In this document: positions 1-22,032 of the stretch, piece after piece
Layout of the letters: the number at the start of each line of letters is the position of its first letter
How positions within the stretch are numbered: position 1 is the first letter of the stretch
DNA from: Escherichia coli
GTDB taxonomy: Bacteria; Pseudomonadota; Gammaproteobacteria; Enterobacterales; Enterobacteriaceae
Assembly (NCBI RefSeq): GCF_003334255.1
Contig: NZ_QOWU01000068.1
Length of the DNA: 22,032 nt
Reading direction: 5' to 3' (one strand)
Translations under genes and position numbers: made by a program
Notes under the pieces: generated by a model
Databases searched by the model: none
What the model was told of the DNA's origin: nothing
The model's input: the letters and a program-made list of their open reading frames with translations, nothing else

Positions 1-9
1 ATATCCATA

Positions 10-1473
10 ATGAGTAAAAAGTTTACAATGACACTCCTGTCATCTTCTCTGGCCGGGCTTCTGGTGATGAGTGGTGGGGTGAGTGCGCAGGAAGAAAAAT
101 ACACAGTGCCGTATGCCATAGGTGAAGGTAAATGGGGGAATACCTATGAAGTTGTAAAGACAGGCGGTAATGGTAACTTCAGATACGAAGTAAAAGAGAA
201 AAACGGCAAGAAGAGGTCACTTTTCACATTTGATTCAAAAGGGGATGTAATAATCAATGGCAGTGGCATTACGTACACAATTCATGACGGTGCGCTGAAC
301 GATTTTGCTCAAACAGCTGAGAAAAAAAAGAATGGACAGTCTCAGTCGCACAGAATGACTGATAGCGTTGTTCGTGATGTATATAACAAAGTATACAGTC
401 TGCAGAGAACAAAAATTACAGGTTTCAGCGTCGAAGATGGGGAGAATGGGAAGGTTTCTCTGGGTAGCGATGCGAAAGCCTCTGGTGAGTTCTCAGTAGC
501 TGTTGGTAACGGTGCTAAGGCTACAGAAAAAGCGTCAACATCAGTGGGATCATGGTCTGCAGCACTAGGACGGCAAAGTGTGGCTTTAGGTGTGGGAACA
601 TATGCTTATGCAAATGCATCTACAGCCGCCGGAACAGCTGCTTATGTTGATGGTTCTGCTATTTATGGTACCGCTATAGGTAATTACGCAAAAGTGGATA
701 AAAATGCAACTGAAGGTGTTGCATTAGGAGCCAAAGCAATATCTGCACATAAAAACAGTGTGGCCTTAGGGGCAAACTCCCGAACCACTCGTGATAATGA
801 AGTTTACATTGGTTATGAAGAGGCTTCTGGTAAAGCATATAAAACCCGCACCCTTGGAGGATTGACTGATGGAACTCGCCCATCCGATGCAGCAACTGTT
901 CGTCAGGTTGATCGGGTAAAAGACAGTGTTGAGCAACTGGCTCAGGATACGAATACCCGCCTTGTAGTCGAAGCGAAAAAGTCTCGTGAATATACAGACT
1001 CCAGAACGACAGTTGGTGTGAACCCTGACGGAAAACTTACCCGTGCAGAAGGTGCGACTAAAACTATCGCCGTCAATGATGGTCTCGTTGCTCTGTCTGG
1101 CAGAACAGACCGTATTGATTATGCAGTTGGTAGCGTTGACCGCCGGGTTACTAAAAATACACAGGCTATTCAGTCCAATACTCGCCAGTTGCAGGAGCAT
1201 AATGCACGCCTGAACAGCCAGCAGCGTCAAATTCGTGAGAATCACGAAGAGATGAAGCGTGCAGCAGCACAGAGTGCAGCGCTGGCGGGGCTTTTCCAGC
1301 CGTACAGTGTGGGGAAATTCAACGCCACTGCTGCCCTGGGGGGGTACAGTGATAAACAGGCTGTTGCCGTGGGTGTTGGTTACCGTTTCAACGAGCAGAC
1401 CGCAGCGAAAGCGGGTATTGCAGCGAGTGATGGCGATGTGTCCTACAACATGGGCGTTAACTTCGAGTTTTAA
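10..1473 (+). CDS. Trimeric autotransporter adhesin, YadA/Eib-like (signal peptide, YadA-type head repeats, neck, coiled-coil stalk, C-terminal YadA membrane anchor)
   Basis: 487-aa ORF. N-terminus [29 protein letters not shown] looks like a Sec signal peptide. Repeated head motifs [10 protein letters not shown] / [10 protein letters not shown] / [15 protein letters not shown] / NSVALGANS. Neck-like [25 protein letters not shown]. Heptad-rich stalk ([33 protein letters not shown]). C-terminus [47 protein letters not shown] is a typical YadA anchor ending in F. The signal peptide resembles E. coli Eib proteins as far as I recall (unverified). Confidence 0.8.
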
Positions 1474-1497
1474 TTGCTGACAGTGACATGAAGCATG

Positions 1498-1530
1498 ACG
1501 GCAGGCGTGGAGTTTTGCCTGCCGTTTTTT
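1498..1530 (+). terminator. Rho-independent terminator immediately downstream of the adhesin gene
   Basis: 9-bp perfect stem ACGGCAGGC (1498-1506) / GCCTGCCGT (1517-1525), 10-nt loop, followed by a T-run (TTTTTT to 1530). Begins 25 nt after the adhesin stop codon. Confidence 0.6.
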
Positions 1531-1559
1531 CTCATGTGAGCATGAAACAGGTGACAGCG

Positions 1560-2033
1560 ATGAAAGTGATTCTGGCGACCCGCAACCGTTATCTGGAGTA
1601 TGGCCTGCAGCAGATGCTTGAGGGGTACAGGATAATACTGGCGAGGGAGTTTTTTACACCAGAGAACAGGAAGAGCGTACCGGCACATGATGAGTCATGG
1701 GTGATAATCTGTGATGCCCTCCTTGGCAGGCTGATGTGCTGCATGTTTCAGGGGCGCCGTTATCTTCAGATTGATGCGGAAGATGTTACGGGGCGCCTGG
1801 AGACGTACAGGAAAATCCGGAATGGTGAGTGGGTACATAATACGTATGCGCGACCACTGACGATGTCCGAGATGGTGGTGATGTTTGGATACGTGTACCG
1901 GGAGTCAAAGCCCTGCCATCTTGCCCGTGAAATGGGGATAAACACGAAGACGGTGAACACCTTTCTGTATCTGGGGCTTGGTAAAAACGGTCTTAAGTAC
2001 AGGAGTGTGAAGCACCTGGTTGGACGTGCGTAG
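1560..2033 (+). CDS. Putative small transcriptional regulator with C-terminal LuxR/GerE-type HTH
   Basis: ORF track gives 1488-2033. The start at 1488 lies inside the terminator hairpin and has no SD; ATG at 1560 (MKVILATRN...) has AGGTGA 5 nt upstream. C-terminal segment LTMSEMVVMFGYVYRESKPCHLAREMGINTKTVNTFLYLGLGKNGL matches the spacing of the LuxR/GerE HTH pattern (LT.RE.EVL ... S.KEIA..L.IS.KTV). N-terminal part has no recognisable receiver residues. Family assignment is by eye only. Confidence 0.45.
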   Translation: MKVILATRNRYLEYGLQQMLEGYRIILAREFFTPENRKSVPAHDESWVIICDALLGRLMCCMFQGRRYLQIDAEDVTGRLETYRKIRNGEWVHNTYARPLTMSEMVVMFGYVYRESKPCHLAREMGINTKTVNTFLYLGLGKNGLKYRSVKHLVGRA

Positions 2034-2210
2034 CCGGAATGCATATTCGTGAGTCGGGTAATGAGAGTTGAACGGTGGCAGTGAGAATGGAACAGAAAAA
2101 AATCAGATGCGGAAGGCGGAAATACACAGCGGGTGCGATGTGCTTCATGCTGTTTGTATGGCTGGGTGGTGTGGTGACATTCTGTGTGCTGGCCGCTCTG
2201 ATAATGCAGT

Positions 2211-2236
2211 AAAAAAAGGGGAGCTGGTGACTCCCC
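2211..2236 (-). terminator. Rho-independent terminator for minus-strand transcripts (YkgJ-like gene / serT read-through)
   Basis: Stem GGGGAG (2218-2223) / CTCCCC (2231-2236), 7-nt loop. The plus-strand A7 at 2211-2217 gives a U7 tail on the minus-strand RNA. Confidence 0.55.
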
Positions 2237-2390
2237 GTGCTGATGTCACTGGATAAACCAGTCGTCAGCGGTTTCCCAGGCTTCCGAGTCGGCAAAACTA
2301 GTTGACGTCTAATACCAGAGCCTGTAACTGTTTTTCGTCCATAAATTAACCTTCATTTGATGCTGGATTGAACATATCAAAATCAGGCAA

Positions 2391-2741
2391 TTACACAAAT
2401 CTATGTACAGGCTCTATTTCCGGAAGTCCGTATTTTGCCCGTGCGCGGCTACATGCTTCATTCGCGATGTCATTTTCGCCGGACATTGCGAATTCCCTGC
2501 ATGTGGACGGACGGTTTTTGTAAACAGAGCAATATGCGTTTTCACCCGGAGTTCCCGCCAGAGCGACACATCGGGGCTTTTTCTGATTGGTGCCGCTCAT
2601 ACAGCGATGAAAAGGAGATATTTGCTCAGTGAGAGTGGCCGGGACGTTTCCGCCAGCATCATCGGCTTCAGCCCAGTAAAAAGAGACGCGGAAAAATACA
2701 CAACAGGCACCACACGTCATGCATGGATTGGGGTTATTCAT
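2391..2741 (-). CDS. YkgJ/UPF0153-family putative zinc/iron-chelating protein (CxxCxxCC)
   Basis: 116-aa ORF. N-terminal motif [11 protein letters not shown] plus further Cys (CMSGT, CVALAG, CSVY, CREF) is typical of the YkgJ-type Cys-rich domain. Overlapping plus-strand ORFs 2403-2756 and 2435-2632 have no motifs. Start-codon context is weak. Confidence 0.65.
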
Positions 2742-2837
2742 AATTCATCGGTATAGCGATAAATCGTAAAGAGAACAATGTACCTAGTGTGTATTGAGCT
2801 AAATATACCAATTAGTATACCAAGTGTATACTAAGAG

Positions 2838-2870
2838 CAAAAAAGAAAGGGGCTACCATTTGGTAACCCC
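2838..2870 (-). terminator. serT intrinsic terminator
   Basis: Directly 3' of the tRNA. Minus-strand RNA GGGGUUACC-loop-GGUAGCCCC (includes one U-G wobble) followed by UUUCUUUUUU (plus-strand A-tract 2838-2848). Confidence 0.7.
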
Positions 2871-2879
2871 TTGATTATT

Positions 2880-2967
2880 TGGCGGAAGCGCAGAGATTCG
2901 AACTCTGGAACCCTTTCGGGTCGCCGGTTTTCAAGACCGGTGCCTTCAACCGCTCGGCCACACTTCC
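2880..2967 (-). tRNA. serT: tRNA-Ser (anticodon UGA)
   Basis: Reverse complement reads GGAAGTGTGGCCGAGCGGTTGAAGGCACCGGTCTTGAAAACCGGCGACCCGAAAGGGTTCCAGAGTTCGAATCTCTGCGCTTCCGCCA: 88 nt, long variable arm, anticodon loop CUUGAAA, encoded CCA end. Matches E. coli serT from memory. Confidence 0.95.
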
Positions 2968-2979
2968 GGAATGACGCGC

Positions 2980-3008
2980 ACTATAAACATCCCGATGCGG
3001 CGTGTAAA
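2980..3008 (-). promoter_or_regulatory. serT sigma70 promoter (-35 TTTACA, 17-bp spacer, -10 TATAGT, GC-rich discriminator)
   Basis: On the minus strand: TTTACA (3003-3008), 17-nt spacer, TATAGT (2980-2985), then GCGCGTC before the mature tRNA 5' end at 2967. A GC-rich discriminator is typical of stringently controlled stable-RNA promoters. Confidence 0.55.
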
Positions 3009-3009
3009 C

Positions 3010-3393
3010 CCCTAATTTGTTTGTTTGCCTGAAAAACAGCCAAAAGTGCATTGATAGCGTGAAATAACAGCAGATTGATCATTTCATCACCATGAATTCC
3101 TTCTCTTTTACTCGTTTAGCAACCGGCTAAACATCCCCACCGCCCGGCCAAAAGAAAAATAGGTCCATTTTTATCGCTAAAAGATAAATCCACACAGTTT
3201 GTATTGTTTTGTGCAAAAGTTTCACTACGCTTTATTAACAATACTTTCTGGCGACGTGCGCCAGTGCAGAAGGATGAGCTTTCGTTTTCAGCATCTCACG
3301 TGAAGCGATGGTTTGCCTTGCTACAGGGACGTCGCTTGCCGACCATAAGCGCCCGGTGTCCTGCCGGTGTCGCAAGGAGGAGAGACGTGCGAT
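3010..3393 (+). promoter_or_regulatory. hya operon promoter and 5' leader region (divergent from serT)
   Basis: About 380 bp of AT-rich non-coding sequence between the serT promoter and the hyaA start; SD AAGGAGGA at 3374-3381. Individual promoter and regulator sites are not resolved from sequence alone. Confidence 0.4.
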
Positions 3394-4512
3394 ATGAATA
3401 ACGAGGAAACATTTTACCAGGCCATGCGGCGTCAGGGCGTTACCCGGCGCAGCTTTCTCAAATATTGTAGTCTGGCTGCCACGTCGCTGGGATTAGGCGC
3501 GGGAATGGCACCAAAGATTGCCTGGGCGCTGGAGAACAAACCGCGCATTCCGGTGGTATGGATCCACGGTCTGGAATGCACCTGCTGTACCGAATCTTTT
3601 ATCCGCTCCGCTCACCCACTGGCGAAGGACGTCATCCTTTCCCTGATTTCCCTCGATTACGACGATACTTTGATGGCTGCCGCCGGAACCCAGGCGGAAG
3701 AAGTCTTTGAAGACATCATCACGCAATACAATGGCAAATATATCCTCGCAGTAGAAGGTAATCCGCCGCTGGGCGAGCAGGGGATGTTCTGTATCAGCAG
3801 CGGTCGACCGTTTATTGAGAAACTCAAACGTGCCGCTGCCGGAGCCAGCGCGATTATCGCCTGGGGAACCTGCGCGTCCTGGGGCTGCGTGCAGGCCGCG
3901 CGACCCAATCCGACGCAGGCAACGCCTATCGACAAAGTCATCACCGACAAACCCATTATCAAAGTACCTGGCTGCCCGCCGATCCCGGATGTGATGAGCG
4001 CCATCATTACTTACATGGTGACCTTTGATCGCTTGCCAGATGTCGACAGAATGGGCCGTCCGCTGATGTTCTATGGTCAGCGAATCCACGATAAATGCTA
4101 TCGCCGCGCCCACTTCGACGCCGGAGAGTTCGTCCAGAGTTGGGATGATGACGCTGCCCGCAAAGGTTACTGCCTGTACAAAATGGGCTGCAAAGGGCCT
4201 ACCACCTATAACGCCTGTTCCTCCACACGCTGGAATGATGGCGTTTCTTTCCCAATCCAGTCTGGTCACGGCTGCCTGGGCTGTGCGGAAAATGGTTTCT
4301 GGGATCGCGGTTCGTTCTACAGCCGCGTGGTCGATATTCCGCAAATGGGTACTCATTCCACCGCCGATACCGTCGGTTTAACCGCGCTTGGCGTGGTGGC
4401 AGCGGCTGTTGGTGTGCACGCAGTCGCCAGCGCCGTTGACCAGCGCAGACGTCATAACCAGCAACCTACAGAAACCGAACATCAGCCAGGCAATGAGGAT
4501 AAACAGGCATGA
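3394..4512 (+). CDS. hyaA: Hydrogenase-1 small subunit (NiFe hydrogenase, Tat signal)
   Basis: 372 aa from ATG 3394 (the ORF track starts at an upstream in-frame GTG). Twin-arginine motif RRSFLK, Cys clusters for FeS centres, C-terminal hydrophobic anchor. Matches E. coli HyaA from memory. Confidence 0.95.
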
Positions 4513-6302
4513 GCACTCAGTACGAAACTCAGGGATACACCATCAATAATGCCGGACGCCGCCTGGTGGTCGACCCGATTACGCGCATCGAAGGCCACAT
4601 GCGCTGCGAAGTGAATATTAACGATCAGAATGTGATCACCAATGCCGTCTCCTGCGGCACCATGTTTCGCGGGCTGGAGATCATCCTACAAGGGCGCGAC
4701 CCGCGCGATGCGTGGGCGTTCGTTGAACGTATCTGCGGCGTCTGTACTGGCGTACACGCCCTGGCTTCGGTTTACGCCATCGAAGATGCTATCGGTATTA
4801 AAGTGCCGGACAACGCCAATATCATCCGCAACATTATGCTGGCAACGCTCTGGTGCCACGATCATCTGGTGCACTTCTATCAGCTTGCCGGGATGGACTG
4901 GATCGATGTGTTAGATGCGCTGAAAGCCGACCCGCGGAAAACCTCCGAACTGGCGCAAAGTCTCTCCTCTTGGCCGAAATCATCCCCTGGCTATTTCTTC
5001 GACGTACAAAACCGCCTGAAAAAATTTGTTGAAGGCGGGCAGTTGGGGATCTTCCGCAATGGCTACTGGGGGCACCCGCAGTACAAACTGCCGCCAGAAG
5101 CTAACCTGATGGGCTTTGCCCACTATCTCGAAGCTCTCGATTTCCAGCGTGAAATTGTCAAAATCCACGCGGTCTTTGGCGGTAAAAACCCGCATCCAAA
5201 CTGGATTGTCGGCGGGATGCCTTGCGCCATCAACATTGACGAAAGCGGCGCGGTCGGGGCAGTCAATATGGAACGCCTGAACCTGGTGCAGTCAATTATC
5301 ACCCGCACGGCGGACTTCATTAACAACGTGATGATCCCCGACGCCTTAGCCATCGGTCAGTTCAACAAACCGTGGAGCGAAATCGGCACTGGTCTTTCTG
5401 ATAAATGCGTTCTCAGCTACGGCGCATTCCCGGATATTGCCAACGACTTTGGCGAGAAAAGTCTGCTGATGCCTGGCGGCGCGGTGATTAACGGCGACTT
5501 CAACAATGTGCTGCCAGTGGATTTGGTTGATCCGCAGCAGGTGCAGGAGTTTGTCGACCACGCCTGGTATCGATATCCCAACGATCAGGTCGGGCGTCAT
5601 CCGTTCGATGGCATCACCGACCCGTGGTACAACCCCGGCGATGTCAAAGGCAGCGATACCAACATTCAGCAGCTGAATGAACAGGAACGCTACTCGTGGA
5701 TCAAAGCGCCACGCTGGCGCGGTAACGCGATGGAAGTGGGGCCGCTGGCGCGCACGTTAATCGCTTATCACAAAGGCGATGCTGCGACCGTTGAGTCGGT
5801 CGATCGCATGATGTCGGCGTTGAACCTGCCGCTTTCCGGTATCCAGTCAACGTTAGGCCGCATTTTGTGCCGCGCGCACGAAGCGCAGTGGGCCGCAGGT
5901 AAGTTGCAGTATTTCTTCGACAAGCTGATGACCAACCTGAAAAACGGCAATCTCGCCACTGCTTCCACGGAAAAATGGGAACCTGCAACCTGGCCGACAG
6001 AGTGCCGTGGTGTCGGTTTTACCGAAGCGCCGCGCGGGGCGTTAGGCCACTGGGCCGCCATTCGCGATGGCAAGATTGATCTCTACCAGTGCGTGGTGCC
6101 GACCACCTGGAACGCCAGCCCGCGCGATCCCAAAGGGCAGATTGGCGCTTATGAAGCGGCGCTGATGAACACCAAAATGGCGATCCCCGAGCAACCGCTG
6201 GAGATCCTGCGTACTCTGCACAGCTTTGACCCGTGCCTCGCCTGTTCAACACACGTGCTGGGCGACGACGGTAGCGAGCTGATCTCCGTGCAGGTGCGTT
6301 AA
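4509..6302 (+). CDS. hyaB: Hydrogenase-1 large subunit
   Basis: 597 aa. N-terminal RIEGH and [11 protein letters not shown] motifs and C-terminal DPCLACSTH motif (NiFe ligands). Start overlaps the hyaA stop (ATGA). Confidence 0.95.
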
Positions 6303-6320
6303 CAGCGAAGGAGAATCATC

Positions 6321-7028
6321 ATGCAACAGAAAAGCGACAACGTTGTCAGCCACTATGTCTTTGAAGCGCCAGTGCGCATCTGGCACTGGTTGACGGTGTT
6401 ATGCATGGCGGTGTTGATGGTCACCGGATACTTTATCGGCAAGCCGCTACCTTCCGTCAGCGGCGAGGCGACGTATCTGTTCTATATGGGCTACATCAGG
6501 TTAATTCACTTCAGCGCCGGGATGGTTTTTACCGTGGTTTTGCTGATGCGGATCTACTGGGCTTTTGTTGGCAATCGATACTCCCGCGAGCTGTTTATCG
6601 TGCCGGTATGGCGTAAAAGCTGGTGGCAGGGCGTGTGGTATGAAATCCGCTGGTATCTGTTTCTGGCAAAACGTCCGAGTGCCGATATAGGCCATAATCC
6701 CATCGCCCAGGCGGCGATGTTCGGCTATTTCCTGATGTCGGTCTTTATGATCATCACTGGTTTTGCGCTGTACAGCGAACACAGCCAGTACGCTATTTTT
6801 GCGCCGTTCCGTTATGTGGTGGAATTTTTCTACTGGACGGGTGGCAACTCAATGGACATTCACAGCTGGCATCGGCTGGGGATGTGGCTGATTGGCGCGT
6901 TTGTGATCGGTCATGTCTACATGGCGCTGCGTGAAGACATCATGTCCGACGACACGGTGATCTCCACCATGGTCAACGGCTACCGTAGCCACAAATTTGG
7001 CAAAATAAGTAACAAGGAGCGTTCATGA
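6321..7028 (+). CDS. hyaC: Hydrogenase-1 cytochrome b subunit
   Basis: 235-aa polytopic membrane protein with conserved His; position and size match hyaC. Confidence 0.93.
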
Positions 7029-7612
7029 GCGAGCAACGCGTGGTGGTCATGGGGCTGGGCAACCTGCTGTGGGCCGATGAAGGCTTCGGCGTGCGGGTGG
7101 CGGAACGGCTGTATGCCCATTACCACTGGCCCGAGTATGTGGAGATTGTCGATGGCGGTACTCAGGGACTGAACTTGCTGGGGTATGTCGAAAGCGCCAG
7201 CCATCTGTTGATTCTCGATGCCATTGACTACGGGCTGGAACCTGGAACGCTGCGAACCTATGCCGGAGAACGCATTCCGGCTTATCTCAGCGCGAAGAAA
7301 ATGAGCCTGCATCAGAACAGTTTCTCCGAAGTGTTGGCGCTGGCGGATATCCGCGGACATCTGCCAGCACATATTGCCCTCGTCGGTCTGCAACCCGCAA
7401 TGCTCGACGACTACGGCGGTAGCCTGAGCGAACTGGCACGGGAGCAACTGCCCGCTGCGGAACAGGCGGCGCTGGCGCAGCTTGCTGCGTGGGGAATTGT
7501 GCCGCAACCGGCTAATGAATCGCGCTGTCTCAATTATGACTGTCTGTCGATGGAAAATTACGAAGGCGTTCGCTTGCGCCAGTACCGGATGACACAGGAG
7601 GAGCAGGGATGA
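7025..7612 (+). CDS. hyaD: Hydrogenase-1 maturation endopeptidase
   Basis: 195 aa, N-terminus [17 protein letters not shown] is typical of HyaD/HybD/HycI proteases; 4-nt overlap with hyaC. Confidence 0.93.
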
Positions 7613-8007
7613 GCAACGACACGCCATTTGATGCGTTGTGGCAACGAATGCTGGCGCGCGGCTGGACGCCAGTCAGTGAATCCCGTCTTGACGACTGGCT
7701 TACGCAAGCGCCAGACGGCGTGGTGTTATTAAGCAGTGACCCGAAACGCACGCCAGAGGTCAGCGATAATCCGGTAATGATTGGCGAATTACTGCGCGAG
7801 TTTCCCGACTATACATGGCAGGTGGCGATTGCTGACCTTGAGCAGAGCGAAGCCATCGGCGATCGCTTTGGCGTCTTTCGCTTTCCTGCCACTTTAGTGT
7901 TTACCGGCGGAAACTATCGCGGCGTGCTGAATGGTATTCACCCGTGGGCGGAACTGATAAACCTGATGCGCGGGCTTGTCGAACCGCAGCAGGAGCGTGC
8001 CTCATGA
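7609..8007 (+). CDS. hyaE: Hydrogenase-1 operon protein HyaE (chaperone-like)
   Basis: 132 aa, synteny and size; 4-nt overlap with hyaD. Confidence 0.9.
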
Positions 8008-8861
8008 GCGAAACTTTTTTCCATCTGCTGGGGCCAGGAACGCAACCGAACGATGACAGTTTCAGCATGAATCCACTGCCGATCACCTGTCAGGTGAATG
8101 ATGAACCGAGTATGGCGGCCCTGGAGCAATGTGCTCACAGCCCGCAGGTGATTGCGCTGTTAAACGAGTTACAACATCAACTAAGCGAACGCCAACCGCC
8201 GTTGGGCGAGGTGCTGGCAGTCGATCTGTTAAATCTCAACGCCGACGATCGTCACTTTATCAATACGCTTCTCGGGGAAGGGGAAGTGTCAGTGCGCATT
8301 CAGCAGGCTGACGACAGTGAAAGTGAAATACAGGAGGCGATCTTCTGCGGATTATGGCGGGTGCGCAGACGTCGCGGCGAAAAGTTGCTGGAGGACAAAC
8401 TGGAGGCTGGCTGCGCGCCGCTGGCGTTGTGGCAGGCGGCAACGCAAAATCTCTTGCCGACAGATTCGCTGTTACCGCCGCCCATTGATGGCCTGATGAA
8501 TGGCCTACCGTTGGCGCATGAGTTACTGGCACATGTACGTAACCCCGACGCGCAGCCGCACAGCATTAATCTGACGCAATTACCCATCAGCGAGGCTGAT
8601 CGGCTTTTTCTCTCACGTCTCTGTGGGCCGGGAAATATTCAGATTCGTACCATTGGCTATGGCGAGAGCTATATCAACGCCACGGGGTTACGCCATGTCT
8701 GGCATTTACGCTGTACGGACACCTTAAAAGGCCCGTTACTGGAAAGTTATGAAATCTGCCCAATACCGGAAGTGGTGCTGGCAGCGCCAGAAGATTTGGT
8801 CGACTCTGCGCAGCGGCTTAGCGAGGTATGTCAGTGGCTGGCGGAAGCTGCACCGACGTAA
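8004..8861 (+). CDS. hyaF: Hydrogenase-1 operon protein HyaF
   Basis: 285 aa from ATG 8004 ([11 protein letters not shown]), overlapping the hyaE stop. The ORF track extends to an upstream in-frame ATG at 7944 inside hyaE, which is unlikely to be used. Confidence 0.9.
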
Positions 8862-8994
8862 AAAGACGGTAAGTATCGCTTTCAGTCTTATGAATATCGC
8901 AATCGGCGAATACCTCTGGTCGTAGAGTTTCAGGATAAAGAGGGAGATCTACCATTATCGGGTTATTTTTCTCTCTTCGCCTACAGGAGTGCGC
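8862..8994 (+). promoter_or_regulatory. hyaF-appC intergenic region (app operon promoter region)
   Basis: 133-bp non-coding gap with SD AGGAG 5 nt before the appC ATG. In E. coli the app genes have their own promoter in this gap (established knowledge); exact elements not resolved here. Confidence 0.35.
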
Positions 8995-20693: not shown

Positions 20694-20999
20694 TTAGCGT
20701 GTAGTGGACGTGGTGGTTGAGGTGTTATGAGAACCGCCATCGCCACTGTCATTTGCTGCAACAACTGCCAACGTCGCCACACCAACAGCCGTTGCCACAC
20801 CGACAACTGTCGCCGTGCCGACAGCGCCAGCAGCCACGCCACCAGTGGTAGTAGCAGTCGTGGTTGCGCCGGTAGTGGTCGTTGTGGTGCCAGTAGTACC
20901 CGTCGTTGCCTCGGTCCCGTTTGTTGCTTCAGGGGCAGCAAACGCAGCTGGCGTCGTCAACATGAAGGCCATAAGGATTGCAGAAAGCTTGTGTTTCAT
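20694..20999 (-). CDS. gfcA: Threonine-rich group-4 capsule protein (YjbE-like)
   Basis: 101 aa from ATG at 20997-20999 (MKHKLSAILMAFMLTTPAAFA signal peptide), followed by a Thr/Gly/Ala/Val low-complexity tract. The ORF track extends 6 codons upstream. Confidence 0.88.
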   Translation of the reverse strand: MKHKLSAILMAFMLTTPAAFAAPEATNGTEATTGTTGTTTTTTGATTTATTTGGVAAGAVGTATVVGVATAVGVATLAVVAANDSGDGGSHNTSTTTSTTR

Positions 21000-21440
21000 A
21001 ACTTTTCCTTTATTCATCGCATGGACAATACGTACGCTTGAGATCAGGATTGTCTACTTTGAGTATAACATCCTTGTGAAATCTCCCTTTCCTCATACCG
21101 CTTGCACTATATACTGCGGGTAGGAAAGGCGCGCAGAGGGAAATATAAGATTGTTAACTATCCCCCTCTGGAAATACGACTTGTGAGCATAAGATAAATC
21201 TTAGCAAAATACAAATTAAAGATAAGGAAATTGTTACGAAAGCTATTAATTATTGTTGGTAATATAGTTTCAAGTGGTACTATAACTGGCTGTTAAATGG
21301 CATTTATAACTATTAGGTGCAGAGATATTCGCTTAAATGGATTAGTTTCTTTGTGGAAAAGTAACTGATGTTATAATGTATGATGTTGACTATTGCACTA
21401 TTCCAATAAAACCAGTCAGCTTTAAACAAGCAGCGTCATA
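21000..21440 (-). promoter_or_regulatory. gfc operon promoter / upstream regulatory region (AT-rich), also the cspH 3' flank
   Basis: About 440 bp of markedly AT-rich non-coding DNA upstream of gfcA with no IS sequence in it; contains inverted repeats CAGAGGG...CCCTCTG (about 21150-21187). Confidence 0.4.
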
Positions 21441-21653
21441 TTAAGAGAGATAAACATTTGCCGCTGTTGGTCCTCGCAGGCCATTTACGCGGCAAAATTC
21501 CACACGTAATCCTGGTATAAGCACTTCTGCGTCGCGGGGAGTGAATGCGGAAATATGGACCTGAACTTCTTTACGACCGTCGGAGGGGATAATGAATCCT
21601 TTGCCGCTTTTGCGATCAAAGGTTTTGACAATTCCTGTCATTTTACGGGACAA
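21441..21653 (-). CDS. cspH: Cold-shock-like protein CspH
   Basis: 70-aa cold-shock-domain protein ([26 protein letters not shown]...). The first codon in this sequence is TTG (plus-strand caa at 21651-21653), with SD AAGGA 6 nt upstream. Confidence 0.88.
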
Positions 21654-21938
21654 ACAAATTCCTTACTGAAAATACTGCGCTGCACTATACGGGGTTAATA
21701 AAATAAAGCCAGCGATATTTAAGACCGCCGGACGGCTAAAATAAAATTTGCTTAATCTCAATTATCATGCGTTAATAGCTGCGTCGGTTTGAAAGACAGA
21801 CAGCATACAAAGTAGTTTACTAAAGCAGTTCTCATTATCAGGCATTATCCCCTTCTTTTGAGTCTCTCTCCTGAACACTAAGTAGTTTCTGTATTAAAGC
21901 CCTGTTTGCCGAAAGGCCCAAAATGAAGGAAGTAAAAT

Positions 21939-21955
21939 ATGTCTAATAAAATGAC
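21939..21955 (+). pseudogene. cspG: cspG 5' fragment (first 17 nt, MSNKMT), interrupted by IS1
   Basis: ATGTCTAATAAAATGAC encodes M-S-N-K-M-T, the cold-shock protein N-terminus, divergent from cspH as cspG is in E. coli. The reading frame then runs straight into the IS1 terminal repeat and stops after 7 IS1-derived codons. Confidence 0.6.
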
Positions 21956-22032
21956 GGTGATGCTGCCAACTTACTGATTTAGTGTATGATGGTGTTTTTG
22001 AGGTGCTCCAGTGGCTTCTGTTTCTATCAGCT
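21956..22032 (+). mobile_element. IS1 insertion sequence, left (insA-proximal) end, truncated by the window edge
   Basis: GGTGATGCTGCCAACTTACTGATTTAGTGTATGATGGTGTTTTTGAGGTGCTCCAGTGGCTTCTGTTTCTATCAGCT matches the IS1 terminal inverted repeat and the start of insA (GTG GCT TCT GTT TCT ATC AGC = M/V-A-S-V-S-I-S) as I recall it. Junction position is ambiguous by 1-2 nt. Confidence 0.9.

What the first reader, a model, noticed from the sequence alone, without database searches (positions are those of the whole stretch)
1..2880. Accessory module on the 3' side of serT: adhesin, HTH regulator and YkgJ-like gene where the K-12 layout has yccA
In E. coli K-12 as I recall it, the order is yccA - serT - hyaA with only a short gap between yccA and serT. 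Here the 2.9 kb on the 3' side of serT instead carry a trimeric autotransporter adhesin, a small LuxR-type regulator candidate and a Cys-rich YkgJ-family gene, and no YccA-like ORF appears in any frame. The adhesin gene looks AT-richer than the flanking core (24 G+C in its first 60 nt by hand count). tRNA 3' ends are classic integration sites, but no integrase or att repeat is visible within the window. The element may extend further left, or this may be an islet rather than an integrase-borne island.
Basis: partly seen in the sequence, partly recalled or inferred. Interest (0 to 1): 0.6.

Follow-up and report, generated by a model that had tools for sequence, protein, structure and literature searches.

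The report
EibE prophage end at serT
The 2.9 kb beside the serT tRNA gene is the cargo end of an already published E. coli prophage (P-EibE) that carries the antibody-binding adhesin EibE, so it is real acquired DNA but an ordinary, known case.

Summary
Window 1-2879 holds a 487-aa trimeric autotransporter gene, a 157-aa gene, and a YkgJ-family gene, ending at the 3' end of serT (2880-2967, minus strand). No yccA is present.

It is not an islet. Window 1-2495 is 100% identical to GenBank AF151676, "phage P-EibE" of E. coli ECOR-9, which carries eibE and orf-156E. In complete genomes with the same DNA, this stretch is the last 2.9 kb of a 50.3-kb lambdoid prophage. A tyrosine integrase lies at the far end next to yccA, and a 60-bp direct repeat equals the 3' 60 nt of serT. 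The phage brings its own serT terminator, and the tRNA stays intact.

Of 5426 complete E. coli genomes, 4664 have the uninterrupted K-12 junction and only 6 have this arrangement.

The "LuxR-type" reading of orf-156E is only weakly supported. It has no Pfam hit, but the predicted fold and sub-threshold profile matches point to NarL/FixJ-type regulators.

The ykgJ-like gene is a captured paralogue, 82% identical in protein to K-12 YkgJ, and a 98-bp MITE has rewritten its 3' end.

Verdict: already known, low interest.

The parts
1..2879 (.). Right-end cargo (moron) region of a P-EibE-type lambdoid prophage. The prophage body lies to the left, outside the window.
   Evidence: Window 1-2495 is 100% identical to AF151676 phage P-EibE. 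Window 1-2880 is 100% identical to UCPROB-002, where it follows the tail-fibre genes of a 50.3-kb prophage. GC is 47.8% against 52.1% for the rest of the window.
10..1473 (+). eibE: 487-aa trimeric autotransporter, E. coli immunoglobulin-binding protein EibE.
   Evidence: Nucleotide-identical to eibE of AF151676. EibD crystal structure 2xqh matches at E 3.9e-92 over residues 151-396. Pfam YadA_anchor matches at E 2.3e-15, plus YadA_head repeats. phrog_10464 matches at E 3.5e-249.
1497..1526 (+). Intrinsic-terminator-like stem-loop after eibE.
   Evidence: 11-bp stem with 7 GC pairs and a T-run. Annotated as stem_loop 2458-2485 in AF151676.
1560..2033 (+). orf-156E: 157-aa protein of a small phage-restricted family. 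Predicted reduced receiver-like domain plus a LuxR/GerE-like helix-turn-helix.
   Evidence: Identical to ORF-156E of AF151676. Homologues start at MKVILATRN. phrog_6585 matches at E 3.1e-93. No Pfam domain. Foldseek top 21 hits are NarL/FixJ-type regulators. Sub-threshold profile hits to LuxR HTHs.
2087..2212 (+). Unannotated 41-codon ORF: basic N-terminus followed by one hydrophobic helix.
   Evidence: phrog_9340 matches at E 6.6e-15. The ORF is kept, with many synonymous changes, in a prophage of 91% DNA identity.
2218..2236 (-). Terminator-like stem-loop with its T-run on the minus strand, probably ending the ykgJ-like transcript.
   Evidence: The stem is kept by compensatory changes in the STEC17-183 prophage.
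2317..2415 (.). 98-100-bp miniature element related to the end of IS1414/IS285. It is inserted at the 3' end of the ykgJ-like gene.
   Evidence: 100% identical to copies in Stx2/Stx2c phages. In phage Nil2 it is annotated 'putative passively mobilized insertion similar to IS285'. It also matches the transposase-proximal end of IS1414. Homology to chromosomal ykgJ starts only at about 2425.
2391..2741 (-). ykgJ-like gene: 116 aa with a CxxCxxCC metal-chelating domain. A phage-borne paralogue of chromosomal ykgJ.
   Evidence: Pfam PF03692 matches at E 7.6e-12. 82% protein identity to K-12 YkgJ over 109 aa, plus a 7-aa C-terminal extension. About 81% DNA identity to chromosomal ykgJ in most E. 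coli.
2802..2830 (-). Sigma-70 promoter-like site upstream of the ykgJ-like gene.
   Evidence: TATACA-17-TATATT with an extended TG. This is a consensus match only.
2847..2872 (-). Phage-supplied intrinsic terminator for serT. It replaces the chromosomal terminator, which stays at the other prophage end.
   Evidence: 11-bp stem and T-run. The sequence differs from the K-12 serT terminator, which is found next to yccA at attL in UCPROB-002.
2880..2939 (.). att core: a 60-bp sequence equal to the 3' 60 nt of serT (anticodon stem through CCA end). This is the right copy of the prophage's flanking direct repeat.
   Evidence: An exact 60-bp second copy lies 50,283 bp away, between integrase and yccA, in UCPROB-002. 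There is only one copy in the window.
2880..2967 (-). serT, tRNA-Ser(UGA). It is intact after integration.
   Evidence: ARAGORN. Rfam tRNA at 57.5 bits. 88/88 identical to K-12 serT.

Best explanation
Window 1-2879 is the right-hand cargo region of a P-EibE-type lambdoid prophage of about 50 kb, integrated into the 3' end of serT.

**Integration.** A phage tyrosine integrase recombined attP with attB. attP carries a copy of the last 60 nt of serT plus its own terminator. attB is the serT 3' half. The tRNA gene is rebuilt intact, the original serT 3' fragment and terminator stay at the far end, and yccA is pushed about 50 kb away.

**Cargo, between the tail-fibre genes and attR:**
- eibE, a trimeric autotransporter with a YadA-type beta-barrel anchor, a coiled-coil stalk and a beta-roll head. 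For this exact sequence it was published as a non-immune immunoglobulin-binding surface protein. It has its own terminator.
- orf-156E, probably a phosphorylation-independent transcription factor with a receiver-like domain and a LuxR-type HTH. Its target is unknown.
- A 41-codon gene for a small membrane protein.
- A captured ykgJ paralogue whose 3' end was rewritten by a MITE.

**Shown here:** the identity to P-EibE, the att repeat, the integrase and phage genes in genomes with identical DNA, the empty site in most E. coli, and the domain content.

**Inferred:** that the full prophage is present in the source strain of the window, that orf-156E is a DNA-binding regulator, and which promoters are used.
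For: - **Identity to a published phage.** Window 1-2495 is 100% identical to AF151676 (phage P-EibE of ECOR-9: eibE, orf-156E, stem-loops).
- **Prophage context.** Window 1-2880 is 100% identical to UCPROB-002 and 99.9% identical to JE86-ST02 and JE86-ST05. In UCPROB-002 and JE86-ST05 it directly follows J, lom, tail-fibre and DUF4376 genes of a lambdoid prophage. In UCPROB-002 the terminase-to-integrase gene set ends with a tyrosine integrase next to yccA.
- **att repeat.** An exact 60-bp direct repeat equals the serT 3' end, with copies 50,283 bp apart. The K-12-type terminator is at attL and a different terminator is at attR.
- **Empty site is the norm.** 4664 of 5426 genomes have the uninterrupted junction, and 6 of 5426 have this arrangement.
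- **Same slot used by another prophage.** The serT prophage of O157:H7 DEC4E carries tccP2/espV in the same position.
- **Recent horizontal spread.** There are 0 mismatches to UCPROB-002 across 1-3123, then about 1.5% divergence in hya-gfc. Against JE86-ST05 there are 9 mismatches in 1-3448, then 0.6% divergence.
- **Atypical composition.** eibE has GC3 of 0.39.
- **EibE family.** 2xqh matches at E 3.9e-92 and YadA_anchor at E 2.3e-15.
Against: - The window starts 9 bp upstream of eibE. No phage structural gene, integrase or second att copy is seen in the source sequence itself. The prophage body is inferred from other genomes and from AF151676, which extends 960 bp further left into a tail-fibre-associated gene.
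- In UCPROB-002 several prophage genes are pseudogenes, including a frameshifted J and truncated Ea22 and DUF551 genes. The element may be defective in some hosts.
Confidence: 0.93

Rival explanations
1. Prophage remnant: in the source strain only the right end (eibE to attR) survives, the rest having been deleted. The module would then be a fixed islet of phage origin, not a complete or inducible prophage.
For: The window gives no sequence left of eibE. UCPROB-002 already has several pseudogenes in this prophage.
Against: UCPROB-002 and JE86-ST05, the two full-coverage genomes examined, carry phage morphogenesis genes directly upstream of this stretch, and UCPROB-002 has the whole prophage through to the integrase. 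AF151676 from ECOR-9 extends into the upstream tail-fibre-associated gene. The DNA is 100% identical between diverged chromosomes, which argues for recent transfer as a phage.
Confidence: 0.06
2. Ancestral core arrangement: eibE, orf-156E and ykgJ-like next to serT is the old E. coli state, and K-12 is a deletion variant.
For: None found.
Against: 4664 of 5426 complete genomes have the K-12-type junction and only 6 have this one. A 60-bp att duplication and an integrase flank the element. Composition is atypical.
Confidence: 0.005
3. Integrase-less islet or non-phage island (for example an integrative element) inserted at serT, carrying an adhesin and its regulator.
For: tRNA 3' ends also host non-phage islands. 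The window itself shows no phage structural gene.
Against: The identical DNA elsewhere is contiguous with portal, capsid, tail, tape-measure, J, lom and tail-fibre genes. The element ends in a lambda-type integrase, a DUF4224 gene in the excisionase position, and an exonuclease region. The GenBank record names it phage P-EibE.
Confidence: 0.01

Closest known systems
Prophage P-EibE of E. coli ECOR-9 (GenBank AF151676; Sandt & Hill, Infect Immun 2000, cited in PMC5450701 ref. 3)
   Same: Window 1-2495 is 100% identical at the nucleotide level, covering eibE, orf-156E and the annotated stem-loops.
   Different: The deposited record stops at window position 2495. It does not show the complete ykgJ-like gene, the phage-borne serT terminator or the attachment site in serT, all of which the window adds. 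I could not read the 2000 paper, so I cannot say whether the serT site was reported elsewhere.
EibD, EibC, EibA, EibF and EibG: immunoglobulin-binding trimeric autotransporters of E. coli (EibD structures 2xqh and 2xzr)
   Same: Same architecture: signal peptide, N-terminal domain, YadA-like beta-roll head, neck/saddle, coiled-coil stalk and YadA anchor. The EibD fragment matches at E 3.9e-92. All four ECOR-9 eib genes are followed by an orf-156 homologue in their GenBank records.
   Different: Different allele: about 78-84% DNA identity to eibD and eibC, with coverage only to window 1970. Different prophages use different attachment sites. For example, an eib-like gene sits next to yecD in STEC17-183, with dinI-like in place of ykgJ-like.
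Lambdoid prophage at serT in E. coli O157:H7 (strain DEC4E) carrying tccP2/espV
   Same: Same attachment site and same gene order: J, lom, tail fibre, cargo, serT, hyaA. Cargo sits in the post-tail-fibre slot.
   Different: The cargo is type III effector genes, here pseudogenes, instead of eibE, orf-156E and ykgJ-like.
NarL/FixJ (LuxR/GerE-type HTH) regulators, especially atypical non-phosphorylated ones such as GadE and DctR of E. coli
   Same: - Predicted alpha/beta N-terminal domain plus a C-terminal four-helix HTH.
- Foldseek top 21 hits are FixJ, RcsB, VpsT and EvgA.
- The motif LTxSEmvVm...laxEMGIxxKTVxTf aligns in register with LuxR HTHs.
- The start MKVILATRN resembles the GadE and DctR N-termini (weak).
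   Different: - 157 aa against about 175-210 aa.
- No Pfam GerE or Response_reg hit.
- No HMMER link to the large family in 1.84 billion representatives; only 37 family members were found.
- The acidic pair after strand 1 is replaced by an invariant T-R-N.

Membership tests
Eib family (E. coli immunoglobulin-binding trimeric autotransporter adhesins) | C-terminal YadA-type membrane anchor (trimeric beta-barrel) | tested here: met
   Pfam PF03895 matches residues 429-487 at E 2.3e-15. YadA anchor 2lme matches at E 1.1e-17.
Eib family (E. coli immunoglobulin-binding trimeric autotransporter adhesins) | YadA-like head repeats and an Eib-type neck, saddle and coiled-coil stalk homologous to EibD | tested here: met
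   YadA_head repeats. Residues 151-396 align to EibD 2xqh at E 3.9e-92, and residues 364-418 align to 2xzr.
Eib family (E. coli immunoglobulin-binding trimeric autotransporter adhesins) | Sequence identity to a named, experimentally characterised member | tested here: met
   100% nucleotide identity to eibE of AF151676.
Eib family (E. coli immunoglobulin-binding trimeric autotransporter adhesins) | Non-immune binding of immunoglobulin Fc | not testable with these tools
   The GenBank record names the product an immunoglobulin-binding protein, and PMC5450701 cites the ECOR-9 eib genes.
Temperate lambdoid prophage integrated in a tRNA gene | Direct repeat of the tRNA 3' part at both ends (attL and attR) | tested here: met
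   An exact 60-bp repeat has one copy at window 2880-2939. The second copy lies next to yccA in UCPROB-002, 50,283 bp away. The second copy is not in the window itself.
Temperate lambdoid prophage integrated in a tRNA gene | Tyrosine integrase at one end, with phage morphogenesis, lysis and regulation genes between the repeats | tested here: met
   Seen in UCPROB-002, and the morphogenesis genes also in JE86-ST05, both carrying identical or near-identical DNA. Not observable in the window.
Temperate lambdoid prophage integrated in a tRNA gene | Empty attachment site in related genomes | tested here: met
   4664 of 5426 complete E. coli genomes have an uninterrupted yccA-serT-hyaA junction, including K-12.
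Temperate lambdoid prophage integrated in a tRNA gene | Inducibility and production of particles | not testable with these tools
   Needs mitomycin C induction. Some copies carry pseudogenes.
LuxR/GerE-type (NarL/FixJ class) transcription regulators (orf-156E) | Significant match to the GerE/LuxR HTH profile | tested here: not met
   No Pfam hit except RcsC ABL at E 0.14. No NCBIfam hit. Only sub-threshold profile hits: PDB LuxR HTHs at E 0.06-0.2 and hhalign against EvgA at E 1.3e-3 with probability 18%.
LuxR/GerE-type (NarL/FixJ class) transcription regulators (orf-156E) | Two-domain fold: receiver-like alpha/beta domain plus a four-helix HTH | tested here: inconclusive
LuxR/GerE-type (NarL/FixJ class) transcription regulators (orf-156E) | Phospho-acceptor pocket of a true receiver (acidic pair after strand 1, Asp after strand 3) | tested here: not met
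   T7-R8-N9 is invariant in place of the acidic pair. Only D52 after strand 3 is conserved. If it is a regulator, it is a phosphorylation-independent one.
YkgJ / CxxCxxCC (PF03692) cysteine-cluster proteins | Pfam PF03692 match and the conserved Cys cluster | tested here: met
   E 7.6e-12 over residues 6-97. 82% identity to K-12 YkgJ, including the CMTCGACC motif.

The most novel reading that the evidence does not exclude
orf-156E belongs to a small, E. coli-phage-restricted family that has never been characterised. The family would be a stripped-down, phosphorylation-independent regulator with a receiver-like domain and a LuxR-type HTH. It sits just after the tail-fibre genes in many lambdoid and Stx phages. 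It might be a prophage-encoded transcription factor that controls the neighbouring cargo gene, eib, or host genes during lysogeny. All four ECOR-9 eib genes keep an orf-156 copy immediately downstream.
Probability: 0.3. Interest if true: 0.4.

Novelty: already known. Interest (0 to 1): 0.12.

Why it matters
It matters little beyond correct annotation. The stretch should be labelled as the attR-proximal cargo region of prophage P-EibE, with eibE as a known immunoglobulin-binding and serum-resistance adhesin, and not as a new island.

Four small additions to the record:
- The attachment site of this Eib phage is the 3' 60 nt of serT, and the phage supplies a replacement terminator.
- About 14% of complete E. 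coli genomes have the serT junction split (762 of 5426). One examined, O157:H7 DEC4E, holds a lambdoid prophage whose post-tail-fibre slot carries T3SS effector pseudogenes instead.
- The orf-156 family is a candidate phage regulator worth a simple genetic test.
- The phage carries a captured ykgJ paralogue modified by a MITE.

Tried and rejected
- **Primary papers.** I tried to read Sandt & Hill 2000 (PMC97405), Sandt et al. 2002 (PMC135156) and the EibF paper (PMC98814). What those papers say about inducibility, Ig classes bound and IbrAB control is taken only from citing papers or from memory.
- **Family searches for orf-156E.** NCBIfam gave nothing for orf-156E, the ykgJ-like protein or the 62-aa ORF at 2068-2256.
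- **Profile comparisons for orf-156E.** Against single K-12 sequences, GadE gave E 0.061, DctR 0.2, MatA/EcpR 0.088 and EvgA 0.0013. These are too weak to assign membership. K-12 ykgJ lies beside the ecp operon with its LuxR-type MatA, and I considered a link to the phage's orf-156E/ykgJ-like pair. I dropped it because orf-156E shows no meaningful similarity to MatA.
- **Exhaustive HMMER search with the orf-156 profile.** It found only 37 representatives, all family members or fragments, with no bridge to LuxR proteins.
- **orf-156 as an eib-specific partner.** This idea is weakened. Homologues sit after tail-fibre genes in phages without eib, such as phage 2B8, and a truncated remnant sits there in VT2-Sakai (933W L0123 equivalent).
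- **In-window repeat search.** It gave only short chance-level repeats and no att copy.
- **Source strain.** It was not identified. The core part of the window differs by 0.6-1.5% from the genomes that share the prophage end.
Full report
**1. What is in the sequence**

ARAGORN finds one tRNA gene in the window: tRNA-Ser(UGA) at 2880-2967 on the minus strand. Rfam agrees. It is 88/88 identical to K-12 serT, so the 3' side of serT is window 1-2879.

That stretch holds three genes:
- A 487-aa ORF at 10-1473 on the plus strand.
- An ORF at 1560-2033 on the plus strand. The longer version starting at 1488 begins inside a terminator stem, and all homologues start at MKVILATRN.
- A 116-aa ORF at 2391-2741 on the minus strand.

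hyaA follows serT on the other side.

K-12 has yccA, a 206-bp gap, serT, then hyaA. No YccA-like sequence exists anywhere in the window; the best tblastn hit has E = 3.1.

One small correction: 24 G+C is the count for window bases 1-60, while the first 60 nt of the gene have 27. The compositional point still holds. eibE is 47.3% GC with GC3 of 0.39. The hya, app, etk and gfc genes have GC3 of 0.47-0.70. The codon-usage distance of eibE to those genes is about twice that of core genes of similar length.

**2. What it is**

A megablast of 1-2880 against phage records gives 100.0% identity over 1-2495 to GenBank AF151676, "Bacteriophage P-EibE" from E. coli ECOR-9. That record annotates eibE (immunoglobulin-binding protein EibE), orf-156E and three stem-loops. 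It simply ends at window position 2495.

Against 5426 complete E. coli genomes, only six carry the whole 2880 bp. Two are 100% identical (UCPROB-001 and UCPROB-002), two are 99.9% (JE86-ST02 and JE86-ST05), and two are about 96%.

In UCPROB-002 the stretch is the last 2.9 kb of a lambdoid prophage. Upstream lie terminase, portal, capsid, tail, tape-measure, J, lom, tail-fibre and DUF4376 genes. Further on come lysis genes, Q, replication genes, repressor-region genes and an exonuclease. A tyrosine integrase lies immediately next to yccA. JE86-ST05 shows the same layout from terminase to serT.

**3. Attachment site**

I compared three sequences: the integrase-yccA junction of UCPROB-002, the window, and K-12. 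They share an exact 60-bp core, TGGCGGAAGCGCAGAGATTCGAACTCTGGAACCCTTTCGGGTCGCCGGTTTTCAAGACCG. This core is the 3' 60 nt of serT, from the anticodon stem to the CCA end.

- At the yccA side (attL), the K-12-type intergenic region and serT terminator are followed by this half-tRNA and then phage DNA.
- At the window side (attR, 2880-2939), the core is part of an intact serT.

Downstream of the intact serT lies a different stem-loop plus T-run, at window 2847-2872. The phage therefore carries a replacement 3' half and its own terminator.

The two repeat copies are 50,283 bp apart in UCPROB-002.

**4. Is it common or ancestral?**

I used a 341-bp K-12 probe spanning the yccA-serT gap, serT and the start of the serT-hyaA spacer. 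It is uninterrupted in 4664 of 5426 complete genomes and split in the remaining 762.

One of the split genomes, O157:H7 DEC4E, was inspected. It has another lambdoid prophage at serT, with tccP2 and espV pseudogenes in the slot occupied here by eibE. serT is thus used as a prophage site by at least one other lambdoid phage, the K-12 layout is the majority state, and this particular cargo is rare.

Against UCPROB-002, the window shows zero differences over 1-3123 and then about 1.5% divergence across hya-gfc. Against JE86-ST05 there are 9 mismatches in the first 3448 bp and then 0.6% divergence. Nearly identical phage DNA in chromosomes that differ this much indicates recent horizontal spread.

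**5. The cargo genes**

*eibE.* The protein has a Sec-type signal peptide by inspection, YadA head repeats and a YadA anchor (Pfam). Residues 151-396 align to the EibD crystal structure 2xqh at E 3.9e-92. A plus-strand terminator follows at 1497-1526. Its promoter lies left of the window. According to citing papers, the ECOR-9 eib genes encode multimeric IgG-Fc-binding proteins that are up-regulated in static culture (PMC5450701), and the unlinked ibrAB island enhances Eib expression (PMC7649339, citing Sandt et al. 2002).

*orf-156E.* The evidence on this gene is mixed.
- *Sequence searches.* It has no Pfam or NCBIfam domain. It belongs to phrog_6585, of unknown function. All homologues are E. 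coli proteins or unnamed metagenome-derived sequences, and all named ones are hypothetical proteins. An exhaustive profile search of 1.84 billion representatives finds only 37 members or fragments.
- *HTH motif.* The C-terminal motif LTMSEMVVMFGYVYR...LAxEMGIxTKTVNTFLY is nearly invariant. It aligns in register with LuxR/GerE HTHs at sub-threshold scores: VqmA and GerE at E 0.06-0.2, and EvgA by hhalign at E 1.3e-3.
- *Receiver pocket.* The acidic pair of a true receiver is replaced by an invariant T-R-N.

My reading is a reduced, phosphorylation-independent receiver-like/LuxR-HTH protein. This is plausible but not established.

The family is not tied to eib. Homologues sit right after the tail-fibre genes in phages that lack eib, such as phage 2B8, and a truncated remnant sits there in VT2-Sakai (933W L0123 equivalent).

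*ykgJ-like gene.* It hits Pfam CxxCxxCC at E 7.6e-12. It is 82% identical to K-12 YkgJ over all 109 residues, with seven extra C-terminal residues. Closer E. coli alleles, at 91-92% identity, also exist. DNA homology to chromosomal ykgJ starts only at about window 2425.

The last codons and the stop come from a 98-100-bp element at 2317-2415. This element is 100% identical to copies in Stx2 and Stx2c phages. In phage Nil2 it is annotated as a "putative passively mobilized insertion similar to IS285". It also matches the transposase-proximal end of IS1414. It has short terminal inverted repeats by inspection.

A promoter-like site at 2830-2802 and a minus-strand terminator at 2236-2218 bracket the gene.

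**6. Mosaic structure**

Other eib prophages share the window only up to 1970, 2214 or 2285. Beyond that point they carry a dinI-like gene and sit at other sites, for example next to yecD in STEC17-183. The segment 2286-2879 is specific to the six serT-integrated copies. It comprises the MITE, the ykgJ-like gene and the serT terminator.

**7. Verdict**

The element is the right arm of the published prophage P-EibE integrated in serT, so it is already known.

The main uncertainty is that the prophage body is not in the window. It is inferred from genomes with identical DNA and from AF151676.

The only mildly open question is the function of the orf-156 family.

Noticed in passing
window 2317-2415: A 98-100-bp miniature element related to the end of IS1414/IS285. 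It is 100% identical to copies upstream of stx2 in Stx2/Stx2c phages. Here it supplies the last codons and the stop of the ykgJ-like gene.
   Followed up: partly
window 2087-2212 (+): An unannotated 41-codon ORF with a basic N-terminus and one hydrophobic helix. It matches phrog_9340 at E 6.6e-15. It is conserved with many synonymous changes in a prophage of 91% DNA identity, and the stem-loop after it shows compensatory changes. It is absent from the RefSeq and GenBank annotations examined.
   Followed up: partly
window 21939-22032: An IS1 end (21958-22032, 100% identical to IS1 copies on thousands of plasmids) interrupts cspG after its sixth codon. The genomes sharing the prophage end have an intact cspG.
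   Followed up: partly
window 1-3123 versus 3124-21957: The prophage end plus serT and about 150 nt beyond are identical to UCPROB-002, while the adjacent core genes differ by about 1.5%. The sharp switch lies about 150 nt past serT, not at the att core.
   Followed up: partly
L008 (E. coli O157:H7 DEC4E) 4546-6128: The serT prophage of O157:H7 carries tccP2 (frameshifted) and an espV fragment in the same post-tail-fibre slot that holds eibE here.
   Followed up: no
L011 (phage 2B8) 4001-4543; L012 (VT2-Sakai) 3944-4225: orf-156 homologues or remnants lie immediately after the tail-fibre genes in lambdoid and Stx phages that have no eib gene. In VT2-Sakai the match covers 59% of the query in two pieces and looks like a truncated remnant.
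   Followed up: partly
L010 (JE86-ST05) 23394-24538 and 35945-37084: In JE86-ST05, which carries the same prophage, hyaA is annotated as frameshifted and gfcE has an internal stop. Both are intact in the window.
   Followed up: no

Follow-up and report, generated by a model that had tools for sequence, protein, structure and literature searches.

The uninterrupted open reading frame at positions 10..1473 (+) of the window, the 22,032-nt stretch of Escherichia coli DNA analysed here, is almost certainly eibE, which encodes a surface protein of type Vc, a trimeric autotransporter, and belongs to the cargo of a lambdoid prophage, at its tail-fibre end. The frame runs from ATG to TAA and encodes 487 aa followed by the stop codon, exactly where the original prediction had placed it. 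All 487 residues match EibE (AAF63045.1 in AF151676.1) in a tblastn comparison with a phage collection, so that the Eib-like trimeric autotransporter proposed from the letters alone turns out to be the published protein itself. The identity extends to the DNA: positions 961..3455 of AF151676.1, a record entitled 'Enterobacteria phage P-EibE' with E. coli ECOR-9 as host, correspond to window positions 1..2495 with 100% nucleotide identity, 0 mismatches and 0 gaps over 2495 nt. The subfamily, which the original prediction had left unsettled, is settled as EibE, within the EibC-E cluster, and the encoded protein is EibE at full length rather than a fragment of a larger adhesin. We encountered no evidence contrary to this identification.

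Identity and distribution of the gene

The gene is already known: its cloning, naming and functional description date from 2000, and crystal structures and mutational data exist for its family. EibE is therefore an Eib protein that already has a name and an experimental record, and there is no novelty in the gene itself. The GenBank product label of AAF63045.1 reads 'immunoglobulin-binding protein EibE; cell surface protein', the UniRef name of the identical sequence (P0001) is 'Immunoglobulin-binding protein EibE', and the UniProt accession of EibE is Q9LA53 (PMC7247748). The NCBI/RefSeq name of the very same protein is only 'YadA-like family protein', which can now be replaced by EibE. Among the NCBIfam models, those for YadA, Ata, EmaA and BimA matched below threshold only, and as none reached its curated cut-off no name was assigned from this source. 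YadA proper (NF033478) was considered separately and ruled out, with a score of 116.9 bits against a cut-off of 750 bits and a match restricted to the C-terminal 114 residues (E = 1.1e-33).

The eibE-specific PCR primers of PMC4352079 match the window at positions 525 and 638. Identical copies of the protein occur on 63 contigs of a large protein collection. Out of 5426 complete E. coli genomes, 66 gave a megablast match to eibE; the match extended over 80% or more of the gene in 14 and reached 99% identity or more in 5. The eibE allele is rare, yet not new.

Domain organization of EibE

The precursor begins with a Sec signal peptide (residues 1-26, window 10..87, +), assigned by rule rather than by a predictor: a KK n-region and a hydrophobic core are followed by VSA immediately before Q27, and cleavage would occur after VSA26. 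The same signal peptide is found in EibE, EibC and EibD, and published EibD constructs take Q27 as the first mature residue (PMC12511318). Alignment to EibC and EibD then delimits an Eib-specific N-terminal domain (NTD; residues 27-142, 88..435, +), whose boundary at E142 corresponds to E149 of EibD. This domain has no Pfam match and is not covered by any solved structure in the PDB; models of its counterparts in EibD, EibG and EibA show a novel fold (PMC12511318).

A beta-roll head follows (residues ~143-270, 436..819, +). Pfam YadA_head repeats were detected within residues 149-257, the best of them with E = 1.6e-4, and the EibD crystal structure 2XQH aligns with EibE residues 151-396 (E = 3.9e-92). 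The neck (residues ~271-300, 820..909, +) lies inside this alignment and carries a DNEVYIGY... motif conserved in EibC, EibD and EibG. Next comes an N-terminal stalk segment (residues ~301-331, 910..1002, +), in which members of the family vary most. Its hydrophobic periodicity of ~3.7 agrees with the right-handed coiled coil reported in EibD and EibG, with the reservation that the segment is short, and we infer such a coiled coil here. The 2xqh alignment also covers residues ~332-368 (1003..1113, +), which are 95% identical to EibC and EibD and 81% identical to EibA, and which by homology to EibD are predicted to form the non-helical minidomain known as the saddle.

Residues 369-428 (1114..1293, +) form a left-handed heptad coiled coil with a periodicity of 3.5 and a clean register, in which the a and d positions read IVNNHQNAL and VVILLIMS. 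The EibD structure 2xzr aligns with residues 364-418 (E = 8e-11), and the coiled coil, 77-78% identical to those of EibA, EibC and EibD, contains RID370-Y371, the conserved motif for binding IgG Fc. The protein ends with a YadA-type membrane anchor of four beta strands per protomer (residues 429-487, 1294..1470, +), which matches PF03895 (YadA_anchor; E = 2.3e-15) over its whole length and, with the residues just before it (413-486), the YadA anchor structure 2lme (E = 1.1e-17). EibE thus has the features of a type Vc protein, that is a YadA-like C-terminal anchor, an N-terminal Sec signal peptide and a passenger made of head, neck and coiled-coil stalk; by sequence it also belongs to the Eib family, being identical to EibE and 81-95% identical to EibA, EibC and EibD in the saddle. 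Eib proteins migrate as heat-stable multimers (PMC5450701).

The signal peptide, head repeats, neck and four-strand anchor named in the original prediction are all recovered, and the head and anchor matches in Pfam are significant. Two of its statements hold in part. The architecture had been called complete, and the parts listed are indeed present; what it overlooked is the domain of ~116 residues (27-142) that precedes the YadA-like head. The stalk had been described as roughly 130 residues long with heptad character: its length is right (297-428), and the heptad pattern is confined to the ~60 residues of 369-428.

The eib cassette and its prophage

Only 9 nt precede the eibE start codon in the window, and the promoter, with any leader, lies outside. 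On the other side, an intrinsic terminator with an 11-bp stem (7 GC pairs) and a T-run was found by a terminator scan at 1497..1526 (+), directly after eibE, and is the counterpart of the stem_loop that AF151676.1 records at 2458-2485. The companion gene orf-156E (1560..2033, +; 157 aa), also annotated in AF151676.1, matches phrog_6585, a family of unassigned function (E = 1.9e-93), and has no match in Pfam or NCBIfam. An orf-156 homologue follows every eib gene that we examined (eibA, eibC, eibD, eibE and eibG), and orf-156E could be a helper or a regulator of eib genes. Moreover, the whole orf-191/eib/orf-156 cassette recurs around eibA, eibC, eibD and eibG.

The setting of the gene is the one typical of eib genes, a lambdoid prophage in which eib lies 3' of the tail-fibre genes; the upstream part of this arrangement is seen in AF151676.1 and in strain JE86-ST02, which has an identical eibE. 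The genes upstream of eibE in JE86-ST02 encode a tape measure protein, J, lom, a tail fibre and a DUF4376 protein, which identifies this DNA as the right arm of a lambdoid prophage.

Two further elements were noticed beyond the cassette. A 45-aa ORF at 2075-2212 (+) with a hydrophobic C-terminus (…AMCFMLFVWLGGVVTFCVLAALIMQ), unannotated in AF151676.1, is homologous to orf-60, which is found 3' of orf-156 in the eibA, eibC and eibD records. Just past its stop codon, a GC-rich hairpin with a T-run lies on the opposite strand (2218-2236, -), ~155 nt downstream of a YkgJ-family gene, of which it may be the terminator.

Insertion at serT and the remainder of the window

The tRNA-Ser(UGA) gene serT, identified with ARAGORN at 2880..2967 (-), is where the eibE-carrying insertion ends on the right. 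In an alignment with the yccA-serT-hyaA region of K-12, homology starts at ~2876, at the 3' end of serT; since it starts only there, serT, lying between yccA and hyaA, must be where the eibE-carrying DNA was inserted. The window therefore places the end of the P-EibE prophage at serT, beside the hya operon. An alternative in which the chromosomal backbone would already begin at ~2415 was rejected, other serT prophages sharing sequence from that point and K-12 homology beginning at ~2876.

Between the eib cassette and serT lies the YkgJ-family gene, a cysteine-cluster gene at 2391-2741 (-) that is absent at this locus in K-12. The stretch ~2415-2880 also occurs in other, eib-less prophages at serT and seems to represent the right end shared by a family of prophages that integrate there. 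In JE86-ST02 (L002 14391-16100), a second prophage with an integrase, an exonuclease and dicB lies between the YkgJ-family gene and serT, which means that the serT site of that strain holds tandem prophages.

The window otherwise consists of the ordinary hya-app-etk-gfc-cspH region. At its far end (21939-22032), an IS1 end (GGTGATGCTGCCAACTTACTGATTTAG...) starts at 21959, 20 nt past the cspG ATG at 21939, and cspG is thus interrupted; this cspG/IS1 junction was absent from all 5426 complete E. coli genomes.

Proposed roles in Fc binding, serum resistance and adhesion

By analogy with EibD, the protein would be exported, would form trimers and would display its Fc-binding coiled coil in the same manner. 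The Sec system would export the precursor and the 26-residue signal peptide would be cut off, after which three C-terminal anchors (429-487) would build a 12-stranded barrel in the outer membrane. The passenger would thread through this barrel and fold as a trimeric lollipop, with the NTD and the YadA-like beta-roll head on the neck, followed by the short right-handed coiled coil, the saddle and the left-handed heptad coiled coil. Where the heptad coiled coil begins, the conserved stretch surrounding RID370-Y371 would bind human IgG Fc non-immunologically; a coat of Eib trimers would make the cell more resistant to serum complement, and the head would promote cell-cell aggregation.

The residue on which Fc binding depends in a paralogue is present. 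The Fc-binding aspartate of the Eib family, within the motif RID(Y/A)AVG, is conserved in EibE as D370, and D370/Y371 align with D387/Y388 of EibD and D391/A392 of EibG. In EibG, the substitution D391A abolishes IgG Fc binding and leaves chain formation intact, and a deletion up to the saddle has the reverse effect, with Fc binding kept and chain formation lost (preprint 10.64898/2025.12.25.695649). Compared with EibA, EibC and EibD, EibE is one heptad short in the Fc-binding coiled coil; EibG, which has the same deletion, still binds Fc. As a side observation, the residues 'EibE D378-Y388' given in section 9 of the same preprint do not exist in EibE, in which position 378 is R and position 388 is Q; the designation fits D387/Y388 of EibD, equivalent to D370/Y371 of EibE.

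Immunoglobulin binding and serum resistance of EibE are reported in the literature on this exact protein and on its paralogues. PMC5450701 and PMC7247748 give ECOR-9 as carrying eibA, eibC, eibD and eibE and, citing Sandt and Hill 2000, describe the Eib proteins of that strain, EibE included, as multimers that are stable to heat, can be detected with human IgG Fc and confer serum resistance. As for IgA, Sandt and Hill reportedly saw in 2001 that neither EibA nor EibE binds it, and mapped the binding to a segment common to EibC, EibD and EibF; the divergence of residues 301-331 in EibE would fit such a result.

Could EibE serve mainly in adhesion and in the formation of chains or clumps, as EibG and EibD do, with Fc binding as a side activity? 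The stalk of EibE is ~95% identical to that of EibG, its head region (143-270) is identical to that of EibD at 105 of 128 positions and to that of EibG at 88 of 128, and the head region is needed for chain formation by both EibD and EibG (PMC12511318). The separability of chain formation and Fc binding in EibG (preprint 10.64898/2025.12.25.695649) points in the same direction. However, the NTD of EibE is of the EibC type, with only 39 of 116 residues identical in EibG, and a role in adhesion is compatible with immunoglobulin binding and does not exclude it. We regard a primarily adhesive function as possible though on the unlikely side, and keep immunoglobulin binding as the preferred explanation.

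A second possibility is that eibE is a silent prophage remnant in this strain, its coding sequence intact and without any part in the phenotype of the cell. In AF151676.1 the DNA upstream of the gene is rich in A and T, without a strong match to sigma-70 on the + strand; in the related JE86-ST02 the adjacent genes for tail fibres are pseudogenes, and in shaken cultures Eib proteins are seen only faintly (PMC5450701). Yet the Eib proteins of ECOR-9 reached a high level in static culture (PMC5450701), the reading frame runs through 487 codons without a frameshift, and the allele is the very one whose cloning yielded an active Ig-binding gene. A silent gene is thus improbable. Finally, that the gene encodes a new, divergent Eib/YadA-class adhesin with a ligand specificity of its own and distinct from all named Eib proteins, for which the generic NCBI label, the lack of an NCBIfam model at its curated cut-off and the rarity of the gene might have spoken, and of which the original prediction had allowed a weaker form in calling it a possibly divergent member, is already refuted, beyond almost any doubt, by the 100% identity of protein and DNA to the eibE record and by the UniRef name.

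EibE among the Eib proteins and YadA

As a discovery, this result carries little weight; its value lies in the annotation and in minor side points. One of these concerns the way in which eib genes evolve. By sequence comparison, EibE is a mosaic, with an EibC-type N-terminus at the front and an EibG-type stalk and anchor at the back. Such a combination indicates recombination between eib-carrying prophages, by which eib alleles are shuffled, and bears on the typing of eib genes by PCR. We speculate that EibE, as a natural chimera of an EibC-type NTD and an EibG-type stalk, could bring together further properties, such as chain formation like that of EibG or an IgA specificity unlike that of EibC and EibD, and that the always-adjacent orf-156 might serve eib genes specifically as their regulator or helper; this proposal is a rather unlikely one.

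The front part of the mosaic is shared with EibC of ECOR-9 (AF151674.1). The first ~515 nt of the two genes are identical, and the proteins are 100% identical over residues 1-150 (signal peptide and NTD) and 85% identical overall, within the same gene cassette. EibC differs from EibE in the segment 301-331, where identity falls to 32%, in a right-handed segment longer by 11 residues and in one extra heptad; moreover, orf-60 and eaaC, an autotransporter gene, lie downstream of eibC. PCR primers published for eibC (PMC4352079) also have perfect matches in eibE, at window positions 163-182 and 436-455, because the first ~515 nt of the two genes are identical, and an eibC PCR with these primers would therefore also score eibE strains as positive.

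The back part is shared with EibG of STEC, a chain-like-adherence factor, represented here by strain JNEC-KY208 (WP_062864037.1). Over residues 271-487 the two proteins are ~95% identical, with only 11 differing positions; the variable segment 301-331 is identical at 31 of 31 positions, the stalk has the same length and the same indels, the Fc-binding aspartate D391 of EibG is D370 of EibE, and the genes lie in the same prophage cassette. In contrast, the NTD is the poorly conserved domain noted above, longer in EibG than in EibE, and EibG has Ala where EibE has Y371.

EibD, known from the structures 2XQH and 2XZR, is 76% identical to EibE and has the same domain order. It differs from EibE in its length of 511 aa, in insertions in the NTD, in a right-handed coiled coil that is 11 residues longer and in one extra heptad; residues 27-150 of EibE are 65% identical to EibD, and residues 301-331 only 32%.

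With the EibE of ECOR-9, finally, the gene in the window is wholly the same, including the terminator and orf-156E downstream. The 3.4-kb eibE clone from ECOR-9 was without chromosomal context, whereas the window adds the end of the insertion at serT, next to hyaA. Outside the family, YadA of Yersinia shares with EibE the lollipop architecture, the beta-roll head repeats and the four-strand anchor; in contrast to EibE, it is without the Eib NTD, the saddle and the Fc-binding segment.

Follow-up and report, generated by a model that had tools for sequence, protein, structure and literature searches.

The immunoglobulin-binding adhesin gene eibE of this Escherichia coli prophage is followed by a hairpin with the sequence features of an intrinsic terminator and then by orf-156E, whose product is a compact LuxR-type protein and, by sequence comparison, a full-length homologue of TosE. 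Similar arrangements recur in other prophages, on plasmids, in a genomic island and in the tos operon, and we favour, with moderate confidence, a model in which the TosE-like regulator would be expressed by low-level read-through of the eibE terminator and would tune the host to the adherent state.

The window, i.e. the whole stretch of 22,032 nucleotides analysed here (assembly GCF_003334255.1, contig NZ_QOWU01000068.1), holds the right-end cargo of a lambdoid prophage of the P-EibE type integrated beside tRNA-Ser (serT): prophage tail genes lie 5' of eibE on the same strand, and tRNA-Ser and the hya operon lie downstream. The relevant features are the following.

10..1473, plus strand: eibE, encoding a 487-aa immunoglobulin-binding trimeric autotransporter adhesin, YadA-like, right-end cargo of the lambdoid prophage.
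1498..1530, plus strand: intrinsic-terminator-like hairpin, with stem 1498-1506 / 1517-1525, loop 1507-1516 and T6 tract 1525-1530.
1549..1554, plus strand: Shine-Dalgarno sequence AGGTGA, read from the sequence, with a 5-nt spacer before the orf-156E ATG.
1560..2033, plus strand: orf-156E, encoding a 157-aa TosE-family protein (RefSeq CDS WP_001536686.1).
2075..2212, plus strand: ORF-60-like small hydrophobic protein of 45 aa from the GTG at 2075, or 41 aa from the ATG at 2087.
2218..2236, minus strand: convergent terminator found by terminator scan, a GC hairpin followed by T7.

The eibE gene ends with a TAA at 1471-1473; its product carries a YadA anchor at residues 374-487 in the domain search and matches phrog_10464 in PHROGs. 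The eibE of GenBank record AF151676 has the same length (1464 nt) and also stands directly 5' of orf-156E. Indeed, the pair was already known, having been deposited and named in 2000: the product of the window ORF is 100% identical to ORF-156E of phage P-EibE from E. coli ECOR-9 (AF151676). The RefSeq label of this product is still hypothetical protein, and the records AF151091 and AF151674-AF151676 give no function for orf-156. Among the ECOR-9 Eib prophages, ORF-156A, C and D are 68-69% identical to the window ORF, and the gene order and the stem-loop between eib and orf-156 are the same as in the window. Downstream, the ORF-60-like ORF, which carries no RefSeq annotation, shares 66% identity over 35 aa with ORF-60A of P-EibA, matches phrog_9340 (E = 2.3e-14) and is probably the last gene of the cargo block. 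In P-EibA, P-EibC and P-EibD, orf-60 abuts orf-156, whereas it lies about 40 nt downstream in the window. The block runs from eibE through the intrinsic terminator, orf-156E and the ORF-60-like small membrane protein to the convergent terminator, the latter shutting it off from an oppositely oriented YkgJ-like gene.

The hairpin behind eibE had been described in an earlier, sequence-only reading as a strong terminator made of a 9-bp GC-rich stem and a T6 tail, and these sequence features are confirmed. The stem begins 24 nt 3' of the eibE stop and consists of a perfect 9 bp, ACGGCAGGC (1498-1506) pairing with GCCTGCCGT (1517-1525), or 11 pairs with the loop-closing G-U pairs included, 7 pairs being G-C. 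It is the highest-ranked plus-strand site in the terminator scan and, folded by itself, reaches -20.4 kcal/mol (z = -5.8), a stability attained by 0 of 200 shuffles. A stem_loop between eib and orf-156 is also annotated in AF151091, AF151674, AF151675 and AF151676 (2000). Furthermore, the core GGCAGGC/GCCTGCC, a T5-T8 tail and a short gap to the ATG are found in all ten divergent eib loci aligned, so that every sequence feature of an intrinsic terminator is present and conserved, and the hairpin presumably ends most eibE transcripts. The stem changes among these loci are solely G-C to G-U or the loss of an outer pair, and the conservation is therefore without compensatory covariation; RNAalifold on the eib loci gives a covariation term of +0.43 with a single compensatory pair, outside the hairpin. 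A riboswitch or regulated attenuator with an alternative structure was considered and rejected for the lack of covariation and of an Rfam family, the Rfam search of positions 1-3400 returning nothing except the tRNA.

The start of orf-156E was likewise rightly placed by that reading about 30 nt beyond the hairpin with a good Shine-Dalgarno sequence: the ATG at 1560 lies 29 nt past the T-run and 86 nt from the eibE stop. A purine-rich AGG/GGA block occupies the Shine-Dalgarno position in nine of the ten eib alleles, and the O170:H18 allele carries GGGAGAAGGG there. The in-frame ATGs at 1488 and 1542 are unlikely starts because indels in the T-run and spacer among the alleles are not multiples of three. 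On the plus strand of the intergenic region, the promoter scan revealed no sigma-70-like site scoring at least 9/12. The best permissive match (7/12 plus TG, TTGCCT at 1515 and GAGCAT ending at 1543) sits in the 3' arm of the hairpin. This negative counts for little, since eib too shows no upstream promoter in that scan. The idea of a special constraint on the intergenic region was rejected as well: between alleles, its identity (50-80%) does not exceed that of the coding DNA on either side.

The position of the ATG about 30 nt past the terminator, together with the lack of a conserved promoter, makes low-level read-through the most likely route, by which orf-156E would be carried on those few eib transcripts that extend past the hairpin. 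The alternative, which we regard as unlikely while granting it an appreciable chance, is that eib and orf-156E (with orf-60) are independent, uncoupled units: the hairpin would stop nearly all eib transcripts, and orf-156E would be driven from a promoter of its own, weak or of a non-sigma-70 type, situated in the 3' end of eib or across the hairpin. With its 9-11 bp and T6, the hairpin looks strong and might let through a negligible share of transcripts, the 7/12 plus TG match does overlap its 3' arm, and the failure of a simple scan to detect the eib promoter indicates that promoters here can escape detection. Moreover, members of the family that have no upstream adhesin gene must have promoters of their own, and in the UpaB cluster the adhesin and its LuxR-type regulators are separate units (PMC4844996). 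However, transcripts from the candidate promoter would begin inside the Shine-Dalgarno sequence, this promoter is not conserved in the other eib alleles, the distance from T-run to ATG is only about 30 nt at each eib locus, and an equally tight layout recurs with unrelated hairpin sequences. Finally, tosE and tosF are described as members of the tos operon despite the hairpin after tosA (PMC5956150). Searches of the literature brought up neither transcript nor reporter measurements across the eib/orf-156 junction.

That orf-156 is a real gene under purifying selection is established by its dN/dS of 0.08-0.25, computed on alleles that reach synonymous saturation, and by frames that are intact in all ten alleles. 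We give almost no credence to the idea that the ORF is a remnant, in decay or without function, and that the hairpin merely marks the end of the eib cargo. In O157:H7 and O55:H7 prophages the copies have become deleted pseudogenes, and domain searches of the window protein yielded nothing significant in Pfam or NCBIfam, as might be expected of a remnant, but the selection analysis contradicts this idea, as do a confident structure prediction and full-length homologues down to 30% identity. The match to the GerE/LuxR_C profile looked for by the sequence-only reading is thus absent from both databases; across 29 family members, Pfam PF00196 (GerE/LuxR_C) reached at best E = 0.1, in one sequence. 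As the gene is nonetheless real, the rule proposed there, by which the lack of such a match would speak against the ORF, would wrongly reject it. The PHROGs search gave families of unknown function only. Four sub-threshold PDB sequence-profile matches (E of about 0.15-0.2) are all LuxR/GerE proteins, aligned in register on LT..E..V...A..MGI..KTV.

The AlphaFold model of ORF-156E (pLDDT 91.8, pTM 0.87) comprises four strands followed by four C-terminal helices at 102-113, 118-125, 129-142 and 150-153. According to this model, residues ~100-155 form a LuxR-type four-helix HTH domain, with the HTH in helices 2-3, and residues ~1-90 a truncated, four-strand receiver-like alpha/beta domain. In a Foldseek search of the PDB, the top ~37 matches are all NarL/FixJ-class LuxR-HTH regulators, including RcsB, EvgA, DesR, LiaR, FixJ and VpsT, the best being RcsB, EvgA and FixJ, with a probability of 0.99 to RcsB, EvgA and other members of the class; the relatives of ORF-156E in AFDB are annotated as LuxR family. 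The model, Foldseek and the homology to TosE therefore all back the LuxR-type C-terminal HTH that had been recognised from the sequence, and binding of ORF-156E to DNA seems a reasonable expectation. The model also agrees with the view that the N-terminal ~90 residues are not a canonical receiver: the (beta-alpha)5 fold of REC domains is not attained, beta5 being absent, the acidic pair after beta1 is replaced by T7-R8-N9, of which T7 and N9 are invariant, and the conserved Lys after beta5 is lacking. An invariant D52 directly follows beta3, where receivers carry their phospho-acceptor Asp, and is present in TosE too (ILCD); with the rest of the receiver active site absent, it is no proof of phosphorylation. 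Without acidic pair, beta5 and Lys, phosphorylation of ORF-156E is very unlikely. Compared with NarL/FixJ-class regulators such as RcsB, EvgA, FixJ, DesR, LiaR and DosR, ORF-156 is ~50 residues shorter, has four strands only, lacks these three features and any Pfam Response_reg or GerE match, and has no partner kinase gene. It would therefore be at most an orphan, phosphorylation-independent LuxR-type protein.

The closest protein with a reported function is TosE. ORF-156E retrieves it by phmmer with E = 4e-19 against 1.84 billion representatives, the two share 30% identity over 152 aa (BLASTP), and the ORF-156 family HMM scores TosE at 131.7 bits. A further relative, P0046, bridges them, with 39% identity to ORF-156E and 42% to TosE, and the predicted structures of ORF-156E and TosE superpose with a TM-score of 0.91 (AFDB). 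TosE has a similar size (160 aa) and has the T-x-N-x-Y-L-E-x-G and I-x-C-D motifs in common with ORF-156E. The resemblance extends to the loci, for which we confirmed the order tosCBDA-tosE-tosF in CFT073: tosE, too, comes directly after a co-oriented adhesin gene, the two being separated by a hairpin and a T-run. The two systems differ in the nature of the adhesin, a type I-secreted RTX protein for tos and a trimeric autotransporter for eib, in the gap between the genes (120 nt for tosA-tosE, 86 nt for eibE-orf-156E) and in the context, a pathogenicity island of UPEC CFT073 versus a prophage. Furthermore, behind tosE comes another LuxR-type gene, tosF, whereas the next ORF after orf-156E is that of the ORF-60-like peptide, and no tosF counterpart or GerE-type gene is found after orf-156E in the cargo block. 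Both TosE and TosF, encoded in the tosRCBDAEF operon, belong to the LuxR family and are reported to suppress motility (PMC5956150, PMC7545054, PMC10392849). The RNA-seq reads of tosE and tosF were too few to analyse (PMC5956150), which fits a low expression behind a terminator.

The same layout, with a TosE-family gene 80-120 nt behind an adhesin gene and a hairpin between them, is found in Eib prophages, a tail-spike prophage, plasmids, a genomic island and the tos operon. In the last of these, a hairpin and its T-run come after tosA, and the tosE start lies 82 nt later; the plasmid and tail-spike-prophage versions have 82-nt gaps; in the genomic island, the hairpin behind the YadA-anchor gene differs in sequence and carries T5, and the homologue after it is 44% identical. 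The 3' end coding for the adhesin anchor, the hairpin and ORF-156 travel as a single block while the adhesin passenger region is swapped. Together with the recurrence of the layout in these elements, this suggests that the terminator-coupled arrangement is selected and not accidental, and the recurrence behind YadA-anchor genes of prophages, plasmids and an island as well as behind tosA lends comparative support to the adhesin-regulator coupling proposed from the sequence; it also favours an expression of orf-156E by low-level read-through coupled to the adhesin. Some family members have no upstream adhesin gene, their long AT-rich 5' regions could hold promoters of their own, and tblastn detected no YadA-anchor remnants upstream of them. 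The ORF-156 protein is therefore not an obligate partner of an adhesin.

The prophage context offers another route to transcription. In lambdoid phages, Q antitermination overrides intrinsic terminators, and eib, orf-156 and the tail genes, which lie distally in the late region, all point the same way. Upon prophage induction, Q-antiterminated late transcripts running in the same direction would presumably cover orf-156E too. It is nevertheless quite improbable, in our opinion, that orf-156E is expressed mainly on this late transcript, by a Q-modified RNA polymerase that ignores the hairpin, and acts in lytic growth and not in the lysogen. Homologues with the same layout are found on plasmids, in an IS-flanked island and in the tos operon, all without Q antitermination, a host-directed regulator made minutes before lysis would have no obvious use, and Eib is expressed by lysogens in static culture.

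As for the target of ORF-156E, the sequence-only reading had suggested that the regulator could feed back on the adhesin. Spelled out, this would make ORF-156 a dedicated eib regulator that binds the eib promoter, in an autoregulatory loop whose setting depends on how leaky the terminator is. Its tie to YadA-anchor genes is indeed close and long-lived, the expression of Eib is strongly condition-dependent while the Eib literature examined names no regulator, and AutA and AutR, LuxR-type regulators encoded next to upaB, directly control this adhesin gene (PMC4844996). Nonetheless, this feedback found no support and appears improbable: the sole function reported for a homologue is the suppression of motility, the control of tosA being assigned to TosR (PMC5956150, PMC7545054), some family members exist without any adhesin, and the ORF-156 family profile misses HyxR and HyxA (the AutR/AutA cluster) as well as EcpR. 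The AutA/AutR precedent is therefore an analogy and not a homology. A suspicion that the 42-44% relatives P0045 and UTI89 Q1R2W1 might be AutA or AutR was rejected: the UpaB cluster of CFT073 is ipbA-hyxR-hyxA-hyxB, with proteins of 253-264 aa that the family profile misses, and P0045 sits behind another YadA-anchor gene.

By likeness to TosE and TosF, the most likely role of ORF-156E would be to adjust host gene expression to the adherent state, for instance by lowering flagellar motility, a regulation of eib itself being less likely. It fits that Eib is produced mostly when cultures stand still and aggregate, a non-motile lifestyle. Counting against our explanation, TosE acts together with TosF, and no TosF-like gene follows orf-156E. 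Literature searches on ORF-156, on eib regulation and on TosE homologues turned up no functional study of the ORF-156 protein. We put forward tentatively, as a rather doubtful generalization, that the TosE family may consist of dedicated adhesin-coupled lifestyle regulators, compact and phosphorylation-independent, which mobile elements keep behind leaky adhesin terminators for a motile-to-sessile switch. If true, the class would span two unrelated kinds of adhesins, namely trimeric autotransporters and an RTX adhesin. The regulator would then come from a small, constant share of each adhesin transcript, and host motility would be reprogrammed by a prophage as it expresses its own adhesin cargo.

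Parallels exist in other systems. AutA and AutR (HyxA and HyxR, beside upaB) follow the same logic, a small DNA-binding protein being genetically tied to an adhesin gene, although HyxR, HyxA and EcpR have no detectable sequence relationship to the ORF-156 family profile. PapX and MrpJ are further regulators from adhesin clusters that coordinate adhesion with other behaviours and belong to other protein families. AutA and AutR are LuxR/GerE-type proteins without kinase partners, and AutA, AutR and upaB are separate transcription units (PMC4844996). The locus also resembles phage morons: eib is cargo in the late region, with tail-fibre genes on one side and the attachment site on the other, and its annotated stem-loops, one at either end, recall the promoter and terminator flanks of morons. 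However, the one upstream of eib is an AT-rich palindrome and not a GC-rich terminator, and in a moron the terminator is not expected to precede a further conserved gene without a visible promoter, whereas the eib terminator has orf-156 next to it.

The advance is incremental and no new principle, both terminator read-through operons and adhesin-linked regulators being well known. Placement in the TosE family nevertheless gives a testable function to ORF-156, which has stood unexplained beside the Eib genes since 2000, and ties Eib prophages to the reciprocal control of adhesion and motility in E. coli. If confirmed, the arrangement would provide mobile elements with a simple, hard-wired means to set the adhesin-to-regulator expression ratio, and it could account in part for the way in which Eib-positive strains, both Shiga-toxin-producing and commensal, aggregate depending on conditions.

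The window comes from the E. coli chromosome and matches strain UCPROB-002 at 100% identity; in that strain the adhesin gene is preceded, on the same strand, by lambdoid tail genes (J, lom, tail fibre, DUF4376 assembly protein), and the far end of the block adjoins tRNA-Ser and the hya operon. A tblastn comparison with phage records identified the 157-aa protein encoded behind the adhesin gene, at 100% identity, as ORF-156E of phage P-EibE (AF151676; E. coli ECOR-9), and the adhesin is therefore EibE, an immunoglobulin-binding trimeric autotransporter. ORF-156 is labelled "hypothetical" in RefSeq and of "unknown function" in PHROGs.

Features of the junction and block within window bases 1-3000
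10..1473, plus strand: adhesin ORF (eibE), 487 aa
1498-1506 and 1517-1525: stem arms ACGGCAGGC and GCCTGCCGT of a GC-rich hairpin, with a T6 tract at 1525-1530
1549-1554: Shine-Dalgarno AGGTGA
1560..2033, plus strand: ORF-156E, 157 aa
2075..2212, plus strand: small ORF, unannotated
2218-2236, minus strand: terminator, hairpin plus T7
2391..2741, minus strand: YkgJ-family gene
2883-2967, minus strand: tRNA-Ser (serT)

Between the eibE stop and the hairpin lie 24 nt, and a further 29 nt separate the hairpin's T-run from the orf-156E ATG. Folded alone, the hairpin reaches -20.4 kcal/mol (z = -5.8), a stability that none of 200 shuffles attains. The sequence-only reading was therefore accurate, and what it described is not a chance feature. 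Since a stem_loop is annotated between eib and orf-156 in the records of P-EibE, P-EibA, P-EibC and P-EibD, this hairpin has been public as a sequence feature since 2000. At the other end, tRNA-Ser with its own terminator (2847-2967, minus strand) forms the prophage/chromosome junction, and the hyaABCDEF-appCB-appA region is intact from 3393 onward. A MicX-like Rfam match at 2678-2881 (22 bits, where the threshold is 75) is almost certainly due to chance.

A search for GerE/LuxR_C, proposed along with that reading, failed, as neither Pfam nor NCBIfam gave a significant match for ORF-156E or any of 29 family members; to conclude from this, as the reading would have it, that there is no gene would wrongly discard orf-156E, for which other evidence speaks. 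Indeed, the alleles show pairwise dN/dS of 0.08-0.25, including pairs with saturated synonymous sites, and orf-156 is under selection. The family is small, with only 30 matches among 1.84 billion representative proteins, all in E. coli and close relatives, and its conservation is strongest in LTMSEMVVMFGY...EMGI.TKTVNTFLY.G..KNGL. The AlphaFold2 model built from the family alignment (pLDDT 91.8, pTM 0.87) places four beta strands, with helices between them, at residues 2-88 and four helices at residues 102-153, and Foldseek against PDB returned some 37 consecutive full-length NarL/FixJ-class regulators (best E 7e-4, probability 0.99), including RcsB, EvgA, DesR, LiaR, FixJ, VpsT and StyR. Furthermore, all four matches of the sequence profile to PDB chains are LuxR/GerE domains, which align in register but stay below the significance threshold (E about 0.15-0.2), and AFDB relatives include proteins labelled LuxR family by UniProt. 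Most canonical receiver features are absent: although an invariant Asp (D52) ends beta3, the acidic pair after beta1 is replaced by T7-R8-N9, and the model lacks the fifth strand and the conserved lysine. On this model, ORF-156 is a LuxR-type HTH joined to a truncated receiver-like domain that is almost certainly non-phosphorylated; the LuxR-type HTH and non-canonical N-terminus proposed earlier are thus borne out by predicted structure and homology, not by an HMM match.

The link to TosE came from P0050, a family protein matched to ORF-156E by phmmer (30% identity, E = 4e-19), whose contig carries a large repeat protein directly before it and a GerE-domain gene after. In UPEC CFT073, the same DNA holds genes for TolC, ABC and HlyD and for a 1610-aa repeat protein, followed by two small HTH genes; this corresponds to the tosCBDA-tosE-tosF portion of the tosRCBDAEF operon as published (PMC5956150). 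The alignment of ORF-156E with TosE is full-length (30% identity over 152 aa), and TosE scores 131.7 bits with the family HMM, against 9 bits, in the HTH region only, for TosF; EcpR, HyxR and HyxA go undetected. We thus assign ORF-156 to the TosE family, a new point of this analysis. In the literature on them (PMC5956150, PMC7545054, PMC10392849), TosE and TosF are described as LuxR-family members that suppress motility, and TosEF is listed among fliC regulators.

The layout recurs as well. The tosA stop is followed after 14 nt by a hairpin with a T-run, and tosE starts 82 nt beyond the hairpin; three further family members lie behind YadA-anchor genes.

Family members behind YadA-anchor genes (identity to ORF-156E)
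P0045, 44%: IS-flanked island, next to a tos-like operon for type I secretion; 81 nt behind the anchor gene, T5 after a hairpin of unrelated sequence
P0027, 58%: Rep3/CcdAB plasmids; 82 nt behind, related hairpin with degenerate TTTCC tail
P0023, 60%: tail-spike prophage; 82 nt behind, hairpin plus T6

From one eib locus to another, ORF-156 and the intergenic region diverge in parallel with the final 300 nt of eib (50-86% identity) and the passenger part is far more variable (21-59%), so anchor, hairpin and regulator gene travel as one block. Of 5426 complete E. coli genomes, about 70 have the eib-3'/orf-156 junction. The adhesin-hairpin-TosE-like module is common to prophages, plasmids, islands and the tos operon, which is also new here.

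In strain 22KM0354 (L020, 7783-18474), a YadA-anchor adhesin and a TosE-family gene lie in an IS-flanked island with a tos-like TolC/ABC/HlyD/giant-repeat-protein operon immediately downstream, joining the trimeric-autotransporter and RTX-adhesin contexts of the family in a single locus. The Rep3/CcdAB plasmid contigs (L026-L029, ~1-5500) carry in series genes for a 1439-aa trimeric autotransporter, a BamE/OmpA-domain protein, a short YadA-anchor protein and a TosE-family protein; the degenerate TTTCC tail suggests that the plasmid hairpin would terminate more weakly than the prophage version.

Some family members have no adhesin upstream and long, AT-rich 5' regions, such as P0033 beside hpaBC and the Stx1a-phage copies. 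In Stx1a phages (L005, 5001-6254) the intact homologue, without eib, precedes an NleG-like effector ORF; in O157:H7 (phage VT2-Sakai, H0139) and O55:H7 (L006) prophages, also without eib, it is an internally deleted pseudogene. An intermediate member, P0046 (L009 1-3700, GCA_902838015.1; 39% identity to ORF-156E, 42% to TosE), is preceded by calcium-binding repeat (HemolysinCabind) proteins and a lipase-like ORF, and possibly has its own promoter, because the upstream gap holds a hairpin without T-run and then a CATATAAT motif.

Downstream of orf-156E, ORF 2075-2212 (plus strand; alternative start ATG 2087) encodes 41-45 aa with one hydrophobic helix, is homologous to ORF-60A/C/D from the remaining Eib prophages (66% identity over 35 aa), and has a match in phrog_9340 (E = 2e-14); orf-60 abuts orf-156 in P-EibA, P-EibC and P-EibD, and the window ORF begins ~40 nt past the orf-156 stop. 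The minus-strand terminator at 2218-2236 faces the eib/orf-156 block and ends the YkgJ-family (CxxCxxCC) gene, which has a promoter-like site with extended TG at 2802-2830 (minus strand) in a GTATAC-repeat-rich region and is probably prophage cargo too, as YkgJ-like genes recur beside other eib blocks (L019, L032). The "stem_loop" that precedes each eib gene in the GenBank annotation (L001 11880-11912, outside the window) has the form of an AT-rich palindrome, AAATTTATAAAATTAATTTTTAAATTTAT, rather than of a GC-rich terminator, and might serve as an H-NS-type site or bind a regulator. A consensus sigma-70 promoter for eib was not detectable upstream of eib in L001.

At the eib/orf-156 junction the terminator-like hairpin is conserved, as is the short gap with its Shine-Dalgarno, and orf-156 is recurrently linked to adhesin genes. 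Read-through coupling of orf-156 to eib is plausible from this arrangement: most eib transcripts would end at the hairpin, and a minority reading through would give low expression of orf-156 (and orf-60), proportional to eib transcription. Scanning and allele alignment found no conserved sigma-70-like promoter at the junction, but the scan is blind to eib's own promoter too, and an independent promoter driving orf-156 therefore stays a live rival to read-through. Searches there for signs of regulated attenuation turned up neither an alternative RNA structure nor covariation nor an Rfam family. The very low tosE and tosF read counts (PMC5956150) are a circumstantial fit to the read-through scheme. 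Once the prophage is induced, the block would also be covered by Q-antiterminated late transcripts, since these run in the same orientation.

The earlier interpretation stands for the protein and the terminator, and we find nothing in support of its feedback of ORF-156 on eib; a precedent for LuxR-type regulators controlling an autotransporter adhesin exists in AutA/AutR (PMC4844996), which is analogous, not homologous, to ORF-156. Rather, ORF-156 probably tunes host genes, for instance flagellar ones, to the adherent state, with which the production of Eib proteins in static, aggregating cultures fits circumstantially. Tentatively, and with some doubt, TosE-like regulators hard-wired behind adhesin genes on mobile elements might constitute a mobile "adhesin-coupled lifestyle switch".

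Follow-up and report, generated by a model that had tools for sequence, protein, structure and literature searches.

The arm-type sites of phage lambda integrase (Int) comprise a tandem set, P'1-P'2-P'3, together with P1 and P2, and are accompanied by the IHF sites H1, H2 and H'. The P'1-P'3 sites abut the 3' end of int. In KplE1/HK620, the arm-type sites of IntS at argW overlap the intS promoter, and the sites of TorI (RDF) have been mapped experimentally (PMC2951348). A paper on reintegration of the ST64B prophage reports in vitro recombination between attP and attB with the integrase IntA; the passages of that paper drawn on here describe no arm sites. The serT gene is a recognised prophage locus (PMC8767318, PMC10673567). 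Literature searches found no published characterisation of the serT attP, of the arm-type sites of ST64B or Sp4, or of the motif string described below, and found no binding or recombination experiment on the integrase considered here.

We analysed a cluster of short repeats beside serT in a 22,032-nucleotide stretch of Escherichia coli DNA (hereafter the window), the left 2.9 kb of which is the right end of a lambdoid prophage of ~50 kb inserted in serT. The repeats are very probably tandem arm-type sites of the prophage's lambda-family tyrosine integrase, in one arm of the attachment site, which in this integrated state forms the junction between prophage and chromosome beside serT. Computation directly showed the anatomy of the site, homology between the integrase and lambda Int, conservation of the arm, and motifs that are specific to each lineage and sit at fixed positions. 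The relevant features are:

2391 to 2741, minus strand: YkgJ-like cargo gene, a neighbour of the attachment site and not part of it
2802 to 2830, minus strand: promoter-like match (TATACA, a 17-bp spacer and TATATT, with TG), made of the repeats and directed toward the ykgJ-like gene
2804 to 2811, plus strand: putative arm-type site 1, TATACCAA, the outermost element of the conserved attachment-site arm
2816 to 2823, plus strand: putative arm-type site 2, TATACCAA, inside the 12-mer AGTATACCAAGT, which is identical in the int-proximal arm
2827 to 2834, plus strand: putative arm-type site 3, TATACTAA, a C-to-T variant
2837 to 2873, minus strand: phage-borne copy of the serT intrinsic terminator (hairpin 2847 to 2872 and T-run), which replaces the native terminator upon integration
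2864 to 2876, minus strand: IHF-consensus site AATCAAGGGGTTA, between the putative arm-type sites and the core; the sole exact match to WATCAANNNNTTR in the 22-kb window
2874 to 2939: 66-bp block identical at both prophage ends (positions 9365 to 9430 of locus L003, at the other end) and containing the crossover
2880 to 2967, minus strand: serT, tRNA-Ser(UGA), its 3' part from the phage and its 5' part from the host
2929 to 2935, minus strand: serT anticodon loop (anticodon 2931 to 2933), the probable region of strand exchange (overlap), flanked by the anticodon stem as probable core-type sites

The repeated unit is 8 bp long, and the three plus-strand copies are spaced 12 and 11 bp apart from start to start. 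The sequence-only reading that first drew attention to them had reported TATACCA at 2804 and 2816 and TATACTA at 2827 with this spacing, between the hairpin terminator downstream of serT and the YkgJ-like gene. We confirmed the copies, all on the plus strand (2804-2810, 2816-2822 and 2827-2833), and their placement was correct. That reading had also assigned each copy a palindromic core; this holds for GTATAC but not for the ATATAC of the first repeat, which is not a palindrome. In aligned sequences, the C-to-T change in site 3 was confined to the lineage that carries ykgJ, and other E. coli and phage Evi have TATACCAA at this position. An overlapping copy, TATACTA(A), is present on the minus strand at 2813-2820, and repeats 2 and 3 form a 9-nt inverted repeat, TTAGTATAC/GTATACTAA. 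This symmetry appears to be incidental because it is absent from phage Chris1, which has the same motif. The palindromy of TTAGTATAC/GTATACTAA had suggested binding by a dimeric regulator, a possibility that we rejected given that Chris1 has the motif without the symmetry.

The clustering of the repeats was far from what was expected by chance. There were five matches to TATACYA in the 22-kb window, compared to 2.55 expected, and four of the five were inside 30 bp. We also used a motif-agnostic test that looked for any 8-mer, with no more than one mismatch, in three copies that were 9-14 bp apart, with 100 first-order Markov simulations as the control. There was one such case in the window, the repeats described here, and the simulated mean was 0.02 per window. 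When the same motif was sought elsewhere, exact TATACYAA was found nowhere else in a 40.7-kb locus (L001), being confined to the repeat cluster. A scan of viral contigs with the pattern TATACCAA-N(3-6)-TATACCAA returned >120 loci. Most of these were unrelated coding sequence or simple repeats, indicating that the tandem TATACCAA motif alone is not diagnostic. The only informative loci from the scan were one with the same attP (L014) and three from serU phages (L013, L026 and L027). Tandem or inverted (G)TATACCAA repeats were also observed next to further tRNA genes and ahead of an integrase-like ORF that is unrelated (MARTTRPLT...) (viral contigs L019, L039, L096; L043; L011, L022, L023, L035, L047), and other recombination modules may have taken up the TATACCAA word too.

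The junction between host and phage DNA is inside the tRNA gene. The window from 2300 to 3000 is 100% identical to E. coli strain JE86-ST05. The prophage sits between yccA and serT, with hyaA and the genes that follow it beyond serT. Its right end, to the left of serT, has tail genes, a YadA-like adhesin gene, a hypothetical gene and the YkgJ-like gene, and its far end, beside yccA, has genes for a tyrosine integrase and a DUF4224/excisionase protein. Rfam identified, above threshold, a tRNA and nothing more. [quoted passage not shown] The terminator at 2837-2873 differs from the native serT terminator by paired changes, and the same terminator sequence is present in the attP of the free phage Evi, which identifies it as phage DNA. 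Because the terminator is phage DNA and the 66 bp are common to both ends, the crossover is placed within the tRNA. The crossover point is probably the anticodon loop (2929-2935), judging from the general behaviour of tRNA-targeting tyrosine integrases. Since the phage supplies a copy of the terminator and of the 3' half of the tRNA, serT is predicted to stay intact and functional upon insertion.

These findings correct the boundary of the prophage: the "serT terminator" of lysogens is phage DNA, and the cargo genes start just outside repeat 1. The repeats are on the phage arm, to the left of the tRNA and 98-128 bp from the anticodon loop. We rejected the possibility that they are themselves the host-phage junction. 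The sequence-only reading had allowed that they might coincide with an insertion boundary in the serT 3' flank. The repeats are indeed absent from strains without the prophage, in which yccA is directly beside serT, but the junction is about 100-130 bp to the right of them, in the tRNA.

The repeated motif is present in both arms of the attachment site, three times (TATACCAA) in one and once in the other, and is unrelated in sequence to the anticodon stem-loop of the core. The fourth copy, an exact TATACCAAG, is in the int-proximal arm (L003 9534-9542), at +110 relative to the anticodon loop and oriented like the other three (shuffle p = 0.0002). It lies within a second copy of the 12-mer AGTATACCAAGT and is 31 bp from the int stop codon. 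Relatives have an inverted copy at about +45, which was not found here; there was only a degenerate AACACCAAG at +66. The IHF-consensus site at 2864-2876 has a counterpart in the other arm (L003 9502-9514), one of two exact matches in the 40-kb L003, and each arm is thus predicted from sequence to have an accessory IHF site separating its arm-type sites from the core. A palindrome was also noticed between the stop codon of int and the arm site next to it, CCAGAAAATTTTCTGG in Evi (a perfect 16-mer, L004 2762-2777) and CCAGAAAATTTTCTGT here (L003 9545-9562). It may act as a terminator for int or as a hairpin for RNA processing.

The integrase resembles lambda Int over its full length. In a search of PDB sequences, the 339-aa protein aligned with lambda Int (1z1b; E = 1.4e-19; residues 1-318 versus 1-339), and the alignments with the lambda Int structures 1z1b, 5j0n and 1z1g (E about 1e-19) all began at residue 1. 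The alignment includes the motif of the arm-binding N-domain, MGRxR...LPP...NGY.Y, and the lambda N-domain alone (1kjk) aligned with residues 1-59 (E = 0.063). A Pfam scan of the integrase found no arm-binding-domain family; PF00589 was the only significant match, accompanied by weak hits. Judging from the PDB alignments, the integrase carries an N-terminal arm-binding domain in addition to its core-binding and catalytic domains.

Integrase homologues with 42-55% identity have the same site architecture, and each lineage has its own tandem motif. The motifs and their offsets from the anticodon loop are:

This window, serT: the three repeats, at -129/-117/-106
Chris1, serU: TATACCAAG, three copies, at -133/-120/-109
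689R5, serU: TATTCCAAG, three copies, at -132/-119/-109
BUCT708, serT: TATTCTAAG, three copies, at -133/-120/-109
ST64B and Kp4882-3, serU (the Kp4882-3 locus ends before the tRNA): TTTTCTCA, three copies, at -132/-119/-109 (ST64B)
ZF40, tRNA-Leu-like: ATATTAGGAA, two copies, at -159/-147
Fostie, tRNA-Leu-like: GTATTATGAA, two copies, at -159/-146

Most lineages also have copies of their own motif in the opposite arm, a direct copy at +105 to +110 and an inverted copy at +44 to +46 (shuffle p of 0.0002-0.012 for most); there was no clear direct copy at +105 to +110 in BUCT708 or Fostie. The motif changes with the integrase and the positions are kept, as observed for six motifs in about eight phages that represent few independent lineages. 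The motif groups track groups defined by the N-terminal beta-hairpin of the integrase: LPPRV..N.YSYVWKP is found with (T)AT(A/T)C(C/T)AAG, and MPKGVFFRPSGYYWKP is found with TTTTCTCA.

The main alternative is that the repeats are sites for the 80-aa DUF4224/excisionase protein encoded beside int, which would form a head-to-tail filament that bends the arm during excision, like lambda Xis at X1-X1.5-X2. It is the main alternative because of geometry and co-inheritance: Xis sites classically come as three in one arm, arranged head to tail at intervals of about one helical turn, as established for lambda, and the excisionase gene is present and co-varies with int, so that lineage-specific motifs fit excisionase sites as well. 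Because the two genes are inherited together, covariation of motif and protein cannot by itself separate Int sites from excisionase sites. Nonetheless, we consider it improbable that the repeats are excisionase sites. Several lineages have the motif in the opposite arm too, at fixed positions, as expected for Int arm sites, and we know of no such recurrence for Xis sites. Also, the triple is the outermost element of its own arm, whereas Xis sites would be expected between an Int arm site and the core. Lastly, the triple adjoins the 3' end of int in relatives, like lambda P'1-P'3, and the motif groups track the hairpin in the N-domain of Int.

In some relatives the last int codons overlap the tandem arm sites: ...FYTK* in Chris1 (L129 1850-1862), ...KYSK* in 689R5 (L130 1820-1831) and ...KNSK* in BUCT708 (L006 2510-2524). 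In Chris1 and BUCT708 it is site 1 that is overlapped, and in 689R5 it is site 2. Because of this overlap, the same bases are predicted to encode the C-terminus of the integrase and a part of its own binding array. Relative to int, the E. coli serT phages (this prophage, L003 9431-9600, and Evi, L004 2640-2800) have the whole attP of ~350 bp flipped in place when compared with Chris1, 689R5, ST64B and BUCT708 (loci L129 1850-2110, L131 1730-2000 and L006 2505-2770). In this prophage and Evi, int lies beside the arm with a single site and runs in the same direction as the tRNA fragment. In the other four, it lies beside the arm with three sites and runs in the opposite direction to the tRNA fragment. 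Phage vB_SmeS_BUCT708 was deposited with a Stenotrophomonas host, and the tRNA part of its attP is identical to the 3' half of enterobacterial serT (L006 2585-2652). Its int and DUF4224 genes are also close to enterobacterial ones, and for these reasons its true integration host is worth checking.

The arm that contains the repeats is conserved independently of the genes to its left. In the free phage Evi, the arm, the core and the other arm are contiguous as attP, with three copies of TATACCAA. Homology between Evi and the window begins at 2801, just outside site 1, and the left neighbour in Evi is an EspV remnant and not ykgJ. The 96-bp segment from 2790 to 2885 adjoins tRNA-Ser in 776 of 5426 complete E. 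coli genomes (about 14%), O157:H7 included, and the ykgJ-like arrangement was found in only 37 of the 5426. Among aligned examples there were at least four unrelated left flanks: the ykgJ-like gene, an EspV remnant, unannotated sequence, and a remnant with a DUF4376 domain from a tail-fibre region. All four converge 1-3 bp outside repeat 1. As judged from these alignments, the repeats mark the outer edge, starting at ~2801, of a conserved attachment-site arm.

A relic copy of attP was observed in phage PPompW_132418 and similar Stx2a phages (L007 2495-2700), in the effector region (espO, nleG, espM) and far from any int. The arm, core and other arm are contiguous in the PPompW_132418 relic, one of the three repeats is deleted, and the tRNA part is degenerated. 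The second place per genome at which the 96-bp arm segment occurs may be such a relic attP.

We also considered whether the repeats are a promoter or operator array for the ykgJ-like gene, acting through RNA polymerase and/or a dedicated regulator and unrelated to recombination. They are 60-95 bp upstream of the start codon and on the same strand, their reverse complement is an extended -10-like promoter match, and there is precedent for arm sites over a promoter at KplE1 intS (PMC2951348). However, the match (9/12) is no better than shuffled sequence yields: there were two sites in the region compared to 1.7 expected in shuffles, a difference that is not significant. In addition, there are no such repeats upstream of chromosomal ykgJ, with homology to the window fading just before 2801, and the repeats are found unchanged in phage Evi and where the flank is an EspV remnant, tail-fibre genes or other sequence. 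An array that serves only the ykgJ-like gene is therefore very unlikely indeed. A secondary promoter role, in addition to that of arm sites, is conceivable. One form of this is that the three-site arm doubles as a promoter occluded by the integrase, since its reverse complement resembles extended -10 elements (TGGTATATT and TGGTATACT) directed into the adjacent cargo gene. We regard this as a long shot. If true, occupancy by the integrase would gate expression of prophage cargo, the ykgJ-like gene here and genes of the EspV/TccP2 region in O157, and this would be a cargo-gene version of the autoregulation of KplE1 intS.

The YkgJ-like gene is a diverged paralogue of chromosomal ykgJ, with about 80% nucleotide identity, and its product had no match in PHROGs or NCBIfam. 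About 55 bp upstream of the gene (2742 to about 2797) are also ykgJ-derived and have an internal deletion. Just downstream of the gene, a perfect 10-bp inverted repeat, AGAGCCTGTA / TACAGGCTCT (2317-2326 and 2406-2415), flanks a segment of ~100 bp (2315-2421) that is 97-99% identical on E. coli plasmids, once beside an IS256-family transposase, and that may be a small mobile or hairpin element. Further to the left, the gene for the YadA-like trimeric autotransporter adhesin (10-1473; C-terminal anchor match, E = 1e-33) is in the cargo region of the prophage beside the tail-fibre genes.

We give almost no weight to the view that the repeats are replication-origin iterons, which are typically short, phased and directly repeated, or that an AT-rich heptamer clustered by chance in an intergenic stretch, because the DnaT-like and P-like replication genes (L003 16742-18233) are about 43 kb away along the prophage, the motif-agnostic expectation was 0.02 per window, and the array is conserved across genera with lineage-specific replacement of the motif at fixed offsets. 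The sequence-only reading had offered three functions for the repeats. The operator array failed, given the missing repeats at chromosomal ykgJ and the at least four different left neighbours, and so did the iterons, given the location at a prophage end far from the replication genes. The remaining one, recombinase arm-type or integration-related sites, is strongly supported by the prophage ends, the copies in both arms and the relatives.

If the repeats are arm-type sites, then by analogy to lambda Int each protomer of the integrase would bind one 8-bp TATACCAA site through its small N-terminal domain, and the C-terminal domains would engage and cleave the core, the serT anticodon stem-loop about 100-130 bp away. 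IHF bound at 2864-2876 would bend the arm, allowing the arm-bound integrase to reach the core. The further TATACCAA in the int-side arm and the second IHF site would complete an intasome that integrates into serT and, with the DUF4224 excisionase, excises. We infer from the comparisons above that Int binds these sites, where exactly the crossover occurs, and that some sites would serve integration and others excision. All of the features of lambda-type arm sites that were tested computationally were found at this locus, at the level of sequence. Arm sites beside serT are ordinary phage integration machinery, and are very cleanly documented here.

The results provide annotation for lambdoid prophages that insert in serT: the integrase arm sites, the IHF sites, the core and the true boundary, in an arm carried by about one in seven complete E. 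coli genomes. Furthermore, homologous integrases with a fixed geometry and six different arm motifs of 8-10 bp offer a ready-made series for studying DNA recognition by the lambda-type N-terminal domain. Three closely related motifs, TATACCAAG, TATTCCAAG and TATTCTAAG, differ at two positions only. The motif series could also be used for building orthogonal integrase/attP pairs.

The attachment site is most readily compared with that of lambda. Homology between the integrase and lambda Int extends over the full length of the protein and takes in the arm-binding domain at the N-terminus. One arm has three tandem sites with a spacing of about 11-12 bp and the other has a further copy, each arm has an IHF-consensus site that separates its arm sites from the core, and in relatives the triple abuts the 3' end of int, as do lambda P'1-P'3. 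There are also differences. The lambda arm consensus is, we presume, unrelated to TATACCAA. The triple is about 100-130 bp from the crossover, compared to about 50-90 bp in lambda, because the tRNA 3' half and the terminator copy are in between. Lambda inserts at an attB located between gal and bio, and the target here is the anticodon loop of a tRNA. This phage and Evi have the entire attP in inverted orientation with respect to int, and there are only 3 + 1 clear sites here.

The relatives at serU, serT and tRNA-Leu-like genes, namely ST64B (int, Sb28, with attP at serU), Chris1, 689R5, BUCT708, ZF40 and Fostie, share homologous integrases (42-55% identity) and the same geometry (-133/-120/-109, +45 inverted and +110 direct), and the gene beside int, where annotated, encodes a DUF4224 protein or excisionase. 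They differ in that each lineage has its own motif of 8-10 bp, the core is another tRNA in most, and their int abuts the triple arm, whereas here int abuts the single-site arm. KplE1/HK620 is similarly a tRNA-associated prophage junction in E. coli, in which the arm-type sites overlap a promoter, compared to a promoter-like match here; the gene regulated there is int itself, whereas the neighbour here is cargo. The X1-X1.5-X2 sites of lambda Xis likewise are three head-to-tail sites about one helical turn apart in one arm, but the motif here is also in the opposite arm at conserved positions, and the excisionase here belongs to another family (DUF4224; PHROG excisionase).

Follow-up and report, generated by a model that had tools for sequence, protein, structure and literature searches.

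Simple-sequence contingency loci, as found in Haemophilus and Neisseria, are phase-variable genes that carry perfect short tandem repeats. Thr/Ser/Pro-rich disordered linkers and O-glycosylated carrier regions occur in secreted bacterial proteins, and PEP-CTERM proteins of exopolysaccharide loci have a C-terminal sorting domain made up, in this order, of a signature motif, a transmembrane helix and a few clustered basic residues at the very end of the chain. The exopolysaccharide production protein YjbE (PF11106), which is encoded by the first gene of yjbEFGH, resembles GfcA in that its gene lies directly upstream of a gene for a lipoprotein of the YjbF/GfcB family; both proteins have a signal peptide, a Gly/Ala-rich region, a Gly-rich hydrophobic core, a motif of the GGGDG(S/A)N type and a poly-Thr tail that ends in Arg. 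Compared with the YjbE type, GfcA has a Thr/Gly tract in its N-terminal part as an extra, and the Thr run of its tail is shorter (3 residues versus a median of 7).

EPEC deleted for gfcA lacks the O-antigen (group 4) capsule, which returns when gfcA by itself is supplied on a plasmid (PMC3853201); additionally, all seven genes of the operon are cited as being needed for the capsule (PMC4368438, PMC8592465). GfcA has been described as an inner-membrane or secreted protein that is 30 % Thr (PMC8592465) and as natively unstructured, in a study that places the N-terminal barrel of GfcD in the FapF family (PMC8346858). A LolA-like fold has been reported for GfcB (PMC8592465). In a published model, GfcD exports anchored polysaccharide by way of a lateral gate (PMC11494523), and Larson et al. 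put forward the speculation that GfcA might receive O-antigen as a modification and leave through GfcD (PMC8592465). In a different context, overexpressed YmcD lowered intracellular D-alanine, with significance reported only for AlaE and YciC (PMC10299036). Both the topology of GfcA and its possible modification bear on how the O-antigen capsule is anchored.

The window considered here is a stretch of 22,032 nucleotides of Escherichia coli DNA (contig NZ_QOWU01000068.1), and the feature under study occupies positions 20694..20999 of its minus strand, as 101 codons plus a stop. Translation from the ATG at 20999 gives the 101-residue protein MKHKLSAILMAFMLTTPAAFAAPEATNGTEATTGTTGTTTTTTGATTTATTTGGVAAGAVGTATVVGVATAVGVATLAVVAANDSGDGGSHNTSTTTSTTR. 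The feature is the known gene gfcA (ymcD), whose product is already named for its threonine richness; in every locus fetched, RefSeq annotates this CDS of 306 nt under the name 'threonine-rich inner membrane protein GfcA', and K-12 MG1655 and many other strains show 100 % DNA identity over 601 nt spanning gfcA. The identification of the gene as GfcA in the earlier note is confirmed by this 100 % identity to annotated gfcA and by the operon position next to cspH. gfcA opens the operon for the group 4 capsule, gfcABCDE-etp-etk, whose ORFs occupy 13285 to 20999 of the minus strand. The minus-strand ORFs downstream of gfcA have 214, 248, 698, 386, 152 and 726 codons, and the equivalent ORFs in RefSeq loci with the same order are named gfcB, gfcC, gfcD, gfcE, etp and etk, with cspH upstream. 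The next gene, gfcB (19943..20587, minus strand), encodes the YjbF-family lipoprotein, a family for which homologues match PF11102, and served as the synteny anchor. Because a Shine-Dalgarno-like AAGGA (21006..21010, minus strand) precedes the ATG at 20999 by 6 nt, the start that yields the 101-aa protein is preferred over the ATG at 21017 that would yield 107 aa.

The K-12 locus has the same DNA over the 601 nt and the same operon position, but it carries an IS1 upstream of gfcA. In K-12-type records the match is broken by 777 extra bases annotated as IS1 (a span of 1,378 versus 601), and the junction lies approximately 33 bp upstream of the gfcA start codon. Since the window is free of this upstream IS1, it represents the intact-promoter form, as in most non-K-12 strains. 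A scan for promoters and terminators around gfcA found nothing, a hairpin between gfcA and gfcB was not significant (z = -1.18), and Rfam gave no RNA family in gfcA. At the protein level, NCBIfam had no family for GfcA, GfcB, GfcC or GfcD, a search of PDB sequences with GfcA gave no meaningful match, and an exact look-up in a collection of 15 billion proteins found neither the 101-aa nor the 107-aa protein. Protein searches with GfcA returned 31 matches by a word-indexed method and 14 by an exhaustive one, most of them frameshifted or truncated assembly variants; its distant relatives were missed by these searches and were found instead through synteny with GfcB.

The main reading, to which we assign a probability of about 0.6, is that GfcA is a four-module family protein in which a Thr/Gly spacer is joined to a membrane-held core, and whose length of 101 aa is effectively fixed in E. 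coli. The chain begins MKHKLSAILMAFMLTTPAAFA, followed across the putative cleavage point by APEATNGTEATTGTTGTT. Codons 1-21 (20937..20999, minus strand) encode the signal-peptide-like N-terminus MKHKLSAILMAFMLTTPAAFA, which has an AFA/AP motif and is without a lipobox Cys; it would be a Sec-type signal peptide cleaved between AFA and AP, and a signal-peptide-like N-terminus is kept across the 57 syntenic homologues described below. Codons 22-52 (20844..20936, minus strand) encode the Thr/Gly/Ala spacer APEATNGTEATTGTTGTTTTTTGATTTATTT, the length-variable module, which may serve as a disordered, flexible periplasmic stretch whose sequence is only loosely constrained, and which may have been enlarged in Escherichia by old, now degenerate, duplications of 21 nt (7 codons). 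Codons 53-82 (20754..20843, minus strand) encode the Gly/Ala/Val hydrophobic core GGVAAGAVGTATVVGVATAVGVATLAVVAA, a candidate membrane helix; these approximately 30 residues most likely form one helix that would hold the protein in the membrane. Codons 83-101 (20697..20753, minus strand) encode the polar tail NDSGDGGSHNTSTTTSTTR, with an acidic/Gly motif, a Thr run and a terminal Arg, and this module would correspond to a conserved pattern of the form (N/G)DxGDG...poly-Thr-Arg. On this reading, the first, third and fourth modules define the GfcA/YjbE family, whose members are encoded immediately upstream of each gfcB/yjbF homologue examined. The peptide quoted in the earlier note corresponds to GfcA residues 32-83, so that what was called there a tract takes in two modules with different conservation, the N-terminal Thr/Gly spacer and the Gly/Ala/Val core, and is without the family-defining poly-Thr tail (20697-20753).

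In the mature part of GfcA, i.e., the 80 residues after the 21-residue N-terminus, T, G, A and V account for 65 residues (81 %; T 28, A 15, G 13, V 9), which bears out the claim that nearly everything after the signal peptide belongs to these four. The DNA had been described as a run of imperfect 3- to 9-nt repeats, and this description did not hold. No 9-mer occurs twice in the 183-nt low-complexity part of gfcA, where perfect tandem repeats reach no more than 10 nt (2 x 5). Tandem Repeats Finder reports one weak array only (period 21, 2.3 copies, 74 % matches, score 54), a degenerate 21-nt (7-codon) tandem array at 20850..20897 on the minus strand, and within the hydrophobic core there is an imperfect direct repeat of three 18-nt units with a six-residue period, GxATxV (20772..20825, minus strand; 83 % and 72 % identity). 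The Thr codons of gfcA are almost evenly mixed (ACC 9, ACG 8, ACT 7, ACA 4). Measured against 3,000 synonymous recodings, repetitiveness is equal to or slightly below expectation (P(null<=obs) 0.09-0.6), and relative to a mononucleotide shuffle the tract is in excess only for the reuse of 6-mers (P = 0.002). Since the repeat statistics match the synonymous-recoding null, the low complexity of gfcA resides at the level of amino acids and codon classes, not in DNA repeats.

Depending on the query, gfcA is carried by 3,605-3,674 of 5,426 complete E. coli genomes. Its length was inspected in three evenly spaced samples of the ranking (57, 58 and 59 full-length rows, with some overlap among the lists) and in two 'best' lists baited with divergent alleles (the best 60 rows of each); across these overlapping samples of complete E. 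coli genomes, the span of the record equalled that of the query in 294 of 294 full-length rows. Partial matches to gfcA represent IS3 or IS1 insertions, or deletions. When a rare draft-genome allele with a 15-nt in-frame deletion (P0002) was used as bait, eight complete genomes, of the approximately 3,600 carriers, ranked above the standard-length alleles. Two genomes have the 15-nt deletion (291 nt, 96 aa), five have an 18-nt insertion (324 nt, 107 aa; confirmed in two loci that were retrieved, with three more listed at the same span and a near-identical score), and one has a 21-nt insertion (327 nt, 108 aa). The 18-nt insertion is carried by one ETEC isolate and four CDC strains, of which two bear the label O169:H41. 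Every E. coli length variant preserves the reading frame and maps to the N-terminal Thr/Gly part. The insertions of 18 and 21 nt perfectly duplicate, in tandem, the unit ACTACTGGCACCACAAC(GACC) on which the degenerate 21-nt array is built, so that the array at 20850..20897 is the substrate of these rare duplications (L075/L076 and L077), and the 15-nt deletion falls between ACCAC direct repeats. In all five length-variant loci that were fetched, gfcB and gfcC are annotated as intact; the natural variants of 96, 107 and 108 aa could be used as ready-made spacer-length mutants. As a separate observation, the lineage with the 15-nt deletion also has an IS5 upstream, and three draft contigs add a 2.65-kb deletion that reaches into gfcD.

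A query limited to the 133-nt tract distributed its matches over identity bands of 2,530, 1,024, 44, 6 and 1, and the lowest two bands (6 + 1) were unchanged when a different standard-length bait was used; these two bands place large indels at approximately 0.2 % of gfcA carriers. Taken over the identity bands, indels of any size, small ones of 3-9 nt included, affect at most 51 of 3,595 carriers (1.4 %). The expectation that the copy number of the repeat may differ between strains is correct only marginally, in that eight of about 3,600 genomes vary, whereas no departure from the standard length occurs among the 294 full-length rows inspected; likewise, slippage-type duplications and a deletion do exist, as had been anticipated for a tract prone to slipped-strand change, but they are rare, at about 0.2 % of carriers. 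Invariance of the tract across strains, which the earlier note had set against its own proposal, is nearly but not strictly what E. coli presents. The mixture of synonymous Thr, Gly and Ala codons would leave the DNA almost devoid of perfect repeats, and given this near-absence, slipped-strand or microhomology events would be rare single in-frame steps (-15, +18 and +21 nt). The finding is ordinary and already known, in that both gfcA and its Thr richness have been named and length variation among strains is close to absent.

Among selected divergent E. coli alleles, the proportion of segregating sites is 20 % in the N tract, 16 % in the core, 3.5 % in the tail and 1.6 % in the signal peptide, with the tail showing only two such sites. 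Changes among the divergent alleles are mostly synonymous, and T<->A replacements recur. In the gfcA frame, 69 substitutions are synonymous versus 34 that are non-synonymous, and the indels are all multiples of 3, a pattern indicating that the reading frame of gfcA is, by comparison of its alleles, under selection.

For an assessment beyond E. coli, a synteny set of 61 gfcB-related loci was assembled from contigs representing one genome per species, 58 of which have enough upstream sequence. In 57 of these 58 loci an automatic filter recognised a matching small ORF that precedes the gfcB/yjbF homologue by 100-290 nt, and in the 58th (L041) the upstream ORF is present with a degenerate tail. 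The layout common to the 57 consists of a signal peptide, a Gly/Ala-rich N region of 9-40 aa, a hydrophobic core made of Gly, Ala, Val, Ile and Leu, an acidic-glycine motif (GGGDG(S/A)N or NDSGDGGS) and a poly-Thr tail of almost uniform length (15-22 aa) with a median Thr run of 7, the final residue being R in 52 of 57. The median length in the family is 82 aa, and E. coli GfcA, at 101 aa, is the longest, equalled only by a cryptic Escherichia clade (L013), which keeps 101 aa at approximately 12 % residue divergence. The Thr/Gly stretch at residues ~27-52 accounts for the roughly 19 residues by which GfcA exceeds its relatives: the N region measures 9-37 aa in other genera versus 40 aa in E. 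coli, and the long, Thr-rich N form is found only in Escherichia, two Erwinia/Pantoea relatives having shorter Thr runs. In E. albertii, another member of the genus, alleles measure 94, 95 and 96 aa and differ by indels that lie in the N tract, apart from one in the tail; all of the E. coli indels and most of those in E. albertii fall in the N-terminal spacer. Judged from these alignments, the hallmark of the family is the hydrophobic core together with the poly-Thr-Arg tail, and not the Thr/Gly tract that is specific to Escherichia. Of 26 aligned syntenic relatives, 16 match the Pfam family PF11106 YjbE (best E-value 5.6e-30). GfcA gave no match to PF11106 even at E <= 10 and no other Pfam match, and hhalign between the GfcA-type and YjbE-type alignments paired residues 1-25 only (97.7 % probability), with the low-complexity remainder unscored. 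Since PF11106 is silent and hhalign covers only the signal peptide, the relation between GfcA and YjbE rests on synteny and architecture, which is the basis used in the literature as well (PMC8592465, PMC11494523).

As for placement, the GfcA core has a Kyte-Doolittle mean of 2.16 over 19 residues, which is well above the usual transmembrane thresholds, and its best 19-residue window sums to +0.98 kcal/mol on the Hessa scale, which is borderline. AF2 predicts a helix at residues 61-83 and no secondary structure in the flanks, at an overall pLDDT of 48, i.e., with low confidence; the Thr/Gly spacer is without secondary structure in this model (pLDDT ~40). With no K or R in the N region, an acidic flank after the core and a lone terminal Arg, the charges provide a weak topology signal. 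The favoured interpretation of these predictions is that GfcA is an exported, membrane-held small protein, whose placement is a predicted one.

Several other explanations for the tract and for the protein must be weighed against the four-module reading, beginning with those that concern length. The tract could be a slippage-prone simple repeat whose copy number readily varies between strains or within populations, in the manner of contingency loci. gfcA does share with such loci a low-complexity coding tract, a role as a surface-polysaccharide gene and rare slippage-type duplications and deletions, and there are three independent in-frame length changes with slippage signatures in E. coli in addition to the E. 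albertii alleles of 94, 95 and 96 aa. However, the codons are mixed and the longest perfect tandem is 10 nt, so that perfect multi-copy repeats are lacking; the changes are all in frame and only some eight of about 3,600 genomes (~0.2 %) differ in length; the complete genomes inspected showed no frameshifting on/off variants; and the locus is inactivated instead by IS insertion and deletion. Lacking both perfect multi-copy repeats and frequent or frameshifting polymorphism, gfcA is not a contingency locus, and that explanation, which we consider extremely improbable, is largely refuted. Another possibility, that the Thr/Gly tract is functionless filler, a neutral insertion whose constant length reflects a low mutation rate, would fit a tract that is missing or much shorter in most homologues, that is, among the selected divergent alleles, the most polymorphic part of the gene (20 % segregating sites, with frequent T<->A), and whose 96-, 107- and 108-aa variants adjoin gfcB and gfcC genes annotated as intact. 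Against it, the cryptic Escherichia clade holds to 101 aa despite its ~12 % residue divergence, and the Thr/Gly/Ala composition is preserved even where residues change; neutral filler is considered improbable. It should be added that a purely passive spacer role likewise fails to explain why that clade has kept 101 aa.

The remaining alternatives concern where GfcA goes and what it carries. It may be that GfcA is not an inner-membrane protein and is instead an exported, disordered substrate, with its core chaperoned in the periplasm (e.g., by a LolA-like GfcB) and then inserted into GfcD or secreted through it. The borderline insertion energy and the weak positive-inside signal are consistent with this, as are the 'natively unstructured' GfcA and FapF-like N-terminal barrel of GfcD in the literature (PMC8346858) and the strict co-occurrence of the GfcA-type ORF with gfcB/yjbF. 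The high Kyte-Doolittle mean (2.16) and the helix predicted by AF2 argue for retention in the membrane, and the effect of YmcD on D-alanine weakly suggests action at the inner membrane (PMC10299036); on balance, the substrate explanation is unlikely. A related proposal is that GfcA is a carrier or anchor glycoprotein, whose Thr-rich N tract and/or tail would be O-linked to O-antigen; GfcB and GfcC would deliver the conjugate to the laterally gated barrel of GfcD, and it would end up on display as the capsule attached to the surface. In its favour are the published suggestion itself (PMC8592465), the requirement of gfcA for capsule formation (PMC3853201), the conservation of the poly-Thr tail in 57 homologues wherever gfcB/yjbF occurs, and the modelling of GfcD as an exporter of anchored polysaccharide (PMC11494523) alongside a LolA-like GfcB. 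However, the literature found reports no glycan, oligosaccharyltransferase or modified GfcA, and a core acting as a stop-transfer helix in the inner membrane would leave the tail on the cytoplasmic side. Moreover, most members of the family lack the N tract, so that a general acceptor could be sought in the tail at most. The gfcABCDE-etp-etk operon contains no apparent transferase gene, and no cognate sortase-like enzyme or glycosyltransferase was identified for GfcA. Comparison with PEP-CTERM and O-glycosylated secreted proteins points in both directions: GfcA resembles them in its signal peptide, Thr-rich region, C-terminal hydrophobic segment and linkage to polysaccharide export, but it differs from PEP-CTERM proteins in having no PEP motif and no basic cluster directly after the core, where an acidic tail of 19 residues, rich in Thr, follows instead. 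That the poly-Thr-Arg tail is conserved is compatible with a putative carrier role, which it does not demonstrate, and the glycoprotein proposal is decidedly unlikely. Generalized to the family, it would make GfcA/YjbE a protein anchor or carrier, the Gly-rich core being a membrane anchor that the LolA-like GfcB passes to the laterally open barrel of GfcD and the tail (along with the tract in Escherichia) being the site of polymer attachment or a spacer. This too we hold to be improbable; if true, it would explain how the cell retains its group 4 capsule without relying on lipid A-core. The reading that GfcA is a four-module protein with a spacer and a membrane-held core is the one retained here.

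Finally, the low-complexity composition has consequences for the other reading frames. The long ORFs that had been noted on the opposite strand and in other frames are present, and they are also uninterrupted in other alleles, which is a side effect of the composition. An antisense ORF at 20727..21041 (plus strand, 104 aa) is Arg/Cys-rich and spurious, and substitutions among alleles are mostly non-synonymous in its frame. Another antisense ORF, at 20815..21123 (plus strand, 102 aa), is rich in Val, Pro and Ala and gives 66 synonymous to 37 non-synonymous substitutions versus 69 to 34 for gfcA; since it shares its wobble positions with gfcA, these counts do not discriminate against that frame. 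The 20815..21123 ORF was considered as a gene and judged to be a by-product of composition, the independent support (ribosome-binding site, signal peptide, synteny and complementation) belonging to gfcA. On the same strand as gfcA, a +1-frame ORF of 90 aa lies at 20669..20941 (minus strand), and frameshifted 109-aa 'GfcA' variants in the database (P0008, P0011 and P0028) read into it.

Across the 57 syntenic GfcA/YjbE-type homologues found at gfcB/yjbF homologue loci (L013-L073), the modules common to the family are the C-terminal tail and the hydrophobic core, not the Thr/Gly tract. Both the tail and the Gly-rich core are kept at every locus in the alignments. The tail (window 20697-20753) consists of an acidic/Gly motif and a poly-Thr run, and ends in a terminal Arg in 52 of the 57. 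In the window, the core is made up of three imperfect 18-nt repeats (20772-20825), each encoding a six-residue, GxATxV-like unit, and it is because of this construction that Gly recurs at GfcA residues 61, 67 and 73.

Within Escherichia coli, decay of the gfcA locus proceeds via insertion sequence (IS) elements and deletions, not via slippage of the tract. Approximately 1,750 of 5,426 complete genomes (about a third) lack a gfcA match, even at low stringency, and the locus is frequently damaged among carriers (L003, L004, L008-L010 and L079). The types of damage include an IS3 within gfcA, an IS1-associated gfcA-gfcB deletion, a 2.65-kb deletion running from gfcA into gfcD, and a gfcA-gfcC deletion. 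In K-12-type genomes, an IS1 and a 9-bp duplication, together 777 extra bases, are inserted approximately 33 bp ahead of the start codon of gfcA. This insertion is missing from the window (corresponding site at about 21032-21033), whose cspH-gfcA intergenic region is therefore uninterrupted, as in most non-K-12 strains.

As for length variants, the +18-nt (L075 and L076) and +21-nt (L077) alleles of gfcA now contain perfect two-copy tandem repeats of 18 or 21 nt, so that slippage is to be expected more readily in these lineages than in the standard allele. Additionally, many ‘GfcA’ variants from metagenomes and assemblies (database matches P0008, P0011 and P0023-P0028) shift into an open +1 frame (window 20669-20941, minus strand) and terminate at 109 aa, ending ...QRLLVWRRWQLLQQMTVAMAVLITPQPPRPLHANTALTRRN. 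Frameshifts into this frame were absent from the complete-genome rows inspected, and the variants may represent sequencing or assembly errors in a low-complexity region rather than real alleles.

In the gfcA-gfcB intergenic region, a minus-strand hairpin (CCCGGU...ACCGGG; 20625-20660) precedes a U7 run, with a gap of approximately 17 nt between them. No terminator was scored at 20625-20660, and the hairpin fold was not significant (z = -1.18); the hairpin might modulate read-through into gfcB from the highly expressed gfcA. On the other side of gfcA, Rfam returned a sub-threshold match to the cspA thermoregulator (21404-21700, minus strand; 22.8 bits, E = 0.0017, where the gathering score is 78), which spans the cspH 5' region and the start of its coding sequence.

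With regard to function, a D-alanine export screen yielded five selected clones, one of which overexpressed YmcD (GfcA); its overexpression reduced the intracellular D-alanine level, with significance reported by the authors for AlaE and YciC only (PMC10299036). This result hints at an action of overproduced YmcD on the inner membrane, or at a disturbance of that membrane by it.

Follow-up and report, generated by a model that had tools for sequence, protein, structure and literature searches.

Genes of the locus

The stretch of DNA analysed here (the window, 22,032 nucleotides from Escherichia coli) carries seven co-oriented genes, gfcA-gfcB-gfcC-gfcD-gfcE-etp-etk, on the minus strand at 13285-20999, flanked by appA and cspH. 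The first gene of the operon is gfcA (20694-20999), which encodes a threonine-rich inner-membrane protein of 101 amino acids. It is followed by gfcB (19943-20587; a lipoprotein of 214 amino acids with a GTG start), gfcC (19200-19946; 248 amino acids) and gfcD (17104-19200; 698 amino acids), a member of the YjbH family, which Pfam also records for the gfcD equivalent in related loci. The remaining three genes form a Wza/Wzb/Wzc-type trio, and the products of all three score above curated NCBIfam cut-offs. gfcE (15919-17058) encodes a Wza-like outer-membrane polysaccharide export protein of 379 amino acids (NF011658: 703 bits, cut-off 333), etp (15485-15931) a low-molecular-weight phosphotyrosine phosphatase of 148 amino acids (NF008486: 333.8 bits, cut-off 247), and etk (13285-15465) a BY-type protein-tyrosine kinase of 726 amino acids (NF007350: 1595.6 bits, cut-off 1248). 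All seven are read from the minus strand. appA ends at 13170, and on the other side cspH (21441-21653, minus strand, 70 amino acids) is an intact upstream neighbour, placed and annotated as it is in K-12 and in EPEC.

A preliminary description of this DNA, made from the letters alone, had taken all seven genes to be full length, and they are: none of the seven open reading frames contains an internal stop, and each protein is as long as its counterpart in K-12 and EPEC. The proteins are 100% identical to those of K-12 MG1655 (Etk to NP_415501.1) and 96-100% identical to those of EPEC E2348/69. Etp and GfcE are identical in EPEC as well; for the other five products the matching columns of the EPEC alignment are 725/727 for Etk (the stop codon counted), 694/699 for GfcD, 245/249 for GfcC, 213/215 for GfcB and 98/102 for GfcA. 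In S. flexneri 2a a deletion of 14 bases inactivates etk (PMC4368438); as Etk is full length here, the window does not have this lesion. The part of PMC4368438 that cites Peleg 2005 reports all seven gfc products as necessary in EPEC.

At its other end the window begins (1-2967) in the end of a lambdoid prophage adjoining tRNA-Ser(tga), serT, at 2880-2967. This prophage end holds a gene for a YadA-like protein of 487 amino acids (10-1473), a 181-aa open reading frame (1488-2033) for which related genomes annotate a 157-aa hypothetical protein from an internal start, and a YkgJ-family gene (2391-2741, minus strand). K-12 and EPEC have tusE and yccA where the window has the prophage end, and among complete genomes the prophage-end/serT arrangement is restricted to a few. 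Of public sequences, contig UGDE01000001.1 of GCA_900449675.1 comes nearest to window 1-11473; it shows 0 mismatches and 5 gaps of one base each, which are typical long-read indels. Among complete genomes that span the window from end to end, JE86-ST05 is the most similar (99.4% identity). The annotation of JE86-ST05 gives gfcE an internal stop and hyaA a frameshift; an uninterrupted promoter is therefore no guarantee of an intact operon in related strains.

The spacer upstream of gfcA and the K-12 IS1D allele

The spacer between gfcA and cspH, the uninterrupted gfc regulatory region, is 441 bp long (21000-21440, minus strand) and has a GC content of 35.1%, against 51.5% for the window as a whole. 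IS1-like sequence occurs in the window at 21956-22032 only and nowhere inside 21000-21440. No mobile element and no indel interrupts the DNA from the start of gfcA to the stop of cspH, which makes this a wild-type allele, and the earlier account of continuous AT-rich DNA free of IS1 upstream of gfcA was accurate.

The spacer was aligned with that of K-12 by BLAST against NC_000913.3. In that genome IS1D, 768 bp long, occupies 1049778-1050545, 33 bp upstream of the gfcA start codon, with GACAATACG on both sides. Window 11255-21032 (9,778 bases, 3 mismatches) runs up to the left edge of IS1D, and window 21024-21958 picks up from its right edge. The two pieces overlap by exactly nine bases, and these nine bases are GACAATACG. 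They stand as a single copy at 21024-21032, 25-33 nt before the gfcA start codon. Since the motif occurs once in the window and twice around IS1D, the target site in the window is exactly empty, and K-12 is not identical here. The K-12-type gfc::IS1D allele, an IS1 between duplicated copies of the motif, is absent. Put the other way round, the K-12 spacer without IS1D and without one of the two target copies equals that of the window except for one substitution at 21395.

The preliminary description had also placed an IS1 in the gfc promoter region of K-12. The position of IS1D just before the gfcA ATG agrees with this, as do published accounts that place the K-12 IS1 in the gfc/ymc promoter (PMC2516531, PMC12428005). 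The proposed contrast with K-12 survived the alignment, with the IS1D insertion and one base as the differences. Silencing of gfc in K-12 is not absolute, as etk-dependent phenotypes exist in K-12 (PMC2516531).

An IS1 end in cspG

The one piece of IS1 in the window lies beyond cspH. The first 17 nt of cspG (21939-21955, plus strand) are followed directly by the left end of an IS1 (21956-22032, plus strand), comprising the terminal inverted repeat, the insA promoter and the insA start, after which the element runs off the window. The truncated reading frame gives MSNKM(T) and then IS1, where K-12 reads on as MSNKMTGLVK. A 76-nt pattern of the IS1 left end matches exactly at 21956-22031, and all 77 nt are 100% identical to the IS1 copies in strains PSJ-36, CH4797 and SZQ1, which are consensus-type IS1. 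Position 50 of the window IS1 is G; in K-12 IS1D it is T. A promoter scan of this IS1 end returned CTGCCA-16-TATGAT at 21963-21990, and the same hexamer pair is listed for the insA4 (IS1D) side of the K-12 gfcA-insA4 spacer (PMC3946193).

This insertion breaks cspG at codon 6, 957 bp upstream of gfcA. Because it lies beyond cspH and its insA reads rightwards, away from gfc, it disrupts cspG but would be expected to have no effect on gfc. The preliminary description had overlooked it; the element begins just beyond the region then considered. The cspG::IS1 junction was found in 0 of 5,426 complete E. coli genomes. SCU-176 was considered as a carrier and rejected, as its IS1 sits in the cspG 5' UTR. 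The Rfam cspA thermoregulator has a partial match in the cspG 5' UTR at 21783-22032 (plus strand), with 19.3 bits against a gathering score of 78; the match crosses the IS1 junction, and its 3' end is cut off at the window end.

Frequency of the uninterrupted allele

The same 5,426 complete genomes were searched with a 471-bp query (window 20985-21455). The spacer is present in 3,718 of them, and in 3,481 of these carriers at least 80% of the query is found in one piece. The K-12 junction occurs in 416 of the 5,426 genomes; this allele still covers 92% of the query, so that these genomes are counted within the 3,481 and have to be subtracted. An uninterrupted spacer is thus present in about 3,050 genomes, or 82% of carriers and about 56% of all complete genomes. 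In a spread sample of 60 carriers taken evenly down the ranking, 49 had the query at full length in one piece and 15, about a quarter, were 100% identical to the window over 20985-21455. The window allele occurs in STEC, ETEC, animal and environmental isolates. In about 1,700 complete genomes (about 31%), for example ST131 EC958 and Nissle, the whole gfc operon is absent and cspH adjoins appA.

The spacer in the window is the common wild-type allele and not an unusual one. The preliminary description was right that the sequence differs from K-12, but the rarity that it implied is misleading: among gfc-bearing E. coli the uninterrupted state is the majority. Earlier work had already established the gfc operon, the IS1 that disrupts it in K-12, and the fact that pathogenic E. 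coli and many others have it intact. The counts given here serve as a baseline for how often the gfc locus is intact, IS-disrupted or deleted.

A conserved block next to gfcA

Six sequences were aligned across the cspH-gfcA region: the window, EPEC, O157, the blood isolate AHB4, Escherichia sp. MOD1-EC7003 (about 89% identity) and E. albertii (about 80%). Conservation is concentrated on the side of gfcA. In the proximal 225 bp the invariant fraction per 25 nt is 0.64-1.00, against 0.32-0.68 farther upstream, and the 57 nt preceding the gfcA ATG are identical in all six sequences. We infer that this proximal block (21000-21225, minus strand) is a candidate promoter followed by a structured leader. 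For the proximal 196 nt the predicted folding energy is -57.4 kcal/mol (z = -3.96 relative to shuffled sequences), and the consensus fold of the leader retains two hairpins (21169-21133 and 21128-21085); with EPEC, O157, Escherichia sp. and E. albertii as the comparison set, a compensatory change is seen in 1 of 52 pairs, among sequences that vary very little. From these folding predictions a structured gfcA leader seems plausible. A search of Rfam at E <= 1 returned no family match in the gfcA leader, and the DNA upstream of the gfcB homologues of Cedecea and Citrobacter shows nothing alignable to it. A GCGGTA motif resembling ops/JUMPstart was noticed in the leader and dropped, as it is not conserved in EPEC.

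A consensus scan found no sigma-70 match of at least 9/12 on the gfc strand of the spacer, and a relaxed scan of that strand gave scattered matches, the best of them 8/12. These weak matches suggest a weak, regulated gfc promoter. One weak candidate, read from the alignment, lies in the invariant block on the minus strand: TTGTAT at 21214-21209, a 17-nt spacer and TATGCT at 21191-21186. No mapped gfc transcription start was found in the full texts that were searched for gfc regulation.

A second line of evidence on the position of the promoter comes from S. sonnei, where a clone of the g4c operon restored the capsule 'with its own promoter' (PMC4368438). The binding site of the distal primer of this clone, SalI.COMPLcps.3'.R, is matched exactly at 21271-21292 (minus strand), and a sufficient promoter should therefore lie within 293 bp of the gfcA ATG. 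From this primer site down to gfcA the DNA is continuous, and the window wholly contains the complementing stretch. The location of the promoter is thus deduced from conservation and from one plasmid complementation clone, in which read-through from the vector is possible.

Insertion sequences in the spacer of other strains

The spacer is interrupted in other genomes at nine independent sites, by eight IS1 and one ISKpn26, in both orientations. In window coordinates, and beginning nearest to gfcA, these are IS1D in K-12 (21024-32), an inverted IS1 in strain 64 (21047-54), IS1 in PSJ-36 (21127-36) and in H9Ecoli (21156-63), an IS1 at 21177 in PSS-13, where gfcA through the 5' part of etk has been lost, a divergent IS1 in E66 (21193-201), ISKpn26 in PK6 (21200-04), and IS1 in SZQ1 (21225-33) and in CH4797 (21283-95). 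None of the insertions of the other strains, which span 21047-21295, is present in the window. The idea that all sites fall between promoter and gfcA, and so locate the promoter, was refuted by the two most distal ones, 21225-33 and 21283-95.

Insertion sequences prefer AT-rich, H-NS-bound DNA, as was shown for elements of the IS5 family (PMC11335895). By analogy, such a preference would be sufficient to explain the hot spot, and selection for loss of the capsule is a possible cause as well. A bolder reading joins the two observations: the proximal 225 bp may be an undescribed cis-regulatory leader RNA, or a constrained operator, that controls the group 4 capsule, and the spacer may be a natural IS1 hot spot at which the capsule is switched off in commensals. 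We regard this as a speculative and rather unlikely proposal. If it were true, the window would provide a clean reference copy of the gfc cis-regulatory element. The ultra-conserved, well-folding leader and the recurrent targeting of the spacer by insertion sequences are the only threads here with some novelty, and it is mild.

Consequences for capsule export

The reading that we prefer, with a probability of roughly 0.9, is that 21000-21440 is an ordinary ancestral spacer upstream of an operon that is competent for export, given a Wzy-dependent O antigen and a promoter that is switched on. The conserved 225 bp beside gfcA, inside the 293 bp defined by the S. sonnei clone, would hold both the promoter and a structured leader some 180 nt long. 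In K-12, IS1D would cut this promoter and leader off from the operon, and in the window the operon would stay joined to them. The strain could then export O antigen as a capsule if it makes a Wzy-dependent O antigen, and export would further need the weak, AT-rich and probably regulated promoter to be turned on.

The preliminary description had suggested that the strain may express a group 4 capsule. The operon is complete and its promoter region unbroken, which supports this as far as it goes, but the evidence is permissive only. In EHEC, where the spacer is equally intact, there is about 30-fold less gfcA mRNA than in EPEC, and no capsule is visible in N-minimal medium (PMC3853201). The group 4 capsule also requires Wzy-dependent O-antigen genes (PMC4368438), and the rfb/wb* O-antigen region falls outside the 22-kb window. 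Given the low gfcA mRNA of EHEC, the weak sigma-70 matches and the absence of the O-antigen genes from the window, an intact spacer is not proof of a capsule. As judged from the genes present, the defensible statement is that the strain would be genetically competent for group 4 capsule export and is not demonstrably capsulate, and in annotation it is best recorded as competent for export, not as capsule-positive.

The chief competitor to this functional reading, which leaves the structural one untouched, is an operon that is intact but silent, so that no group 4 capsule is made under ordinary conditions. Possible causes would be H-NS-type silencing of the AT-rich spacer, a missing activator or a rough (O-antigen-negative) background. 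We give this almost an even chance. EHEC provides a precedent, and the low GC content of the spacer, the weakness of its promoter matches and the lack of O-antigen genes within the window all fit a silent operon; so does the near identity of the locus to that of K-12, a commensal-type lineage. On the other hand, S. sonnei and EPEC express a capsule from the same architecture (PMC4368438, PMC3853201), and the gfcA-proximal block is intact and strongly conserved, which argues for use. The repeated IS knock-outs in other strains fit an allele with an effect worth losing, although the target preference of insertion sequences explains them equally well.

The remaining alternatives concern the origin of the empty site. 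The window could descend from a K-12-like ancestor by precise excision of IS1D, in which case the allele would be a revertant and not ancestral. Over 10.7 kb the window and MG1655 differ by just 4 substitutions, and the one copy of GACAATACG is what precise excision would leave, but a site that was never occupied likewise shows a single copy. Moreover, the identical uninterrupted sequence of about a quarter of carriers, STEC, ETEC and animal isolates among them, weighs against excision, as does the non-K-12 content of the window, namely the prophage end with its YadA-like gene (1-2415) and the IS1 in cspG. IS1D is also nearly immobile (PMC12428005), and together these points make an excision highly improbable. 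An assembly artefact, in which the strain has an IS in the spacer and the assembler bridged its flanks, is scarcely credible: the window does break off after the first 77 nt of an IS1, much as contigs from short reads end at repeats, and its source is probably a draft, but an assembler that halted at the cspG IS1 would presumably have halted at a spacer IS1 too, at 21024-21032 the target stands cleanly in one copy, and every base of the spacer agrees with that in hundreds of closed genomes. The ordinary ancestral spacer accordingly remains our reading of 21000-21440.

Comparison with known systems

The gfc locus of K-12 MG1655 (b0981-b0988) encodes proteins identical to those of the window, with 3 synonymous differences in 9.8 kb and 1 difference in the spacer. 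It differs in having IS1D and the duplicated GACAATACG, in place of which the window has an IS1 of another sequence type in cspG. A further lesion, distinct from IS1D, is found in E. coli B (B-LamR), where a 23-bp deletion within the conserved block, corresponding to window 21179-21201, takes out the -10 of the weak candidate promoter. In the IS-disrupted natural alleles of strains 64, PSJ-36, H9Ecoli, PSS-13, E66, PK6, SZQ1 and CH4797, the flanking spacer is 99-100% identical to that of the window.

EPEC O127:H6 E2348/69 is the strain in which the gfc operon was defined (Peleg et al. 2005, in the passages of PMC3366997 and PMC8592465 that cite it). It shares with the window the seven genes and their order, the appA and cspH flanks, the protein lengths and an IS-free spacer of the same 441 bp. 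The two spacers differ by 26 substitutions, mostly in the distal half, and 0 indels; these substitutions could alter regulation. The spacer of O157:H7 TW14359 likewise has the same 441 bp and 0 indels. The g4c operon of S. sonnei 53G/046 (Caboni et al. 2015, PMC4368438), which was shown to produce an O-antigen capsule, shares the cspH and appA flanks and the primer sites, at which alone its likeness to the window was measured; as read from the sequence, the primers used to delete the operon (PMC4368438) match the window too. The comparison with EPEC that the preliminary description proposed thus reveals no deletion or other lesion relative to working gfc loci, whether EPEC or the complementing fragment of S. 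sonnei is taken as the reference.

Follow-up and report, generated by a model that had tools for sequence, protein, structure and literature searches.

The window analysed here, 22,032 nucleotides of an Escherichia coli contig (NZ_QOWU01000068.1), carries cspH between the gfc operon and cspG, with cspH divergent from cspG, in the same order as in strain K-12. The gfcA open reading frame occupies positions 20694-21017, according to the list of open reading frames. The window sequence retains 17 nt of the 5' end of cspG (ATGTCTAATAAAATGAC, 21939-21955, plus strand), directly followed by an IS1 end with the terminal inverted repeat GGTGATGCTGCCAACTTACTGATTTAG..., which runs to the end of the window (21956-22032). 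The junction between cspG and IS1, taken as one piece, is present in none of 5426 complete E. coli genomes. In K-12 MG1655, by contrast, cspG is intact and an IS1D copy lies between gfcA and cspH. The corresponding intergenic region of the window (21018-21440) contains no IS1, which leaves the sequence upstream of the gfc operon uninterrupted in this strain. A sub-threshold, 3'-truncated match to RF01766 (the cspA thermoregulator) at 21783-22032 on the plus strand represents the 5' leader of cspG, still present ahead of the gene that IS1 has disrupted; it is the sole match to this family and scores 19.3 bits against a gathering threshold of 78.

The cspH coding sequence lies on the minus strand at 21441..21653 and comprises 70 codons followed by a TAA stop (21441-21443); this assignment is based on the open reading frame list, the identity to K-12 b0989 and NCBIfam. 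The 70-residue product is 100% identical to K-12 CspH and matches the NCBIfam CspH equivalog NF012008 over residues 1-70 of the 70-position profile, with 176.1 bits against a cutoff of 141. The first codon is TTG (UUG in the mRNA; 21651..21653, minus strand), as supported by the annotated starts of K-12 and PGAP, by conservation and by homology. The start region, read on the minus strand, is cagTAAGGAatttgtTTGtcccgtaaaATGacagga. An in-frame TAA lies four codons 5' of the TTG, and a start further upstream is therefore impossible.

The sequence-only reading had proposed that the first codon of cspH is TTG, that a Shine-Dalgarno (SD) sequence AAGGA sits 6 nt upstream of it, and that no ATG occurs before codon 5, which lies 18 nt from the SD. 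All three points hold. On the plus strand, the letters are CAA at 21651-21653, ACAAAT at 21654-21659, TCCTT at 21660-21664 and CAT at 21639-21641. Read on the minus strand, AAGGA (21660-21664) is followed by the 6-nt spacer ATTTGT (21654-21659) and then by the TTG, and the Met5 ATG (21639..21641) is the first in-frame ATG, at 18 nt from the SD. In a scan of the mRNA against the 3' end of 16S rRNA, the sole site upstream of either candidate start with complementarity to the anti-SD is UAAGGA, at -12..-7 (21660..21665, minus strand), with a duplex energy of -6.1 kcal/mol. The same scan found no anti-SD complementarity in the interval between UUG and AUG5, so that no SD lies within 13 nt of the Met5 codon; a second SD-like element, CAGGAA, is present at +17..+22, 3' of AUG5. 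The spacing of 6 nt is within the 5-9 nt expected for an SD-led gene and is invariant in 32 sequences. The Met5 ATG is also invariant; it encodes a residue of the KMTG motif and is a possible secondary start.

The TTG start of cspH is already known, both from the reference annotation and from the literature, and is correct and ordinary. K-12 MG1655 has the same nucleotides throughout the leader and the gene, stop codon included, and its cspH (b0989, NP_415509.1; 1050963..1051175) is annotated as a 213-nt coding sequence beginning at the same TTG. PGAP places the start of the O157:H7 cspH at this TTG as well. Morita et al. (2025; PMC11648934) state that the initiation codons of cspF and cspH are UUG.

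A 62-nt query around the cspH start was compared with the set of 5426 complete E. coli genomes. The region is present in 5398 of them, and 5355/5398 are 100% identical to the TTG version. When the start codon of the query was replaced by ATG or GTG, none of the 5426 complete genomes matched at 100%; with these substituted queries, 5393 records differed at one to three positions and 4 fell into a band of lower identity. The comparison of start codons across strains, suggested as a check in the sequence-only reading, thus gives TTG in the K-12 reference and no exact ATG or GTG version among complete E. coli genomes. The possibility that an ATG start was turned into TTG by a sequencing error or by a mutation confined to this strain was discarded, because K-12 and 5355 of the 5398 genomes are identical and the homologues all have TTG; nothing in the sequences compared favours it.

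The conservation of the start codon was further examined in a scan using one genome per species. It yielded 32 loci, comprising 30 complete cspH/F-type genes, one locus ending before the start (L034) and one cspG/I-type gene. The 30 complete genes represent Escherichia, Citrobacter, Salmonella, Klebsiella, Raoultella, Enterobacter, Kluyvera, Lelliottia and Superficieibacter. All of them (30/30) start with TTG, placed exactly 12 nt 5' of the invariant AAAATGAC, and an SD-like AAGG/CAGGAG is found at a fixed spacing 5' of the TTG. The cspG/I-type gene from the same scan has an ATG start. The 80 prophage and phage loci found in IMG/VR represent 27 distinct variants, and TTG is present in 27/27.

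Parsimony change counts were obtained for 32 sequences on a neighbour-joining tree. The T, T and G of the start codon show 0 changes each, and TTG is present in 32/32 sequences. The AGG core of the SD (-10..-8) also shows 0 changes, with A at -11 in 28/32, and both K4 and AAAAUG are invariant. Leader positions -24..-12 show 4-10 changes per site, and four-fold synonymous sites a mean of 8.1 changes, none of them with 0. As a rough estimate, a neutral first base would be expected to have undergone about 3-4 changes, supposing that one-third to one-half of changes are T-to-A or T-to-G transversions. The distances between SD, TTG and ATG are constant across the homologues, while the leader from the putative -10 to the SD varies from 28 to 32 nt, and neither indels nor stops were found between TTG and ATG in 59 distinct variants. 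Residues 2-3 vary radically among the cspH/F-type genes (SR, FQ, SL, TL, SC).

In an alignment of the initiation regions of the paralogues, the TTG of cspH occupies the same column as the ATG of cspG, cspB and cspI. The divergent cspG/B-type neighbour has ATG in 10/10 loci where its start falls within the flank. The simplest history would be that A changed to T once, in the common ancestor of the CspF/H clade, and that the T has persisted. We found no statement of the clade-wide invariance of UUG in the literature searched; it is a small addition to the known picture.

The divergent arrangement itself is conserved: in chromosomes of Escherichia, Citrobacter and Raoultella (loci L004-L022), a cspG/B-type gene with an ATG start lies head-to-head with a cspH/F-type gene with a TTG start. 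In lambdoid phages (e.g. L117, phage 2H10), the cspG/B-cspH/F pair adjoins the Q antiterminator gene. This distribution suggests that the two genes are transferred and retained together.

The conserved start codon is part of a longer nucleotide-conserved translation-initiation region, which extends from -11 to +39 (21615..21664, minus strand) and is marked by a deficit of synonymous changes; it corresponds to the 'downstream box' area of cspA-type genes. Third positions of the invariant-residue codons among codons 4-13 show a mean of 1.4 changes, compared with a mean of 8.7 for codons 14-66 (Mann-Whitney p = 1e-4), an approximately sixfold deficit. Individual codons are retained almost completely: ACA in 31/32, GTC in 31/32, AAA in 31/32 and TTT in 32/32 sequences. 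The same 5' stretch is nearly invariant in the cspG/B-type neighbours, and in cold-inducible csp genes it is the stretch that has been named the downstream box. That the first dozen codons are conserved at the nucleotide level is thus a trait of the family and not specific to cspH. Since the whole -11..+39 block is constrained, selection for a weak start is not separated here from other RNA-level constraints.

Within this block, a perfect palindrome, TGACAGGAATTGTCA, spans Met5/AUG5 (21626-21640, minus strand). The single-sequence fold of the start region is no better than that of shuffled sequences (z = -1.0). The consensus fold contains two weak hairpins, UUUGUC/GACAGG and GUCAAA/UUUGAY; both are devoid of compensatory changes, because their columns hardly vary. 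On these results, we do not attribute the conservation of the UUG to RNA structure. No Rfam family matched the cspH leader on the minus strand, and the leader does not qualify as a long thermosensing 5' UTR of the CspA type.

A putative -10 hexamer, TATAGT, is located 30 nt 5' of the TTG (21684..21689, minus strand). The sequence gTATAGT is kept in most of the genome homologues, with variants in L017, L021, L027, L028 and L029. It is this conservation that designates TATAGT as a candidate -10, since the consensus promoter scan called no minus-strand cspH promoter. The position of the hexamer suggests a short leader, of roughly 20-25 nt. For cspH of Salmonella, Kim et al. (2001) reportedly described a short leader and a downstream box located 12 nt 3' of the start codon.

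Published data on initiation and expression were consulted for cspH and for its close relative cspF. In INRI-seq (PMC9825163), the annotated starts of both genes have a value of 0 in all five in vitro replicates, with their transcripts present in the pool at 120 (cspH) and 88 (cspF) CPM. The in vivo Ribo-RET column of the same study is also 0 for both genes, and neither is included in its Table S3 of non-annotated starts. No N-terminal peptide of CspH or CspF is listed in the TRAINSPOTTER supplements, and the supplements of the ribosome-signature paper (PMC5576327) contain nothing on the starts of these genes. In the TetRP data (PMC4909307; Table S2, row 146), cspF is given a new ATG start at +12 (MTGIVK...) and placed in the class '4. 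multiple', which denotes signal at both sites; cspH is not in the TetRP list. The values for cspF are 0/94/75 at ATG+12 and 0/47/0 at the annotated TTG, which look like a handful of reads.

Over positions -2 to +38 the two genes have the same sequence; position -3 is T in cspF and G in cspH. Because of this identity, footprints centred on AUG5 would not be assignable to one gene or the other. This may affect both the TetRP call for cspF and the zeros in INRI-seq and Ribo-RET, and pipelines that drop multi-mapping reads may show depressed counts for cspH and cspF.

As given in a review table that cites Czapski & Trun 2014, cspF and cspH are expressed at a very low level and no protein has been detected; the link drawn in the sequence-only reading between the TTG and the low expression of cspH agrees with this entry. 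When their genes start with AUG behind a vector leader, FLAG-tagged CspF and CspH accumulate like the other Csps (PMC11648934), which indicates that the native expression signals are limiting, and not the stability of the proteins. UUG supports initiation at 10-100% of the level of AUG and is annotated as the start codon of about 3% of E. coli genes.

On the basis of these observations, cspH is probably translated mainly from the UUG at 21651-21653 under the direction of the SD, and its weak start probably contributes to its low output. The UAAGGA element, 6 nt upstream, would position the 30S subunit so as to place the UUG in the P site; SD and start codon are arranged as in the paralogues cspB, cspG and cspI, whose homologous codon is AUG. 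UUG pairs less well with the initiator tRNA and is a weaker, though canonical, start. The combination of a weak UUG and a weak promoter would account for the low output of CspH, and of CspF. The A-to-T change in the CspF/H ancestor would have been kept within the constrained block of about 50 nt that runs from the SD to codon 13, and Met5 would serve at most as a minor second start. The retention of Met5 is explained by its being a conserved residue of the family N-terminal KMTG motif. The anatomy, annotation, homology and conservation of the UUG start are directly observed; we infer that in vivo the initiator tRNA decodes UUG and that selection has favoured its weakness.

Two alternatives assign a larger part to the AUG at codon 5. 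SD-recruited ribosomes might start at both UUG and the AUG 12 nt downstream, giving isoforms of 70 and 66 amino acids in comparable amounts; this idea arises from the weakness of UUG and from the A-rich tract that precedes AUG5. The TetRP signal for cspF fits it, being present at both sites, higher at +12 and classed as 'multiple', as do the invariance of AAAAUG and the remark of the INRI-seq authors that A-rich sequences accompany SD-less starts (PMC9825163). The TetRP values at +12, however, come from two of the three samples and look like very low counts; cspH itself is missing from that list, and the identity of the two genes from -2 to +38 makes AUG5 footprints ambiguous. In addition, INRI-seq Table S3 contains no alternative start for cspH or cspF, and AUG5 is 18 nt from the SD. 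We regard comparable use of the two codons as possible but unlikely.

The more extreme version, in which Met5 is the real and only start, the TTG and the SD-like sequence form part of the leader and the annotated gene includes four codons too many, appears highly improbable. It draws on the greater strength of AUG as a start codon, on the cspF TetRP signal at +12 and on the poor conservation of residues 2-3, which would also fit a non-coding sequence. Against it, no SD is in range of AUG5, and the AGG core and the TTG are invariant at a fixed spacing while the leader 5' of the SD differs between homologues in both sequence and length. Moreover, the interval between TTG and ATG is free of indels and stops in the 59 distinct variants, the TTG is homologous to the ATG of cspG, cspB and cspI, and the invariant K4 is reported to be functionally relevant in CspA. 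The sequence-only reading had preferred a weak TTG start behind its SD, and this is supported by the reference annotation (K-12 b0989, PGAP) and by the comparative data. Its other option, a Met5 start without an SD, is judged unlikely as the sole start, while minor use as a second site is possible in view of the 'multiple' class of cspF in TetRP.

A further reading concerns regulation. The UUG might be an element of a clade-specific regulatory initiation region, with a switch between UUG and AUG5 that depends on temperature, IF3 or Csp proteins, or with conditional gating of initiation. It is prompted by the observation that UUG is never AUG or GUG across genera and phages, by the approximately sixfold synonymous deficit, by the palindrome (also written UGACAGGAAUUGUCA) and by the second SD-like element CAGGAA. 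We consider such a role doubtful, and quite unlikely on the present data.

The reference annotation of cspH is sound, and its unusual start codon does not stem from a faulty assembly; in this respect the locus has little discovery value. The wider pattern is of somewhat more use. The CspF/H clade, whose protein has reportedly never been detected, keeps UUG and a nucleotide-constrained initiation region across Enterobacteriaceae and lambdoid phages. This pattern suggests selection for low or conditional translation in the clade. Alleles in which UUG is changed to AUG would provide a concrete handle for detecting or phenotyping the CspF/H proteins.

Retention of a sub-optimal start codon that does not drift to AUG recalls infC, in which the AUU start is regulatory and serves IF3 autoregulation. 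The likeness is one of analogy only, as cspH uses UUG, one of the three canonical bacterial starts. Confirmed AUU starts are cited for both infC and pcnB. Closer relatives of cspH are cspA, cspB, cspG and cspI, which have a homologous SD-to-start geometry, the N-terminal MS.KMTG motif and first 10 or so codons conserved at the nucleotide level. Unlike cspH, these genes have ATG starts and long 5' UTRs with the cspA thermoregulator, and most of the aromatic RNP residues of their products are missing in CspF/H. The nearest counterpart is cspF. Its protein is about 76% identical to CspH, it adjoins the phage Q antiterminator, and it is the only member with an initiation-profiling call (TetRP, TTG and ATG+12, with TTG signal in one of three samples). 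Like cspH, it is divergently paired with a cspB/G-type gene; cspF of K-12 (b1558, Qin prophage) has the same AAGGA-N6-TTG arrangement, and K-12 and phage-borne cspF share with cspH the initiation region TTAAGGAAT-N-TTG-TCC-CGT-AAA-ATG.

Follow-up and report, generated by a model that had tools for sequence, protein, structure and literature searches.

At the end of a 22,032-nt stretch of Escherichia coli DNA (contig NZ_QOWU01000068.1; hereafter, the window), the first codons of a cold-shock gene run directly into the terminal repeat of IS1, which raises the questions of whether cspG is disrupted in this strain, how the disruption arose, and what it would mean for CspG and its neighbours. The preliminary description of this DNA placed the IS1 17 nt into cspG, and we found an exact junction between cspG nt 17 and IS1 base 1: cspG nt 1-17 (ATGTCTAATAAAATGAC) lie at 21939-21955, and IS1 follows directly (GGTGATGCTGCCAACTTACTGATTTAGTG...) from 21956 to 22032. 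Alignment of window 21640-22032 with the loci of two intact references, K-12 MG1655 and strain SW070917, revealed that every base is the same until 21955 and that the match is abruptly lost at 21956, where intact cspG reads TGGTTTAGT (in a longer stretch, TGGTTTAGTAAAATGG). An exact match of 77 nt that opens with the outermost base of a known element is far too long to be due to chance. Read from 21939, the hybrid frame encodes MSNKMTVMLPTY and then meets a stop, which is the seventh full codon within IS1, just as had been proposed. No intact cspG ORF is present in the window: a complete cspG has 70 codons and encodes a cold-shock domain with RNP1 and RNP2, whereas here 17 nt of coding sequence precede IS1 and the frame is over after 12 codons. 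The predicted disruption of cspG is thus confirmed, and the element in the window is a disrupted allele, not a functional cspG gene. The features of the locus are collected in Table 1.

Table 1 Features of the window around the cspG-IS1 junction, and IS1 copies near cspG in other genomes. Signed positions are relative to the cspG ATG; the copies in other genomes lie within about 1.15 kb of the locus.
Feature	Position	Strand	Basis or remark
Empty K-12 IS1D target, single GACAATACG	21024..21032	.	Window compared with MG1655
cspH, intact, divergent from cspG	21441..21653	-	70-aa product 100% identical to SW070917 CspH; K-12 synteny
cspH-cspG intergenic region, unaltered; cspG promoter and long 5' UTR	21654..21938	+	100% identical to K-12 and SW070917
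cspG first 17 nt (codons 1-5 and two bases of codon 6)	21939..21955	+	Alignment with intact loci
Hybrid ORF, 12 codons then stop	21939..21977	+	Stop codon 21975-21977; translation
Predicted left copy of target-site duplication, 9-bp TAAAATGAC (AAAATGAC if 8 bp)	21947..21955	+	Holds Met5 ATG; predicted from IS1 habit and neighbouring copies
IS1 left end, nt 1-77	21956..22032	+	Same orientation as cspG; 77/77 to IS1A-type copies
IS1 IRL	21956-21978	+	Exact match to 23-bp terminal inverted repeat, reading GGTGATGCTGCCAACTTACTGAT
insA promoter-like hexamers	21963-21990	+	Promoter-like site scan
insA GTG start	22011	+	K-12 insA begins at IS1 nt 56
K-12 IS1	-906
JP538 IS1	-287		At cspH start; annotated cspH start truncated
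2EC1 IS1	-275
AF14 IS1	-204
LF3-1 IS1	-133
EC4 IS1	-99
SCU-176 IS1	-9
UGAG01000001.1 (L009) IS1	+19		Duplication AAATGACTG
CP055037.1 (L014) IS1	+26		Duplication GGTTTAGT
1008S13 IS1	+218

The fragment upstream of IS1 encodes MSNKMT, an N-terminus that CspB and CspI have in common with CspG, and it might on that ground be taken for the start of cspB or cspI. The surrounding DNA leaves this reading with practically no probability. The 515 nt from cspH to cspG nt 17 (21441-21955) matched an intact cspH-cspG reference (743 nt, BLAST) at 515/515 positions and agree at every base with the K-12 cspH-cspG locus, across all 285 nt of the intergenic region too. The fragment is divergent from cspH, lies downstream of gfcA and is preceded by the long 5' UTR specific to cspG; the gene order of the window (hyaA-F, appCB-cbdX-appA, etk, etp, gfcE-A, cspH) is that of K-12; and cspG is the RefSeq annotation beneath the matching stretch in thousands of genomes. 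An origin in cspB or cspI (the preliminary description had named a different csp paralogue as an alternative) is thus refuted by the identity of the intergenic region and cspH together with the synteny, and sequence and synteny agree that the MSNKMT fragment abutting the IS1 repeat opposite cspH is cspG. The 18 other window proteins tested, from hyaA to cspH, are all intact and are common alleles that match the complete SW070917 genome at 100% identity, so the region is not generally decayed. We also considered a Shigella origin for this DNA, but saw no degraded sequence in it. The cspG 5' UTR is 155 nt long and contains a cold box, and the downstream box begins 14 nt past the initiation codon (PMC6719143). 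This published length would put the start of cspG transcription near 21784, and the precise location of the promoter is inferred. In an Rfam scan of the window at the gathering threshold, the sole match was a tRNA, and there was no match to the cspA-thermoregulator family.

IS1 is an element of ~768 bp that carries insA and insB', joined by a programmed -1 frameshift, and ends in a right inverted repeat. Its left end alone is represented here: the terminal repeat is present, the window ends at IS1 nt 77, and we found no second IS1 end in the 22,032 nt. The 77 nt are identical to the corresponding bases of IS1A-type copies found near cspG in other genomes (77/77 against L001, L002, L003 and L014) and differ at one position from K-12 IS1D (76/77). 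The window includes the insA GTG start and 7 codons; this GTG shares the reading frame of cspG, with three stops between them.

The preliminary description stated that K-12 has an intact cspG and an IS1 between gfcA and cspH, and this proved correct: MG1655 carries IS1D there, with a 9-bp duplication (GACAATACG), and no IS1 is present at that site in the window. The K-12 copy resembles the window copy in element family, orientation and neighbourhood, and it has a 9-bp duplication; unlike the window copy, it sits between genes, 906 nt ahead of the cspG ATG, and has one mismatch in its first 77 nt. The region upstream of gfcA (20694-21440), where K-12 has IS1D, is unbroken in the window. All gfc, etp and etk genes are intact in the window as well, and the strain may therefore express the group 4 capsule operon, which is silent in K-12.

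We next considered how common the window allele is. A 173-nt query spanning the junction had no counterpart among 5,426 complete E. coli genomes (0/5,426), and the sole genome with at least 80% coverage of the query was SCU-176, in which IS1 precedes the ATG by 9 nt. The equivalent query with IS1 in the opposite orientation found only 1008S13 in these genomes, where IS1 lies between cspG and ymcF. Together with the empty IS1D site, the absence of the junction bears out the claim that the window carries an IS1 event distinct from that of K-12 and specific to its strain. The stretch from 100 nt upstream of cspG to 100 nt beyond its stop is unbroken in 5,405 of the 5,426 genomes, and no IS1 in either orientation was detected inside the cspG coding region in this set, in which a few partial cspG matches were not individually inspected. 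A flexible pattern joining the cspG start, 0-30 further nt and either IS1 end likewise returned 0 matches in JGI metagenome contigs and 0 in GTDB species-representative genomes. Because the junction is absent from the complete genomes, the metagenome contigs and the GTDB representatives, we consider the allele rare and strain-specific. The event itself, the standard disruption of a gene by IS1, is of a well-known type; the allele is new, but no new kind of biology is involved.

The window presents a single IS1 end, and this would also be the case if IS1 had brought about an adjacent deletion or an inversion, or if two IS1 copies had recombined, in which case cspG, possibly with ymcF, ymcE, gnsA and more, would have been deleted or relocated. 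Larger changes at the locus do exist, since the region is missing altogether in 12-14 of the 5,426 complete genomes, and the etk-ymcF arrangement of EC23HZZ201 (H170, NZ_CP168035.1) is a further case. In that genome, the query finds a match at its ymcF end alone, beside a tyrosine autokinase gene, in what looks like a deletion joining etk to ymcF that removed the gfc operon, cspH and cspG. Two considerations nevertheless render a rearrangement unlikely in the window. Simple transposition is the most frequent outcome of IS1 activity, and every complete IS1 copy in the neighbourhood (10/10) is 767-768 bp long with direct duplications of 8-9 bp, which identifies the ten as simple insertions. With a single IS1 end in view, insertion as opposed to an IS1-mediated deletion or rearrangement is a strong inference, and given the ten neighbouring copies, a simple insertion with duplication of TAAAATGAC (or AAAATGAC) is the most likely reading. 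Under simple insertion, an IS1A-type element of 768 bp would have entered the AT-rich start of chromosomal cspG, after nt 17 and in the same orientation as the gene. The far junction would then read ...AAGTTGGAGTCATTACC followed by TAAAATGAC (or AAAATGAC) and TGGTTTAGTAAAATGG, with the rest of cspG beyond the far IS1 end. When a possible 72-aa far-side product, starting at a TTG within IS1, was looked up by exact protein sequence, no match was returned.

That the window ends so soon after the junction raises the possibility of an assembly artefact, or of a junction that exists in only part of the sequenced population, since the window would be a short-read contig ended by repeats. The IS1 tail is exactly 77 nt, which may reflect a common largest k-mer of de Bruijn assemblers; the first 77 nt of the window fall in the start of a prophage YadA-like gene and recur in 18 of the 5,426 complete genomes, at 1-3 copies in each; and the length of 22,032 nt is not a round number. 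These properties point to an entire contig from a short-read assembly with k = 77, with repeats at both ends. Where a contig extends k bases into a repeat, however, the adjacency is still backed by reads, and a break falling exactly at IS1 nt 1 is what a real transposition, and not a chimera, would produce. Near-identical natural insertions also exist at cspG nt 19 and nt 26. We therefore regard an artefact or a mixed population as highly improbable, and simple insertion remains the reading we follow below. At the opposite end of the window, the YadA-like gene encodes a trimeric autotransporter of 487 aa (10-1473, + strand), possibly of the Eib immunoglobulin-binding type, and is followed by features at 1551-2033 (+) and 2391-2741 (-) and a tRNA at 2883-2967 (-). 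This segment was found in only a few complete genomes; at related loci, the YadA-like gene sits at one end of a lambdoid prophage, beside a tRNA annotated by RefSeq as tRNA-Ser in one related genome.

The insertion point fits the known target preference of IS1. Targets of IS1 are AT-rich and 8-9 bp long, and 9-bp duplications arise in 78% of events (PMC10359306). GC content within ±15-25 nt of the insertion is 0.26-0.27, compared to 0.44 for the whole cspG coding region, whose first 30 nt are its most AT-rich part; 9-mers containing at most two G/C are concentrated at cspG nt 1-10 and 20-30, and the gfcA-cspG region as a whole has a GC content of 27-40%. A census with a 550-nt query turned up three more IS1 alleles, and in total at least 11 distinct IS1 sites lie within ~1.15 kb, from gfcA-cspH to cspG-ymcF (L001-L004, L009, L014, L026-L029 and window 21956), seven in the orientation of cspG and four inverted. 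The stretch from gfcA-cspH to cspG-ymcF is thus a regional AT-rich target zone for IS1, and the clustering is a small further example of AT-rich regional targeting by this element.

Two of the neighbouring copies are the closest counterparts of the window allele. Like the window, L009 and L014 have IS1 in the AT-rich first 26 nt of cspG, in both cases as a full 768-bp copy; unlike the window, they carry the element at nt 19 and nt 26, not nt 17, and in the opposite orientation, and the L009 copy is a divergent variant (about 91% identical). The three are independent events and not one allele, and their positions at cspG nt 17, 19 and 26 fit the preference of IS1 for AT-rich targets. In SCU-176, AF14, 2EC1, JP538, EC4 and LF3-1, IS1 entered the same AT-rich region as in the window, with 9-bp duplications, but there the cspG coding region is intact and it is the promoter or UTR that would be affected. 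A more distant parallel comes from laboratory-evolved MG1655, in which IS1 disrupted the coding region of another CspA-family gene, cspC, with a 9-bp duplication (PMC5460176); in contrast to the window, that case involves a paralogue that is not cold-inducible, arose in experimental evolution and affects coding positions 51-59 of 210 (PMC5460176).

The repeated use of cspG by IS1, and by the IS5-type elements described below, raised the possibility that the cspH-cspG region, and the first 26 nt of cspG in particular, is a recurrent landing pad that reflects selection for loss or rewiring of cspG and not its AT content alone. In the window allele, the strong cspG cold-shock promoter and UTR also lead into sense-oriented insA, which could make IS1 expression, and hence transposition or its repression, responsive to cold. 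We consider this reading very unlikely. The examples internal to cspG come from a look-up of the product starting at Met5, a search that favours N-terminally disrupted genes among NCBI records, and this ascertainment bias weakens any claim of a hot spot at the 5' end of the gene. The site would have been picked through the AT-rich preference of IS1, and no special mechanism would be needed.

We then asked what the insertion would do to CspG. In the window, the intact cspG promoter region and 5' UTR now lead into the 12-codon hybrid ORF and then into sense-oriented IS1. On the far side, the Met5 ATG would be kept within the duplication, heading an open frame of 66 codons that spans the whole cold-shock domain. 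This frame would sit about 777 bp from the promoter, the cold-box UTR and the Shine-Dalgarno sequence, with the downstream box divided by the element; the sole candidate ribosome-binding motif for it is a GGAG in the IS1 IRR, 12 nt upstream of the ATG. Since what remains of the gene would be cut off from these elements, CspG is expected from the sequence to be lost or strongly reduced in this allele. Residual production of CspG(5-70) from read-through transcripts, by way of the retained ATG and the GGAG in the IRR, is possible.

Effects on flanking genes can be weighed in the same manner. IS1 insertions are classically polar, and ymcF starts just 10 nt past the cspG stop, so ymcF-ymcE-gnsA may be affected by polarity. 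It had also been suggested that the IS1 end alters expression of the divergent cspH, and for this we found no support: the promoter in the IRL points inward, 302 nt of unchanged DNA separate the junction from the cspH start, and a promoter-like site scan detected no minus-strand site at the junction. The phenotype of losing cspG alone is probably mild, and nearly silent, because the cold-inducible Csp paralogues are redundant. In a recent assay of rRNA transcription, little effect was seen for CspG (PMC12562117).

The strain is thus probably a natural cspG mutant, which is worth knowing where it is used in cold-adaptation or food-safety work, and the junction could act as a clonal marker; beyond annotation of this strain, the significance is small. 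Such alleles can also be overlooked. In an assembly collection, cspG is called from Met5, with a 66-aa product, in 44,736 blocks, and because the predicted duplication keeps the Met5 ATG, a 66-aa CspG downstream of IS1 would probably be annotated as intact and the disruption missed. The duplication retains this ATG for an insertion at cspG nt 17 or nt 19, and in L014 the IS1 end (...ATCACC) together with GGTTTAGT mimics cspG codons 5-7. In the annotation of genomes with such insertions, a 66-aa CspG still appears, seemingly intact.

The start of cspG has also been entered by elements with IS5-type ends, in two records (CP142568.1 and CM132769.1) that, like CP055037.1, are in GenBank but absent from the RefSeq E. 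coli collection. In CP142568.1 (L006 2884-2992), a 109-bp element lies in cspG codons 2-3 with a CTAA duplication and ends in IS5-type 16-bp terminal inverted repeats (GGAAGGTGCGAATAAG...CTTATTCGCACCTTCC). Among the 5,426 complete E. coli genomes, 32 carry this element at 100% conservation, with 1-31 copies each and on plasmids too, and it has the look of a MITE that is kept active by an IS5-type transposase; its interior we take to be unlike IS5. An IS5-ended element of ~1.2 kb occupies the same CTAA in cspG codons 2-3 of CM132769.1 (L012 1797-2992), again with a CTAA duplication, and CTAA is a known IS5 target (PMC5493358).
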